A DNA stretch of 64,000 nt from Syntrophales bacterium (GTDB lineage: Bacteria > Desulfobacterota > Syntrophia > Syntrophales > UBA2210): NCBI GenBank assembly GCA_963662405.2, contig CAXXKT010000002.1, positions 128,001 to 192,000 on the forward strand, given 5' to 3'. The notes below the pieces were generated by a model. The model did no database searches. It was not told the origin of the DNA and worked only from the letters and a program-made list of their open reading frames with translations. This document shows positions 1-64,000 of this stretch, in pieces. The translations under genes were made by a program, and so were the position numbers. How positions within the stretch are numbered: position 1 is the first letter of the stretch; each line of letters opens with the position of its first letter.

Positions 1-47
1 TGTCAATACACACAACCTGCATAAGCTTATTTATCTCCTGTATCTTT

Positions 48-1253
48 TTACCCTATGGGATAATAACTCTGAGCGACCTCCAAACGACCCAGCTGGCCGC
101 CACCCTCCCACAGCTGGATGATCTTACTGTCCCTCAGGTATTTTTCAACATGATACTCTTTGATATATCCGTAGGCCCCCATCAACTCGATGGCCTTATT
201 GCATACCGTCTCCGTCACGTCACAGGCATACACCTTGGCACCGGTTGCCTTCCCCATCAGATAGGCATCGCCGGGATCGCCGTATTCTTTCCGGTTGTCG
301 AACATCGAGGCGACGCTCAGATAATAGGCCCGGGCGCTTTCGATCCCCATCGCCATGTCGGCTATCATCGCCGCCTGTAGTGTGTGTTCCCTGACTGCCT
401 TGCCCTTGTAAAAACGATTGGCCGTGTAGTCTATGACGATCTCAAGGACGGCCTGGGCATTGCCGATCGAAAAGGCGGCGGAACTGAGTCGTCCCCACGA
501 CAGGGCGGCCTTAAACAGCTGCCAGTCCTCTCCCGGTCCCGCGGCCCGGTATTCCTTCGGGACACGCACGTTATCAAAGAAGATATCCGCATTGATGTCG
601 CTATAGCGCATCCCCAGCTTGTTTTCGGGAATGCCGAACGAAAGACCCGGGACACCATCGGGAACATAGATCAGAGCGACCCCATCATCCCCCAGTGAAG
701 GATCCGTCGTACAGAGAACCCCGTAAATCTCGGCGACACTTGCCCCTCCGGGCCACCGCTTTGCCCCGTTGATAACCCACTCATCCCCATCCAATTTGGC
801 GGTTGTGCGGAGGGTCATCCCATGCTGAGTCGAATCCTCACCATTACACCCCCCGGCGGGTTCGCTCAGGGCGAAACAGGCGGTATGGCGTTCATCCGAG
901 CAGAACGGGGCCATGAACTTTTCTACCACCGTCTTGTTGCGGGCGCGCATCGCCGGCCCGAAGAGCCACTCGGGACAGGTCATTTCGGTTGCAATGCCGC
1001 TGTCTCCCCGCGCCAGTTCCTCGCACACGGCACAGTATTCGGCCGCTGAACCGATCGCCACCCCGCCGTATTTGGGAGAGAGACCGTATCGCTGCATCCC
1101 GATTCCGACCAGGTTTCCAATCACTTTCTCACAGGCTTCACGACTTTCATCAAGATCGAGCCTCACCGGCATGATCTCCTTGTCTACGAAATCCCGCGTG
1201 CTTTGCAAAAGCGCCCTGCTCTCTTCACCGATAAAATTCCCATACCTTTTCAT
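48..1253 (-). CDS. Acyl-CoA dehydrogenase
   Basis: 401 aa; ACAD motifs CFALSEPAGG, WVINGAKRW and ELMGAYGY...EKYLRDSKIIQLWEG. Confidence 0.93.
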   Translation of the reverse strand: MKRYGNFIGEESRALLQSTRDFVDKEIMPVRLDLDESREACEKVIGNLVGIGMQRYGLSPKYGGVAIGSAAEYCAVCEELARGDSGIATEMTCPEWLFGPAMRARNKTVVEKFMAPFCSDERHTACFALSEPAGGCNGEDSTQHGMTLRTTAKLDGDEWVINGAKRWPGGASVAEIYGVLCTTDPSLGDDGVALIYVPDGVPGLSFGIPENKLGMRYSDINADIFFDNVRVPKEYRAAGPGEDWQLFKAALSWGRLSSAAFSIGNAQAVLEIVIDYTANRFYKGKAVREHTLQAAMIADMAMGIESARAYYLSVASMFDNRKEYGDPGDAYLMGKATGAKVYACDVTETVCNKAIELMGAYGYIKEYHVEKYLRDSKIIQLWEGGGQLGRLEVAQSYYPIG

Positions 1254-1740
1254 AATTCGTCCCCCTCAATGTCCATTGCTCATGATCACCCTGCCCCACC
1301 GCTCCTTGCCAGGGGCCCACACAGACACAGACTTGTCCTCACTATAAGGAGATGCCGATGCTATGTCAAGGCAGGAAGGAATTTTGCCCGGGATGTCGAG
1401 TCCGGGACCCGGGATTCGTTTCACATCGCCGAAAGTGCTTTGCTACCGGCGACACCCCATTGTCCACTAACGGTACCTCGAGAGCGAGAAGCGAATTCAG
1501 CGGAGCGCGAATCAGGAAATCAACACTTCCTCGGCCTGACGGAAGATCCGGTCCGGCACCTTTTTCCTGCAGCGACGCGGCGAAATAGACCACTGACCTT
1601 CACGATGTTCCGTGCAAGGGTTCTCACCCCCGAACGCAATCTTTCAATTCCTGATTTTGTTGATAAAATGCCTTCGATACGCTACCATCGGCAGTGGAAA
1701 TGACGTTTTTTTGTTCTTGGCAAAAAAGGAGGGGGAACCC

Positions 1741-2199
1741 ATGAAGTTTAAATCATTGGACCGTGCCTTGATTTTCGCCGCGGACAAGGAAGACGCCTCA
1801 CATCGTTTGTATATTTCATTCCTTAACATCGTCAGAAATGAGGCCTCAAAAAAGCTTCTCACGGAACTTGCCGCCCAGGAGCTGAATCACAAGGCGCTTA
1901 TTGAAGACGCTCGTGCCACCGGAGATATAGCCACCATCGGAGGTAAACGACAAATCAGTGAAATCAGCTTCAGCGACTATATGGTTGCCGATACCATCAA
2001 CCCCGATAGCAATCCCCAGGAATTGATGAGGTTTGCCATGAAAATGGAGAAGGCGGCGTATGACCTGTACGTGGATCTCCTGGACAACTATAGCGGTACG
2101 GAAATGGAACCTCTTTTCTCGCGCCTTGCCCATGAGGAGCTGCAGCACAAGGAGATACTCGAAGATCAGTATGAAAAGCATATAGCCCAGTGGATGTGA
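1741..2199 (+). CDS. Ferritin-like / rubrerythrin-family diiron protein
   Basis: Two ExxH repeats (QELNHK, EELQHK); ATG 1741 preceded by AGGAGGGG. Confidence 0.8.
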   Translation: MKFKSLDRALIFAADKEDASHRLYISFLNIVRNEASKKLLTELAAQELNHKALIEDARATGDIATIGGKRQISEISFSDYMVADTINPDSNPQELMRFAMKMEKAAYDLYVDLLDNYSGTEMEPLFSRLAHEELQHKEILEDQYEKHIAQWM

Positions 2200-2337
2200 G
2201 CTTTTTCTTTCACCCGGAATCGATTGACAAAAGAATGTTTCGCCTCCCGACAGATGACATGAGGGAACATCTTCTCTGTTGATGCCGCGGATGTGTAAAA
2301 GAATGGAGCAGGGAGTGCTCTCTCTATTTCCGATAAC

Positions 2338-3167
2338 TTAGGCAATTGAAATAGTGCCACGATCTCTGAGAATGATTCCTTCCCGCTCAAGCTGGTCAAG
2401 GACCCCCTTGATACGTTCCGTGCCGAAGGGAAGACTTTGGATAAGGGTTGTTTCCAACAATCGGACCTCTCCCAGGGTGTAACGGACAATCGCTCCTCGC
2501 ACCTGGCGAACAGAACCTTCAAAGGGTGATTGCCTCTGGTGGTGAGCGCTCCTTCGAGCAGGATTTACGTAGGCCTTCTTGAGAAAGGTCCCGTAGTCCA
2601 TAAGGGCATTGTACCAACTCCTTGGGTTCTTGCGGTCAATCGTTTCATCAACCAGCGCACGAAGGGCCGAATCGGCAACGGTTTCCTCATGATCAAAAAA
2701 TGATGTATGAAAACGGCGCGGATATTGGTCTCGATCAAGATAACCGGTTCGTTGAATGCAAAGGCTCGCACGGCGCGGGCGGTGGCATGACCGATCCCGG
2801 GGAGCAATAGAAGCGATTCCTCTTCGCGGGGAACGATACCCCCGCAGGATGCGACAATTCGTTCCGCCGCCTGTCTCAACATCAGGGCTCGGCGATTGTA
2901 TCCCAACCCTTGCCAGGCATCCAGAACATCGTGGAGCGAAGCGGCGGCAAGTGTTGCAATATCGGGGAAGCGACGCATGAATGCTTCGTATTTCAGAAGG
3001 ACGCGGGGAACCTGCGTCTGCTGGAGCATGACCTCCGAGACGAGTATCCGGTAGGGATCGACGGTTTTCCTCCAGGGCAGATCCCGTCCGTGTCGTTCAT
3101 AGTAGTCATATACCGTTTGTTGGAATGCTTTTACCCGTTGGGTGGTCAGGGTGGTGCTGTCACTCAT
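2338..3167 (-). pseudogene. A/G-specific adenine glycosylase (MutY-like, HhH-GPD), split by a 1-nt frameshift at the A6 run 2695-2700 (likely sequencing error)
   Basis: RDLPWR, VSEVMLQQT, WQGLGY and LPGIG motifs; adding one T on the minus strand joins IHHFF to DHEETVAD...NALMDYG in ORF 2338..2601. Confidence 0.8.
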
Positions 3168-3186
3168 AAAGATGCGGTTCCGTTCC

Positions 3187-3795
3187 TCAGACTGTCTCGA
3201 TATTCGTCTCGTCACCGGCAAAGAGGTGTGGCTCCACCGCCCGTTTCAGGTCCTCCCAGAAGACCGTTCGTTTGGGCGATCCCACCGGTTCCTGTGTGGG
3301 AAACTCGAGAAACGGCACCAGGATATGTTCCTGCGCCAACTCTTCCGCGAGTATCTCCGCCATAATCCCCATGAGTACCGGATCATCGGGATCGGGAGTT
3401 TCGACCGGGTTCGGGGATTCCGTTTGGTATCGGTTCACCTTGTGTCTTCCCCAATGAATCCCGCAGGTGGGACTGTTCTCGAGACCGACAAAACAGGTCA
3501 GGCGGTATTTCTGGGAGAGAAACTCGCGAACCATCAGCAGGGGAACGGTAAGCAGTTGCTTGCAGTGTTCGCGAAAGAAGATATTGTCATACTGCTGGCG
3601 CCCCTGGGGATTGCGCATCAGGCCCATTGCCGTTGTCTCCGGGCAGGGATACTGAATGATCCCGACCCGCCGGTCCATCAGGTAATCGGTCAATTCATGG
3701 GAGAGGGGGAAATTTTGCCCCAGGAGATGGACCCTGCAGTACGGATTGATGAGGCACTGGGCAATTATGATGATCTTTCGATCCTTTTTTGCCAT
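3187..3795 (-). CDS. TudS/DUF523-related (CD3072-like) putative Fe-S desulfidase
   Basis: Motifs AQCLIN, QYPCPE and SPTCG; ATG 3795 with GGAGG. Confidence 0.65.
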   Translation of the reverse strand: MAKKDRKIIIIAQCLINPYCRVHLLGQNFPLSHELTDYLMDRRVGIIQYPCPETTAMGLMRNPQGRQQYDNIFFREHCKQLLTVPLLMVREFLSQKYRLTCFVGLENSPTCGIHWGRHKVNRYQTESPNPVETPDPDDPVLMGIMAEILAEELAQEHILVPFLEFPTQEPVGSPKRTVFWEDLKRAVEPHLFAGDETNIETV

Positions 3796-3899
3796 GGGGA
3801 TACCCTCCTCTTCTGATTTACACACTACCTTAGTTCATCTTCTAATTACAGACGTATAGACGTTAAGGCTCATGTATGACCTTTATTTATGGAAACCCG

Positions 3900-4287
3900 T
3901 CACTTTCCGTCTCCCACGAGGGGAAGCACCATATCAACGCTGAAGGAGACCAGATACCGCGTGTCCTCTGCGTGTTCCGTGTGTTTTCCATGGCGCGGGT
4001 GCGACCGGATCTCATGAATCAACTGCGGATCGTCCGTTTCTCCCGTTCGGGTCAGGTACAGGCGTTTTCCCCGCGGAGCGATTACCCACCTCCCTGAAGA
4101 GATACACCGCGCTGTCGTTTTCCCGGAGATTGGCATGCGTCAGCCGATCCGCCATGATAAAGGCAACGGTGGATTCATCTATGAAATGAGGCCTGCCGTA
4201 GATCGCCGCGTTTACCTTCCCCGCCGCATCGGCCGTGGCGAGAACCCCCGTGCCTTCTGCACCTTCAAAATACTCCCTCAACGTCAT
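3900..4287 (-). pseudogene. Pyridoxamine 5'-phosphate oxidase-like FMN-binding protein, split by one extra base at the T4 run 4065-4068
   Basis: GVLATADAAGKVNAAIYGRP N-terminus; removing one base joins ...SAGK to RLYLTRTGE...VLPLVGDGK of ORF 3900..4136. Confidence 0.72.
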
Positions 4288-4332
4288 GATCTCCCCCCCC
4301 TTTTTACATAGTCTCTTTCGACATATCCCCTA

Positions 4333-5253
4333 TTATTCTCGAAGGGTCAGCCGGTAGGCCGATATCATATTCACCGGGTAATAGGATTTTTTAACCTGCG
4401 TCAGTCCCGGAAGACCCATGTCACTTTCCTTGTTGAGATATTCCAGCTCCGGGAACAGCCTCCGGGCACACTCTCGATCGAAGAACTGATAGAGGCCTTT
4501 GAAGCGCTGCGAGGCCTTCTGAAAATGGAGCACACTCGTCGTCCCCGTGAGCTGTGAAGCGATACCAAAGGCCTGCACCGTCCCATCGATTGAGAGCATG
4601 ACGCTTCTGAAGCCCAGGGTATTGATATGTTGCAGTGCGTTTCGTGTTGCGTGCCACTCACAGGCGAGATCCTCGTCTCTGTCGACATCACAATCACGCT
4701 CTTCGCACCACCGATCCAGGAATTCGAGACACCCGGGTATGTCTTCCGTCGCTATGGTCCTCATCACGACATTACCCACCTCTTCAGGATATTCCCGCTC
4801 GAACTGTTTGATGAGATTGCGCTTCTTCGCGTATCTTCTCCCCGCCAACGTTGCCAGGTCCTCGGTCCGGTACACATAGTCGTCGTACCCTTCCTGGCGG
4901 GTCACGACAAAGAGCTCATCCAGTGACTTCCCCCCGTTTCTCTCAATGTAATCCCCGGGAACGAACCAGTAATTCCCGCACCCCGTTCGGCGGGAGAGAT
5001 CGGCGAGTTCTACGGGGGTGTATTCCCTATCGGGAGAAATGGGGAGTATCAGGTGGGATCGTTCCCTTCCTGTCGCAAATTCGGCATAGACATAGAGGGT
5101 ATCGCCGTCAACGGCACCACAGGGGCGGTAGACATCGCTGGTCCAGACGAGGATCGAGGAGAGCGCGTACGGGCACAGTCGATACCGCTGCCCGGCGAAA
5201 AAGGGCCTGAGCGATGCATAATCCGAAGGTAACAGGGGTTTGAAATTCATCAC
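4333..5253 (-). CDS. DUF2156 / phosphatidylglycerol lysyltransferase-domain protein
   Basis: DYVY..EDLATLAGRRYAKKRN and YLNKESDMGLPGL..VKKSYYP motifs. Confidence 0.8.
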   Translation of the reverse strand: MMNFKPLLPSDYASLRPFFAGQRYRLCPYALSSILVWTSDVYRPCGAVDGDTLYVYAEFATGRERSHLILPISPDREYTPVELADLSRRTGCGNYWFVPGDYIERNGGKSLDELFVVTRQEGYDDYVYRTEDLATLAGRRYAKKRNLIKQFEREYPEEVGNVVMRTIATEDIPGCLEFLDRWCEERDCDVDRDEDLACEWHATRNALQHINTLGFRSVMLSIDGTVQAFGIASQLTGTTSVLHFQKASQRFKGLYQFFDRECARRLFPELEYLNKESDMGLPGLTQVKKSYYPVNMISAYRLTLRE

Positions 5254-5663
5254 TCCACCCGCAGCATGGGCGTTGCCCGTTTCATGACGGAAAAGCCGAG
5301 ACGTTCATAGAAGGGGTATGTATCCCGTTCGGCTATGAGACCGATCCACCGTATCCCATCCCGCTCGAGCCGATCGATCAAGGCCTTGATGATCCGTGTC
5401 CCCATACCCCGCCCGCGGCATGCATCCATAACCATCACATCCTGTATGTAGGCATCACTGATCCCGTCACTGATGGCTCGTCCCATACCGACGACACGCC
5501 TGTCGTCACGGACAAGAAGGAAGCAGTGACTCCCGGCGATGATCTGCCTGACCGTATCGTGGTTCTCCCCTTCCTGATTCCACCAACCTTCTTTCCTGTA
5601 GAGATCCGTTATCTGGGAGATTTCTTCGGAACAGAGCTGATCAATGAATGTATACGTAATCAT
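5250..5663 (-). CDS. GNAT family N-acetyltransferase
   Basis: VGMGRAISDG...RGRGMG...FYERLGF. Confidence 0.85.
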   Translation of the reverse strand: MITYTFIDQLCSEEISQITDLYRKEGWWNQEGENHDTVRQIIAGSHCFLLVRDDRRVVGMGRAISDGISDAYIQDVMVMDACRGRGMGTRIIKALIDRLERDGIRWIGLIAERDTYPFYERLGFSVMKRATPMLRVE

Positions 5664-5846
5664 CTTGCATATGTTATCAAGATTCTCAAAAAAAATCTAC
5701 CCGTGGAGGGGGCAATGGCGGGGGGGTGGGCATAAAAACAATATACGAACACCACACCGACACTCGGCTGAAAAGCCAACACCGGAGGGAACGATATCCG
5801 AATCAGATACCATCGCGTCACAACTTACGGCACATCAGCTGGATAT

Positions 5847-6471
5847 TCAATCTATGACATTCTCACATCCCGCCAGGTGATCGATGCCGTTGAAAAAGGG
5901 TAATATCCCCCCGTCCGTCTTTGAATTCTACGAATGTTTTTGACGCAACATCCACATGAACCTGTCTGAGGTGAGAGAGGTCCATCCCCCTGATCTTGCA
6001 AAGAATGGTCATAATGGTAAAGTTGTGTGAGGTAATCAGAGTGGTGCCCCACCCGGGCGAGTGATAATACGCTCGACGGCTCCCCAGGCCCGTTCCTGAA
6101 GTTCGGTAAGGGATTCACCGGCCGGCATGGCTATAGAGGCGGGGTCTTTTATCCACCGTTTCAAGAAGTCCCCGTGAGTCACTCTCATTTCCTGCAAGAC
6201 GATCCCTTCAAAATCACCCAGGTTGAGTTCCATCAGGTCATCTTCGTATTGAATCGGGAGGTTATGAAAGCGATTGATCGCTTCGGCCGTCTGAACCGCC
6301 CGTTTCAGTGGACTCGACACAATGGTATCAACCCGTTCATCCTTGAGCGATCCTCCGAGTCTGTCCGCCTGGGCCTTCCCCCGTTCACTGAGTTCGATAT
6401 CGCTCACAACCCTGCGCCCGATGCTCGCGGTTCCATAATGTCTGACCGTGACGTACCAATATGAGTCTCAC
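5847..6471 (-). pseudogene. Histidine phosphatase (phosphoglycerate mutase/CobC-like) with about three single-base frameshifts
   Basis: GTG 6471 after AGGAGG gives MRLILVRHGQTLWN (RHG motif); SSPLKRA and ELNLGDFEG in the next frame; TLITSHNF in a third frame; shifts near 6408, 6047-6050 and 5893-5897. Confidence 0.75.
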
Positions 6472-6700
6472 ATACAACCTCCTGGCGATTCCTCACCGAT
6501 GTATGTACTAACGCGCCGGAGACTTGATTGCAAGAAGATCCTGGATAACCTTGATAGTGAAGCAACAAAAAGATACCTTTTCAAAGGTGTGAATCTATGG
6601 CATCATGACTGCACGGTATGCGTTTGCGATCAATGAACCAGGGGCCTACCATACTTGCCCCTTATCCAGAGTATCAAGAAGAATAAAGGAGGGTATAGCG

Positions 6701-7534
6701 ATGCAAGCATTGTTTACGTTAACACCGGCGGAATCGAAGCGTCTGATCGCCAAAGGTATCGTTTCACTTCCCGAGGTGAATGAGGCCAAGGAGGAGGGAT
6801 ATCTGCTCGTCGGGCGGGGATCGACAAACGGTTATATCGCGGAAGAATTACTGGGGGAACCGGTAGAGAAGGAAAAATACGCCGTCGGCCAGGTCATCAG
6901 GGGAATTACCTGTGCCCTTGTCCAAGGGGTGCGTATGCAACCGGTCACCTTCCACAAAAACAAACTGTTGAAGGTGGACCCTTCCACCGTCATCGACGAT
7001 TTAGGACCGGGAGATATCCTCCTGAAAGGGGCCAATGCCTTCGATGATATGGGGCATGTCGGGATCGTAATGGCAAATCCCATGGGTGGCACCATGGGAC
7101 AATTTTTTCTCCCCATGAAGGCCCGGGGGGCAACCATTATCTACCCCGTCGGTCTCGAGAAGATGATCCCGTCCGTTGAAGAGGCAGCCATGATGGGAGG
7201 AATACATACCATTGAACGGAGTATCGGTGTTCCCGTCGGTATGCTCTGTGTGACCGACGGCACGGCATACACCGAGTTGGACGCCCTTGATGACCTCTTC
7301 GATGTCGAGGCCGTTCACTTCGCATCCGGTGGATACGGCGGCGCAGAGGGGGCCGTCACGATAATCGTTGACGGATATGAAGAAGATGTGAATCGGTGTT
7401 GCGACTATATCGAAAGCATCAAGGGAGAACCCTCCCTTCCGGGGATCAAACCTCTCTGTAAAACCTGCCCGATTCGGTGCAGTTTTCAGGGGATGGAGGA
7501 GGATGCCCTCCCGGATTACCTGCGGGAACCGTGA
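6701..7534 (+). CDS. Conserved hypothetical protein with C-terminal CxxCxxxC
   Basis: 277 aa from ATG 6701 (SD AAGGAGG); LTPAESKRLIAK start; ends CKTCPIRC. Confidence 0.7.
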   Translation: MQALFTLTPAESKRLIAKGIVSLPEVNEAKEEGYLLVGRGSTNGYIAEELLGEPVEKEKYAVGQVIRGITCALVQGVRMQPVTFHKNKLLKVDPSTVIDDLGPGDILLKGANAFDDMGHVGIVMANPMGGTMGQFFLPMKARGATIIYPVGLEKMIPSVEEAAMMGGIHTIERSIGVPVGMLCVTDGTAYTELDALDDLFDVEAVHFASGGYGGAEGAVTIIVDGYEEDVNRCCDYIESIKGEPSLPGIKPLCKTCPIRCSFQGMEEDALPDYLREP

Positions 7535-7548
7535 GGTTATCCCGACCC

Positions 7549-8136
7549 TCAGGGATCGTGGCGATCGGACGGTGAGATCTTCCGGATGGTCTTCACCACC
7601 CGTCTACCGACGGCTTGTGCCTCTTCGAGAGCGGTAAAGGCAGGGGCACCACCGGGACCATTGCGGACATCTCCCTTGTCCCGTCCGTAGCCGATTCCGC
7701 CGCCGGCGATCATCATCCCCTGGACGGCGAAGTAGCTGTAAAGGAGACTGAGGATCTGTCCCTCTCCGGTCCGCCGGGTCGCGACGAGGGCCGCGGCCAC
7801 CTTTCCGCGGAGTTTCCCATGGAGGAGCGAGACGTAGGTCCGGTCGATGACGGCCTTTGCCTGGGCGCTCACGTTGTTGAAGAATGAAGGAGTTCCGAGG
7901 ATGATCCCGTCGGCCCCCTCGAAGGCGCGGTAGATATCCTGCATGTCGTCTTCGATCCGGCACTCACCGCTCTTCGAACAGGTGTTGCACCCGTCACAGG
8001 GGGCGATCTGCCGGTCCGCCACCAGGATCAGCTCCGTTTCGCTCCCCGCCTCGCGCGCCGCACCGAGGGCCTCGGTGACCAGTATCTCGGTGTTTCCTCC
8101 CTTCCGCGGGCTGCAGACGATGCCGACAATCTTCAT
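7549..8136 (-). CDS. Iron-sulfur flavoprotein / flavodoxin-like NAD(P)H-dependent FMN reductase
   Basis: SPRKGGNT, CDGCNTC...C and ADGIILGTP motifs. Confidence 0.85.
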   Translation of the reverse strand: MKIVGIVCSPRKGGNTEILVTEALGAAREAGSETELILVADRQIAPCDGCNTCSKSGECRIEDDMQDIYRAFEGADGIILGTPSFFNNVSAQAKAVIDRTYVSLLHGKLRGKVAAALVATRRTGEGQILSLLYSYFAVQGMMIAGGGIGYGRDKGDVRNGPGGAPAFTALEEAQAVGRRVVKTIRKISPSDRHDP

Positions 8137-8150
8137 GTGCAATGCCCCTC

Positions 8151-9254
8151 TCAGAGAGACCGTATCCCGATAACGTCCCTGACATGCATATGCGTTGATT
8201 CACTGACGTCGAGGCCTTCCTGGACCCTCTCCAGGACCAGGGGCTTTTCTTCGGGGAACTTGTATCCCTCGTAGTCCTGCCTGAAGAGCAGACCGCCCCG
8301 CCGGTCGAGCCATGAGTTCATCGCGTGATCGAAACAGACCCGGGAGGTTACGTCAAGTCCCTGAACCATCAGCTGCACCTCTTCGAGCCGCTCATGCGGG
8401 GATGAGAGGTGCAGGTCTTCCCGCTCATAGTCTTCGTAGATGGGGGTCCCGATCCTCGGCACGAAGGGCCGCGAACGGATGTAGTGGGGATTGATCGCCG
8501 TGAGGACGCGGGCGGTATTCTCCGCGTGCTGGCGCCACCGCTCCCGTCCGCCCAGATCGGGCATCCAGTACTCCGAAAGCTGAAAGCCCGCCTCCATGGC
8601 CTTTCTCCCGCCCTCGATCTGTTCTTCGCTCGTCACACCCTTTCGGACAATCCCGAGAAGTTCGTCGTCCCCCGTCTCGAGCCCCACGTGCAGGCGGGTG
8701 AGACCGGCATCACAGATCTCTTTCAACTGTTCAACCTTTCTCTGAGCGAGGGTCTTCGACCGTGCATAGGTGGTAACCCGCTTCAGCGAAGGAAGCGTCT
8801 TCCTGAGGTATCTCAGGACCTCCACGAATTCCGGCGGCCGCATGATCAGGCTGTTCGCGTCTTGGAGAAATGCCGTTTTAGCCCCCGAGGTGAGCCAGTC
8901 AAAGACAGAGATAAAACAGTGGTTGGTGTAGAATGACGGATCGGACCGCAGGATGGTTATCGCCACATCCCGGTTTATACGCCCGCCATGCCCCAGCTTC
9001 CGTGAGATTGCCTGTATCTCATCGATGATTCCCCTGACCGAATCGATATCGGCCTTTATCTCCTCCACCGACCGATAGACAAATTTTTCGCCCTTATACA
9101 TCTCGCAGAAGGTGCACTTGTTCCAGGGGCAGTTCCGGGTAAAGCGAAGGAGCAGGGAAAAACTCCCCCCCTCGCTCGGTGGTCGGTACATTCCAATATC
9201 AAAGGAATACCGCTTGAGTTTTTCAATATGGGGTCTATAGTCGCTTCCTGGCAT
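8151..9254 (-). CDS. Radical SAM protein
   Basis: CPWNKCTFC (CxxxCxxC); YRPPSE N-terminal motif; HVGLETG. Confidence 0.88.
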   Translation of the reverse strand: MPGSDYRPHIEKLKRYSFDIGMYRPPSEGGSFSLLLRFTRNCPWNKCTFCEMYKGEKFVYRSVEEIKADIDSVRGIIDEIQAISRKLGHGGRINRDVAITILRSDPSFYTNHCFISVFDWLTSGAKTAFLQDANSLIMRPPEFVEVLRYLRKTLPSLKRVTTYARSKTLAQRKVEQLKEICDAGLTRLHVGLETGDDELLGIVRKGVTSEEQIEGGRKAMEAGFQLSEYWMPDLGGRERWRQHAENTARVLTAINPHYIRSRPFVPRIGTPIYEDYEREDLHLSSPHERLEEVQLMVQGLDVTSRVCFDHAMNSWLDRRGGLLFRQDYEGYKFPEEKPLVLERVQEGLDVSESTHMHVRDVIGIRSL

Positions 9255-9481
9255 ATATGGGACCTCTTTTTCTTACTTTTTTTATAAGCTAACGTTTCTC
9301 TCCCCATTTGTCAAAGGCGGGTTTTGAGCCCCCCTCCTGTCGTTCGACACACACGGGTCGATTTTCTTACCTCTCAACCACGGGAGGGTACGCTTGAAAA
9401 GTGACTTTCCGGGACAACAGCCCGACAACGTTCCGATAAGAATCGGTTGAGATAAGCCCTTACTCCGTATCGGATTCCCGC

Positions 9482-9514
9482 TTGACATTCGCGATAAAGG
9501 TTGTATCATACAAC
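9482..9514 (+). promoter_or_regulatory. Sigma70-like promoter overlapped by a 7-1-7 palindromic operator, upstream of marR-hgcAB
   Basis: TTGACA 9482-9487; TATCAT 9504-9509; palindrome GTTGTAT-C-ATACAAC 9500-9514. Confidence 0.6.
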
Positions 9515-9515
9515 T

Positions 9516-10022
9516 ATGTCTACTGAGAAACATCCCGATACGAGGAAGCTTCTTTTTCTGATTGCAGAGCTCTGCCAGACGGCGCGGTGCTGCCGACAGG
9601 ATGCCCTCTTTTGCGAAGGAGTTACCTTCTCACAGTTTCTTATCCTCGACGCCCTGGCCACCCAGGGTTTCATGAAGATGGCGGATCTCCATACCATCCT
9701 TGCCGTGGAGAAGAGCACCACGACGCGTCTCGTCAAACCCCTTATAGAAAGCAATCTGGTGCGACAGGAAAAGATGAACCACGACCGGAGAGCGATATAC
9801 CTGCGCACCACACCCGAAGGGGAAGAAACATACCGGCGGGTATGGGACTGTTTCACAGAATTTGCCGCGGCAATCAGGGGAAAGATTCCGGAAGATGAGC
9901 GGCCACAGGTCTATCGTGCCCTCGGTATCATCCTTGATGCGATACGTGATACATCGTCTGTATGCAATCGTAATAATACAAAGGATGCACATAATGGACA
10001 ATCCGAATTTCAGATCATTTGA
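9516..10022 (+). CDS. MarR-family transcriptional regulator with Cys-rich N-terminus
   Basis: wHTH TFSQFLIL...VEKSTTTRLVKPL...DRR; N-terminal CQTARCC...FC. Confidence 0.85.
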   Translation: MSTEKHPDTRKLLFLIAELCQTARCCRQDALFCEGVTFSQFLILDALATQGFMKMADLHTILAVEKSTTTRLVKPLIESNLVRQEKMNHDRRAIYLRTTPEGEETYRRVWDCFTEFAAAIRGKIPEDERPQVYRALGIILDAIRDTSSVCNRNNTKDAHNGQSEFQII

Positions 10023-11157
10023 GTATATTCAGAAAGCGCCGGACCTCGGGGTCATCTCCGCCCCCTCTACGTGAGCGACATCCTGCGGGGTTCAGGCGAA
10101 CCCCCCGCGCATGGATCAGCCCTTTGTGATCGGGTCAGTAGAGATCGGCATCGGCCGCGTTCCCCAGGTCTCGGCATCTCTCCGATGGATCGACCACTGG
10201 GGCACAATCAAGGCACGGGCAGGGATCAACCGGATGCGCTACACCGTTGATCCCGGTCTCTACGCACTGGGAAATCCCGACACCGAGTCGCCGGTCCTCG
10301 TCACGGCAAACTACAAACTGAGTTTCGACAGCCTCCGTTCCGCCCTCCCCGGCCGCGATGCCTGGATCCTCGTCCTCGACACAAAGGGGATCAATGTCTG
10401 GTGCGCCGCCGGGAAAGGGACCTTCGGGACGGCCGAACTTGTCGCACGCATCCAATCGAGCAGGGTTGACCGGGTCGTTGCCCACCGCACGATTATCCTG
10501 CCCCAGTTGGGCGCCCCCGGAGTCGCCGCGCACGTCGTCAAAAAATTCGCCGGGTTCTCGGTCCATTACGGCCCCATCAGGGCAACGGACCTGGGACGAT
10601 TCCTCGATGGAGGGATGCAGGCGACTCCCGAGATGCGTATCAAGACCTTCACTCTCGCGGAGCGGGCGGTCCTGATCCCCGTCGAGCTGGTTCTGTCGCT
10701 CAGAGCGGCTATCATCGTCGCACTGGCCATCATCCTCATCTCCGGTCTGGGAGGTCCCGGGACCTATGGACAGAATGTCCTCTCGTACGGCATCTTCTTT
10801 TCTACCGCCCTCTTCAGCGGTGTCTTTGCCGGGGCCGTGCTGACCCCCCTCCTCCTCCCCTATATCCCGGGGCGGGCCTTTGCGCTGAAGGGGTTGCTCA
10901 TCGGCCTGGTCACCGCCGTGATCCTCCTTTTTTTTCGGAGCCCCGATATGGCGCGGTGGGCGGACCGTCTTGAGGCCCTCGCGTGGTTTTCCCTGGTCCC
11001 CGCCGTGGCGGCGTACCTGGCAATGAACTTTACCGGCGCCTCGACCTATACCTCGCTGTCGGGCGTTAAAAAAGAGATGCGATGGGCCCTCCCTCTGGAA
11101 ATAACGGCCGGAGGAGCAGGAGGCCTGCTCTGGCTGGGATCACGCTTTATTGTATAG
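9994..11157 (+). CDS. hgcA: Mercury methylation corrinoid protein HgcA, predicted selenoprotein form (UGA 10072-10074); conventional call 10111..11157
   Basis: Cap-helix motif GINVWCAAGKGTFG, SPVLVTANYKLSFD, C-terminal TM helices and MNFTGASTYTSLSGVKKEM; upstream in-frame segment from ATG 9994 with SD AAGGA. Confidence 0.93.
10075..10110 (+). promoter_or_regulatory. Putative bacterial SECIS hairpin of hgcA
   Basis: GGGGTTC-AGGC-GAACCCC stem-loop; loop 10094-10097 begins 19 nt after the UGA and contains G. Confidence 0.7.
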
Positions 11158-11168
11158 GAGTCTATGAT

Positions 11169-11501
11169 ATGACACGGTTCAGGTATCTCAAAAATGTGAC
11201 TACCCTGATGCTCGATGAAGAGAAGTGCATTGGATGCGGCATCTGTATGGCCGTCTGTCCCCACGCGGTCTTTAATATGAACGGCGGTAAGCGTATTCGG
11301 ATCGAGGATCGCGACGCCTGCATGGAGTGCGGGGCCTGCGCACTCAACTGTCCGGCTGAGGCGTTGTCGGTAGAGTCGGGCGTCGGCTGCGCCGCAGCGG
11401 TCATCAACTCGATGCTCGGCGGAGGCTCCGCCACCGGGTGCTGCTGCAGCGTCGAACCCGACGAGGGCTCCCGTGCCTTGAAACGCCCGAGCTGTTGCTG
11501 A
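11169..11501 (+). CDS. hgcB: Mercury methylation 2[4Fe-4S] ferredoxin HgcB
   Basis: CIGCGICMAVCP and CMECGACALNCP; GVGCAAA; Cys-rich tail; SD AGGAG directly after hgcA. Confidence 0.93.
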   Translation: MTRFRYLKNVTTLMLDEEKCIGCGICMAVCPHAVFNMNGGKRIRIEDRDACMECGACALNCPAEALSVESGVGCAAAVINSMLGGGSATGCCCSVEPDEGSRALKRPSCC

Positions 11502-11666
11502 AATGTGTTGCGATCGATGGATTTGTATATATTCGACTTAGGTAACAATGCTCTGCCAATGCATCCTCTCGTGCTTCCTCTGCATCCCGCGATGTGGAAG
11601 CGTCCGCCGTCAACACGGAATAGTGAATCAATCGTCATCGGTCACAAAGGAAGTGAGGTACGACCA

Positions 11667-12821
11667 GTGAATCTGAAAGACAAGTATGCCATTGTCGGTG
11701 TGGGGTATACCCCCCAGGGGCGGGTCCCGGACAGGACGACGCTGAGTTTTCACCTCGAAGCCTGCGCCGACGCCATTGAGGACGCGGGGCTGAAACCCGG
11801 TGATATCGACGGCCTGATCGTCTATCGTCACTTTATCCCGCCGACGGGAGAATCGGATGTCGCCCCCTACGACGTGGCGCAGCACCTCGGACTGTCGCCG
11901 ACCTTCCTCGCGCAGGACGCCAACTGATCGCGCAGCCACTTACAGCACGCAGTTGGCGCGCTCGAATCCGGTCTTTGTAACTATGTGCTCCTTTCATACG
12001 CCCACTCGGGAGACAGCATGTTCCGCATGCTCACGGAGATGGCGGGTGATGCGGCCGCCTTCGGCCACTTCGGGGCGTCCGCTGGATACGCCCTTGCCGC
12101 GCGGCGCGCCATGCACGAATTCCACACGGGACCCGACACCTGGAAACAGATCGCCGTGGGACAGCGCAGATGGGCCAATCTCAATCCGCGGGCGGTGATG
12201 CATGCCAAGCCGATGACATCCGAAGATTACTATAACGCGAAGTGGCTTGTCGAACCCTTCCGCCTCCCCGATAACTGTCTGGTCAACGACGGCGGTCGTG
12301 CCTGTATCATCACGACGGTTGAGCGGGCGCGTGATCTGAAACAGCCCCTCGTCACCATCATGGGGATGGGGCAGCACAACCCCTCGACGGCCTTTCAGCA
12401 GGCCACCTATCTGGCGGGACCGACCGGCGCCCGGCAGGCACGCGAAACCGCCTTCAGGATGGCGGGGATCACCCTCGACGATATAGACGCCTGCGAGATC
12501 TACGACTGCTTTACCTATACCGTCGAGATCACCCTCCAGGACTACGGCTTCTTCGGCCCCGGCGAGGGAGAGAACTGGTTCTCGGGAGGAACGATCGAGC
12601 CGGGGGGACAAATGCCCGTGAACACATCGGGCGGCCAGTTGTCCGAGGCGTACCACATGGGGCTGACCCCCCTTACCGAGGGGGTGATGCAGCTCATGAG
12701 ACGGTGCGGGGAGCGGCAACTCGGCCCCGCGACGGACACAAAAGAACCCGAGATTATCCTGTGCAGCGATAACGGGGCCATACTGCAGACACATTCCTGT
12801 TATGTCCTGAGGAGGTGGTAA
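11667..12821 (+). CDS. Thiolase-fold protein (Ltp2/SCP2-thiolase-like) with in-frame UGA at codon 87 (11925-11927), predicted selenocysteine
   Basis: GTG 11667 after GAGGT; N-half AIVGVG...AIEDAGL..DIDG and C-half DGG.A, EIYDCF, VNTSGGQLSEAY share one frame; full length 384 aa. Confidence 0.8.
11944..11962 (+). promoter_or_regulatory. Putative SECIS-like hairpin of the thiolase gene
   Basis: AGCaCGC-AGTTG-GCGcGCT; loop 11951-11955 begins 23 nt after the UGA; an alternative longer pairing GCGC.GCCA/TGGC.GCGC is also possible. Confidence 0.45.
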
Positions 12822-12823
12822 CC

Positions 12824-13234
12824 ATGACGTCATACGAAAAACCCCTGCCGCAGATCAATGCCGACACGAAAGAGTTCTGGAACGGGTGCAGAGAGCACCT
12901 GATAAAGATGCAGAAATGCGGCGATTGCGGAACACTCCGCCTGCCCCCGTCATTCCTCTGTCCCCGTTGCCATTCCCGGAACACGGACTGGATCGCCGCC
13001 ACGGGAAGGGGGTCGATCTATACCTTTACCGTCAACCATGTGGCCTTTCACCCGGCCTTCCAGGAAGATCTTCCCTATGTGGTTGCGGTCGTGAAACTGG
13101 ACGAGGGTCCGCACCTGCTGACGAATATCGTCGGCTGTGACCCGGCCGCGGTGCGGTGCGATATGCCCGTGGAGGTCGTCTGGGACGATGTGACCGATCA
13201 GTTCAGCTTGCCAAAGTTTCAACCGGTCGTGTAG
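12824..13234 (+). CDS. DUF35 Zn-ribbon/OB-fold protein (thiolase partner)
   Basis: FWNGCREH...QKCGDCG...CPRC, G.G.IYTFTV, PYVVAVVKLDEGP. Confidence 0.9.
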   Translation: MTSYEKPLPQINADTKEFWNGCREHLIKMQKCGDCGTLRLPPSFLCPRCHSRNTDWIAATGRGSIYTFTVNHVAFHPAFQEDLPYVVAVVKLDEGPHLLTNIVGCDPAAVRCDMPVEVVWDDVTDQFSLPKFQPVV

Positions 13235-13292
13235 GATACATGATCTGCTTGTTTACGAGAGATGTACAAACCGTTAGGAAACCTGGGCTGCC

Positions 13293-15965
13293 ATGACCGA
13301 CATACACCCCAACCGGTTTTATCTGACCTCCACCGGGAGGCTGGCGCGCGACCTCACCCGTCGCTTCCGTCTCCAGTGCCTGCGCGAAGAGAAAGAGGGA
13401 TGGGAGCCCCTCCGGGCAATGAGCCTGAACGCCTGGCTCACGCTGACCTGGACCGAATCGTGGCCCGATAAGATCCCCGCTCCTGATCTGTACCGGATGA
13501 ACCTCTGGAAGGAGATGGCCGACCGGATCGCGCCCCCTCCCTCACTCGTTGCGGACACGAATCTCTGTGCCATCCTCGACGAGACCTACGGAATCATGGC
13601 GCGTCACGGGATCGAACCATCATCCGGTTTTCCCTCCACCCCCCTCGTCGAATGGCGGCGCGAGATCAGTGGGGTTTTTACCCGATCGCTCGAATCGGAC
13701 GGGCTCTTCCATCCGTCGCTTCTTCCGCTCTTGATACGCCGGGGGATAATAGACGGCAGGATCTCCCTTCCTGAAAAGATCACACTCGCCGGCTTCGAAT
13801 TCCCCGCCCCCCTGGAGCGGGATCTGTTCGCAATACTTGAGAAATACAGTGATGTCACATGTGTCATTTCCCCAGATCGCCGTCCTGAGCGTCTCGAGGC
13901 CCTGGCCCTCCCCTCTCCCGAACAGGAGGTGATCTATCTCGTCCATCGCCTCGTCCGGGATGCTCAAACGATCCCCCTTCACCGGATCGGCGTGATCGTC
14001 CCGGACATGGATCGGTACGCGAAGCATCTGGAGGGGGCCCTCAGGGATGTGACAGCCCAGGCTCCGCCCCACGGCTCTCACTGGTTCAACGTAACAAAGG
14101 GGGTTGCGCTCCTCGAGACGCACCTCATGCAGGCGGCCCTTCTTCCCCTGCGCTTCATCATCGAAGGGCAGCCCCGCGAGCGGCTCCTCTCTCTTTTCCT
14201 GTCCCCCTACTACGGATACTCACAGGGGAGGCGGCACGAGATCGCACGCGCCGACATCTCCTGGCGAAAGCGCTCCCTCGATTTCGGCCTCGACAATCTC
14301 ATGGCGGCGCTGAAGAGAGAAGATCCCCATACCTACGCCCTCATCCCCCCGGATATGCTCGACCATCTCTCCTTCTTCTGCCACAGTGAAGAGATAGGGA
14401 ATCAGAGACGGGGGTCCTTCTGGTTGGGACAACTCAGGGACCTGTGGACCCGCCTTGGCTTCCCCATCCTCGCGGACGAAAAGGATACCGTCGATAAAAG
14501 AGCCCTCGAAGAGATCACGGATGAGATCGACCGCCACCTCTCCCATACGGGGATGGATGGCCATGAATTTTCAGGTTGGCTGACATACCTCGCCTCACGG
14601 AAGACGGTGCAGACCGGCGCCGCGGAGGACGCCGGGATACAGGTTATGGGCATGATCGAATCGCGGGGCCTCGATTTTGACAAGGCGTACGTCCTCGGGA
14701 TGGACGACCGATCGCTCCCCGAACCGGCACGCCCCCTCCCCTTCCTCGATTCGACGGAGAGAAGGCTGGTCCAGGGGGGAACGGCACAGAGCCAGTACGA
14801 GTTCGCTCGTCGGTCCATAGACCACCTCATGACCTGCGCTCCGGATATCACCCTCCTCCGTGCCGAGCAGGAAGACCTCAAGCCCCTCCCTCCCTCCCCC
14901 TTCTGGCCGGGCGACAGCGACACGCGCTCTATCGATATCTGGAACACCCCCGATCCGGCCTGGTTGCGGGCCGGATGGCTCGACTCTTCCCATAAAGGAA
15001 TACATGAGAGAATATCGCCTGAACAAATGACAGAAGGACCTCTTGATCCAAGCATTATCCCCAGGACCGTCTCGGTGAGCCGGCTCCAGACGGCGGTCAC
15101 CTGCCCCTACCGCTTCTTTATCGAGAGCGTCATTAAGGTCGAACCGCTGGAGGATATCGAGGCGGATGCCTCCCCCCGCGAAAGAGGGACCCGAATACAC
15201 CGGGCCCTGGCTCTCTTTACGCAGAGGCTGAGAGAACGGGGGGTGGACCTGGGCAGCGACGAGGCGCGCACCCTCCTGACGGCCTGTGAGGATGAAACAC
15301 TCCAGAGTGTAGCGAATAAGCCACACTGGGCGGTGGAACAGAGGCGCTGGATCGGGGACAGGGACGATCCGGAGGGAGGCGGAATCCTCTCCGAGTGGCT
15401 CGACCGCGAAAGGACGCGCTGGACCGGAGGGTGGCGGTGCGTTGCCGAGGAGACCCCTTTCGACGCCCTCGCGATTCCCGGGCTCCCCTTCACCCTGCGG
15501 GGAAGAATCGACCGGGTGGATTTCAGCGACCAGGAGGGGTTCCTCCTCTGGGACTACAAAACGGGCGCCGTTCCCTCGCGTGCGGATATCGTCACGCGCC
15601 TGAAGGAACCCCAGCTCATTATCTATCTCATGGCGCTCCTTGGCGGCCATATCGCCGCCCTGGGTGACCGGATAGACGCGAATGTGCCTTTTTCGGCCGG
15701 GTATGTCCGTCTCAAGTCAGCCGGCGATATCGCCATCTCTCCGATCAAGGGGATCGAGTCCTCCCTGCAGGAGTGGCACACGGCCCTCGCCAAACTGGGA
15801 GCAATCCTGGGATCCGGTGATTTTCGGCCCGAACCCTTCCCCGTTTCGGGAACCACCGGGAGGGAGAAGACCTGCGAGGAATGCCCGTTCATAACCCTGT
15901 GCCGTGTGGGAATACGAAGCCGGCGCGCGTCGGAAACGGAGGAGACCGATGAAGGAACCGAATGA
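13293..15965 (+). CDS. addB: AddB/RexB-like helicase-nuclease subunit (PD-(D/E)XK, Fe-S staple)
   Basis: CPYRFF, LRGRIDRVD, WDYKTG, QLIIY and C-terminal CEECPFITLC. Confidence 0.82.
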   Translation: MTDIHPNRFYLTSTGRLARDLTRRFRLQCLREEKEGWEPLRAMSLNAWLTLTWTESWPDKIPAPDLYRMNLWKEMADRIAPPPSLVADTNLCAILDETYGIMARHGIEPSSGFPSTPLVEWRREISGVFTRSLESDGLFHPSLLPLLIRRGIIDGRISLPEKITLAGFEFPAPLERDLFAILEKYSDVTCVISPDRRPERLEALALPSPEQEVIYLVHRLVRDAQTIPLHRIGVIVPDMDRYAKHLEGALRDVTAQAPPHGSHWFNVTKGVALLETHLMQAALLPLRFIIEGQPRERLLSLFLSPYYGYSQGRRHEIARADISWRKRSLDFGLDNLMAALKREDPHTYALIPPDMLDHLSFFCHSEEIGNQRRGSFWLGQLRDLWTRLGFPILADEKDTVDKRALEEITDEIDRHLSHTGMDGHEFSGWLTYLASRKTVQTGAAEDAGIQVMGMIESRGLDFDKAYVLGMDDRSLPEPARPLPFLDSTERRLVQGGTAQSQYEFARRSIDHLMTCAPDITLLRAEQEDLKPLPPSPFWPGDSDTRSIDIWNTPDPAWLRAGWLDSSHKGIHERISPEQMTEGPLDPSIIPRTVSVSRLQTAVTCPYRFFIESVIKVEPLEDIEADASPRERGTRIHRALALFTQRLRERGVDLGSDEARTLLTACEDETLQSVANKPHWAVEQRRWIGDRDDPEGGGILSEWLDRERTRWTGGWRCVAEETPFDALAIPGLPFTLRGRIDRVDFSDQEGFLLWDYKTGAVPSRADIVTRLKEPQLIIYLMALLGGHIAALGDRIDANVPFSAGYVRLKSAGDIAISPIKGIESSLQEWHTALAKLGAILGSGDFRPEPFPVSGTTGREKTCEECPFITLCRVGIRSRRASETEETDEGTE

Positions 15966-18900
15966 CGCCGCCCAGCGTACCGCCGCCCTCGACACGACGC
16001 GGTCGCACCACGTCGAATCCCCCGCGGGTTCCGGCAAGACACTTCTCCTGACCCGCCGGTTTCTCAAACTCCTCGCGGAGGTCCGTGACCCGGCAGAGAT
16101 CCTGGCCATCACCTTCACCGAGAAGGCGGCCGGGGAGATGCGCGAGCGGATCACCGGCTTCCTGAACGGCAGATCACCCGCATCCGATCCCGACGGAGAA
16201 ATGGCCTCCCTCGCCGAACAGGCCCTCCGGGCGCACCAGGACCAGGCGCACCTTCTCGCCTCTGCCGATACACTCAATATCATGACGTTTCACGGCTTCT
16301 GCAGCCATATCGCCCGACGTGCCCCCCTCGAGGCACAGGTCACCCCCGATTTCGAGGTCATCGACGAAGACGCTCAGACGATCCTGATCGACGAAATCGT
16401 CCGGGCCGCCCTCCGGGGCTTCTTCTCCTACCCCGCGACCGACCCGAGGCGGAGGGCGTTTGAGAACCGTCTCCTCTACCATAACAACAACTGGACAGGC
16501 ATCTCGGAGGAATTTACCGGCATCATACGGAACCGGGGACGCTTCAGGGACCTGATCGCCCTCATACGCAGCACGGGTGGGGGGGGCATCGCGAAGCTTC
16601 CCGACATCCTGGCTCAACGGCTTCGCGGTTACGTCGAAGGCCGTCTGCAGGACTTAATGTATAGCTTTCAGAAAACGGATCTTGGCATGGACTGGCAAGC
16701 CTTCACAACCAACCTGCTCAAAGAAGAGGCACCGCTGGGTGCATTCCTCCCTCTGTCTCTTCCAGGGGCCACATGGGAAGAACTCCCCACGTGGCAGACG
16801 ATCGCCAATGCCCTCACCACAAAAACCGGGGGTACGCCGCTCAAGCGTTTCGGTCCCAAGAACGGCTTCTACAACGGCTTCGGCAAGACCCCGTGGGGGG
16901 AGATGATCTCCGCCCTGGGTGATCCCTGCTCCACCGCTCTCGCCGAGGTCAAGAGCCTCCCCTCCCCCGGCGATATGGCATCCGAGATGGATACCCTCGC
17001 GGACTTTATCGTTACCGCGGCGGACCTTATCGACCGGTACGAGACCGCCTGTCGTCAGCGGCGCGCCGTCGACTTCGACGGCCTGGAGGAGGCCGCGCTC
17101 CGGGCCCTCACCGACAGCGACCCATCGGAGATCCAGCTCTATCTCGATCACCGGATACGCCACCTTATGGTGGATGAATTCCAGGATACCAACCGGGCCC
17201 AGTGGGAACTGGTCGGCCGCCTCTGCGCCGGGTGGTCCCCCGGTGACGGACGGTCCCTCTTCATCGTGGGAGACCCCAAACAGTCCATCTATTCCTTCAG
17301 AAACGCCGAGGTGAGCCTCTTCATGGAGGCGAAGGAAGGGATACCCGTTCCCGGCGGGCGAACGGTTCCCCTCGATACACACCGCCTGGCCACGAACTTC
17401 CGCTCCGGGGAACGGCTGATCGAGTGGATCAACGGTCTTTTCGATACGGTGGTAATGAAAGACCCCGATCCCGACGCCGACGAGGTCCCCTTCAGTCCCT
17501 CCGAGCCCTACGGTGGAAGGGACGGAAGCGTGGTATCCCTCTCTCTCTTCACGGACGACGACAGGGACACCGCAAAAGACAAGGAGGCCGCGTGGCTTGC
17601 CGGAAAGGTCGGGGAGATCCTGCGAATGGTTGGCACCAACGCCTCCATCGGTATCCTCCTCTTCACCCGGAACCGGATCGGCCGCTATCTCACGGCATTG
17701 AAGGAGCACGGCATCCCCGTCCAGGTGCGGGAGGGAATCGGACTGATGGATCGCCCCGAGGTGGTGCACCTCATGAAGATCACCGAGTTCCTGGCGAATC
17801 CCCATGACGACCTCGCCGGGGCGTCCCTCCTTCGCTCTCCCTGGTCATGGTTCGACGCGAACCGCCTCTATGAGACCGCTTGTAAGGAACCGGAGAGCTG
17901 GATAGAGAAGATCCTCCTCACGGCCCGCTCCCATCCCGAGATGAAACCCCTCACGCAGGCGATAGAAAACGCCTCCCGCCGTGTGGGGCGCGATCCCTTG
18001 GGGACAACCGTCAGGGGCTTCTGGGAAGACCTGGACGGCCCCCGGCAGACGGCCTCCCGATACGGCATGGCAGGCGTGGCAAACTGCATGCGCTTCTTCG
18101 AGATACTGGAAGGAGGCCACCGCGGCACCCCTCTGGAAACCCTCCGACAGGTGAAGACAACGATAGATTCCTTCTACGAGCCTGCCGATCCCACCGCCTC
18201 GCGCTCCCCCGTGGAGATGATGACCATCCACAAGGCCAAGGGGCTCGAATTCGATTATGTCTTCCTCCCTTTCCTCGACTGGGCGCCCCTCTCGGATGTA
18301 CGAACGGGCTCCCCTCCCTATCTGATGGAGCGTGTCCCGGGGACGGAAGGAGAATATCTCGTCGCCATGGGGAAGGACCGGAGGAGGAAGGAGATCCCGC
18401 CGGCATTCAACCTCTTGAAGACCTTTCGCAAAAAAAGGCGATGGGGAGAGGCGAAACGTCTCTTCTACGTCGCGGCAACGCGGGCGAGAGAGGCCCTCTA
18501 TATGAGCGGCATCGCCAAGGAAACCGAAGATGGTGCCCTCGTAGCGGGGAGGGAAAACATCCTCAAATGGGTCATGGAGTACGAGGGGATCGCCGATACG
18601 CCTGTCGACGCCGTGAGCGCCGGGTGGAATATCCCCGTGGCAATCAACCCCGCATCTCCTCCCCTTCCGCCGGAAGAAAAGACTGCCGAGACCGCTCTTC
18701 CCGAACCGTATGATATCCAGCCGGAACGGCCCGCTTTTATCATGGCAAAATCCCCTTCCTCGTACGCGGAGGACACCCTGCGGAGAGAAGGCAACCTTGC
18801 CGTTGATGAGGCGGTCTTTAATCGGATACGGGGAACGGTCATACACACGATTCTGAGCACAGTTATACGTGGCAAGACCCTTCCCGCTGAGGAGGCAGTG

Positions 18901-19314
18901 GCGTGTGCCCTGCGGGCCGAAGGGATCGGGAAGGGCCAGGCGGGCAAAACAGCCGGTGAGATCCTCGAAGAGACGAAAAAGACACTCGCCGATCCCTTCA
19001 TCGCCCGGCTGATATCAGCCCCGGAAATACACAACGAATGGGAGATGGAAGATGTCCCCACGGAGGGGCGGATTCGCTCCGGCGTCATTGACCTCGCGGC
19101 ACGGGACGGTAATACCTGGTGGATCTGCGATTTCAAGACCTCGCGGCCGGAAGACGGTCAGTCGGTAGAAGAGTTTGTCGCCCATGAGCGGGGACTCTAC
19201 CGCCCCCAGCTTGAGGCCTACCGCGAGATGCTCTCCCACCTCAAAGGCATCCCGGAGACTCAGATCCGTGTGGGGATCTACCTGACCTCGCTCCTGCGTT
19301 GGGAAGAACTGTAG
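15949..19314 (+). CDS. addA: AddA/RecB-like UvrD helicase-nuclease
   Basis: Walker A SPAGSGKT, ITFTEKAA, VDEFQDT, VGDPKQSIYSFR, MTIHKAKGLEFD, GVIDL and DFKT. Confidence 0.88.
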   Translation: MKEPNDAAQRTAALDTTRSHHVESPAGSGKTLLLTRRFLKLLAEVRDPAEILAITFTEKAAGEMRERITGFLNGRSPASDPDGEMASLAEQALRAHQDQAHLLASADTLNIMTFHGFCSHIARRAPLEAQVTPDFEVIDEDAQTILIDEIVRAALRGFFSYPATDPRRRAFENRLLYHNNNWTGISEEFTGIIRNRGRFRDLIALIRSTGGGGIAKLPDILAQRLRGYVEGRLQDLMYSFQKTDLGMDWQAFTTNLLKEEAPLGAFLPLSLPGATWEELPTWQTIANALTTKTGGTPLKRFGPKNGFYNGFGKTPWGEMISALGDPCSTALAEVKSLPSPGDMASEMDTLADFIVTAADLIDRYETACRQRRAVDFDGLEEAALRALTDSDPSEIQLYLDHRIRHLMVDEFQDTNRAQWELVGRLCAGWSPGDGRSLFIVGDPKQSIYSFRNAEVSLFMEAKEGIPVPGGRTVPLDTHRLATNFRSGERLIEWINGLFDTVVMKDPDPDADEVPFSPSEPYGGRDGSVVSLSLFTDDDRDTAKDKEAAWLAGKVGEILRMVGTNASIGILLFTRNRIGRYLTALKEHGIPVQVREGIGLMDRPEVVHLMKITEFLANPHDDLAGASLLRSPWSWFDANRLYETACKEPESWIEKILLTARSHPEMKPLTQAIENASRRVGRDPLGTTVRGFWEDLDGPRQTASRYGMAGVANCMRFFEILEGGHRGTPLETLRQVKTTIDSFYEPADPTASRSPVEMMTIHKAKGLEFDYVFLPFLDWAPLSDVRTGSPPYLMERVPGTEGEYLVAMGKDRRRKEIPPAFNLLKTFRKKRRWGEAKRLFYVAATRAREALYMSGIAKETEDGALVAGRENILKWVMEYEGIADTPVDAVSAGWNIPVAINPASPPLPPEEKTAETALPEPYDIQPERPAFIMAKSPSSYAEDTLRREGNLAVDEAVFNRIRGTVIHTILSTVIRGKTLPAEEAVACALRAEGIGKGQAGKTAGEILEETKKTLADPFIARLISAPEIHNEWEMEDVPTEGRIRSGVIDLAARDGNTWWICDFKTSRPEDGQSVEEFVAHERGLYRPQLEAYREMLSHLKGIPETQIRVGIYLTSLLRWEEL

Positions 19315-19369
19315 CTGATAGTTGTCGATACAAAGCTTGAGCCATTCTCCGGAGCATGCGATGCGGTCC

Positions 19370-21013
19370 TCATGAAAGCGCTTCCTTGAGGAAACGTCGG
19401 ACTGAGCTGATGTGTTCTTGAGACCAGATAAAAGGAGACGACGGATGCCCCCCCTTTTTACACAGGTCTTTCGACAGGGTCGGGTATTCTTGCAGTAATC
19501 CCGCTATCGTCATGGTTGTTTCTCCATCGATAAACACCTGCAAACAATCCACGTGATCATTAAACTCCCACGGTCGGCCGGATAAGATATAAAAACGCAA
19601 CAGGTTGCCCATACGACTCATTTCGTCAGTTTGTTCGGCAGGTCTTACTGTTTCATTAAGGTGATGGATGAACTCCAATACGGCCTTTGCCGTGTGGAGG
19701 ACAACATCATCAAATAACATTTTCCAGCCCACTTGAAATAACGTGACCAGACGGTGTTCTTTCAAAAGGGCCGCAAGGGGATCGGTCGGCTGTTTTTTTC
19801 CTGGTGCTGTGCCTGTCTTGAGCAGATACTCACTGCCCAGATTGCAGACTGAAAGGGCCGCTTCGGCCGCTTCCTTCGGCTGAAACGCTCGCCCCTGAAA
19901 TACACACCCGGAAATCAATGTATTGGACAGATAGGAAAGCTCCATCAGTCGTTGGGAACAGAGTTCTGTATCCGTTTGGTAGATACAGCGCATGGCCGTA
20001 GCCAGCGGCACAAATTGATCCCCGAAATCAGCTCCGTTATAATTGAGCAATTTATGGTCGGAAAACGGAAGCCCCTCCGCATTCCGGAGTATTTGGATAA
20101 ATTGTATGACCTTCAGATCAGTGGATTCTGAAGCCTCCTCTTCAGCTGTTTTGTCAGCAGTCCGAGTCCTGGCGGCAGGTCCGGTTTCCGCTTCGACCGC
20201 CTTGAAATATGCACGGGTAGTAAAGTCCATTGTTTTTGCCGCAACAATCTCCGGCAATGAAGCTGTCCGCACCTCACTCAAGAAAAACGCCGCTGACCTC
20301 GGTGTGACAAATCCCCTGCCCTCTCTTCGCTCTCTCCGTTCAGATGATACATCTTCTTCGAGCATCTCATCTGCTGTAAGCACATGAAAAAGGCCGCCAT
20401 TGTCTTCGATATGCTCTCCGCAAATTGCATGACATCGATCCAGCAGACGAATCAGCATGTCATAATCGGACGCATCAAGTTCCGTTATCAAAGCGCAGAC
20501 CGTACCCCAACTTGACTCATGTTTTGCAATCACCAGATATTCGCCGAACTCCTGGTTGAGCGAACTGTCCAGAACCTTTTCCAAGATGTTGCCATTCCCC
20601 GGCCCCCAGTCATCATCCGCATAAAGAGCAGGATCATGCCTGCCCACCACCAGAACAAGCCGGCACAAACCCAAAGTTACTAAATCCTCATCCAGTTCCA
20701 TAACCTTGCGGGCGGCAAAAGCTGATCCGTTTTCCATCATGATTTCCAGCCACAGACCGAAACGCTCGGCATCAAAGGTTTCATCCCGGCCGGGGACCTC
20801 GCTATGCCAAAGATCCTCATCAAGAACAGACTTCAACTGTTCTGATGTGGCAAGAGAAACGATTTGCGCCGAATCCTCCAACCCTACATGGCGAATCAGT
20901 CTGGTCAGAACACCGGCATCCAGACTTTGAACGATAGCGGGCAATTCCGGCAGGTCCAGAATATGATGTAGCAATTCTCCGGGCTGTTTACGTTTACGAA
21001 TAAGGGATGTCAT
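19370..21013 (-). CDS. Conserved hypothetical protein (DUF6178-like)
   Basis: ~547 aa ORF; IRHVGLEDSAQIVSLATSEQL..VLDEDLW resembles DUF6178 from memory. Confidence 0.55.
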   Translation of the reverse strand: MTSLIRKRKQPGELLHHILDLPELPAIVQSLDAGVLTRLIRHVGLEDSAQIVSLATSEQLKSVLDEDLWHSEVPGRDETFDAERFGLWLEIMMENGSAFAARKVMELDEDLVTLGLCRLVLVVGRHDPALYADDDWGPGNGNILEKVLDSSLNQEFGEYLVIAKHESSWGTVCALITELDASDYDMLIRLLDRCHAICGEHIEDNGGLFHVLTADEMLEEDVSSERRERREGRGFVTPRSAAFFLSEVRTASLPEIVAAKTMDFTTRAYFKAVEAETGPAARTRTADKTAEEEASESTDLKVIQFIQILRNAEGLPFSDHKLLNYNGADFGDQFVPLATAMRCIYQTDTELCSQRLMELSYLSNTLISGCVFQGRAFQPKEAAEAALSVCNLGSEYLLKTGTAPGKKQPTDPLAALLKEHRLVTLFQVGWKMLFDDVVLHTAKAVLEFIHHLNETVRPAEQTDEMSRMGNLLRFYILSGRPWEFNDHVDCLQVFIDGETTMTIAGLLQEYPTLSKDLCKKGGHPSSPFIWSQEHISSVRRFLKEALS

Positions 21014-21146
21014 AAGCACCTGATCGTTTTGGTTTCGTTTCGACTGGTTACCTTCAAAACACTGAGGGAATGTGAAGCGGTTTATTGCATACTATTCACC
21101 GGCATGTCAAATGTTATTATTATAATAATAACGATGAGTTATGTTC

Positions 21147-21175
21147 TTGACACCCATACACAACACTGATATACT
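21147..21175 (+). promoter_or_regulatory. Sigma70 promoter upstream of the mtfA-like gene
   Basis: TTGACA-17 nt-TATACT with extended -10 TG at 21167-21168. Confidence 0.7.
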
Positions 21176-21222
21176 GTTTTTTAAGAATCGTGTTAGAGAT
21201 CACAAAAATCAGGCCCATCTAT

Positions 21223-21262
21223 GAGTGAAGCTCCCCGCGGCTTGCCGCGGGGAGCTTCACTC
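21223..21262. repeat. Perfect 18-bp inverted repeat (IS200/IS605-end- or REP-like palindrome)
   Basis: GAGTGAAGCTCCCCGCGG-CTTG-CCGCGGGGAGCTTCACTC. Confidence 0.8.
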
Positions 21263-21279
21263 TTGAGTAGGAAAGTCGA

Positions 21280-22080
21280 ATGTTGCATTGGCTCGCCGAC
21301 CGTCGCAGAAAGAAGCTGACCCGGGCCCCTTTCCCTCCTGCATGGGAGGATATCATCCACCGTAACGTCGCCCACTACTGTATGCTGGAAGATGCCGAGC
21401 GTGCCCACCTGCGTGCCCTGATCCAGGTTTTTATCGCCGAAAAGAATTGGGAAGGTGTCGGTGGGCTGGATTTGACCGACGAGATCCGTGTAACGATATC
21501 CGCTCAGGCCTGTCTGCTTCTTCTGGGTCTGCCCCATGACTATTACCGGAATGTCGAATCCATCATCGTCTATCCCTCTACCGTTGTTCCGCCTCAACGC
21601 AAGCCGGGCTTCTTTGAAAACACATTGGCACCAGTGGAACTGGAGCATCCCATTATCGGGCAGGCGTTCCAGGGGGGACCGGTAATTATTATCTGGGATG
21701 CAGCCCTGCGCGGCGGTCGCCATCCCGAGTCCGGGTACAATGTCATTTATCATGAATTCGCCCACAAACTGGACATGCTCGACGGCACTGCCGACGGGAC
21801 GCCTCCGCTACGCGACCGTGCCGAATACCGTGACTGGGTCCAGACCTGTTCACGTGAATACCTCCGTCTCAAACACGATACCGACAAAGGCAGGAAGTCC
21901 TTCCTCAATCCTTACGGCGCGACCAGCGAAGCTGAATTCTTCGCCGTCGCCACCGAGCAATTCTTCGATCAGCCCCGATTGATGCTTCAGCATACCCCGG
22001 ACCTGTATCGTGTTTTACGGGAATATTACCGCCAGGATCCTTCCGGACGCGTGTCCCGGGATAACTGCACGGACGAATAG
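21280..22080 (+). CDS. Zinc-dependent peptidase, MtfA (peptidase M90) family
   Basis: NVIYHEFAHKLD (HExxH), YGATSEAEFFAVATE. Confidence 0.88.
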   Translation: MLHWLADRRRKKLTRAPFPPAWEDIIHRNVAHYCMLEDAERAHLRALIQVFIAEKNWEGVGGLDLTDEIRVTISAQACLLLLGLPHDYYRNVESIIVYPSTVVPPQRKPGFFENTLAPVELEHPIIGQAFQGGPVIIIWDAALRGGRHPESGYNVIYHEFAHKLDMLDGTADGTPPLRDRAEYRDWVQTCSREYLRLKHDTDKGRKSFLNPYGATSEAEFFAVATEQFFDQPRLMLQHTPDLYRVLREYYRQDPSGRVSRDNCTDE

Positions 22081-22153
22081 TACCATCAGGACTGAACGGG
22101 CGGGAGACAAAGGGCACGCTCTCACAGACCGATTAATAGAGCGGGATACTGCA

Positions 22154-22231
22154 CATCTCATGGACATACCGGTGACTCGGAACCACTCAGGGATCTTCCT
22201 GACCGCCCTCCTGCGGTGGGAAGAACTGTAA
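22154..22231 (+). repeat. Degenerate copy of the addA 3' end
   Basis: 22190-22230 matches 19273-19313 at 37/41 nt; translates HLMDIPVTRNHSGIFLTALLRWEEL* versus AddA HLKGIPETQIRVGIYLTSLLRWEEL*. Confidence 0.85.
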
Positions 22232-22447
22232 CAGCTCTTTTCAACTGCATAAATTTCTTGACAATACATTTTTAAAAGGTATGGTTTTTGTACGTTCCGA
22301 GTGAGGGTTTTTTGTTCTAAAGGGATGTTATGCGGTTCTACATAGCCCTATCATGATAAATAACGGATTTTATAAAACAACAGTTGCTGTGTTTGGGGTT
22401 TTATCAAAATCCGGATAATCACCGTTACGAATTAAATTTATTTGATT

Positions 22448-23260
22448 ATGCCTTATACAAAACATCCTGACTTTCTCCCGCCCAATGATCCTAATTCGAA
22501 GATTTGGCGTTATATGGATCTCGCAAAATTTCTTTCAATCTTGGAAAACCGTTGCTTGTATTTTGTTCGTTTGGATCAACTGGCAAATGTTGACCCATTT
22601 GAAGGTTATTATACGAATCTGAACGTAAAAATTGACAATATACCATTTGAAAACATGCCTAAAGAGTGGAAGGAAAAAAATGGCGTAGATACGAAAGAGC
22701 TTTATGAGGCAATAATTCAAGCGAATAAAGACAGTAGAGAGTTTGTAAAATATAATCGAGAAGTAACTTTTGTCAATTCATGGCATATTAAAGAATACGA
22801 ATCTGCTGCCATGTGGAATTTATATTTAAGCAATCATGAAGGCGTTTGCATTCGATCAACATATAACAAATTTATCAAATCTTTGGAGGCCTATGATGAT
22901 TTTGAAATACACATTGGAAAAATAAAATACATTGACTATCAGAGCGAGGCAATACCCATGGGTAACATATTTTCACCTTTTATCTATAAAAGAAAAAGTT
23001 TTGAACACGAAGAAGAACTAAGAGCATTAATTTGGACACCACAGTATGGCAAGAATAATATTTCTGATCGAGAACTTAACAGATATAAAAACAATATGGG
23101 TTTGTATGTTCCAGTTAATGTTGAAGAATTAGTTGAAAAGATTTTTGTTTGCCCAAGTGCCCCAAAATGGATTGCTGATCTAATACGTTCCCTAGTGAAA
23201 AAATATGAATTAACCATTGAGGTTATTCAGTCAGACTTAGCCGCAAAACCTTTGTATTAG
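22448..23260 (+). CDS. AT-rich hypothetical protein (DUF2971-like)
   Basis: IWRYMD...DPFEG, VNSWH...ESAAMW..Y, KRKSFEHEEELR; visibly AT-rich. Confidence 0.65.
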   Translation: MPYTKHPDFLPPNDPNSKIWRYMDLAKFLSILENRCLYFVRLDQLANVDPFEGYYTNLNVKIDNIPFENMPKEWKEKNGVDTKELYEAIIQANKDSREFVKYNREVTFVNSWHIKEYESAAMWNLYLSNHEGVCIRSTYNKFIKSLEAYDDFEIHIGKIKYIDYQSEAIPMGNIFSPFIYKRKSFEHEEELRALIWTPQYGKNNISDRELNRYKNNMGLYVPVNVEELVEKIFVCPSAPKWIADLIRSLVKKYELTIEVIQSDLAAKPLY

Positions 23261-23416
23261 GAAAAATATATGGCTAACATGAAATTTCACCAGAAAGACA
23301 GGCCGTAATGGACATGTGGGGATATTCCTATGTTTAAAGTTAGACCTTATCATTTCTAGCAGAAATTCATTGAAATCTAAAAGATACAATACGTAACCTG
23401 GGAGGCTCCAAATCAT

Positions 23417-24235
23417 ATGAAGCATTTGAAATGGACATCGTTTCTTGCGGCGATTCTGATCCTGCTGGGCGGGTGTGCGGCAAAGCAAAACGATTCTTTG
23501 TACGGCACGCTGTGGGTGCAAACGTCGGCCGAATATGAGGCCAATTGCCTCCAGGTGTATAACGTGGCCGAGAAGAATATCCATTCGGCCCTCAATGAGA
23601 CCGGCTGGACCGCCGCCCTTGAGCAAACGGGGGATTTCGCCTCTCTTCCCCCTGCCGTTATCATGGATATCGACGATACGCTGCTGGACACGTCCCCATA
23701 TCAGGCACAGATTATCATTGATGGAAAGGGATTCAGTCCCCGAACGTGGGATGAGTGGCTGGCGCTGAAAAACGCCCCCGCCGTCCCCGGCGCCGTGCGT
23801 TTTATCCAATCATTGAAAGAAAAGGATATCGAGGTCTTCTACATCACCAACCGGGAATGCAAAAAGCGACAGGGAACAGATTGCATGTGCCCCCAGGAGC
23901 AGGAAGTCATCGATAACCTTGCCGCGGTCGGCATCGACGGCGTGAAGGCGGAGCATGTACTGCTCAAACACGAGCGACCCGGCTGGTCGTCGGAGAAGAA
24001 GAGCAGGCGGGAATCCGTAGCCGCCTGGTACAGGATCTTGATGCTCTTCGGCGATGATCTCGGCGATTTTCTCCCCGGTGTGACGAAAAGCATCACCCCC
24101 CTCCGGCGGGATGAGCTGGTACGGCAGTACCGGAGCAACTGGGGTCACACATGGTACATGCTGAGTAACCCGATATACGGTTCGTGGCTGCGGGTACTGG
24201 ACGATCCGAAATCGAGACACTTGGTCGGGTACTAG
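23417..24235 (+). CDS. Class C acid phosphatase / 5'-nucleotidase lipoprotein e(P4) family (HAD)
   Basis: Lipobox LLGGC; DIDDT, FYITNR, GDDLGDF, NPIYGSW. Confidence 0.88.
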   Translation: MKHLKWTSFLAAILILLGGCAAKQNDSLYGTLWVQTSAEYEANCLQVYNVAEKNIHSALNETGWTAALEQTGDFASLPPAVIMDIDDTLLDTSPYQAQIIIDGKGFSPRTWDEWLALKNAPAVPGAVRFIQSLKEKDIEVFYITNRECKKRQGTDCMCPQEQEVIDNLAAVGIDGVKAEHVLLKHERPGWSSEKKSRRESVAAWYRILMLFGDDLGDFLPGVTKSITPLRRDELVRQYRSNWGHTWYMLSNPIYGSWLRVLDDPKSRHLVGY

Positions 24236-24333
24236 GCGGTTGTTATTTGACTGACATCGGAATATCGCATTTTTACCTTGTCCTTCACGGTACACACAGA
24301 GCGAGAGCCGGGGCAAAGAGGAGAACAAGACAA

Positions 24334-24528
24334 ATGGACGGAACAAGACGTGACCAGATACACCTCGGATCAGAGGTATGCATAGTGCTGAAGAAAGATC
24401 AGCGATCAGGAGCGCTCACAAAAGGGATTGTGAAAGACATACTGACGAAATCCCCGTTTCACCATCACGGGATCAAGGTCCGGCTGGAAGGGGGTGCGAT
24501 CGGGCGGGTCAAGGAAATCATACTATAG
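24334..24528 (+). CDS. YwbE/DUF2196 family small protein
   Basis: IVLKKDQRSGALTKGIVKDILTKSPFHHHGIKVRLEGGAIGRV. Confidence 0.85.
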   Translation: MDGTRRDQIHLGSEVCIVLKKDQRSGALTKGIVKDILTKSPFHHHGIKVRLEGGAIGRVKEIIL

Positions 24529-24616
24529 TGGGTGATCTGCATGAACGACAAAAAGAGGTGACCACGGTCTTTGTGTCGTCGGCCTCCATCCGTCTTTTAC
24601 AACGCCCTCTCTGCGG

Positions 24617-26131
24617 CTACAGACTCCACACAACGGAGCTCACGACCCGGTCGTTGTTGCGCCATTTACCGAAGTAGGTATCCAGGGGGCCACTGAAGAA
24701 TTCGAGGTCGAGGGTAAGGACAACCCCCGATACGACCCGCAGTGAGGCACCGATCCGCTGGAAATACGCCTCGTCGGACAGGGTGAAATCAGAAAGATAA
24801 TGCAGCGAGAGATCATCCGTGACCGTTGCGATCAGACTGGCTATGAGGTCATTTCGGCCAATGCGCCCATATTTGGAGCCCAGTATGTAGTCCGTATCAT
24901 CCTGCTCATCCGTAATACATTCACCGGCGTATTCAAGCCCAAGGTCGATTTTTTTCAGTCCGAGAACCGAGGCCAGACGATCGCTGGAGTGGCACAGCCC
25001 CCCCACATAGTTGATATAACTCTCATCACGTTCGTCACAGCTATAGCTGTAGAGGGCTTCTCCGTGAAATTCGGTATTCCCCCAGGTTGTAGAGAATCCC
25101 CCGGCCAGCTGATATACGTTGGGCGTCTCCTTGATGAGTGTCGCGGTGCCGGCGGTTTCTTCCAGCCTGATAACGGGATAAAAAGCCGGACCGTAATAGC
25201 CCGAAACGAAGGCGTCCCACATCCCCACGGATGTCTTGACGCGACCGAACCACCCCCAGTCTCCCGGATCATTATCGGGAAGCTCTTCCCTGACGCGTAT
25301 GGTCTTACCGCTGTCGAGCAGATCAACAAACCGGCTGTCGCCCAGGAGGCTATTGATCACGAAAGACAGGATTTCCTCCAGTTCCTCAAGCGATCCCGGA
25401 ACGGTGTATGATGGGTCCAAAAGATCGGTATTGATCCAGCGTGACCCGACGGCCGAAGCCTTCTTCTCCTGGTAGAAGGGCAGGACAGCACCCGTATAGA
25501 CTGTATCTCCCCGTGAATAATCGCAGGCCAGCTGCCAGGAACCTATCTGGATCGGATTCAGCGGATCGCTCAGATCGGCGGACGTATAGCGGTCGGCGGG
25601 TGAATATATCGTCGATATGCCGTTTTTGAAAATCTTTTTCCCCACGGTACAGAGGGCGGCATCATATGAAAGGGTGAAGAAGAGCTCATTCAATTCCGCG
25701 TACCGTTCCTTGTTATCGGTATCGGTCATGAAGTGGGTCACCCCCCCATATTCATTCTCTCCGGTCCCCGCCGTAAACCAGCCGGCGGCATGGAAGTTCC
25801 ACCGGTCTTTCCCCGTCCATGAGGACCAGTTGGCGCGTACCTGCCCGTCCCAGTGGTCATCGTCTTCGACATCAAAATACTTTTGAGAAGCGAGGGAGGG
25901 TGAGTCAACAAAATACGAACACCGAAGTTCCAGTTCCGCGCTGAAATGATCAATCAGCTGACTGCCGATGCTCTCCGGTGCCCGTGCATCAGACAGCTTA
26001 CCCGTCTTCATGTAGCTATCGAGCTCGGTCAGTCTATCCTGCCGATCGGCAGAATAGACGCGCGGGGTCCCCACACCGGCGGTGGATAGTATCAACAGGG
26101 GAAGTATGAATCCGATCAGTTTTTTTATCAT
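24617..26131 (-). CDS. Putative outer-membrane beta-barrel protein
   Basis: Signal peptide; amphipathic beta-strand pattern; C-terminal VVSSVVWSL; overlaps the MMPL stop codon. Confidence 0.6.
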   Translation of the reverse strand: MIKKLIGFILPLLILSTAGVGTPRVYSADRQDRLTELDSYMKTGKLSDARAPESIGSQLIDHFSAELELRCSYFVDSPSLASQKYFDVEDDDHWDGQVRANWSSWTGKDRWNFHAAGWFTAGTGENEYGGVTHFMTDTDNKERYAELNELFFTLSYDAALCTVGKKIFKNGISTIYSPADRYTSADLSDPLNPIQIGSWQLACDYSRGDTVYTGAVLPFYQEKKASAVGSRWINTDLLDPSYTVPGSLEELEEILSFVINSLLGDSRFVDLLDSGKTIRVREELPDNDPGDWGWFGRVKTSVGMWDAFVSGYYGPAFYPVIRLEETAGTATLIKETPNVYQLAGGFSTTWGNTEFHGEALYSYSCDERDESYINYVGGLCHSSDRLASVLGLKKIDLGLEYAGECITDEQDDTDYILGSKYGRIGRNDLIASLIATVTDDLSLHYLSDFTLSDEAYFQRIGASLRVVSGVVLTLDLEFFSGPLDTYFGKWRNNDRVVSSVVWSL

Positions 26132-28869
26132 TTGTGCTCCTTGATCCTTTCCCGAAGCACCCAGTTGCTGACAACCAGTTGATCCGTGAGGATCCGGGCA
26201 ATATTCCTGAAGATGCGGCTGGCAATATGCGGATACAGACTGTGCAGACGCTCCATACTCTGTCGGCTGAATTCCACAAATTGAATGTCGGTTTCGGCGC
26301 GGGTGTCGGCGGAACGGGGCTGTTCATCCAGCATGGACAGATGACCGAAGATATCTCCGGGGCTGAACTGGTTATAAGCGACCTCCGTCCGGGTTTCGTC
26401 ATGGATACCATAGCGACGCACGTGCCCCTCAAGGAGAAGGAACATACCGTCTCCGTGGTCACCTTCCCGGTAGATATGCTCGCCGCGAGAGGCCTTCCTC
26501 ATCCGGCCGAGAAGAATGATCTTTTTGACCTGCCACATCCGCATCCCCCTGAAGAACTCGGACTGCTCGATCACCTCTTTTTTGAGATTGAGGCTGAGGA
26601 TATCCCACAGTGTCAGCAGACGGGTCGATGATAAGAGTATGGGAGTGATCAGGATATCGTTCAGGAATGCCACCAGCATGACGATGGCCGAGAGGACCCC
26701 GAAATAGATGATAGCCACAAAATTGGAAAAGGCCAGGACAACAAAACCGAGGGCCAGGGCTATGGAGGTCGAAAACACCGGCTGCAGTTCCGTCTGAATA
26801 CAAAACCCGAGTGCCTGTTGCTGATCTTTTGCCTTGTGCATCTCCGTGTTATAACGGGTCATGAGATGGATGGTATCGTCTATCGATATGCCGATGGCGA
26901 TGACCGCAACCATGGCGGTCCCCACGTTCAGAGGAATGGAAAAGAGTCCCATAATACCGAAATTGACGGCAACGGGTATCACATTGGGGATCAGCGAAAG
27001 CAACCCGGCCTTTATATTGAGAAACAATACCGACATGATGACGAAGATGATGAAGAGGAGAAGGGTAATCGATTTGATCTGCCCTTCCGCGATGGAATCG
27101 GCGGCACTCAGGGTCAGGATGCTCTCACCCGTCAGTTCGTACGTGAAATGCGCGTTGAGGTTCGAATCAATAAACCGCTTCAACTCCTCGATAGCTTCTT
27201 TCTGGCGGTGAGAAGAGTTGAGGTTATGACGAACCATGATGTTCAGCTCGCTGAAATCGGGGGTGACATATCGGTTCAAGAGATTGCCTTCAAAAAAGAG
27301 GAGGTATTGGGATACCTTCTGTGCAGTCGATGGCAGTTCATACGAAGCCGGATCGCCACCGTTCATCTCCCTGTTGACGAGCTTGATCATGTCAACGAGA
27401 GACATGGAAAGATCGAGCTTTGGATTTTCCTTGATGAATCTCTGTATCGCATCGATCTCGGCCAGGTTCTTCGGGTCTTGAAAGAGTCCTTCATGCCCCC
27501 CGTTGATTCGGATAAAGAATGTCTGGGCACCGGGGAGTTCGCGACTCATCTCGTTGATTCTTTGAACGATGGGGGAATCCTTTTTGAAAAGTCCCATGAT
27601 ATCATTATCAAGTCTGACATTGATGCTGAATGCACCGATAACGGCGGACAGTCCCAAGACAACCCATAAAACGGTCCGTTTCCTGGCAGTGACCAGATAC
27701 GTTATCCGTTCGGCCATACGGTTGTAAAAGAGAGACTGCGCGGATTTTTCCCGGCGCCTCGGTATCGATCCAAAAAACCGCAGGTAAACGGGAGCTGCAA
27801 GACAGGTAACAACCGGATTTACAAACAGGCCAAAAGAGGCGACCATGCCGAACTGCCTGAGAATTATAATGTTATTCACACAAATGGACAGAAAACCCAG
27901 AAACGTCGTCAGGGCGGTAACCATAACCACCGTTCCCATCCGGGAGATCATGAATTCAATCGCCAGAGCCCTGGTGCCCTTCAGGTTGACTCCCGCGAAG
28001 TACTCCGAAAGCAGGTGAACATCCTCCGTTGAACCGACCACAATGATCAGGGGTGGGACAATGATGGTCAGGATGTTGATGGGGATCTGGGCGATGCTCA
28101 TAAACCCCGCCGTCAGCAGGATACTTATACCGGCCGTCAGCATGGGCAGAGCGGCGCCGCTCATGGACCTAGTGGTCAGAATCAATACCCCGAAGAGTAT
28201 CAGGGCGGAGAGGGGAATCAGGCTCTTCACGTCCATGGTCATCATGTCTGAGATCTGTGTCTTCAGATACGGATTGCCCAACTGCTCGATAACGCTAAAA
28301 TCCTTCTTCATCGGTTCGATGAGATGGTCCACAGCATCGGCGAGGGTCCGGTAAAATCCGGGGTTATTCCCTTCCGGCTCAATGAAAAGATTAATCGATA
28401 TGGCCTCCCCATCCCGGGATACGAGATTGTCGGCAATCAACGGATTTCTCAAGGCATCTTCGAGTATGGCGCGGGCCTCATCAACCGATTCGGGAAATAT
28501 ATCCATCAGCGGATTACTGCTGAGCATCCCCTCCTCACTTTTTAAATTCGTTACCGAGAAGATGCTTTCAACCGTCGTTACCCCGGACAGTTCTTCGAGA
28601 TCCAGGACCAGTGTCTCCAACTTTTCCAGCTTTTCCGGTGTAAAGATACCCTTGTCACGGACAAAAACGATACTGATCTGATCCGATCCGAACGTCTCCA
28701 GGGCATCCTGGTAAGCCAGACGAGCAGGATCGTTTCTCACCGTCATCCCCTCCATCGAGGGGTCCTGTTTAAGATTGGGGAGTTGCAAGACAGCACAGAG
28801 GCATGAGGTCAGGAGGACAGTGATCACACTCCATGGGTGATCGTAAGCGAACTGTAATATTTTACGCAT
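26128..28869 (-). CDS. MMPL/RND-family transporter with C-terminal cNMP-binding domain
   Basis: Two TM repeats (GSTEDVHLL; GISIDDTIH); C-terminal IYREGDHGDGMFLLLEG...GDIFG...PRSAD. Confidence 0.88.
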   Translation of the reverse strand: MRKILQFAYDHPWSVITVLLTSCLCAVLQLPNLKQDPSMEGMTVRNDPARLAYQDALETFGSDQISIVFVRDKGIFTPEKLEKLETLVLDLEELSGVTTVESIFSVTNLKSEEGMLSSNPLMDIFPESVDEARAILEDALRNPLIADNLVSRDGEAISINLFIEPEGNNPGFYRTLADAVDHLIEPMKKDFSVIEQLGNPYLKTQISDMMTMDVKSLIPLSALILFGVLILTTRSMSGAALPMLTAGISILLTAGFMSIAQIPINILTIIVPPLIIVVGSTEDVHLLSEYFAGVNLKGTRALAIEFMISRMGTVVMVTALTTFLGFLSICVNNIIILRQFGMVASFGLFVNPVVTCLAAPVYLRFFGSIPRRREKSAQSLFYNRMAERITYLVTARKRTVLWVVLGLSAVIGAFSINVRLDNDIMGLFKKDSPIVQRINEMSRELPGAQTFFIRINGGHEGLFQDPKNLAEIDAIQRFIKENPKLDLSMSLVDMIKLVNREMNGGDPASYELPSTAQKVSQYLLFFEGNLLNRYVTPDFSELNIMVRHNLNSSHRQKEAIEELKRFIDSNLNAHFTYELTGESILTLSAADSIAEGQIKSITLLLFIIFVIMSVLFLNIKAGLLSLIPNVIPVAVNFGIMGLFSIPLNVGTAMVAVIAIGISIDDTIHLMTRYNTEMHKAKDQQQALGFCIQTELQPVFSTSIALALGFVVLAFSNFVAIIYFGVLSAIVMLVAFLNDILITPILLSSTRLLTLWDILSLNLKKEVIEQSEFFRGMRMWQVKKIILLGRMRKASRGEHIYREGDHGDGMFLLLEGHVRRYGIHDETRTEVAYNQFSPGDIFGHLSMLDEQPRSADTRAETDIQFVEFSRQSMERLHSLYPHIASRIFRNIARILTDQLVVSNWVLRERIKEHK

Positions 28870-28977
28870 CAGCGGACTCGAGGCAATGATGACCGCAGTA
28901 CAGGAACGGATTCGGAATTCTTGTGAATAACAGGTGCGTTTTCAATCATGTCTGCCATAGATAAAATGGCCCTTCCT

Positions 28978-29775
28978 CTACTGAAGATGTTTTCCGGAGA
29001 GAATAAAACCCTCTGTGAATACAGAATCATCCAGAATAATGTCAGCTCGCCGGTTCTTGACACCCATAAGCGTTTTCTGGTTTATCTTGTGACGGACAAT
29101 CAGGGCCTTCTTCGCGGTCCAAGCGTCGCCGTCAAGCCTTTCGAGATCGTGGTTGGTCTGGGTCTTGAGCAATCTTCCCCGATGATCATAAAATTCAATC
29201 TTTACCGTAAAGAGGATATCCTTTCGCACATAGACCACACGTTTTGAATAGCCGCTTCTCTTCGCCTTTTCCTTCGTGCCGGGCACAATACTGATCACAT
29301 AGCAGTCATTCCCGTCCAGTGATTTTTCGTCTCCAAGGGCGTACGTATACTCATCCATCTGATCCGGCATCAGGTCTTCATAGGTCAGGTCGGTGCCCAT
29401 GAAATAGCTCTTCAGGCTGCTGCGTGCCATGCGCTGGAGTTTTTTCTCACTTGGCAGGTACAGCCACTGTTTGCTTTGACCACCGTCAAGCTCCCAGGTC
29501 AAGAGAGCAGTACCCGCAATATCCTTGGGCTCGCGGAATACGATCAGACTTCGCGTCAATCCGCTATCAGACTCCTTGATATATCGTTTGATAAAGCGCT
29601 CTTTCCGGTTCCCCTTTGTATCGATAATCAGCATGACGATATCCGCCGTATCAGTTTTTACACTATGTCTTTCCTGTACAAGGTCCATGATACGGCGCCC
29701 CGTCATCTCTTCGGCACAGACACCCCCGGGAAGCACAAAGACAATAACTGACAGAAAAACGATAACTTGCTTCAT
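28978..29775 (-). CDS. LolA-like outer-membrane lipoprotein-sorting protein
   Basis: Signal peptide; F.EP.DIAGTALL, QWLYLP, FMGTDLTYEDL, IEFYDHRG.LLK. Confidence 0.85.
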   Translation of the reverse strand: MKQVIVFLSVIVFVLPGGVCAEEMTGRRIMDLVQERHSVKTDTADIVMLIIDTKGNRKERFIKRYIKESDSGLTRSLIVFREPKDIAGTALLTWELDGGQSKQWLYLPSEKKLQRMARSSLKSYFMGTDLTYEDLMPDQMDEYTYALGDEKSLDGNDCYVISIVPGTKEKAKRSGYSKRVVYVRKDILFTVKIEFYDHRGRLLKTQTNHDLERLDGDAWTAKKALIVRHKINQKTLMGVKNRRADIILDDSVFTEGFILSGKHLQ

Positions 29776-30394
29776 ATTATCCCCTTGCACGTAATCAAGA
29801 AATCCTCTCCAGTTCTAAGATTCAAGTCGGGAGAAGATCTGCTTGGTGAGTATGACCAACAATCCGATCCTCTGGGAGGAGCGCAGTCTATCACGTTTTT
29901 CCACTGTGTACTGTCAGATAAATCGTTCAGACACAACATAAACTTGAGAAAATATTTTTCCCTTCGCCGACCACGACATCCTCAGGAAAAATCGTATAAA
30001 TGGAATGAGGTGGTTTTCAGCACCCACCAACGAGGTCCAACCAACCCCACCCCGAAGAGAAGGAGTATAACGAAAACGAACAATACATCGCATGTTAATT
30101 CAATAAATAAAGAGGGTTATCTTATATCATCGGGGAGCCGCGGGGGATCTCTTCTGTCCTTTGTATGTTCAAAGGCCTTCCACCATTTTCCTCATATCTC
30201 CCTGGCTCGCTCATTGTAAGAGCTCGGATAACATGATATTCAATTTATCTTTAATGGTCAGGTGAGATCGTGAGACCCATGGCACGATACTGAAACCGGC
30301 ATTTTTATGGCAGCGCCGTGGCTCCGAACGCGGCCCTGCTCAGCGATGATCACACCTCGAGGTGCGATATCGCGGAGAGGAGCATGGCACTCCT

Positions 30395-31273
30395 ATGATG
30401 ATACACAATCAAGGAATAAGCGAGATTATCGAGCGGCGTTTTTCATGCCGCTCCTATGATCTGCGACCGATCGCTTCTGATATCAGAGATGAACTGTCGG
30501 AGATTCTGGACGCATTATCGAGCGGCCCTCTGGGCGGAAAAGCCCGCCTTGAGCTGATAGCGGCGGGTGCCGATGACGTTGCCTCCTTGAAGGGTCTGGG
30601 GACGTACGGTTTCATCAAGGGTGCCACGGGTTTCATCGTCTGCGCGACTGACCGGAGCGGGAACCCAATGGAGGATTGTGGCTATCTGATCGAAGAGGCC
30701 ATCCTCTTCGCGGCGGACAGGGGCCTCGGTACCTGCTGGCTGGGCGGCACCTTCAACAAGAGCGGTTTTTCGCGGAAGATTTCCCTGAAAGAGACCGAGA
30801 TCATACCGGCCGTGGTGGCCATCGGATACCCTGCGAACAGACGCCGCCTCTTTGATTCCTTCATCCGACGCCGGGCCGGATCGGACAGCCGCCTTGCATG
30901 GGATACCCTCTTTTTCGATGGAGACTTCCGCGCCGCTTTGTCGTCCGAAAGGGCAAAGGCGTATGCAAGGCCCCTGGAAATGGTACGACTGGGGCCGTCC
31001 GCGTCAAACAACCAACCCTGGCGTGTCATCCGTGACGGCGCTCGGTGGCACTTCTATCTGCAACGCACGAAGGGCTATCGCACTCGCAACGCGAAGCTCT
31101 TCAAGCTTCCGGACCTGCAGCGGGTCGATATGGGGATCGCCATGTGCCACTTCGAATTCACCGCAAGGGAGTCGGGCCTCTCCGGAGCGTGGATCATCGC
31201 CGACCCGGGGATCGAGAAGCCGGATAGACTCACTGAATATGTCGTCACCTGGCGACACGGAGGACAGGGATAA
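30395..31273 (+). CDS. Nitroreductase family protein (two-domain)
   Basis: RRFSCRSY, GLGTCWLGG, GPSASNNQPW, DMGIAMCHF. Confidence 0.88.
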   Translation: MMIHNQGISEIIERRFSCRSYDLRPIASDIRDELSEILDALSSGPLGGKARLELIAAGADDVASLKGLGTYGFIKGATGFIVCATDRSGNPMEDCGYLIEEAILFAADRGLGTCWLGGTFNKSGFSRKISLKETEIIPAVVAIGYPANRRRLFDSFIRRRAGSDSRLAWDTLFFDGDFRAALSSERAKAYARPLEMVRLGPSASNNQPWRVIRDGARWHFYLQRTKGYRTRNAKLFKLPDLQRVDMGIAMCHFEFTARESGLSGAWIIADPGIEKPDRLTEYVVTWRHGGQG

Positions 31274-32406
31274 TGTACAATTTTGACGAGCCCGTCGACC
31301 GCCGCGGCACGAACAGCCTGAAGTGGGATCTTTACAAGGGGACGGATATCATTCCCCTGTGGGTGGCGGATATGGATTTCCGGGTCTCACCGGCGATTGC
31401 CCAGGCCCTGCGGGCCCATGTCGACCATGGGGTATTCGGGTATACCCTTGTTCCCGATAAGCTGGTCGATGTGGTGGTCGAGCGACTGGCGGCGCGGTAC
31501 GGATGGAAAATCGAACGGGACTGGATCGTCTGGCTCCCGGGACTGGTGACGGGGATCAACGTGGCCTGTCGGGCCGTGGGCGACACAGGTGACGATGTCC
31601 TCACCACGACGCCGATATACCCCCCCTTCCTGACCGCCCCGGGAAACGCGTCACGGACGCTCACTACGGTCCCGCTGACTGAACGAAAAGATGGCTGGGG
31701 GATTGATTTTGACCGCCTGGAAGAAGCCATCACACCACGCACCCGTCTGCTCCTTCTGTGCAGTCCCCATAATCCGACGGGACGGGTCTTCACCCGCGAC
31801 GAACTGACCACCCTGGCACAGATCTGTGATCGGCACGATATCGTGATCTGCTCTGATGAGATTCACTGTGAACTGGTCCTCGACACCGACCAGGGGCACA
31901 TCCCCACGGCGGCCCTGCAGCCGGACGTGGAGCAGCGGGCCATCACGCTCATGGCGCCGAGTAAGACCTTCAACATACCGGGGCTGGGGTGTTCCTTCGC
32001 CGTCATTGCCGATGAGCCGCTCCGCCGGCGTTTCCTGCGGGCGATGAAGGGCATCGTACCTCACGTCAATGCCTTGGGCTATACGGCGGCGCTGGCGGCC
32101 TACCGTGACAGCGAAGGGTGGCACTGGGCGCTCCTCGACTATCTCCGGGGAAACAGGGACGTCGTCGAACGCGCAATCAGTGCGCTGCCGAACCTCTCCA
32201 TGCACCACGTGGAGGCCACCTACCTGGCCTGGATCGACGCGCGGCGGATCGGCATGGAAAACCCCGCTGCGGCCTTTGAAGAAAGAGGAGTGGGTCTCTC
32301 CGATGGAAAACCCTTCGGTGCGGAGGGGTTTGTCCGGTTAAATTTCGGCTGTACCCGTTCCCTCCTCCAGGAGGCCCTGCGGAGAATGGGGACGATCCCG
32401 GTATAG
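31273..32406 (+). CDS. PLP-dependent C-S lyase, MalY/PatB family
   Basis: PLWVADMDF, CSPHNPTGRV, SDEIH, APSKTFN. Confidence 0.92.
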   Translation: MYNFDEPVDRRGTNSLKWDLYKGTDIIPLWVADMDFRVSPAIAQALRAHVDHGVFGYTLVPDKLVDVVVERLAARYGWKIERDWIVWLPGLVTGINVACRAVGDTGDDVLTTTPIYPPFLTAPGNASRTLTTVPLTERKDGWGIDFDRLEEAITPRTRLLLLCSPHNPTGRVFTRDELTTLAQICDRHDIVICSDEIHCELVLDTDQGHIPTAALQPDVEQRAITLMAPSKTFNIPGLGCSFAVIADEPLRRRFLRAMKGIVPHVNALGYTAALAAYRDSEGWHWALLDYLRGNRDVVERAISALPNLSMHHVEATYLAWIDARRIGMENPAAAFEERGVGLSDGKPFGAEGFVRLNFGCTRSLLQEALRRMGTIPV

Positions 32407-32430
32407 GCGAGTGCGGGTTATCTCACCATG

Positions 32431-32446
32431 TGGCACGGGTTGTGCT
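32431..32446 (+). promoter_or_regulatory. Putative sigma54 promoter
   Basis: TGGCACGggttgTGCT = GG-N10-GC, 38 nt before ATG 32484. Confidence 0.55.
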
Positions 32447-32483
32447 TTTACACTCGGAAGATAAAATGTTTGCGAGGTGAGTG

Positions 32484-32771
32484 ATGAGACGAAACAGCCG
32501 TTTATCCATACTCCTGCTGGCCGCGTGCATCTTCGGGGTCATCGCGGGCGGACAGATCACCGCAACCGCCGGGGAAAAGATTTCCCCCTACAATGTCCCC
32601 AAAGGGGTGTATATCGATCTGGACACGGATTCCTTAAAGGCTCTGAGCACCAACCAGGGAGATACAAAGATTCACACCACTGAAACCTCGGAGGCATACC
32701 TGCGGATGATCCTGGAGAATCAGGAGGAAATCATCAGATTGCTCCATGAGTTTCTGGAACATAAGGAATAG
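32484..32771 (+). CDS. Small exported hypothetical protein
   Basis: N-terminal signal-like hydrophobic stretch; SD GAGGTG. Confidence 0.55.
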   Translation: MRRNSRLSILLLAACIFGVIAGGQITATAGEKISPYNVPKGVYIDLDTDSLKALSTNQGDTKIHTTETSEAYLRMILENQEEIIRLLHEFLEHKE

Positions 32772-32993
32772 AGAAATCACTTCGAACATTCGGATTTCCC
32801 TTCCAATACCCGGTATACGGTGGGATGCAAGTCGTCTCTTCATATCCCGGTATCTTACTTCTTTTTGTTACCCTTCCCGCTCATGATTATTCCTTCGGAG
32901 GAGGTTACACAAATAAAACATGGTACAGCGAGGGCCATGGTGCACAACCGTTGATTTGTTTCTTCCATAATGACCGATTCATCGCTCGGAGGT

Positions 32994-33647
32994 TTAGGAT
33001 GCCTGTCGCCTCTTCTTCCTGCCGACACCAGCGAGACCCAGCAGACCAGCCCCCAGCAGAACCATCGTGGCGGGTTCCGGAACAGGGGCGGACGATGAGT
33101 TCTGAACAAGTATATTCTGAACCCCATTCATATTGACAATAGAATAATTGCTCAGGAGATACCCCGCATCTATGGTCGCATTTCCCAACGCATCCATATA
33201 GCGATTAGAGAGCATTTTGACATCCCACGGTCCATTGAGAGTAAAATCATCGCCATACAGTGTCGCCCAGATGGCGCTCTGGAGGGCCGCACCCGACTTT
33301 GTCGATGAAGTGGGAGCGTATCGATCCATCAGCCAAGCCGCCTCGACCGTGGGGGCGAGAAGGCTGTCAATATCATAAGTCCTCTGGGAAATAGAAGAAG
33401 AGAGGTCGACACAGAATGCAGATTGCGATCCTCCCCACCCCAGAACGTCATCATACAGGGATATGGTAAATTCGCCTGCATAGCCGGTATCATAGTGCCC
33501 ATCCGGGTACTCATATCTGATTTCCATGAGGTCCCAGTCATCGACACGGACCTGCGTGTAGGTAGCGCCGACAGTGACAACGGTTGTAACGACGAAAACA
33601 AGAACCAAAAAGAAAGAAACGATTATTGCCTGTACCTTCGTTTTCAT
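32994..33647 (-). CDS. PEP-CTERM sorting domain protein
   Basis: Signal peptide; C-terminal VPEPATMVLLGAGLLGLAGVGRKKRR. Confidence 0.92.
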   Translation of the reverse strand: MKTKVQAIIVSFFLVLVFVVTTVVTVGATYTQVRVDDWDLMEIRYEYPDGHYDTGYAGEFTISLYDDVLGWGGSQSAFCVDLSSSISQRTYDIDSLLAPTVEAAWLMDRYAPTSSTKSGAALQSAIWATLYGDDFTLNGPWDVKMLSNRYMDALGNATIDAGYLLSNYSIVNMNGVQNILVQNSSSAPVPEPATMVLLGAGLLGLAGVGRKKRRQAS

Positions 33648-33717
33648 TGGATCACCTCCACCTGTTTACTTGTGAACTCATCTTGGTTTCCGTTCTCTCA
33701 GGTTCAGGGCCGTATGT

Positions 33718-33739
33718 AAATACTACTAAAGTAGTATTT
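33718..33739. promoter_or_regulatory. Palindromic operator (NarL/LuxR-type 7-2-7) upstream of the PEP-CTERM gene
   Basis: AAATACTACT-AA-AGTAGTATTT. Confidence 0.5.
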
Positions 33740-34174
33740 TTTAGTGTTTCTGAGGGTTTATGCTTGAAACGGTTGGTGAGACGTCATTTCTGATAGAGGG
33801 ATATGGTGGGGAGTGAGTATTCATTAAGCGTATGTTGTATGCCTTCAGGGAAAGTTTAAACTCTTGATAATGAGAACAAAGAGATATCAGTAGTGAACAA
33901 GGATTGAATAGGTCTCTCCATCTCTGACTCGACCCCTTTCGTATCCCTTTATGCTCCGGATATCGGTCTTCGGCCCTATGACGGTTTTGAAAACAAGCGC
34001 GGGACGGCGGACCCAAAGAGGAGAGGTTTCTGTACAACCCCGGGAAAAACAGGGAGTGACCTTTCTTTGCTTCCAGTGAAAAGGCATTGAAATAGCTGGC
34101 ATCAGGGAGCAATTTGCATTATATAGTCTGACCTGTAATGAATTTTAAAATCGGGGAAACACCGGGGAGGTATT

Positions 34175-34708
34175 ATGAGCTCTTTTCAAGATCGTATTTT
34201 TCGCGCCGCCAAGCTGGATGCCAACCTGTATGAGGAGGTAGAGGCCGACAAGGGGGCAATGGGCCAGGCAATGACGGTTGTTGTCATCTCCAGCCTGGCA
34301 GCCGGCATTGGGAGTATTGCCCAAGGAGGGTTTGCCGGGATTTTGATCGGGACGGCCGCGGCCCTTATCGGATGGTATATCTGGGCTTGGCTTACCTTCT
34401 TCATCGGCACGAGATTTCTTCCTGAACCGCAGACCGAGGCTGATCCGGGAGAGCTGCTCCGTACAATCGGTTTTTCCAGTGCTCCCGGTCTGATTCGTGT
34501 TGCGGGAATCATCCCGGGGTTGGGACAGTTGATTTTCTTCGTGTCATCCATCTGGATGCTGGCGGCGATGGTGATCGCGGTCAGGCAGGCACTCGACTAT
34601 ACCAGCACCTGGCGGGCCGTCGGGGTCTGCGCGATCGGTTGGATAATCCAGATGTTGATCATGGCGCTGCTGTTCAGTCTCCTCGGCGGCTTCCCCCAAC
34701 CGGCATAA
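34175..34708 (+). CDS. Yip1-family membrane protein
   Basis: YEEVEAD, ELLRTIGFSSAPG, AVRQALDY; about 5 TM segments. Confidence 0.75.
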   Translation: MSSFQDRIFRAAKLDANLYEEVEADKGAMGQAMTVVVISSLAAGIGSIAQGGFAGILIGTAAALIGWYIWAWLTFFIGTRFLPEPQTEADPGELLRTIGFSSAPGLIRVAGIIPGLGQLIFFVSSIWMLAAMVIAVRQALDYTSTWRAVGVCAIGWIIQMLIMALLFSLLGGFPQPA

Positions 34709-34739
34709 AAACGCACTGCGCCATCCATAACAAAGACGG

Positions 34740-34769
34740 ATCGGGGACGGCCCATTGGCCGTCCCCGAT
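34740..34769. terminator. 13-bp hairpin after the Yip1 gene (terminator or REP-like)
   Basis: ATCGGGGACGGCC-CATT-GGCCGTCCCCGAT; no clear U-tract. Confidence 0.45.
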
Positions 34770-34913
34770 TGAATTGATTCATCCCCCCCCTCTCTCTATC
34801 CTCTCAACATCCCTTGACCCATGCATCTCATATAAAGGTGCGCTTTCCGATTGTCTTTCAGGTCAATGAAGGGTATACCGGCACGATATAGTATACGGAG
34901 GTTGTGTTTCGTT

Positions 34914-35402
34914 ATGAACATCAGGGAAGCAAAGGACCAGGATTTCGATGGTATCTGGCCTATCTTTCACGAGATCGTCTCAGCCGGTGAAACGTATGCG
35001 TACGATCCCCGAACAACAAAAGAAGACGCCTTCCACATCTGGATGACACAGCCGCATAAAACCTTCGTCGCCGAAGAGGGCGATACCGTTCGCGGGACCT
35101 ATTATCTCAAGAGAAATCAACCGGGACTGGGCGGTCACGTCTGTAACTGCGGGTATATGGTGCCGGCAGCGACCCGAGGAAAAGGCCTGGCAACCGCCAT
35201 GTGTGAGCATTCGCAGAAAACAGCCGTCGAACTCGGCTACCGGGCCATGCAGTTCAATCTGGTGGTGTCAACAAATGAGGGAGCCATTCGGCTCTGGGAA
35301 AAACTGGGGTTTGAGATCGTCGGGCGTCTCCCCAAGGCATTCCGGCACTCGGAAGCGGGATTGGTGGATGCCTTCATCATGTATAAATGTCTGACGATAT
35401 GA
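34914..35402 (+). CDS. GNAT family N-acetyltransferase
   Basis: GHVCNCGYMV...RGKGLA...AMQFNLVVSTNEGA..LWEKLGF. Confidence 0.9.
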   Translation: MNIREAKDQDFDGIWPIFHEIVSAGETYAYDPRTTKEDAFHIWMTQPHKTFVAEEGDTVRGTYYLKRNQPGLGGHVCNCGYMVPAATRGKGLATAMCEHSQKTAVELGYRAMQFNLVVSTNEGAIRLWEKLGFEIVGRLPKAFRHSEAGLVDAFIMYKCLTI

Positions 35403-35603
35403 CACCGAAATGTTCGGAGAGAGGATCATACGTCAAATCGCCCTGTTGAAACAGTGCATTGAGATTACTTTATTCTTGACAGGAAAATACCTCACTCTAT
35501 ATACTGCGCCGCACTGGACAGCTGCGACCCGCAAGAAGTCTTTTCTAAGGGATGTGTGTCTTTGTCTCATATACCTTAACCAATGGAGCAAAGGAGACGA
35601 TCG

Positions 35604-36755
35604 ATGAAGATTTCAAAACTGTTGGTGATTCTCAGTGTGCTGGTGGGTGTTGGCATGCCTTTTACGGTTACGGCGGCGAAACCCGTCGTCATCGGCCTTC
35701 AGGGGCCGATAACGGGTCCATGGGCTTACGAAGGAGAAATGGCGAAGCAATCATGTGAAATTGCCGCCCAGTTGATCAACCAGAAGGGCGGGATCCTCGG
35801 TGGTCGCATGGTCGAACTCCGGGTCGTCGATGACGCGGGCGAACCAAGAACCGGCGCTCTGGCGGCACAAAAGCTGGTGGGGCAGAAAGACGTTGTGGCG
35901 GCCGTTTCAACGTACGGCTCATCAATCTGCGAACCGGCTTCAAACATCTACGAAAAGTTTAAAAAGGTCAATATCGGCTATGGGGTTACAGCAGTACGCC
36001 TGACACAACGAGACTTCAAGTATTTCTTCCGCACTTGCGGGCGCGATGATTCGCAGGGTGCCTTCTTCGCACAGGCCGTTCTCTCAAAATTCAACGCGAA
36101 CCGAATCGCGATCATGCACGATAACACGGCCTTCGGAAAGGGACTGGCGGAGGATACGAGACGGGCGCTCAAGCAGATGATCGACAGCGGGAAGGCCGAG
36201 ATCGTCTATTTCGATGCGATCACCCCCGGTGAAAAGGACTTTCATGTGTCACTTACCAAACTTCGTGAGGCAAAACCGGAAGTATGGTACTTCACCGGCT
36301 ACTATGCCGAAGCGGCGCTCCTGATCACTCAGGCGCGCGATATCGGCATCACCTGCCCCTTCGTGGGCGGAAATGCGGCGATCAATGATGAATTTGTGAA
36401 AATCGCCGGCCTGGATGTCGCCAAGGGGTGCTTCATGACCAATGAACCCCTCCCCGCAGACCTCCCCTACCCGGAAGCGAAAGAATTTTTGAAGGCATAC
36501 AAAGACAAGTTCGGAGAGATTCCCTCCAGTCCCTGGCCCATATACGCGGCTGACGCCCTGAGCATTATCGCTTATGCAGTCGATAAGGCGGGATCCACCG
36601 ATTCTGATGCCATTGCCGATTATCTCCGCAACAAAATCGACGGCGTCCCGGGGATCACCGGTCCCATAGGCTTTACCGCACAGGGTGACCGGGAAGGCGT
36701 ACCGTTTTATCTCTATGTCGTCGATGACAAGGGGAATATCGTCGTTTCGAAATAA
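35604..36755 (+). CDS. livK: Branched-chain amino acid ABC transporter substrate-binding protein
   Basis: Signal peptide; GPITGPWA, INQKGGILG, FFRTCGRDDSQG; TTGACA 35476 / TATACT 35500 upstream. Confidence 0.88.
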   Translation: MKISKLLVILSVLVGVGMPFTVTAAKPVVIGLQGPITGPWAYEGEMAKQSCEIAAQLINQKGGILGGRMVELRVVDDAGEPRTGALAAQKLVGQKDVVAAVSTYGSSICEPASNIYEKFKKVNIGYGVTAVRLTQRDFKYFFRTCGRDDSQGAFFAQAVLSKFNANRIAIMHDNTAFGKGLAEDTRRALKQMIDSGKAEIVYFDAITPGEKDFHVSLTKLREAKPEVWYFTGYYAEAALLITQARDIGITCPFVGGNAAINDEFVKIAGLDVAKGCFMTNEPLPADLPYPEAKEFLKAYKDKFGEIPSSPWPIYAADALSIIAYAVDKAGSTDSDAIADYLRNKIDGVPGITGPIGFTAQGDREGVPFYLYVVDDKGNIVVSK

Positions 36756-36902
36756 ACGGTCACAAAGATCGTTCCGGTCGTGCCGCGCCGAATTCAACCC
36801 CGACGCGGCACGGCGCAACACGCAGCCCGGCCGCCGGGACACTTGATTCGAGCCGGCAGCACTTCGGCGAACCTCCGGAGAAACGGGAAAGATTCACTAT
36901 AA

Positions 36903-37814
36903 ATGGAAGTTTTCATAGAACAGATCATCAACGGACTCACCATCGGCTCTTTTTATGCCCTGATCGCCCTTGGTTATTCCATGGTTTACGGTGTCCTGAA
37001 ACTGATCAATTTCGCCCATGGAGATTTTTTTACCTTGGGTTCCTATCTGGGATACACCGTTCTGGTCTTCGGGTTCGCATTTCTGACCTCCCACTACGGT
37101 CTGTGGGGCGGCATGATTCTGGCCATGGTTGTCGCCGCCCTCTGTCTCGCACTGGTGGGCATTACGGTGGAACGGCTGGCATATCGCCCGATCTACCCTG
37201 CGGGCCGGCTCCCGGCCGTCGTCTCCGCTCTCGGTGCCTCCATCTTCCTGCAGAACGCAATCATGGTCATCTGGGGTCCCCGCTACCAAGCGTATCCGGC
37301 GTCATTAATACCCAATATCCACATACAGCTGGGTGGTTTGCACATCACCCTGCTTCAAATCGTGATTCTCGTCCTCTCCTTTGTCCTCATGGGCATTCTC
37401 TACTACGTCATACAGAAGACGCTCTTCGGAGCGGCAGTCAGGGCAACCGCGCTCGATCGGAATACAGCTTCCCTCATGGGGATCAATTTCAACAAGGTGA
37501 TATTATTCGTATTTACACTGGGGCCTGCCCTGGGTGCGATCACCGGTGTCATGGTGGGGATGTACTACCGGCAAATCAGCTTTACCATGGGCTGGAACTA
37601 TGGGCTTAAGGCCTTCACCGCTACGATACTGGGAGGGATCGGCAACCTCCCCGGCGCCATGTTCGGAGGTCTGATCCTGGGTCTCTTGGAGATGTTCGGC
37701 GGCGCCTATATCTCGGCGGCGTGGAAAGACGTTTTCGTGTTCCTGGTTCTGATCCTGGTTCTGATTTTCAGACCGACCGGTCTCTTCGGCGAAAAAACGG
37801 CTGAAAAGGTATAA
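36903..37814 (+). CDS. livH: BCAA ABC transporter permease LivH
   Basis: GSFYALIALGYSMVYGVLKLINFAHGD. Confidence 0.92.
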   Translation: MEVFIEQIINGLTIGSFYALIALGYSMVYGVLKLINFAHGDFFTLGSYLGYTVLVFGFAFLTSHYGLWGGMILAMVVAALCLALVGITVERLAYRPIYPAGRLPAVVSALGASIFLQNAIMVIWGPRYQAYPASLIPNIHIQLGGLHITLLQIVILVLSFVLMGILYYVIQKTLFGAAVRATALDRNTASLMGINFNKVILFVFTLGPALGAITGVMVGMYYRQISFTMGWNYGLKAFTATILGGIGNLPGAMFGGLILGLLEMFGGAYISAAWKDVFVFLVLILVLIFRPTGLFGEKTAEKV

Positions 37815-37817
37815 GGC

Positions 37818-38819
37818 ATGGAAACGAAAACCCAATTTGGTTTGATACGGTTTTTCGGCTCCGGTCAGAATGCTCTCGTCATTATGCTCGGGATATTTAT
37901 TTTATATCCCTTCATCGCGAGCAACTATTTTATCGATATAGCTTTTTTCTTCGGCATCTATGCCCTTCTGGGATTGAGCCTCAATATCGTCCTCGGTGAA
38001 GTGGGTCTTTTCGACCTGGGACATGCGGGATTCTATGCCATCGGCGCCTATACCACCGCTATTCTGAATACCAAATTCGGCATTCCCATCTTTGTCCTGT
38101 TGCCGATCAGCGCCCTCGCGGCTGCGCTCTTCGCCTACATCGTCTGTTCCCCCATCATTCATCTTCAGGGCGATTATCTGCTGATTGTAACCATGGGAGT
38201 GGGAGAGATCATCCGCCTCGCACTCATCAACAATCCGTTCGATCTTACCGGCGGACCCAACGGCGTGTTCGGCATCGACTTCCCTGCCCTTCCCGGCGGT
38301 TTTGTCATTGATTCTTCAATTGAGTTCTATTTTCTCATCTGGATCGTTGTCGGTCTGTCGATCATTGGTCTGATCCGATTACAGAATTCACGGATCGGAA
38401 GGGCCTGGAATTACATCCGGGACGATGAGATAGCAGCGAGTGCCAGTGGGGTCAATGTCAAAAACTATAAGCTCCTTGCGTTTGTCCTTGGTGCCGCGTT
38501 AGCGGGGATTGCCGGTAACATCTACGCGAGCAAGCTGATGTGCGTCTCTCCCGAGAGCTTTACCTTCTGGGAATCCTGCCTGATGTTCTGTATTGTCCTG
38601 ATCGGCGGGATGGGCTCCATACCCGGCGTGATAATCGGCGCCGCCTTTATCAGCCTCTTCCCGGAGATATTCCGACCTTTTGCCATGTACCGGATGCTGG
38701 TATTCGGTTCGGCTATGATGCTCATGATGATGTTCCGGCCGGGAGGTGCCTGGCCACGGAAGAGAGGCGGTGGTTCCGTTATGTCACTCATGGCTCGGGC
38801 GAGGAGGAATAATGTCTGA
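37818..38819 (+). CDS. livM: BCAA ABC transporter permease LivM
   Basis: LSLNIVLGEVGLFDLGHAGFY, SRIGRAW..IRDDE. Confidence 0.92.
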   Translation: METKTQFGLIRFFGSGQNALVIMLGIFILYPFIASNYFIDIAFFFGIYALLGLSLNIVLGEVGLFDLGHAGFYAIGAYTTAILNTKFGIPIFVLLPISALAAALFAYIVCSPIIHLQGDYLLIVTMGVGEIIRLALINNPFDLTGGPNGVFGIDFPALPGGFVIDSSIEFYFLIWIVVGLSIIGLIRLQNSRIGRAWNYIRDDEIAASASGVNVKNYKLLAFVLGAALAGIAGNIYASKLMCVSPESFTFWESCLMFCIVLIGGMGSIPGVIIGAAFISLFPEIFRPFAMYRMLVFGSAMMLMMMFRPGGAWPRKRGGGSVMSLMARARRNNV

Positions 38820-39624
38820 GCCGAATCACAAAAAAAGTAATCGAATCGTCCTGGAAACCCGTGAACTGACCAAGGTCTTCGGTGGCCTGACCGCGGTCAG
38901 CGACATTGATCTGGTCGTCCATGAAGGGGAGATATCGAGTTTGATCGGCCCCAACGGCGCGGGGAAAACCACGGTATTCAATACGGTTACCGGGATCTAC
39001 CGCCCGGAAAGGGGCCGGATCATATTCAACGGTGAGGACATTACCGGGAAAAAGCCGCACGAGATCGTGGCCAAAGGGATTGCCCGTACCTTTCAGAATA
39101 TCCGCCTTTTCTCGACCATGACCTGTCTGGAAAACGTTATGGCAGGTCAGCACTGCCGCGCTTCGTCAGAGGTGTGGGGTGCCCTATTCCGGACAACCCG
39201 TCAAAGGGAAGAAGAGAAACGCTCCCTTGAAATTGCAGAATCGCGCGTCCGCCAGGTCCGGCTCTGGGAGGCACGTAACGAACTCGCTCAAAATATCGCC
39301 TACGGCAGCCAGCGTATGCTTGAAATCGCCCGTGCACTTGCCACTGAACCGACCCTCCTGGTCCTGGATGAACCCAGCAGCGGTTTGAACCCCCGGGAGA
39401 CGGGAGATCTTATGGACTTTCTGAAGGATCTGATCCGCCGTGAGAATCTGACCATTCTCCTCATCGAACACGATATGAACATGGTCATGGGCATATCGGA
39501 CTGGGTGACCGTTATGGACGGGGGACAAAAGATTGCCGAGGGCACGCCGGAGGTCGTCTATAACAATCCTCACGTCATCGAGGCCTATCTGGGGACCGAT
39601 GAAGATGGGGATGAGGATATATAA
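38812..39624 (+). CDS. livG: BCAA ABC transporter ATP-binding protein LivG
   Basis: GPNGAGKTT, ARTFQNIRLF, LDEP, LIEHDM. Confidence 0.92.
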   Translation: MSEPNHKKSNRIVLETRELTKVFGGLTAVSDIDLVVHEGEISSLIGPNGAGKTTVFNTVTGIYRPERGRIIFNGEDITGKKPHEIVAKGIARTFQNIRLFSTMTCLENVMAGQHCRASSEVWGALFRTTRQREEEKRSLEIAESRVRQVRLWEARNELAQNIAYGSQRMLEIARALATEPTLLVLDEPSSGLNPRETGDLMDFLKDLIRRENLTILLIEHDMNMVMGISDWVTVMDGGQKIAEGTPEVVYNNPHVIEAYLGTDEDGDEDI

Positions 39625-39626
39625 CC

Positions 39627-40379
39627 ATGGCACCGTTGCTTGTTGTAGAGGATCTCACGGTATATTACGGATCGGTTGAGGCGCTGAAGGGTATCTCCCT
39701 CTTTCTCGAAGAAGGAGAGATCGCTACCGTCTTGGGGGCAAACGGGGCGGGGAAAACCACCCTTCTGAACGCCATATCGGGCCTTTTGCCCATTCGATCC
39801 GGGCGAGTGTCCTTTGAAAAGGACCCCCTGAACGGGATACCCCCATACGAAATCGTTCTCCGAGGAATTTCGCAGTCACCAGAAGGGCGAAAGGTGTTTT
39901 CCACCCTCACCGTGGAGGAAAACCTTAATCTGGGGGCCTACACGAGGCAGGCATATAAGACCGAAGTGGCTGAGGCGAAAGAGCGGGTCTTTTCCCTCTT
40001 CCCTATCCTGAAAGAACGGCGAAAACAGCTTTCGGGAACCCTCTCGGGAGGAGAACAGCAAATGCTCGCCATCGGCCGTGCCCTGATGAGTTCCCCGCGG
40101 CTTCTCCTTCTAGATGAACCTTCCTTGGGACTCGCGCCGATTCTCGTCAAACAAATCTTCAGCATCATCAAGGAGATCAACCGTCAGGGCACATCCATCC
40201 TGCTGGTGGAACAGAATGCCCATAAGGCCCTCACTATTGCCACGACAGGTTATGTCCTTGAAAACGGCCAGATCTCTACAAGCGGCAGCTCCTCCGAATT
40301 AAAATCCGACCCGAAGGTCCAAGAGGCCTATCTGGGAGGCGCCGCCCTGAAAAAGCAAAGTCAAAGCCCCTTATCCTGA
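39627..40379 (+). CDS. livF: BCAA ABC transporter ATP-binding protein LivF
   Basis: GANGAGKTT, LSGGEQQML, LDEPSLGLAP. Confidence 0.92.
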   Translation: MAPLLVVEDLTVYYGSVEALKGISLFLEEGEIATVLGANGAGKTTLLNAISGLLPIRSGRVSFEKDPLNGIPPYEIVLRGISQSPEGRKVFSTLTVEENLNLGAYTRQAYKTEVAEAKERVFSLFPILKERRKQLSGTLSGGEQQMLAIGRALMSSPRLLLLDEPSLGLAPILVKQIFSIIKEINRQGTSILLVEQNAHKALTIATTGYVLENGQISTSGSSSELKSDPKVQEAYLGGAALKKQSQSPLS

Positions 40380-40470
40380 CCCCTTTCGCCATATTCCCGA
40401 TCGCTCCATATTTCCTTCTCTCTCCAATTGTGTGGAGTTCCCGGTTCCGTGAAGCCGGACAGGACGATAC

Positions 40471-42846
40471 CTACGGAAAACGGTACCCCTTCTCGATGAA
40501 GAGTCCTCGGCAGGCATCTACCACCTTCGCGTCATAGAGGATCCCTCTATTCTCGGATATCTCCTCCAGGGCGGCATCAAGACCCCGGGAAGAACGGTAC
40601 GGACGGTGTGAAAGAATGGCCTCCATGACGTCGGCCACGGCCAAAATCTTCGCCTCAGGGAGAATGGCATCTCCCATGAGCCCATGGGGGTAACCGGAGC
40701 CGTCCATCCGTTCATGATGCTGGAGGACGACATCGGCAACGGGCCAGGGGAAATCGATGTCTTTGAGGATATTATATCCCGCAAGCGGGTGATTTTTCAC
40801 GAGAGTAAACTCGATATCCGTCAGTTTTCCGGGCTTGCTCAGTATCTCCGCCGGAATGGCGATTTTCCCAATATCATGAATGCTGGCAACGGTATGAACA
40901 AAATCCACTCGATCCGCCGTCATGTTCATCTCTTCCGCAATGGCCCGCGCCAGATCGGCCGATCGCCGCTGATGACCGGCAGTGTAGGGATCTCTCGCCT
41001 CCACCACCGTGGAGATGGCTTGCACCGTGCCACCCAGTGACCGTCGCAGTTTCTCCGACGTGTCCAGAAGGGCCTCTTCCGCCCGCTTTCGGTCCGTAAT
41101 ATCAATATGCTGAATCACCGCATTGGTAATCGTTCCGTTTGATTCTCGTATGGGGAAAATGGTGACATCGAGAACGACAGAGGCTTTTCTTTGAAGCTTC
41201 AATTGATTCAATTGAGCGGTGTGATATTTCATATCAAACCGCACCGATCTTCCCTCCCCGAATACTGATCTGACCAAGGGGAGCAATCCCTGCTCTGCGA
41301 CCAGATTATCCTTCAGCACATTATATTTACCAACGACTTCCTCTTCCGTGATTTTGAGCAGATCACAACACGCCTGGTTGATCCTGATCAGGGTGCCATC
41401 CTCATCAGATATCCACATGGGATTGGGGCTTTCTTCAAGAATCTTATTCAGAAAAGCTTCGGAATGCTGAAGTTCCTCTTCGGAACGCTTGCGGTCGGCG
41501 ATATCCCGGGTGACCCCGAGGATACCGACCGGTTGCCGTTCTTCATCCCTGATAAAGGACAGCTTGACCTCGGTCCATACCAGGGTACCGTCCTTTCGCC
41601 TCATTTCCAGCTGGAGCGTCCGGTAGAGGGGAGTCTCTCCTGAGTCTGCGGATTTCTCAAGTTTCAACACCTCATCCAGGGTCCTCGTGGCCACCTCCCA
41701 TGAGGAGGGAGGTACTGTCTGGGAGGCCGGCTGACCGATGACCTCTTCCGGTTCGTATCCCCTCAGAATCCTGACAGAAGGGCTGACATAGGTATAGTTG
41801 AGATCCATATCCAGGACAAAGATGACGTCATTCACGTTATCGGCCAGGAGGCGGTATTTGCTTTCGCTTTCCTTCAGGGCCTCCTGGGCCATCTTTCGGT
41901 CGGTAATATCCCGCGTGATACTGAGAATATGGGGCACATCATTGAGGGTTATGACGGAGGCCGACATAAGTCCATACCGGATATCACCGCTCTTCATTCT
42001 GAAGGCGGCCTCAAGATTACCGATCTCACCGCTCTTCTGTAACTCGACTACGAGTCTTTGCCGGTCCTCCGGGTTGTCCCATACATTACACTCAAGGGAG
42101 GTTTTACCGATGATATCCTCTTCGGTATAGCCCATAATTTTGGTAAATCCCTGGTTAATGCTCATATACATGCCATCTTCAAGACGATTGATGTTGACGG
42201 CGTCCGGGCTGGTGTAAAAGGCCTTACGAAACTTTTCTTCACTTTTACCCAGGGCTTCTTCTGAAAGTTCATGTCGCAACCGGTTGACCATCAACACACC
42301 CAGCAGGGTGGTCGCCAGCGGAAAAATCACCAAGACCGGTAGCGCTATGTTCGCAATTACTCGGAAAGCCGTATCCCAGGGCAACGTAAACATCAGGGCC
42401 AGCATAACGATATGAATCACCAGGCCGAACAGATAGAGTTCGCGCCAGGCGATCTGTTCCACGGGACACCGCAGAAGATAACGCCAGGCTATTCCGATTC
42501 CCCCCGACGCAAGGATCACTGAAACACCGGTGAGGATGGCTGCCCCCCCCTGGAAGATACGGAACGCCGCGGTCATCGCCATCGCTATTGCGGCAGGAAT
42601 CAATCCGAAAAAGAGCCCGGCTATCCCGAGAATCACCGAACGGGTATCAAAGATGATCCCCGGCATGAATTCCCACGAAGTCAGCATCACGATAATGCCG
42701 ATGAACCCGATGATAATACCGACCAATATCTGCCAGAAGAGTGCCTGTTTGGTCCGCCACCGGATGGCGCCTATATCAAAAATGAAAGCGACCGCCAGAA
42801 GCAAGGCGGCGTTTTGAACAAGACCGAGGAAAGATGCGCTATTCAT
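40471..42846 (-). CDS. Membrane sensor (5TM-LYT) with three PAS domains and an HD-GYP cyclic-di-nucleotide phosphodiesterase
   Basis: N-terminal TM region GIIFDTRS; PAS/PAC repeats ending RDITDRK; HDIGK, HHERMDGSGYP. Confidence 0.9.
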   Translation of the reverse strand: MNSASFLGLVQNAALLLAVAFIFDIGAIRWRTKQALFWQILVGIIIGFIGIIVMLTSWEFMPGIIFDTRSVILGIAGLFFGLIPAAIAMAMTAAFRIFQGGAAILTGVSVILASGGIGIAWRYLLRCPVEQIAWRELYLFGLVIHIVMLALMFTLPWDTAFRVIANIALPVLVIFPLATTLLGVLMVNRLRHELSEEALGKSEEKFRKAFYTSPDAVNINRLEDGMYMSINQGFTKIMGYTEEDIIGKTSLECNVWDNPEDRQRLVVELQKSGEIGNLEAAFRMKSGDIRYGLMSASVITLNDVPHILSITRDITDRKMAQEALKESESKYRLLADNVNDVIFVLDMDLNYTYVSPSVRILRGYEPEEVIGQPASQTVPPSSWEVATRTLDEVLKLEKSADSGETPLYRTLQLEMRRKDGTLVWTEVKLSFIRDEERQPVGILGVTRDIADRKRSEEELQHSEAFLNKILEESPNPMWISDEDGTLIRINQACCDLLKITEEEVVGKYNVLKDNLVAEQGLLPLVRSVFGEGRSVRFDMKYHTAQLNQLKLQRKASVVLDVTIFPIRESNGTITNAVIQHIDITDRKRAEEALLDTSEKLRRSLGGTVQAISTVVEARDPYTAGHQRRSADLARAIAEEMNMTADRVDFVHTVASIHDIGKIAIPAEILSKPGKLTDIEFTLVKNHPLAGYNILKDIDFPWPVADVVLQHHERMDGSGYPHGLMGDAILPEAKILAVADVMEAILSHRPYRSSRGLDAALEEISENRGILYDAKVVDACRGLFIEKGYRFP

Positions 42847-43349
42847 GAGGTGCCTCCCTGAGACCGTCCGTTCTAACCCGTGCACAACGGAAAAGCAAAA
42901 GGAGCCGTTACCACATTTTCTGAAACGGCATTGCCCCCTGTGAGGTCATAATACCCAACGAGCGACATACCGAGCGCATTCTTGCATATTTCTATAGGAT
43001 CAGTCAACCGGGAGGAACAAACAGGGGCGGCAAACAAGGCACCTTCAACCTCGCCAAGGGCAGCACCTTCTTTCCGAATGACCGTGGCAAATCAACCGTT
43101 CGACCACATCGGCGGAAAAGGGGACCACCTCAAAATGCTCCGCCCGAGTATATCGAGTGCGGCGTACAAAGACCGCCGGCGAAGCGTGCAACGCTTGTGC
43201 GTAAAACGGCTCCTGGTTGCCTTGTCCCTGTCCTCTTTGCCACCCCTCTTTTCCATGCTGTCTCTGCATATCGATCAGAGCGGCATCAACACGGCAATCA
43301 GGGTCGTATGATATGGTCATCTATTCATCACATTGACCTCTCCACCGGT

Positions 43350-44807
43350 TTACTGATAGACAGGGTCGACGTGGTCGCGACCCCGGCCGTTTCCGCTTGT
43401 CCGCCCCCTGACCACCGCTACAAGATCCGCAACGTATCCCTTCATTTTTTGTGCCTGGTCGTGCATCTTCTCGGCGGTCGTGGCGGATTCTTCTGCATTC
43501 GAAGCAACCTTCTGCGTCACATTATTCATTTCTTCAACAGCCCGATTGATCTGTGCGATCCCCTCCGCCTGTTCCTGCGATGTCACGGTTATCTCATTTA
43601 CTATCGTATTGATATTCTCAGCTATTTCTATATTTTCGCGAAAGGCTTCCTGAGTTGCCCTGGTTAATTCGTTTCCGTTATGTACGGCCTTAATGGTATT
43701 TTCAATCAAGTCATTCGTGCTTTTCGCCGCTCCGGCAGCCCTCATGGCAAGATTCCTCACCTCGTCCGCCACCACGGCAAATCCGGCACCCGCTTCACCG
43801 GCCCGGGCCGCTTCGACGGCTGCGTTTAACGCAAGCAGATTGGTCTGAAACGCAATTTCGTCAATGGTCTTGATTATCTTACCCGTCTCTTCGCTTGATT
43901 TTGTTATCTCATCGATCGCCCCGGTCATTTCCTCCATATGTCCATTGACCTTGTCGATAACGGCAATCTCTTTATCCATCATCGATTTGGCCTCCCTGGC
44001 ATTCCTGGCATTCTGGTCGGTCTTTTCGGCCATACTACCGATAGATGCCGATGTCTCTTCCAGGGAGGAAGCCTGTTCGCTTGAGCCCTCCGCCAACTGT
44101 TGAGCCGTCGCTGATACCCGTTCCGAGGCAAGGGTCATACGGTCCGATTCGCCTGCAAGACCGGCGATCACTCTGTTAATTGGCCCCGCAATAGTATGAA
44201 TCATTATGAAACCGAGGAATATAATGACGGCAATCCCGATGATGCCGCAGGCAATGATCTTGATTGATATATCACGTACCACTTCATCATATTTTGTATT
44301 GGGGACGCCAACATAAAACATGCCGATGATTTTGCCCTCCCCGTTTTTGATCGGTTGATAGGCCGTCTGATTCCAGACACCGACCACATTGGCCTTTCCC
44401 GTAAAGTTCCTTCCCTTTTCGAGGGTCGTATCCACTACCTTCGCCGACGCCGTGGTGCCGACCGCCCGGTCGCCCTGCGCATTTTTCACATTGGTAGACA
44501 CCCGCGTATCTCCCTGAAAAATGGTCACCGTATCCCCCGTCAGCGAACCAATCTGATCAACAAGAGTAAAATTACCGTTCATAACCGTATCGCCCTTGTA
44601 AATTTTTCCATCACGGATCGACCACATACCGGGGATCGTTTCATCTATGAGCTTCTGACTCAAGGCAATGTCACCCCGCAGTTTTTCTTGAGCTGTGGTG
44701 ATGATCTTTCCCCGCACTGTCAGTATGGTAAGGAAAGCGATGATTATCAACACAAGAGCAAAGACAGCAATAAATCCGAACATTCGTACCTTTAAATCAA
44801 TCTGCAT
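43350..44807 (-). CDS. Methyl-accepting chemotaxis protein with Cache sensor domain
   Basis: [40 protein letters not shown]; periplasmic [13 protein letters not shown]. Confidence 0.95.
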
Positions 44808-45181
44808 GTAAAATTCCTTTCCCGGAGGTTTCTTCAGGTTATCGATTCGATCGAATCGAGGTTACCGATGAAAATCGATATGCTTCGGCACAGTGTCGTC
44901 GAGAATATCGGCTTTTTCCGGTAAAACTTTATAGGAAGATTCCACACACCACGGCACGCTGAAAATACAACAACCCGTACAGTGGAATCAGGGGTTGTTG
45001 ATCATCACGCACCATATTTTGTATGCGGAGGACACGACCTGTTCGTCCTATCGGCGCTATCGGTGTCGACCACGTTACATTGGTAGAAAGTTGGTCCCCG
45101 GAGGGGGAAAGGATTCGGATAGCTACCTCCGGGAAGTCGGAGGATGAGTTTGCAAACCGCTCACAATAGATCGATTTCTTT

Positions 45182-45212
45182 TGAGCCCCCCCAGAAAAAT
45201 CGGGGGGGCTCA
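45182..45212. terminator. GC-rich hairpin downstream of the acyl-CoA dehydrogenase gene
   Basis: TGAGCCCCCCC-N9-GGGGGGGCTCA; no U-tract on the minus strand. Confidence 0.45.
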
Positions 45213-45235
45213 GGGACAATCACATCAAGACGCGG

Positions 45236-46399
45236 TTATTTCGATTGCAGGTATTTGCCGATCGTCATAATTTCCGCTTCTTTCGTACCTTCATAAAGCT
45301 CAAGGATTTTGGCATCCCGATACCACTTCTGAACGTCATACTCGTCCATATAGCCGTAGCCACCATGGATTTCTACGCCTGCATTAGCGCAGAAAACCGC
45401 AGTTTGTCCGCCCAGATATTTGCCCATGGCCGCCAAAGTATAATCAGGCGTTCCATTATCAACAAGCCACGCAGACTTATATACAAAGCCTCTGAGTGCT
45501 TCAATCTTGATGGCCATCTCCGTAAGCTTTTGCATGGTAATTTGATAGCTTCCGAGGGGAGCGCCAAAGACGCTTCGTTCTTTTGCATATTTCACACTGG
45601 CGGCGAGGCACGCCTCCGACAATCCGAGTGCCTGAGCAGCGATCATGATTCTTGTAATATCGAAGAAATGCATGAGTTGATAGAATCCCTTACCGGCTGT
45701 ACCAATGAGATTTTCCTGAGGGACACGAACGTCCTCAAGGGCTATTTCCGCGGTATCACTGGCGCGGAGTCCCATTTTACCATGGAGTTTTGTTCTCGTA
45801 ACCCCCTTTGCGTTACCCGGAACGACAATCTGACTGAAGCTGGCATGTTTTTTCGCATCAGGCTCCGTAATGGCCTGGACAATCATAAAATCGCACGATG
45901 TTCCATTCGTAATGAACATCTTGTTTCCGTTGATTACCCAGTCCTGACCATCCCTGACGGCTCGTGTCTTGTAGCCTGACACATCCGTACCGGCATTTGG
46001 TTCCGTGTAAGCACCTGCAAACACATGTTCACCGGAGCAGATTGTCGGCAGATATTGTTTCTTCTGTTCTTCCGTCCCATAGGAATAGATGTTCTGAGCT
46101 CCGAAACAGGCACCGTAGAGATTCAAGCCAATACCGATACAGGCCTTGGAAAGCTCTTCCGTAATAATGGCATGTCCCAAGAAACCGACACCCGCTCCCC
46201 CGTATTCTTCCGGAATCCACGCCCCGATCAGACCGTTTTCAGCCGCTTTTTTCCGGAGTTCGGGTGTATACTTTTCCTGGGCATCCGCTTCAAGGGCCAC
46301 AGGTGCAATTTCGGTCTGGCCAAATTTATAGGCCATGTCTTTTATCATTTGAAGCTCTTCACTTAATTGAAAATCCACTTTATTCTCCTTTACTTTCAT
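45236..46399 (-). CDS. Acyl-CoA dehydrogenase
   Basis: YTEPNAGTD, INGNKMFITNG, HGGYGY...YRDAKILELYEGT. Confidence 0.95.
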   Translation of the reverse strand: MKVKENKVDFQLSEELQMIKDMAYKFGQTEIAPVALEADAQEKYTPELRKKAAENGLIGAWIPEEYGGAGVGFLGHAIITEELSKACIGIGLNLYGACFGAQNIYSYGTEEQKKQYLPTICSGEHVFAGAYTEPNAGTDVSGYKTRAVRDGQDWVINGNKMFITNGTSCDFMIVQAITEPDAKKHASFSQIVVPGNAKGVTRTKLHGKMGLRASDTAEIALEDVRVPQENLIGTAGKGFYQLMHFFDITRIMIAAQALGLSEACLAASVKYAKERSVFGAPLGSYQITMQKLTEMAIKIEALRGFVYKSAWLVDNGTPDYTLAAMGKYLGGQTAVFCANAGVEIHGGYGYMDEYDVQKWYRDAKILELYEGTKEAEIMTIGKYLQSK

Positions 46400-46719
46400 C
46401 TCTTTTAGGTCTCAATCCCCGCAGCTCGTCGCGGTGCGGGATGGTTCATACATGTTGCCTGTTTTGCCCTCACCGGTTGCATTTCGGACCGAAGACGGCG
46501 TTCTCCCCGGAACAATCCCGAAACTCCCCTGTGAACAAACCACCACTGGACAAAGCATCCCGGGCTTTGGGATTGGCTTCATACAGTGTGGCCACAGAAA
46601 CGATCGGTGCAATCTGCTCGGAAACCGCCCGTCCTCAGCAGAGACCGACCGGCCGTGTCATCGGCGCTGCAAGAGCGTAGCAAAACGACTGTCGGGGCAA
46701 GAAGCACAACAGCAGCAAA

Positions 46720-48315
46720 CTAGCCGCCTATTTTCTGTTCGTGACCCACCCAATACCTTGCCCGTAATTCACGCTTCAAGATCTTGCCGGTACCGGTTTT
46801 CGGCAGGTCACTCACGAAATCTACGGTACGCGGCAGCTTAAACTTGGACAACAGCGAAGCGCAATGGTCAATTATCTCTTTTCCGGTAGCCTCCATGTTC
46901 GGCTTGAGTACGATCAACGCCTTGACCGACTCGCCCCATTTGGGATCGGGCACACCAACCACGGCACATTCCATCACGGCAGGAAACTGGTGAATAGCCA
47001 TTTCGACTTCGGCAGATGCAACGTTCTCTCCGCCGCTGATGATCATGTCCTTACCGCGATCGACAATCTGGACATAGCCTTCTTTGTCAATAGTGGCAAG
47101 ATCTCCCGTGTGCATCCACCCATCAATAATCACTTTTGCGGTCTCCTCCGGATCCTGCCAGAACCCTTTCATCACGTTATTGCCACGAACGATGATCTCT
47201 CCTACGGCCTCTCCGTCAGCCTCTACGTCTGTGCCATCCTCATCGACAACTCGCAATTCGACACCGAAGACCGGTTTGCCGGTCTTCGCCCGATAAATCA
47301 GCTGCTCTTCAAAGGGCAGTTTCTTCATGTGGTCCTTCAATGTGGATAGGGTCAGCATAGGGCAGGTCTCTGTCATTCCATAGGCTTGATAGCATTTGAC
47401 ACCGAATCTCTCCTGCGCTTCCCGTAAGATAGTGATGGGCATCGGCGCTCCCCCGATGATCATCCGCTCCCACGATGAGGTATCGTATGTGTCGGCTTCG
47501 GGGTAGTTAAGCAAGGTGGTGACCATTGCCGGTACCATTGCCCCGATCGTTACTTTTTCATTCTGGATAGCCTCAAACACTTGCGGCGCACGGAAATTCC
47601 TGACAATTACATGAGTGGCACCGGAACCAGTAATGCCATGAGGCGACCCCCAGCCATTCACGTGAAATAACGGCACACTGTGTAACTGCGTGTCAGCATC
47701 GGTAACACTCAGCATATGAATGTAATTGAGCGCATTGGTGTAGAGATTACGATGGGTCAGCATAACACCCTTCGGTCTTGATGTCGTACCACTCGTATAG
47801 AACAATTCAGCCACATCGTTTTCATCCATCTCGGGCCGGGCGGGACGTTCGATTGAAGCCTCCTTCAACAGGGAATCATAGTCAGGCCAATCGATGTGAT
47901 CGGGACGATGACCATCGGTAAACAACATAAATTCCGTCACGGTCTCCAGTTTGTCGACGACAGGGGCCACCAAGTCCGCATACTCCCAATCAACGCATAC
48001 CGCCTTAGCGCCGGCATGATTCAGGACGAATGCGACCTCTTCCGCACTTAACCTGATGTTGATACAAAGAAGAATAGCCCCGATTTGGGTAATACCATAA
48101 TAGGATTCGAGAATACGATGCCCGTTTGGACCGATATAGGCAACACGGTCGCCCTGCCCGACCCCTTTGCCTATAAGAGCATTGGAAAGCTGATTTACCC
48201 GTTCGTTGAACTGGTTGTAGGTAAATCGTTTCTCTCCATCAACGATGCAGGTCTTGGCCCCGTATAACGAGACTCCTCGATCCAGGAAATGAGTTACTAA
48301 CATAGGTACTTGCAT
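46720..48315 (-). CDS. Long-chain fatty acid-CoA ligase (AMP-forming)
   Basis: YTSGTTSRPKG, YGMTET, HTGD, PKTGTGK. Confidence 0.93.
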   Translation of the reverse strand: MQVPMLVTHFLDRGVSLYGAKTCIVDGEKRFTYNQFNERVNQLSNALIGKGVGQGDRVAYIGPNGHRILESYYGITQIGAILLCINIRLSAEEVAFVLNHAGAKAVCVDWEYADLVAPVVDKLETVTEFMLFTDGHRPDHIDWPDYDSLLKEASIERPARPEMDENDVAELFYTSGTTSRPKGVMLTHRNLYTNALNYIHMLSVTDADTQLHSVPLFHVNGWGSPHGITGSGATHVIVRNFRAPQVFEAIQNEKVTIGAMVPAMVTTLLNYPEADTYDTSSWERMIIGGAPMPITILREAQERFGVKCYQAYGMTETCPMLTLSTLKDHMKKLPFEEQLIYRAKTGKPVFGVELRVVDEDGTDVEADGEAVGEIIVRGNNVMKGFWQDPEETAKVIIDGWMHTGDLATIDKEGYVQIVDRGKDMIISGGENVASAEVEMAIHQFPAVMECAVVGVPDPKWGESVKALIVLKPNMEATGKEIIDHCASLLSKFKLPRTVDFVSDLPKTGTGKILKRELRARYWVGHEQKIGG

Positions 48316-48940
48316 TACTGTGATTGTCTCCTGTTATCTTAATTTAATACGGCATTGCTTCTCCGTCAGACAGATATGTCCGATTTTACAGCCGCGCCGT
48401 TGGGGCATATTGCATCTTACTGAAGCAATACAGACACCCCTTCAAAAACGCTTTTTTTACTACACGATGGCCGCTTGCGGTATCGGTGTTCGTCCGAATG
48501 AGATGTAGGAGAAATGCTTACACAGGCCTGAATTTCCCTCGGCAAGCGTCAAATCATTCCGTGATGGGATCGCACGCCAAGGTCGGTGTCCACCCATCAC
48601 CGAAGGAATACCCGTTACCAGCGGTTTCGGGAAGGCGCGGATAGGATCGCAATCGTGGCCTTCGATCTGGGCGGAAAAATCGTTATGGAACAGGACGACA
48701 TCATCCGATCCACCGGGCATTCGCCACCCACCGTCAACCGACAACGCCGCCGAGCTTTCCTTCGATAAGAGGCGGAAGGATCATTAAAATTTTAACGAGA
48801 TTTGTGTCAATATCCTCAGCTGATAACCGCCACCGTGAAACGTTTCTCCCCCTGTTATTTGATCTATTGACATTGTTGAGGATTTATATATATATTTTGG
48901 TATAATAGTATTGACGATTTAGGGTCTGCAGGAGCCGAAC

Positions 48941-49393
48941 ATGGATTATATAAAGATACGGTTCAGCGATGATCGGGGACTTTTGGATGCCGAGGGAGAG
49001 GCTTCGGCCGGTCAGGGGTTTTTACGACTCTTCGATCCGACTTACGTCCTCCACCGGCACGCGTGGAAGCCCCCGGTCAACATTTACGAAACGACTGAAA
49101 ATATCACCGTCATTGCAGAGCTCGCGGGGGTAAAAGAAGAAGATATACAGCTGGAAATCAGTGATCGGACCATCAAGATAGCAGGGAAACGAACGGAGAG
49201 GTCTCGAGTCAAGAACTCCCGGTATCGCCTCGCAGAGATCAACTACGGCTATTTCGAGCGCCTGCTGTCCATTTCCGTCCCCATTGATACGGAGGGCGTT
49301 ACCGCCACACATGCTGACGGCATACTTGAAATTCATATTCCGAAATTGCCGCCGGAGCAACACATACACAGGATCATCATCCAGAGTGAATAA
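48941..49393 (+). CDS. Hsp20/alpha-crystallin small heat-shock protein
   Basis: PPVNIYET, AELAGV, EINYGYFER, DGILEI.IPK. Confidence 0.9.
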   Translation: MDYIKIRFSDDRGLLDAEGEASAGQGFLRLFDPTYVLHRHAWKPPVNIYETTENITVIAELAGVKEEDIQLEISDRTIKIAGKRTERSRVKNSRYRLAEINYGYFERLLSISVPIDTEGVTATHADGILEIHIPKLPPEQHIHRIIIQSE

Positions 49394-49433
49394 TCAGTGC
49401 CATCGGCACTACACATGGTCTGTGGGGGGTCTC

Positions 49434-51791
49434 ATGAATGATCAACAGCTTTCCGGAGAGTTAAAGGACGCCAAGATGCCGAAGGTCCTCCCGGTCCTGT
49501 CCCTCTTTAATGTTGTCGTATACCCGCATATGACGTTCCCTCTTGAGGTCAGCGGTGAGCGTGCCATGACCCTCCTTGATGAAGCCATGTCAGATGAACG
49601 TATGATCGGCTTCGTGATGGGGAAAAAAGTACTCGATTCCGACGAGCTTCCCGGCGAGGAAGATATTCATCATATCGGGACGGTTGGGGCAATCATAAAG
49701 ATGGCAAAAACGGACGAGAATAAGGCACAGATGCTTGTCCAGGGCATCAGCCGTTTCTCCGCCGATGCATTCATCGAGGGAAAACCATATCTTCAGGCAC
49801 GGATCACGGCGCTCGCCGACAAAGAAGCCAAAGGGATCAAGATCGAGGCCCTGATGTCAAATCTGGTGAATCTCTTCAACCGTATTGTGAAGCTTTCGCC
49901 CTTTCTTCCCCAAGAGGTTGGTGCACTCGCCACAAGTATCAGAGACCCGGGCGCGCTGGCCGATATGATCGCCACGTTGATCAACGCGGACCCCCAAGAG
50001 AAACAAAAGGTGCTCGAAATCCTTAACGTCAAAAAACGCCTTGAAGAGGTAACCCGAGTCGTCAGTCATCGGCTTGAGATCCTCGAACTGGGCGACAAGA
50101 TACAGACACAGGTCAAGGACGACATCGACAAGGGACAGCGGGAATATTTTCTCCGCCAGCAGCTCAAGGCGATCAAAGAAGAACTCGGTGAGGATGAGGA
50201 CGAACCCAAGATCAAGATAGACGAATACCGCATGAAGATCGATAGTATAGCCCTCCCCGAAGAGGCAAAGAAAGAGGCGGAACGCGAACTGAATCGTCTT
50301 TCACGAATGCACCCCTCCTCCGCGGAATTTACCGTGGCCTCGACCTATCTCGACTGGATGACATCCCTCCCCTGGAATACGAGCACACCGGACAATCTCG
50401 ATATTGGCAAGGCCCGAAAGGTCCTGGACGAGGATCACTATGGTCTTGACAAGCCCAAGAAGCGGGTCATTGAATATCTTTCCGTCAGAAAACTGAAACC
50501 GGACACCAAGGGACCGATTCTCTGTTTCGCCGGTCCTCCCGGGACGGGGAAGACTTCTCTGGGCACCTCCATCGCTCGAGCCCTCGGCAGAAAATTTCTT
50601 CGTATCTCGCTGGGAGGTGTCCGGGACGAGGCGGAAATTCGCGGTCACCGGAGAACCTACATCGGGGCGCTCCCGGGACGGATCATCCAGGGGCTTAGAC
50701 GGGCCGAATCGAACAACCCTGTTTTCATGCTCGACGAGATCGATAAACTGGGAATGGACTTCCGGGGCGATCCGTCATCCGCCCTCCTTGAGGTCCTTGA
50801 TCCCGAGCAGAATTTTTCTTTTAGCGATCACTATCTGGATGTCCCGTTCGATCTCTCACACGTCATGTTTATCACGACGGCAAACATCTTGGAGACGATT
50901 CCTCCGGCCCTTCGCGACCGCCTGGAGGTGATCGAACTCCTCGGGTACACCCCTGATGAAAAGATCAAGATCGCCCAGCGTTACCTCATCCCCCGTCAGA
51001 TAGAAGCAAACGGCCTGCAGCCCAAAGAGCTCAAGATTGCGAAGGCGGCGCTGCGAATACTCGTATCCGGATATACCCGCGAGGCCGGTGTGCGGAATCT
51101 GGAACGGGAGATCGCGAACATCTGCCGCGGCGTCGCAAGCGAGGTGGCGATCGGCGCGAGACAGGCCGCGTCGATCGGTGTGAAGGACCTCCATGCATAC
51201 CTTGGTCCCGTCCGGATCACCTCGGAGGAGAAGGCCCGAATCTCGAAGCCGGGGGTCGCCGTGGGACTCGCGTGGACACCCACGGGTGGTGAGATTCTCT
51301 TCATAGAAGCCACAGCGATGAAGGGAAACAAAGGGCTGACACTGACCGGACAGCTCGGCGACATTATGAAGGAATCAGCGACTGCCGCTCTCAGTTTCGT
51401 CCGTGCCAACGCAAACGAACTGGGGATCAAGGGAGACTTTTTCGATACGATGGATGTCCACATCCATGTGCCGGCCGGTGCGATTCAGAAGGACGGTCCT
51501 TCGGCAGGAGTAACGATCCTCACGGCCCTCACCTCACTGCTGACCGACAGACCGATTAAAGAGGACCTTGCCATGACGGGCGAGATCACCCTGCGGGGGG
51601 TGGTCCTCCCCGTGGGAGGGATCAAGGAAAAGATTCTTGCCGCCCACCGGGCGGGGATCAAGATCATTATTCTACCTAAGTGGAACATGAAAGATATCGA
51701 GGATATCCCGGAAAAGATCAGACAGGAGATCCGTTTTCACTTCGTCAGCGAGATGATGGATGTCTTGAAGGTAGCCCTCAAGAAGAAATAG
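49434..51791 (+). CDS. lon: ATP-dependent Lon protease
   Basis: [27 protein letters not shown] (catalytic Ser), GGIKEK. Confidence 0.96.
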
Positions 51792-51927
51792 CCCTTCATG
51801 TCGCCCCCTTTCTTTCCGCATTTTCCCTGTTGCCGATAGAAACACGTCTCTGGAGAGGTTTCTTTTTCACGGTAAGTGTGATTAAATCACATGAGTGTTT
51901 CCGGGGTAAGAACAAAACCGTATTGTT

Positions 51928-53451
51928 ATGAGGAATCACGTGAATCTGCAAAACATGTCAAAAGAAGAGTTGATTGCGACTGTCTCCCATCTCCGGGAAC
52001 AGCTGAAAAATCATCCTCATCTAAACGGCTCCGCCGAGGAAGATCTGTACACGATCCTGGCCCATAGCTCACAGCTGGGGTTCTACATCATGCAAAAGAA
52101 ACGTTTCCAGTTCGTAAACCGCCATTTTCAGGAATGTTCAGGGTACAGTGAGCAGGAGCTGCTCACCATGGATCCCACAAGCATCATCCTCCCGAAAGAC
52201 CGGGAAAAGGCGGCCCACAACGCCAGTATGATGCTCAAAGGGCATCGTTCTTCACCCTATGAATTCAGGATTGTGACCCGCGACGGGAAAATTAAATGGA
52301 TCATGGAACGGGTCATGTCCATTACCTTCAGGGGAGAACTGTCGATCCTCGGGAATTCGATGGATCTTACCGAGCGGAGAGAGGCGAATAGAAAACTCGA
52401 AGATCTGGAGGCCCTCGAATCTTCGATCCTGGATGCCATTCCCCAAGCCGTCGTGGGTCTGCATCAACGCCACATCAATTTCGCAAACAATGCCGTCAAG
52501 GCAATCTTCGGATGGGATCGGGAGGAGCTTGTCGGCAAGAATATCATCGTTATCTATCGAAGCAAGGAGGATGCCGATGCCATAGCACGACTGTTCTATA
52601 CAAACCTTGAAGATCAGAGGACTTTTATTACTGAGTTTCCCTGCATACGGAAAGACGGAAAAGAAATACTGTGCAGGATGAAGGCATCACGGATTGGTAA
52701 GCGACTCAAAGAGCGGCGGATTGTCGTCACCTATGAAGATATTACGGAACAGAAAAAGGCGGATGAAGAGCTTCAGCGATCACGTCAGGAACTCAGGGAT
52801 CTCTCCACCCATCTCCAATCCGTTCGCGAGAAGGAGAGTACGCGGATCGCCCGGAAGATACATGATGAATTGGGACAGTCCCTGACGGCCCTGAAAATGG
52901 ATCTCTCATGGATCGAGACCCACCTGCGGGAGCAACCCAACGCTATCAGGGAAAAGTCACGGAGAATGGCTCGGCTCGTTGATTCCACCATCGAAAGTGT
53001 CCACAATATCGTGACGGAACTCCGACCAAGCCTCCTTGACGACCTGGGCCTCCCGGCCGCTATCGAGTGGCAGGCCGATGATTTTCAGAAACGATCCGGC
53101 ATCCGGTGCGATGCCTCCATCGAGTGCGGGGAAGTCGTTATCGACAAAGAGCTGGCGACAACGATCTTTCGAATCTTCCAGGAAACGCTCACCAATATAG
53201 CACGCCACTCAAAGGCAACCCGTTGCTCCGTCACCCTAGCGGAGAACGGGAAAGAGCTACGCCTGGAGGTCATCGATAATGGGGTCGGCATCACCGACCG
53301 CCAAATCAAGGACCCTCAATCGTTCGGGCTAATCGGGATGCGGGAACGCGCCCACCTCTGGGGGGGGAGCGTGCAGGTAACAAGCGGCGCCACCCAGGGA
53401 ACAGCGGTCACCGTCATAGTCCCTCTTGAGAAAGGAGATATCCTGCAATGA
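51928..53451 (+). CDS. PAS-PAS sensor histidine kinase (HisKA_3 type)
   Basis: RIARKIHDELGQ, FRIFQETLTNIARHS, DNGVG, GLIGMRER. Confidence 0.92.
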   Translation: MRNHVNLQNMSKEELIATVSHLREQLKNHPHLNGSAEEDLYTILAHSSQLGFYIMQKKRFQFVNRHFQECSGYSEQELLTMDPTSIILPKDREKAAHNASMMLKGHRSSPYEFRIVTRDGKIKWIMERVMSITFRGELSILGNSMDLTERREANRKLEDLEALESSILDAIPQAVVGLHQRHINFANNAVKAIFGWDREELVGKNIIVIYRSKEDADAIARLFYTNLEDQRTFITEFPCIRKDGKEILCRMKASRIGKRLKERRIVVTYEDITEQKKADEELQRSRQELRDLSTHLQSVREKESTRIARKIHDELGQSLTALKMDLSWIETHLREQPNAIREKSRRMARLVDSTIESVHNIVTELRPSLLDDLGLPAAIEWQADDFQKRSGIRCDASIECGEVVIDKELATTIFRIFQETLTNIARHSKATRCSVTLAENGKELRLEVIDNGVGITDRQIKDPQSFGLIGMRERAHLWGGSVQVTSGATQGTAVTVIVPLEKGDILQ

Positions 53452-54080
53452 TTCGAATACTGGTTGCCGATGACCATGCCGTGGTTCGCGAAGGGGTCAA
53501 GCAAATTCTGGCGGACGTCCCGGACATGATCGTGAAAGACGAGGCCGAGAACGGGCCGGCGGCGCTCGAAAAGATCGCACAGAACGATTATGACGTGATC
53601 CTGCTGGACATTTCGATGCCGGGAAGAAGCGGCCTCGATATCCTCGGAAACATCAAGAGCCAGAATCCGAAGCTCTCCGTGCTGATCCTGAGCATGCACC
53701 CCGAAGAACAGTATGCCATTCGAGCGCTCCGCGCAGGGGCATCGGGGTATCTCACCAAGGCAAGTGCGCCCCAGGAATTGATCGGGGCCATCAAAAAGGC
53801 TGCAGCTGGTGGAAAGTATGTAACATCTTCACTGGCGGAGAAACTGGCCATCGAACTTGACTCTGATATGGAGAAACCTCCCCATGAACGTCTTTCAAAC
53901 CGTGAGCACCAGGTTATGTTAATGCTCGCAGCCGGCAAATCGGTCTCCGAAGTTGCAAACAATCTTTTCCTCAGTGTCAAGACCATCAGCACCTACCGGA
54001 CACGCATCATGGAAAAAATGGGGATGAAAAAGAACGCCGAGCTCACGCTCTACGCCGTTCACAACAAGCTGATCGATTAG
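53448..54080 (+). CDS. NarL/LuxR-family response regulator
   Basis: ADDH, LLDISMPG, LSNRE...LSVKTISTYR. Confidence 0.94.
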   Translation: MIRILVADDHAVVREGVKQILADVPDMIVKDEAENGPAALEKIAQNDYDVILLDISMPGRSGLDILGNIKSQNPKLSVLILSMHPEEQYAIRALRAGASGYLTKASAPQELIGAIKKAAAGGKYVTSSLAEKLAIELDSDMEKPPHERLSNREHQVMLMLAAGKSVSEVANNLFLSVKTISTYRTRIMEKMGMKKNAELTLYAVHNKLID

Positions 54081-54802
54081 CAATCCTCCTTCGGCGCCTT
54101 CTACCGCTCGACACCGCAACATGATGAGACGGTGCATATTTGGCTCCGGATCATTCACGGCATTCACGGAATGGTGCGTCGGTATCCTCTCCTGTCAGAA
54201 GAATCCCGTCAAGATATTCGGTCCCGTTCCGACACAGAAAAAAGGCTTTCCCCGATATTATCTTTGACACCCCCATGGTAGACGATCTATTTGTCTTGGT
54301 ATCGCATGACGGCACTGCAAGGGTGCCTAATGGCAGGGAACAAAGGAATAGGCTTTCCCGTCGTACCGAAGATCGCTATCCCCCGATATCGACCACAAGA
54401 CGGATCGGGTGGCCTCGGGCCGCATCCGGCGAATGCCCGGGAGGTACGGTCGGGGCCGGTATATAGAGAAATCTCCGATACCTCCGCGAATCGCATCGTC
54501 ATGGGTGTCGCAGCCCAGAAACTGGGACAACCGGGTCTGGAGATACGTGTTGTCGCAGCAAGAAATACCTGCTTCGGTTCAATCATCACGTTCGGTTGAG
54601 AAGCCGTTTTCGTGAAGATATCGAAAGATATCTTTTGGAGGATCCTCCCCATGAGCGATAGGTATGTGGAAGAAATAGTCGGGAGTGAACGATGAATGAG
54701 ATCGTAAAGAATGAAAAGGCCGGGATTCGCGTCTGCTCGACACTCGAGATGACCGGGGATGTTCCCGGTGAGACATATCGTTACGATCTCAGCCGACGCA
54801 GT

Positions 54803-55333
54803 ATGCTCTCTGATTTCGCCACCTGCCAACTCTCCCGAAAACCACTTTCCCTTGATAATATACCCGTTCACCTGCGCCTGATCAGTCATCGGGATATGAG
54901 CTCATGGACGGATTTTGTGAACAGCTGTTCCGAAAGATCGTTGTGGCTCCGGTTTCTCTCTCCCTTCACCCCCACGCCCGAAAAGGCACGACGATTCTGC
55001 GATGTCAACCCCGCAGAGGAGATCGCCGTCGTGGCCGAGACGAACCGTGGGGATCAGCGCGGATTCCTCGGAATCGCACGCCTCATCAGGAACAGACGGT
55101 GCGAGGATGAAATTGAATATGCCCTGCTCGTCTCCGACCCATGGCAACAAAAAAAGCTGGGATACCTCCTGTCGGGGAGATGCATCGAACTGGCCAAGGA
55201 AGCAGGGTTCAAGACCATACGGTTCGAGACGCTGCAAGAAAATTTCCCCATAATACGGATCTTCAAACAGTACAATTTTCAGTTCGATAGTAAAGATGAA
55301 AACATGATCTCCATGTCCCTGAATTTCACGTGA
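54803..55333 (+). CDS. Stand-alone GNAT domain similar to the Pat/YfiQ protein acetyltransferase C-terminus (start uncertain)
   Basis: S.RSLWLRF, EIAVVAE, GIARL, EYALLVSDPWQ. Confidence 0.7.
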   Translation: MLSDFATCQLSRKPLSLDNIPVHLRLISHRDMSSWTDFVNSCSERSLWLRFLSPFTPTPEKARRFCDVNPAEEIAVVAETNRGDQRGFLGIARLIRNRRCEDEIEYALLVSDPWQQKKLGYLLSGRCIELAKEAGFKTIRFETLQENFPIIRIFKQYNFQFDSKDENMISMSLNFT

Positions 55334-55354
55334 GCCATGACAGAGCTACCCGCA

Positions 55355-55392
55355 AAAAAGCCCGTTCTCTTATTGCAAAGAACGGGCTTTTT
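55355..55392. terminator. Bidirectional intrinsic terminator between the convergent GNAT and acs genes
   Basis: AAAAAGCCCGTTCT-N10-AGAACGGGCTTTTT. Confidence 0.8.
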
Positions 55393-55414
55393 CGTTACGC
55401 AATCGAACCGAATC

Positions 55415-57388
55415 TTATCCGAGTTTCTTTCGATTCTCGACGAGATCATCAACAACGCCCGGCTCTGCCAGGGTCGATGTATCACCAAAATTTCCGTAAT
55501 CTTCAGCCGCAACGTTTCGCAGCACCCGCCTCATGATCTTACCGGACCTCGTTTTGGGAAGCCCATCAGCCCACTGGATCTGGTCAGGCGTCGCGATCGG
55601 CCCGATCTCCGTTCTTACATGAGCACTGAGTTTCTTCTTCAGATCGTCATTCTTTTCAACGTCATTATTCAGGGTTACATAGGCAAAAATCCCCTGCCCC
55701 TTGATATCGTGAGGGAATCCGACGACAGCGGCCTCGGCGACGTCGGGGTGTGACGTAAGCGCAGCCTCAACCTCCGCAGTCCCCATCCGGTGACCGGAGA
55801 CGTTGATAACATCGTCAACCCGCCCCGTGATCTTATAGTCTCCATCCTCATCACGCTCAGCCCCGTCACCGGAGAAGTAATAGCCGGGAAACTGTAAGAA
55901 GTAGTTCTCCTGGAACTTCTCCTGGTCTCCCCATATTCCTCTCATCATGCCGGGCCATGCCCCCTTGATGCAGAGCGCACCTGTTCCGACACCCTCGATT
56001 TCATTTCCGTTCTCGTCAAGGAGTACCGGAATGACGCCGAAGAAGGGAACCATGGCCTTCGCGGGTTTGATATCTATGGCACCGGGAAGCGGAAGGATCA
56101 TATGTCCGCCCGTCTCCGTCTGCCACCATGTATCGGAAATCGTGCACCGGCCCCCGCCGACCTTGTTGTAATACCACCACCACGCCTCGGGATTCAGCGG
56201 CTCACCAACCGATCCCAAGACACGCAGGGACGAAAGATCATGTTTGTCGACCCATTCGTCACCCTCCTTGGCAATGGCGCGGATCGCCGTCGGGGCGGTA
56301 TAGAAATTGTTGACATTGTATTTCTCACAGATGGCCCAGAACCGGTCATAGGCGGGATAACTGGGAACACCTTCAAAGAGAATGCTGCTGTGACCGTTGC
56401 AGAGCGGCCCGTACACGATGTAACTGTGACCCGTCACCCATCCGATATCGGCGGTACACCAGTAGACATCCTCCTCACGGACATCAAAGGCCAGCTGCTG
56501 GGTCATGGAAGCATAGAGGAGATACCCTGCGGTAGTGTGGACGACACCCTTGGGCTGTCCGGTTGAACCTGACGTATAGAGGATAAAGAGGGGATCTTCC
56601 GCGTCCATTTCTTCGGGGACACAGTAGGACGCGGCCTGCTCCATCAGACTCTCGTACCACACGTCACGGCCATCCCGCATCGGCACCTCCGTGCCGGTCC
56701 GTTTCACGACAATCTGCGTCTTAACGGAGGGACAATCTTCAAGGGCCTTGTCGGCATTTCCCTTCTGGGGAACGGCCTTGGCACCGCGATAGGTCCCGTC
56801 GCAGGTGATAAGGATCTTGGCCTCGCAGTCGTTGATGCGATCCCGGAGGGCCTCCGCCGAAAAACCACCGAAAACGATGGAGTGAACGGCACCGATCCTG
56901 GTGCAGGCGAGCATCGTAATGGCCAGTTCAGGGATCATGGGGAGATAGATCGATACCCGGTCCCCCTTTTTGATCCCCAGGCCTTTGAGGACATTCGCAA
57001 ATTTATTTACCTCGCGATACATATCGAAATAGGTATAGACCTTCCAGTCGTTGGGGTCGTTTCCCTCGAAGATGATGGCGGCCTTGTTCTTCTTCGTCTC
57101 AAGGTGGCGATCAAGGCAGTTGTAACTCACATTGAGTTTTCCTCCTTCAAACCACTTCACGTGAAGATCATCTCCGAACGACCAGTCGGAGATCTTCTCC
57201 TTGTCAAAGGGTTTGAACCAGTGCAACCGTTCTTCCGCCATACGCGCCCAGAAGGCATCGGGATCCTCGATCGACTCCTTGTAGAGCTTTTCATAAGCCT
57301 CCCGACCCTTGATGTAGGATTTCTCTCGTACCCGGTCAGGGACAGGAAATACCTTATCATAAAAATCTTGCTCATTTATATCAGCCAT
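55415..57388 (-). CDS. acs: Acetyl-CoA synthetase (AMP-forming)
   Basis: [46 protein letters not shown]. Confidence 0.96.
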
Positions 57389-57542
57389 TATCCGCCTCCT
57401 TCATGTTAAATTACTCAACTGGGCAACGAGAATGCCTGTTACCCAACGTAAGCACCGTCTCACACGGGGGCCTTCCGGCCCCCGATTGTACTGTTCTGGA
57501 GGTTTTTCTCCTCCCTCACGCACGGAATCACGCAGAAGTTTC

Positions 57543-57585
57543 AACCATATGTCCCTTCGGAAAAAAGCCGAAGGGACATATGGTT
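57543..57585. repeat. Perfect 18-bp inverted repeat in the acs upstream region
   Basis: AACCATATGTCCCTTCGG-AAAAAAG-CCGAAGGGACATATGGTT. Confidence 0.8.
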
Positions 57586-58226
57586 TCAAAATGGAGTTCG
57601 GGACCCGCCCCCGGGCGGCTTCGCCTCCCACCAGCCGACGCGGAAGGAAAAACGTCTTCGATAAGAGAAAAGACCTCTGAATGTATCGTAGATGGCGTCT
57701 GCAATACGGGTGCCCCTCACAAAGCCTACTCTTCATAGCGTAAATTTATCACTCTCGATATCGGTATCAGTCTGAATTCCAAGTCGACGTCATCCCTACA
57801 CGCTGTCAATGTTTATCCCACACGGCCTGTCTCGGATAGCCCCTTCGAGGTTCAGATTCATGCTTGTTTTCCAAGATAACGGGGGGTATAGTAGTTAGAC
57901 TTGGGGTGGCAATCAGGAGGCAAGGACTTGCGCTCCAGGGGTGCATCCAGCCGGATTTGCTCAAGAAGTCCTACGGCTTCTCCACGAAGTGGGCGATACG
58001 GTCCTGTGTCAAGAAAAAGAACCATTGTTTCCGGCGTGTGGGTGACAAAACGAGTTACCGGCACAACAGGATTGCCCAGCACGGCAACATGGTGGAGGGG
58101 ATGGAGTATACACGATGAAACCGTCCTTCATACGGGGAACAGAGACACCACGCCCGCGAGGAGCCGGTAGCTGACCGTCCAGAGGAATCGCTCTAGAATC
58201 GCATCTTCCCGTGGGGGGAAACGAAG

Positions 58227-59054
58227 ATGGCCGATTACGGAATTACCCTGGAATACAGAGATCATATTGGAATCGTGCGCTTCGATCGACCGGAGAGGCG
58301 AAATGCCTTCAATGCGGCGATGTGGAACGATTTGGAAGAAATCATCCTACAGCTGGAGAGGCGACTTCCCCGCGTTGTCATCCTGGCGGGGGTGAAAGAT
58401 CAGGTGTTTTGTTCCGGCTTCGACGTTAACCCGGACAATCCCCAGGTCGCGAATCTCATTCAGGGGATAACGGCCCGCGACCGGGCGCCCGTTGCACAGA
58501 TGATACGACGGATCCGGAAGACAGTGGACAGTCTGTTTGCATTGCCGGTTCCGATCATCGCCGCACTCAATGGAAACGCCTACGGCGGAGGTGCGGAACT
58601 CGCCGTGCGGTGTGATATGCGCGTGATGGATCCGGATGCCGTTATCTGCTTTTCAGAGGTGCGCCTTGGCCTCATACCCGATTGGGGCGGAGCCGCCGCC
58701 CTCCCCCGGCTGATAGGACCCGCACGTGCGGCGGAAATGATCCTGACGGCCCGTGAGGTCACCTCGCACGATGCCCTTTCGTGCGGCTTGATCAATCGCA
58801 TCAGTTCGCCGGGAAGGGCACTTGCCGAATCGCTTCAGCTCGCGGGAAACATCGCCACGAACGGTCCGCGCGCCGTACGCGCCGCCCTTGAAGTCATCCG
58901 TTCAACCAGCAATCTATCGCTTGCTGGGTCGTTGAGATTAGAAATGGAAAAGGCCATTTCATTAATTACAACGGGCGAGTGTGTTCACGGGATATCGGCC
59001 TTCCTATCGAAAGAAAAACCGATATTCCCGGATAGCGCGACCGAGACCCCTTGA
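58227..59054 (+). CDS. Enoyl-CoA hydratase/isomerase family protein
   Basis: FCSGFD, IAALNGNAYGGGAELA, SEVRLGLIPDWGG. Confidence 0.92.
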   Translation: MADYGITLEYRDHIGIVRFDRPERRNAFNAAMWNDLEEIILQLERRLPRVVILAGVKDQVFCSGFDVNPDNPQVANLIQGITARDRAPVAQMIRRIRKTVDSLFALPVPIIAALNGNAYGGGAELAVRCDMRVMDPDAVICFSEVRLGLIPDWGGAAALPRLIGPARAAEMILTAREVTSHDALSCGLINRISSPGRALAESLQLAGNIATNGPRAVRAALEVIRSTSNLSLAGSLRLEMEKAISLITTGECVHGISAFLSKEKPIFPDSATETP

Positions 59055-59090
59055 GCGTCACCTCGCCATACGCCACGAAGGAGGGGAGTT

Positions 59091-59999
59091 ATGAAGGTCT
59101 TTATCACCGGAGGGTCGGGTTTTGTGGGGAGTACGTTGAGCTCGGGATTAACCGGCCACGGGCATGAGGTGACAATCCTGACACGATCGATCAAGAAACA
59201 GCAACTCCTCCCCAAAGGTGCATCGTTTCTGGAGGGAGACCCTACGCGGGAAGGGCCGTGGCAGGAACGGATTGCCGAGCACGACGCCGTCATCAACCTT
59301 GCCGGGGCCTCCATCTTCGCCCGGTGGACCGACGACTATAAAGACACCCTTCGGGAGAGCAGGCTCCTGACAACCCGCCATCTCGTCGATGCCCTGGCTC
59401 CACGTTCGGGAAAAGAAACACACCTTATCAGCACATCGGCCGTTGGGTATTATGGCTTTCATGAAGATGAATCCCTTGAAGAGACGGATCCACCCGGAAC
59501 GGATTTTCTGGCAACGCTCGCAGCGGACTGGGAGGCTGCAGCCCTTGAGGCCAAAAAATATGGCGCACGGGTTGTCCTCTGCCGCTTCGGCATCGTCTTG
59601 GGCAAAGGCGGGGGCGCCCTCGCGCAGATGCTCCCCCCCTTCCGCTTTTGGATGGGGGCACCGCTGGGCAACGGGACACAGTGGTTTTCCTGGATACATG
59701 AACGAGATCTTGCCGATATATTTCGATTCGTCCTCGAACGCAAAGATGTCGAGGGACCGATCAACTGCACGGCACCCGACCCCGTCAGGAACCGGGAGTT
59801 GACGCGAGCAATCGGCACGGTCATGGGCAAGCCGGTCTTTTTACCCCCTCTTCCCGCCTTTCTCATACGGTGGATCCTCGGGGAATTCGGAAATGTGATC
59901 CTGAAGGGGCAAAGGGTCTACCCCCGAAAGCTTATGGACGACGGTTTTGTTTTTCAGTTTCCAACCGTGCAGAAAGCGCTTATCGATCTGCTCCGATAG
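59091..59999 (+). CDS. TIGR01777-family NAD-dependent epimerase/oxidoreductase
   Basis: ITGGSGFVG, VINLAGA, SAVGYYG, QWFSWIH. Confidence 0.9.
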   Translation: MKVFITGGSGFVGSTLSSGLTGHGHEVTILTRSIKKQQLLPKGASFLEGDPTREGPWQERIAEHDAVINLAGASIFARWTDDYKDTLRESRLLTTRHLVDALAPRSGKETHLISTSAVGYYGFHEDESLEETDPPGTDFLATLAADWEAAALEAKKYGARVVLCRFGIVLGKGGGALAQMLPPFRFWMGAPLGNGTQWFSWIHERDLADIFRFVLERKDVEGPINCTAPDPVRNRELTRAIGTVMGKPVFLPPLPAFLIRWILGEFGNVILKGQRVYPRKLMDDGFVFQFPTVQKALIDLLR

Positions 60000-60038
60000 A
60001 ATCCGCCGACAGCGGGGAAGAAGAGGCAGTGGAAAAGT

Positions 60039-61061
60039 ATGAAGCGACAAATAACACTCGGGAAAACGGGCATTCAGGTCACACGTCTCGGTTTCGGCGG
60101 GATTCCGATCCAGCGGGTCTCCGAGGAAGAGGCCATCGAGACCGTTATCCATGCATTGACCAGCGGCGTTGATTTTATCGATACCTCCCGTGCCTATACG
60201 ACAAGTGAGCGGCGAATCGGCATTGCCCTGCAGGAGACCGGAAAGGATGTCGTTATAGCGACCAAATCTCAGCAGCACACTGCTGATAAAATCAGGAATG
60301 ATGTAGAGATAAGCCTCAGCGAACTCCAGAGGGACAAAATCGAGCTCTATCAGTGTCATTTTATCCGTGACCGCGATGCCTATAAGAAGATTATCTCAAA
60401 GGGCGGGGCACTGGAGGGGCTGTTGAAGGCGCGTGAGGAGGGTCTGATCGAGCACATCGGGATTACCAGCCACAGCCTGGACCTCCTGGACCATGTCATC
60501 GACGATGGACTTTTCGAGACTATCATGGTCTGCTACAGCTTCCTCGAGCCGAAGGCGCAAGAACGGGTGATTCCTCGGGCCCTCGCCGCGGACATCGGCG
60601 TCATCGTTATGAAGGCCTTTTCCGGGGGTATTATCGACAACGCCCGCCTGGCTCTCAAATACGCCCTGGCCATCGAGGGAACTGTCGTTATCCCCGGCAT
60701 CGAGTCACCGGAGTTGTTTGATAAGAACTGGGAGGTCTTCGTTGACGACTTGTCGCTCAGCCGGAAGGAATGGGAGGAGATCCATGCAATCCAGAGCGAA
60801 TTCGACAAACAGTTCTGCCGTCGCTGCGATTACTGCCAACCCTGCCCTGAAGAAATCCCCATACAGCACATCATCGGGATCAAATCGATGGTCAAGCGTA
60901 TGGGACCGGGGATTCTTGCCGGAGGATGGCCAAGATTTGCGGTTGACCAAGCACGGGGATGCACCGCATGCGGTCTGTGTTCTGAGCGTTGCCCCTATGA
61001 ACTCCCCATCCCGGAGCTGATCAAGGAGAACCTCCGGTGGATCGATGAACAGATACTGTGA
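60039..61061 (+). CDS. Aldo/keto reductase with C-terminal 4Fe-4S dicluster
   Basis: LGFGGIPIQR, IDTSRAY; CRRCDYCQPCP and CTACGLCSERCP. Confidence 0.9.
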   Translation: MKRQITLGKTGIQVTRLGFGGIPIQRVSEEEAIETVIHALTSGVDFIDTSRAYTTSERRIGIALQETGKDVVIATKSQQHTADKIRNDVEISLSELQRDKIELYQCHFIRDRDAYKKIISKGGALEGLLKAREEGLIEHIGITSHSLDLLDHVIDDGLFETIMVCYSFLEPKAQERVIPRALAADIGVIVMKAFSGGIIDNARLALKYALAIEGTVVIPGIESPELFDKNWEVFVDDLSLSRKEWEEIHAIQSEFDKQFCRRCDYCQPCPEEIPIQHIIGIKSMVKRMGPGILAGGWPRFAVDQARGCTACGLCSERCPYELPIPELIKENLRWIDEQIL

Positions 61062-61237
61062 TCGAACGATCGTGGGTCGTATCAATGTTCTTTTCCCTTT
61101 TTGTCCGTAAATCAGGTAGATACGGACAGGAAAACAAAGCTACTGAGGATAGCGACCTATCACAGACGTCCGGTCTGGATTTTTTTCACCTTTCATGATA
61201 GCTGGAATGAACTTACCTAGCGGAGGAGACATCTACC

Positions 61238-62110
61238 ATGACAATAGATACGACGACGCTGCTTGACGGACTGGGATTTCCCGAGGGGCCACGCTGGCAC
61301 GACGGGAGATTGTGGTTTTCGGACTTCCGCACGAAGAAAGTGATGACGGTCGACCTTGATGGTAATACGGAGATCATTACCGAGGTGTGGGGTCAGCCCT
61401 CCGGACTGGGATGGCTTCCCGATCAGAGTCTCCTCGTCGTCTCAATGGCGGATCGTCAACTGCTGCGGTTCCATGATGGAGTTCTGTCACAATTTGCCGA
61501 TCTGAGCGAGCTGGCATCATCATATTGCAACGATATGGTAGTCGATCACAGCGGGAGGGCATATATCGGAAATTTCGGTACCCCTCTCTTCGAACAGCCG
61601 TACCGGCCTGCCGAGATCGTCCTCGTTACACCGACCGGTGAGGCGAAGATAGTGGCCGAAGATATGGCCTTTCCCAACGGGAGCGTTATCTCACCCGACG
61701 GAAAGACACTGATCGTCGGTGAAACGCTTGCCGCACGCCTCACTGCCTTTGATATCGAGCAGGACGGTTCTCTCTCCCATCGTCGTGTCTGGGCCTCCTT
61801 TGACGAGTTGGGCCTGACCCCCCGTCACGCCGAGCTTGTTGACCGGGTAACCCCGGATGGGATCTGCCTTGATGCCGAGGGGGCCGTCTGGGTTGCTTCC
61901 CCCAATGCCCGTTCGGAGTTGATCCGTGTCCGCGAGGGAGGAGAAATTACCCATCGTTACAAACTCGCTCATACCCCCTTTGCCTGTATGCTCGGTGGTC
62001 CTGAGCGTCGAGACCTCTTTGTTCTGACATCGAGCCTTTACGAGAATAATAACAGGAGTGGTCGTATCGAGACCATTCGGGTAGATGTCCCCGGCGCGGG
62101 GCTGCCGTAG
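61238..62110 (+). CDS. SMP-30/gluconolactonase/LRE family protein
   Basis: FPEGPRW, CNDMVVD, FPNG, PDGICLDAEG. Confidence 0.92.
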   Translation: MTIDTTTLLDGLGFPEGPRWHDGRLWFSDFRTKKVMTVDLDGNTEIITEVWGQPSGLGWLPDQSLLVVSMADRQLLRFHDGVLSQFADLSELASSYCNDMVVDHSGRAYIGNFGTPLFEQPYRPAEIVLVTPTGEAKIVAEDMAFPNGSVISPDGKTLIVGETLAARLTAFDIEQDGSLSHRRVWASFDELGLTPRHAELVDRVTPDGICLDAEGAVWVASPNARSELIRVREGGEITHRYKLAHTPFACMLGGPERRDLFVLTSSLYENNNRSGRIETIRVDVPGAGLP

Positions 62111-62170
62111 GGCTCCGGCTCGGTGCCCAGACCGGCGCTGGCATCTCAATCAAGGGGGGAGGAATTCACG

Positions 62171-62680
62171 ATGGCGGAAACCGAAAATGACCAATTGGTC
62201 GAATTTCTCAACAAGAATTGGATGACGCACGACGGGTTGTGGTTTTATGAGTGCCTGCAGGAACTGGGAGCGGAAAAGACCAATAAGATCAATAAGTCGG
62301 CAATTAAAGCATTGGCGGAGATTGAAGTCAGAAGGGTCAAGCAGTTCCTCGGCGTAGAGAAACAACCTCTTGATACCTTTGAGGAGTTCCAAGATTTCAT
62401 CGCTAATGTGTCTGAATTCTTCATACCTGATTTTATGAACGCCTCCATGAGTTTCCCTGACGATTGCGTTCTACAATGGGATTTTCTACCGGAAGACTGT
62501 TTCGCCTACAACAGCATGCGGGGCATGGGCGTTATTGGCGATTATGAGTGCGGCGTTATCTACCGGGTGGAATGCTGGCTTAAAAGCCTGGGGATTGCGT
62601 ATGATATCATGCCGCCGGTAACCACGTGTCTGATACTCAAAACCGGAACGTGTTCCGGAAGGTTTACCCTGCATTTCTGA
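62171..62680 (+). CDS. DUF6125-like hypothetical protein
   Basis: KNWMTHDGLWF motif; several Cys; SD GGAGG. Confidence 0.6.
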   Translation: MAETENDQLVEFLNKNWMTHDGLWFYECLQELGAEKTNKINKSAIKALAEIEVRRVKQFLGVEKQPLDTFEEFQDFIANVSEFFIPDFMNASMSFPDDCVLQWDFLPEDCFAYNSMRGMGVIGDYECGVIYRVECWLKSLGIAYDIMPPVTTCLILKTGTCSGRFTLHF

Positions 62681-62925
62681 GCACTTTTCTACCGGGAATT
62701 CCGGTTGATAGAAGCGGCGAACCTTCTCATTGCGTGTAGATATAGACCATTTCAACGCAATGTGTTATCATACATATTATGTGTTTTTTTCTATTGCGGG
62801 GCGAACAGGAAGTAATTCACCTATCAGGTTCGACGTTCCGCCGTTCTTCTGCAAACTGATATTTTTTCGGTAATCTACAGGCAACCAGTTTCAAGCAACC
62901 ATTGTATGAACACTGAGGTGCATTG

Positions 62926-64000
62926 ATGAAGAAATATCCGGGCAAGAAGGACGACATCTCGATCGTGCTGTGTGCGGAGGCCGGGCAAGGAATCCAAACG
63001 ATCGAGCTGCTCCTGACGCATGCATTCAAACATGCGGGGTATCATCTCTTTTCCACCAAGGAATATATGTCGCGGGTTCGCGGGGGGAGCAATTCGACCC
63101 AGCTGCGGGTTTCATCGCAACCGGTCCGGACGCACCGAAGCACAATCGACATTCTCTTTCCCTTGAACAGCGAAGCGCTGAAACATGTCGAGCACCGGAT
63201 TACATCAGAGACCATCATTCTGGGGGATCAAGAAGGACTCTTTAACTCGGGAGATAATAAGATAGAGGTAATAAATGTCCCCCTGTCGGCAATCAGCGCA
63301 GAGATCGGAGGGGCCATATATGCCAACGCTATCGTCTCCGGAGTCATCGCGGCTCTTTTCAGTATCGACATGGAAGGTATCATCGATGATCTGAAGGAAC
63401 TGTTTTTTGAAACGGATAAAACGGTTACAACCCACAACATCCGTGCGGTCAAACGCGGATATGAAATCGGCGGCAACCTGAAACAATCCGGGACTATATC
63501 GATCAACATCAGGAAAGATCCGCAGGTCGCAGGTCAAATCATCATGAACGGTGGGGAGGCGGTGGGGATCGGGGCGCTCGCCGGCGGATGCGATTTCATC
63601 TCTTCTTACCCCATGACACCCGCAACGTCCGTCTTGACTTTTCTTGCACGACAATCGAAGAAATTCGGTATTATTGCGGAACAAGCGGAGGACGAAATAG
63701 CGGCGATCAATATGGCTATCGGCGCATGGTATGCAGGGGGGCGTGCGATAGTAACAACATCGGGTGGGGGATTCGCCCTTATGACCGAGGGATTGAGCCT
63801 TGCAGGGGCTATCGAATCTCCACTCGTGATTCACTTGGCACAAAGACCGGGGCCGGCAACGGGCCTGCCGACAAGAACGGAACAGGGAGACCTTGAACTG
63901 GCTTTGTATGCCGGGCACGGGGAGTTTCCGCGTGTCATCTTCGCTCCGGGGAATATCGAGGAAGCCTTCAAGCTGACGGCCCGGGCCTTCAACCTCGCCG
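62926..64000 (+). CDS. 2-oxoacid:acceptor oxidoreductase subunit alpha (partial, runs off the window; absent from the ORF track)
   Basis: Manual translation [25 protein letters not shown]...EYMSRVRGG...SYPMTPAT...EQAEDEIAA...[11 protein letters not shown]...[11 protein letters not shown]. Confidence 0.92.

Follow-up and report, generated by a model that had tools for sequence, protein, structure and literature searches.

A recurrent in-frame UGA at the nucleophile column of a thiolase-fold protein from Syntrophales and its probable decoding as selenocysteine

Can a UGA codon inside a thiolase-like gene encode selenocysteine (Sec), and if so, what would selenium do in an enzyme of this fold? 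The question arises from a 64,000-nucleotide stretch of a Syntrophales genome (hereafter the window), in which the list of open reading frames (ORFs) splits a thiolase-like frame into two pieces, one ending at 11927 and the other spanning 11985..12821. The original prediction had joined these pieces into one 384-codon frame with a single TGA at codon 87 and no other lesion, preceded by a Shine-Dalgarno GAGGT and followed by a hairpin with an AGTTG loop 23 nt past the TGA and by a DUF35 gene 2 nt past the stop. On re-reading the sequence we recover the same frame, and all of these elements are present. Its sole internal stop is the TGA at 11925-11927, in the context FLAQDAN-U-SRSHLQHAVGALESG. 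The GTG start is consistent with the N-termini of full-length homologues, and the product matches the Pfam family Thiolase_C_1 (6.4e-38). The features of the gene are as follows.

11667 (GTG)..12821 (TAA), + strand: thiolase-fold (SCP2/Ltp2-like) candidate selenoprotein gene, 384 codons plus TAA
11654..11658, + strand: GAGGT, Shine-Dalgarno-like, 8 nt 5' of the GTG, read from the sequence
11925..11927, + strand: candidate Sec-UGA, codon 87, at the thiolase nucleophile column (Cys in homologues, recurrent TGA, alignment to Cys85 of 6ESQ)

The original prediction had asked which residue homologues carry at this column, and would have been weakened by Trp, Arg or Gly. We find Cys in 120/120 full-length homologues (66-75% identity) and, in a wider set of orthologues, Cys in 136 and Sec in 70, that is, Cys or Sec in 206/206; Trp, Arg and Gly never occur. 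It had also asked whether independent genomes share the TGA together with a conserved hairpin, and they do. A search of relatives matched 18 of 61 genomes (E <= 1e-60), and among the 18 orthologous places 15 contain exactly one TGA, always at the codon-87 column, with Cys in the remaining three; since the 15 include the locus itself, this amounts to 14 genomes and 14 further loci in 13 related genomes. Among the 80 most similar loci in named public genomes, 65 have TGA and 15 have TGY at the column; this proportion carries a bias, since similarity to a Sec-form query decided which loci ranked highest. Altogether, TGA stands at the same column in 79 further loci whose proteins diverge by up to ~30% and show no other lesion, and the Sec-form sequences comprise 71 unique ones. 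Judged at the level of sequence, the recurrence of TGA together with the Cys homologues makes the observation more than chance.

These data bear directly on the simplest alternative, that the TGA is a true stop, be it a recent nonsense mutation, an error of sequencing or the break in a naturally split gene with separately made halves. Gene callers do end the gene at this codon: in public protein sets the entries are truncated and labelled 'acetyl-CoA acetyltransferase', and 96 of the 97 newly listed relatives start past the TGA, at residues 92-122. The assembly also contains at least one likely homopolymer error, in selD. Against a stop, the TGA recurs at the same column across all 79 loci, and purifying selection is equal on its two sides: median dN/dS, a further quantity that had been called for, is 0.105 5' of the TGA and 0.114 3' of it (47 unsaturated pairs). 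A stop would also turn the N-terminal 86 residues, a core part of the thiolase fold, into a separate peptide. Contigs from four public runs, which can demonstrate presence only, include pieces that cross the TGA (11825-11995 and 11673-11963) and show no difference at 11925-11927 among the matches listed. For expression, 23 runs were considered, and no RNA run was listed as containing the locus. A true stop is already contradicted by this conservation, and we regard its probability as close to negligible.

If UGA-87 is translated, a signal for Sec insertion might be expected nearby, and one candidate lies just downstream.

11945..11961, + strand: candidate bacterial SECIS upper hairpin with a 6-bp stem (one A.C mismatch) and the loop AGUUG at 11951-11955

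In the published bacterial SECIS model (PMC13188914) the hairpin lies 16-37 nt past the UGA, its stem has 4-16 bp, and its loop has 3-9 nt with a G among the first two. The hairpin, GCACGC-AGTTG-GCGCGC, lies within all four bounds, having a loop of 5 nt that contains the G and begins 23 nt past the TGA, and a stem of 6 bp. It is near-invariant in the 71 unique Sec-form segments, with 90.6% of cells paired and the loop residues G28 and U29 identical in 71/71 sequences. The codons point the same way: the 12 codons over the hairpin show less synonymous-codon entropy than any other 12-codon stretch of the gene (rank 1/343), and codon 96, which contributes the G-U of the loop, encodes Val in 70/70 Sec forms versus 26/136 Cys forms. 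Known bacterial selenoprotein genes with a SECIS inside the ORF (FdhA and SelD, for example) likewise combine UGA-to-Cys correspondence, a small hairpin with a loop G and frequent Sec/Cys exchange, and the selD SECIS of the same genome has the same build as the hairpin described here.

The energetic and covariation analyses of this hairpin are less clear-cut. Alone, the 17-nt hairpin of the locus, with its A.C mismatch, is weak (-5.3 kcal/mol); when nt 4-50 are folded with the hairpin enforced, the locus reaches -9.3 kcal/mol, and 68/71 sequences fall at or below the SECIS energy criterion, a minimum free energy of -7.5 kcal/mol. The 45-nt region is no more stable than its shuffles (z = -0.30), and its unconstrained minimum-energy fold is a different, non-conserved structure. 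With so little variation in the stem, covariation is weak: the score is 0.091 versus 0.081 in shuffles and is matched by 16/500 of them, and the sole series of a varying pair in the stem is G-C > G-U > A-U. RNAalifold on 15 sequences gives eight pairs and no compensatory change. A scan of 11600-12900 against Rfam (E <= 10) returned three chance-level matches (E ~9) and no SECIS family. Additional lower helices (columns 4-7/38-41 and 11-13/46-48) were considered and rejected; they are paired in 70% and 88% of cells and contain many mismatches.

The genome encodes selA, selB, a Sec-type selD and tRNA-Sec, which answers the original prediction's question about selABCD. A tRNA scan of the 64-kb window found none, and tRNA-Sec lies on another contig. 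The selD gene of this assembly shifts frame at a G-run, which is likely a homopolymer assembly error; were the change real, the strain would be unable to make selenophosphate.

Translation through UGA-87 could also occur outside the Sec system, by near-cognate suppression that inserts Trp or Cys or under a reassigned code, and sequence alone cannot separate such read-through from Sec insertion. Several observations nevertheless weigh against it. TGA is the ordinary stop for 19 of the 45 long ORFs in the window, and the homologues carry Cys, never Trp or Gly, at the column. Such read-through would explain neither why a hairpin with G-U in its loop is conserved at the spacing of a SECIS nor why codon 96 is constrained to Val, and the Sec machinery is complete, with SelA found in 14/14 genomes that carry the TGA form. 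We consider this explanation highly improbable. Taking the conserved codon, hairpin and machinery together, we are strongly confident that UGA-87 is decoded as Sec, and we propose a single intact gene in which SelA, SelB, SelD and tRNA-Sec would decode the codon under the direction of the in-frame SECIS hairpin.

What Sec87 might do is suggested by the fold and by the residues around the active site. The predicted structure is a thiolase fold (pLDDT 84.5, below 50 in a loop at ~322-326), and a Foldseek comparison of the model with thiolase-fold structures gives E-values down to 6.5e-39. TM-scores are 0.84-0.89 to 4u4e, 0.84-0.86 to 6ok1 and 9myr, and 0.81-0.86 to 6esq/7yvy. Among solved structures, 4u4e, 6ok1 (Ltp2) and 9myr (Sal) come closest, with the true thiolases ranking behind. 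The original prediction had placed the UGA within about two residues of the nucleophilic Cys of thiolases; profile alignment sharpens this, putting U87 exactly on Cys85 of 6ESQ, the residue named as its active Cys (PMC6392133), and on the corresponding Cys of 7YVY. The C-terminal motifs YDCF and GGQLSEAY that had been noted are found at residues 279-282 and 322-329.

12501..12512, + strand: Y279-D-C281-F motif, at the HDCF position of SCP2 thiolases (YDCY/YDHF in Sal/Ltp2)
12651..12653, + strand: Tyr329 of GGQLSEAY, aligned to Tyr344 of TcLtp2 and to the His of the thiolase G-H motif

Y279, D280, C281, F282 and Y329 are invariant in 120/120 homologues. Both His residues of thiolases (in HDCF and G-H-[PA]) are replaced by invariant Tyr279 and Tyr329, so the protein should not be filed as a canonical thiolase, and the acid/base Cys of the H-D-C-F motif is retained as Cys281. 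In SCP2 thiolases the Cys of HDCF has an acid/base role (PMC12329534). The proposed resemblance to Ltp2 also holds, with Tyr present both in YDxF and in EAY. The catalytic Tyr of the Ltp2/Sal-type motif Y-D-x-[FY] is Tyr279 (Tyr294 of Ltp2, Tyr302 of Sal), and both options for a second aldolase residue occur, Tyr329 (Tyr344 of Ltp2) and Cys281 (the Cys of YDCY in Sal). The aldolase hallmark of a nucleophile column without Cys is absent here, where Sec or Cys is invariant in orthologues.

Comparison with individual systems shows how this active site combines features of two enzyme types. The archaeal acetoacetyl-CoA thiolase of the thiolase/HMG-CoA synthase/DUF35 complex (6ESQ/6ET9) and the P. 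furiosus thiolase 7YVY have the same fold, a common E-A-x-C-A context at the nucleophile, a Cys in xDCF and a DUF35 partner, but their identity to this protein is only 24-26%, and they carry the HDCF His, the G-H His and a Cys nucleophile where this protein has Tyr, Tyr and Sec. The closest solved structure, a putative thiolase from Sphaerobacter thermophilus (4U4E; 37% identity, E 5.7e-67), is uncharacterised; it reads IYDSFTY against IYDCFTY here, with Ser in place of Cys281, and has Gly/Ser at the nucleophile column instead of Sec. Second among solved relatives is the steroid side-chain retro-aldolase TcLtp2-ChsH2(DUF35) (6OK1; E 1.4e-45), which also has a DUF35 partner and shares the Tyr of YDxF, and whose Tyr344 (GEAY) aligns to Tyr329 (SEAY). 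It differs in having Ala at the nucleophile column (profile alignment) and the His of YDHF where this protein has Sec and Cys281, and its steroid-degradation context was not seen at the sampled loci or in the window. The bile-acid aldolase CtSal-Shy(DUF35) (9MYR), again with a DUF35 partner, and the Trypanosoma brucei SLP (YDCF) have the same fold and the Y-D-C-[YF] motif found here, in which Tyr and Cys are catalytic in Sal and SLP (PMC12329534). Both lack the nucleophile Cys, the column being Gly according to PMC12329534 and our HMM alignment giving Ser within 2 residues, and Sal has Gln at the position equivalent to Tyr329. Finally, PhlC of the Friedel-Crafts acyltransferase PhlABC (5M3K) is a thiolase-fold subunit whose DUF35 partner is PhlB. 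An acetyl group has been observed on its Cys88, where Tyr298 lies close to the thiolate and an activating base is not evident (PMC6392133). PhlC differs from our protein in its ~20% identity, in keeping His347, in its three-subunit complex and in using phenolic acyl donors instead of CoA; by analogy, it is a precedent for an acyl-enzyme at the nucleophile column without the classical His/His pair.

Based on these comparisons, we propose that Sec87 would sit where true thiolases have their covalent nucleophile. Its selenolate would attack the thioester or 3-keto carbonyl of an acyl-CoA to form an acyl-selenoester enzyme intermediate, Cys281 of YDCF would serve as the acid/base for the enolate, and Tyr279 and Tyr329 may stand in for the His pair of ordinary thiolases, whose tasks are carbonyl polarisation and activation of the nucleophile. 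The active site would in this way join the thiolase Cys positions to the aldolase Tyr residues in a setting that has no activating His. A selenol has a pKa of ~5 and does not depend on an activating base, which would account for a preference for Sec in a His-less active site; selenium would act as a built-in nucleophile that is already deprotonated, and as a better leaving group. Because both catalytic His are Tyr, as in Ltp2-type aldolases, and the solved structures nearest to the protein belong to aldolases or to uncharacterised proteins, we infer this chemistry, a thiolase-type acyl-enzyme mechanism included, with an acyl-selenoester as the most likely intermediate. The statement as a whole, that Sec is inserted and that Sec87 is the nucleophile of a thiolase-fold enzyme acting on CoA esters, we hold to be moderately probable. 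To the broader proposition of a natural family that uses Sec in a non-redox role, as a covalent acyl-transfer nucleophile that makes or breaks C-C bonds of CoA esters through an acyl-selenoester, we would give about an even chance.

The main competing view accepts Sec insertion and denies that Sec87 is the acyl-accepting nucleophile. In one version the protein is a retro-aldolase of Ltp2/Sal type working through Tyr279/Tyr329 or Tyr279/Cys281, in which Sec87 assists as an acid/base or helps to position the substrate; in another, Sec87 and Cys281 form a selenenylsulfide redox switch. The ranking of 4u4e, 6ok1 and 9myr ahead of true thiolases, the invariance of both the Ltp2 Tyr pair and the Sal Tyr/Cys dyad, and the loss of both thiolase His all speak for this competing view, and redox enzymes make up most known selenoproteins (PMC13188914). 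Yet the characterised aldolases have Gly, Ala or Ser at the column and dispense with a nucleophile, whereas Cys or Sec is invariant in all 206 orthologues here. The column aligns to the Cys on which thiolases and PhlC carry the acyl group, PhlC without an obvious activating base and with Tyr nearby, and a hydratase partner of the steroid-aldolase type is not conserved in the 12 sampled loci. We consider a non-nucleophilic Sec87 less likely than a nucleophilic one.

The surroundings of the gene say more about its partner than about its substrate. The second gene of the unit and its signals are listed below.

12810..12815, + strand: AGGAGG, ribosome-binding site for the DUF35 gene, within the 3' end of the thiolase gene, read from the sequence
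12824..13234, + strand: DUF35 partner gene, zinc ribbon plus OB fold, 136 codons plus stop (Pfam)
13225..13245, + strand: terminator-like hairpin with a T-rich tail behind it, where the two-gene unit ends (consensus scan, a pattern match only; two such found in the scan versus 1.2 expected)

The DUF35 gene, which starts with the ATG at 12824, matches OB_ChsH2_C (8.2e-26) and zf-ChsH2 (1.6e-9) and lies immediately 3' of the thiolase gene in 11 of 12 related loci sampled. Thiolase and DUF35 are a textbook pair, and by analogy with its solved relatives the thiolase-fold protein probably acts in a complex with the DUF35 protein. Across the sampled loci the DUF35 gene alone is conserved and no substrate is indicated; all that the context suggests is a beta-oxidation-like metabolism of CoA esters in anaerobic Desulfobacterota. 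We found no MaoC-type hydratase or steroid side-chain context among 71 neighbouring ORFs at the 12 loci or among the 16 ORFs of the window, and no HMG-CoA synthase-like neighbour at the 12 loci. Crotonase-type hydratases occur near the thiolase gene at two of the 12.

The original prediction knew of no described selenoprotein in the thiolase superfamily, and our literature search likewise found none, either in the selenoprotein catalogues and publications searched or in a 2026 inventory. That inventory covers >110 prokaryotic families, most of them thought to have redox functions, and thiolases, acyltransferases and aldolases are absent from its main-text listing. Sec in a thiolase-fold enzyme would belong to an enzyme class outside the catalogued selenoproteins searched; where those are redox proteins, the chemistry expected here is acyl transfer or C-C cleavage. 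If true, a Sec that accepts the acyl group in such an enzyme would carry selenium biochemistry into acyl transfer and the chemistry of C-C bonds. There is also a practical consequence, since the truncated public entries mean that metabolic reconstructions and proteomics searches of these anaerobes miss or misread the genes.

Sec and Cys have been exchanged repeatedly in this family. In a small tree the Sec forms are basal; when Cys forms from databases are added, Sec and Cys forms interleave, and the tree forces at least 11 switches between the two. Selenium acting as the nucleophile would explain this repeated exchange in anaerobic degraders of fatty acids, aromatics and hydrocarbons that live near the thermodynamic limit, and the family offers a natural series of Sec/Cys pairs for testing the benefit of selenium in nucleophilic catalysis. 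Genes of this kind are common in Syntrophales, Desulfobacterales and relatives, and the Sec form is encoded, for example, in Desulfatitalea alkaliphila M08but.

We find that the thiolase-fold gene at 11667-12821 is, on comparative sequence evidence, a member of a real, conserved selenoprotein family within the thiolase superfamily, and that selenocysteine (Sec) is very likely inserted at its UGA codon 87. The coordinates and motifs of the original prediction all agree with the sequence. The frame runs for 384 codons from a GTG, with GAGGT upstream, to a TAA at 12819-12821, and a mechanical ORF list cuts it in two pieces (..11927 and 11985..12821) at its sole internal stop. TGA is the usual stop of 19 of the 45 long ORFs within the window. 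The neighbors of the thiolase unit include genes for a MarR-type regulator and a protein with a CdhD domain, as well as an AddAB-like pair:

8154-9254, minus strand, radical SAM gene
9501-10019, MarR-type regulator gene
10111-11154, 348-aa protein with a partial CdhD (CO dehydrogenase/acetyl-CoA synthase delta) domain alone
11165-11638, minus strand, 158-aa candidate ORF without a Pfam match
11667-12821, plus strand, thiolase gene
11925-11927, in-frame TGA, codon 87
11945-11961, hairpin with AGUUG loop
12824 onward, DUF35 gene, putative partner
13293-19314, AddB-like PD-(D/E)XK nuclease (890 aa) and AddA-like UvrD helicase-nuclease (1136 aa), overlapping by ~60 nt

The first three genes together span 8151-11157, the candidate ORF occupies most of the 509-nt gap before the thiolase gene, and the directly downstream AddB-like/AddA-like genes are an ordinary recombination-repair pair. 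The DUF35 gene (Pfam zf-ChsH2 and OB_ChsH2_C) begins, as predicted, 2 nt after the thiolase stop, with an ATG that has AGGAGG ahead of it, and the two-gene unit ends in a terminator-like hairpin. In the read-through protein, Pfam detects Thiolase_C_1 (6.4e-38), and the top NCBIfam match, subfamily PRK06158, scores 247 bits, well below the model cut-off of 421.

Support for a Sec codon had been expected from Cys-bearing homologues and from independent genomes with TGA, and both were found. A search of a 5.8-billion-protein collection returned 2316 relatives of the read-through protein, the best 120 of which are full-length (382-407 aa, 66-75% identity) and all carry Cys at column 87 (120/120, MAFFT alignment) in the conserved context N-C-[AS]-R. 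Among 61 genomes (the window's own and 60 relatives), 18 have a match at E <= 1e-60, with 20 places in all. Eighteen of these places are orthologous (69-100% identity): 15, in 14 genomes, have exactly one in-frame stop, each time a TGA at column 87 (Sec forms), and three have TGY there (Cys forms). The remaining two are 41%-identical paralogues without an in-frame stop. One related genome, G033, has two Sec-form copies on different contigs (L003 and L020; 86% and 85% identity to the window protein), which may stem from recent gene duplication or from a bin of mixed origin (contamination ~5%). A one-genome-per-species scan found 216 relatives, and column 87 in the best 80 loci is TGA in 65, TGT in 8 and TGC in 7, a share skewed to Sec forms because loci were ranked by similarity to a Sec-form query. 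Hosts of these 80 loci are Syntrophales, Smithella, Desulfobacterales, Desulfatiglandales, the cultured Desulfatitalea alkaliphila M08but and Dehalococcoidia; the Dehalococcoidia/Chloroflexota loci have Cys in 8/8. Another suggested check, selection on either side of the TGA, gave a median dN/dS of 0.105 before it and 0.114 after it (Nei-Gojobori, 15 Sec-form orthologues, 47 pairs with unsaturated dS). These ratios are similarly low, and both halves of the gene are therefore maintained as protein.

Sec and Cys have been exchanged repeatedly in the family. A tree of 89 distinct rows from 100 places, after dropping L013, other contig-end truncations below 370 aa and exact duplicates, requires 8 Sec/Cys changes, and well-supported branches make at least 6 of these unavoidable. 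With database Cys forms added (208 rows, FastTree), 15 changes are required and at least 11 are forced.

The Sec machinery, whose absence would have argued against the prediction, is present: the genome encodes SelA, SelB (a 657-aa ORF), tRNA-Sec with anticodon tca and a Sec-type SelD. The selD gene, outside the window at 552135-553065 of contig 3 (C3), contains the expected Sec-TGA (HGAG-U-ACK), and its frame shifts at a stretch of GGGG close to C3:552577. In an assembly of three contigs this shift is probably a homopolymer error, the other reading being that the selenophosphate synthetase gene is truly frameshifted. SelA occurs in 56 of the 61 genomes, including 14/14 with the TGA form, and the TGA form is absent from all 5 genomes without a SelA match, a co-occurrence test of low power, given that almost every genome of the group has SelA.

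The AGUUG-loop hairpin predicted 23 nt past the UGA is present in the window and kept in all Sec forms as GCACGC-AGUUG-GCG[C/U]GC. In 71 unique 60-nt segments from 80 Sec-form places, 90.6% of the cells for the six stem pairs are base-paired, and G28 and U29 of the loop do not vary. Three stem pairs show no variation, pair 21-37 is G-C in 66 segments, G-U in 2 and A-U in 1, and pair 23-35 is A-U in 33 and mismatched in 38, the window among the latter. Covariation is weak (score 0.091 versus 0.081 in shuffles; 16/500 shuffles reach it) because the pairs are nearly invariant; the case for a SECIS rests on conservation. For instance, synonymous-codon entropy taken over 12 codons at a time reaches its gene-wide minimum (0.62 versus a gene mean of 1.15; rank 1/343) in the stretch that begins with codon 90 and covers the hairpin, and codon 96, the source of the loop G-U, is Val in 70/70 Sec forms versus 26/136 Cys forms. 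The hairpin sequence is absent from distant Cys forms and retained in three nested among Sec forms (L026/L004, L029 and L102), where it looks like a relic of recent Sec-to-Cys change. Contigs X1 and X6, from public metagenome runs and other organisms, match the gene solely over 11913-11972, the TGA and hairpin, where depth peaks; this fits with that stretch being the gene's most nucleotide-conserved part.

The bacterial SECIS model in a 2026 selenoprotein inventory (PMC13188914) describes a loop of 3-9 nt, an upper stem of 4-16 bp, a G within the first two loop positions (mostly then G or U), a distance of 16-37 nt from the UGA and an MFE <= -7.5 kcal/mol. The window hairpin agrees with the first four (5-nt loop, 6-bp stem, loop G, 23-nt spacing). 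Its 17 nt alone have an energy of -5.3 kcal/mol, and the surrounding 45-nt region is no more stable than shuffles (z = -0.30), its unconstrained MFE being a different, non-conserved structure. With the hairpin enforced over nt 4-50, the window reaches -9.3 kcal/mol and 68/71 sequences are <= -7.5. An Rfam scan of the thiolase-gene region gave no relevant match; a hairpin built in the same way (6-bp stem, loop CGGGC) lies 16 nt past the UGA of this genome's selD.

The closest solved sequences are, in order, the uncharacterised 4u4e (E 5.7e-67), the aldolases 6ok1 (TcLtp2) and 9myr (CtSal), and the true thiolases 7yvy and 6esq, and an AlphaFold model (62 of 121 sequences as input; pLDDT 84.5, pTM 0.88) matches the same set at TM 0.81-0.89. 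The UGA had been placed within about two residues of the thiolase nucleophile; profile alignment sharpens this, pairing U87 with the Cys in the E-A-A-C-A-S-G segment of 6esq and 7yvy, which is Cys85 by counting along the printed alignment. Cys85 is the active Cys of 6esq, and its PhlC equivalent, Cys88, was found acetylated in crystals, where no base that would activate it is apparent (PMC6392133). The same column in Ltp2, Sal and 4u4e holds Ala, Ser and Gly. The thiolase catalytic His pair (HDCF, G-H) is replaced by Tyr279 (YDCF) and Tyr329, at the aldolase-tyrosine positions, which bears out the Ltp2-like motifs noticed originally; Tyr279, D280, C281, F282 and Tyr329 are invariant in the best 120 of the 2316 relatives. 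In the aldolases, the catalytic residues are Tyr294 of YDHF and Tyr344 in TcLtp2, and Tyr302 and Cys304 of YDCY in CtSal, for which a Gly is reported where thiolases have the nucleophile; the TbSLP motif is YDCF (PMC12329534).

By alignment, then, the family is a hybrid. With thiolases it shares the acid/base Cys and the nucleophile, here in the form of Sec, whereas both catalytic His are Tyr; it shares both tyrosines with the Ltp2/Sal aldolases, which lack Cys or Sec at the nucleophile column. One defining feature fails for each known class, and we therefore file the family under neither. The main rival explanation is that Sec is inserted, yet the enzyme is an aldolase, as the shared tyrosines would allow, or is redox-switched. 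However, residue 87 is Cys or Sec in 206/206 orthologues while aldolases manage without it, and a covalent nucleophile is therefore the likeliest role of Sec87. As such a nucleophile, Sec87 would form an acyl-selenoester intermediate, with Cys281 as acid/base for the enolate and the Tyr279 and Tyr329 hydroxyls polarising the carbonyl; the selenol, by its low pKa (~5.2 versus 8.3 for a thiol; PMC13188914), would dispense with the missing His.

The Sec-form family is apparently unpublished so far. Full-text literature on selenocysteine or selenoproteins with thiolase, DUF35 or acetyl-CoA acetyltransferase, in the portions available and including PMC5109826, reports no Sec thiolase. The terms "thiolase", "acetyltransferase", "acyl-CoA" and "lipid-transfer" are absent from the main texts of the 2026 inventory (>110 families), a 2022 review (PMC9312934) and two selenoprotein catalogues, the Olavius symbiont paper (PMC1976440) and a preprint (10.1101/2022.07.06.499078), though supplements or subscription-only papers could mention them; "ketoacyl", "aldolase", "SCP2", PF22691, PF02803 and PF00108 are also absent from the inventory's main text. 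A second protein search with residues 100-384 alone listed 120 proteins, 97 of them new relative to the first search. Of these, 96 carry the name "acetyl-CoA acetyltransferase" or "thiolase family protein"; they measure 263-297 aa and begin at positions 92-122 of the query.

Gene context was surveyed at 12 loci picked from the 80, with 71 of 110 predicted greedy ORFs submitted to Pfam, omitting thiolase-gene pieces, ORFs antisense to the thiolase gene and some short ORFs. The DUF35 gene is the only conserved neighbor (11/12 loci), and beta-oxidation-type genes lie near the thiolase gene in four (L044, L082, L066 and L103). In an uncultured Syntrophus (L090), an ORF close to the Sec-thiolase, at L090:6919-8016, has 2Fe-2S, 4Fe-4S and molybdopterin domains, with a squalene-hopene cyclase upstream, and stops ~80 residues into the molybdopterin domain. 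This resembles the break expected if a formate dehydrogenase alpha subunit contained a Sec-TGA.
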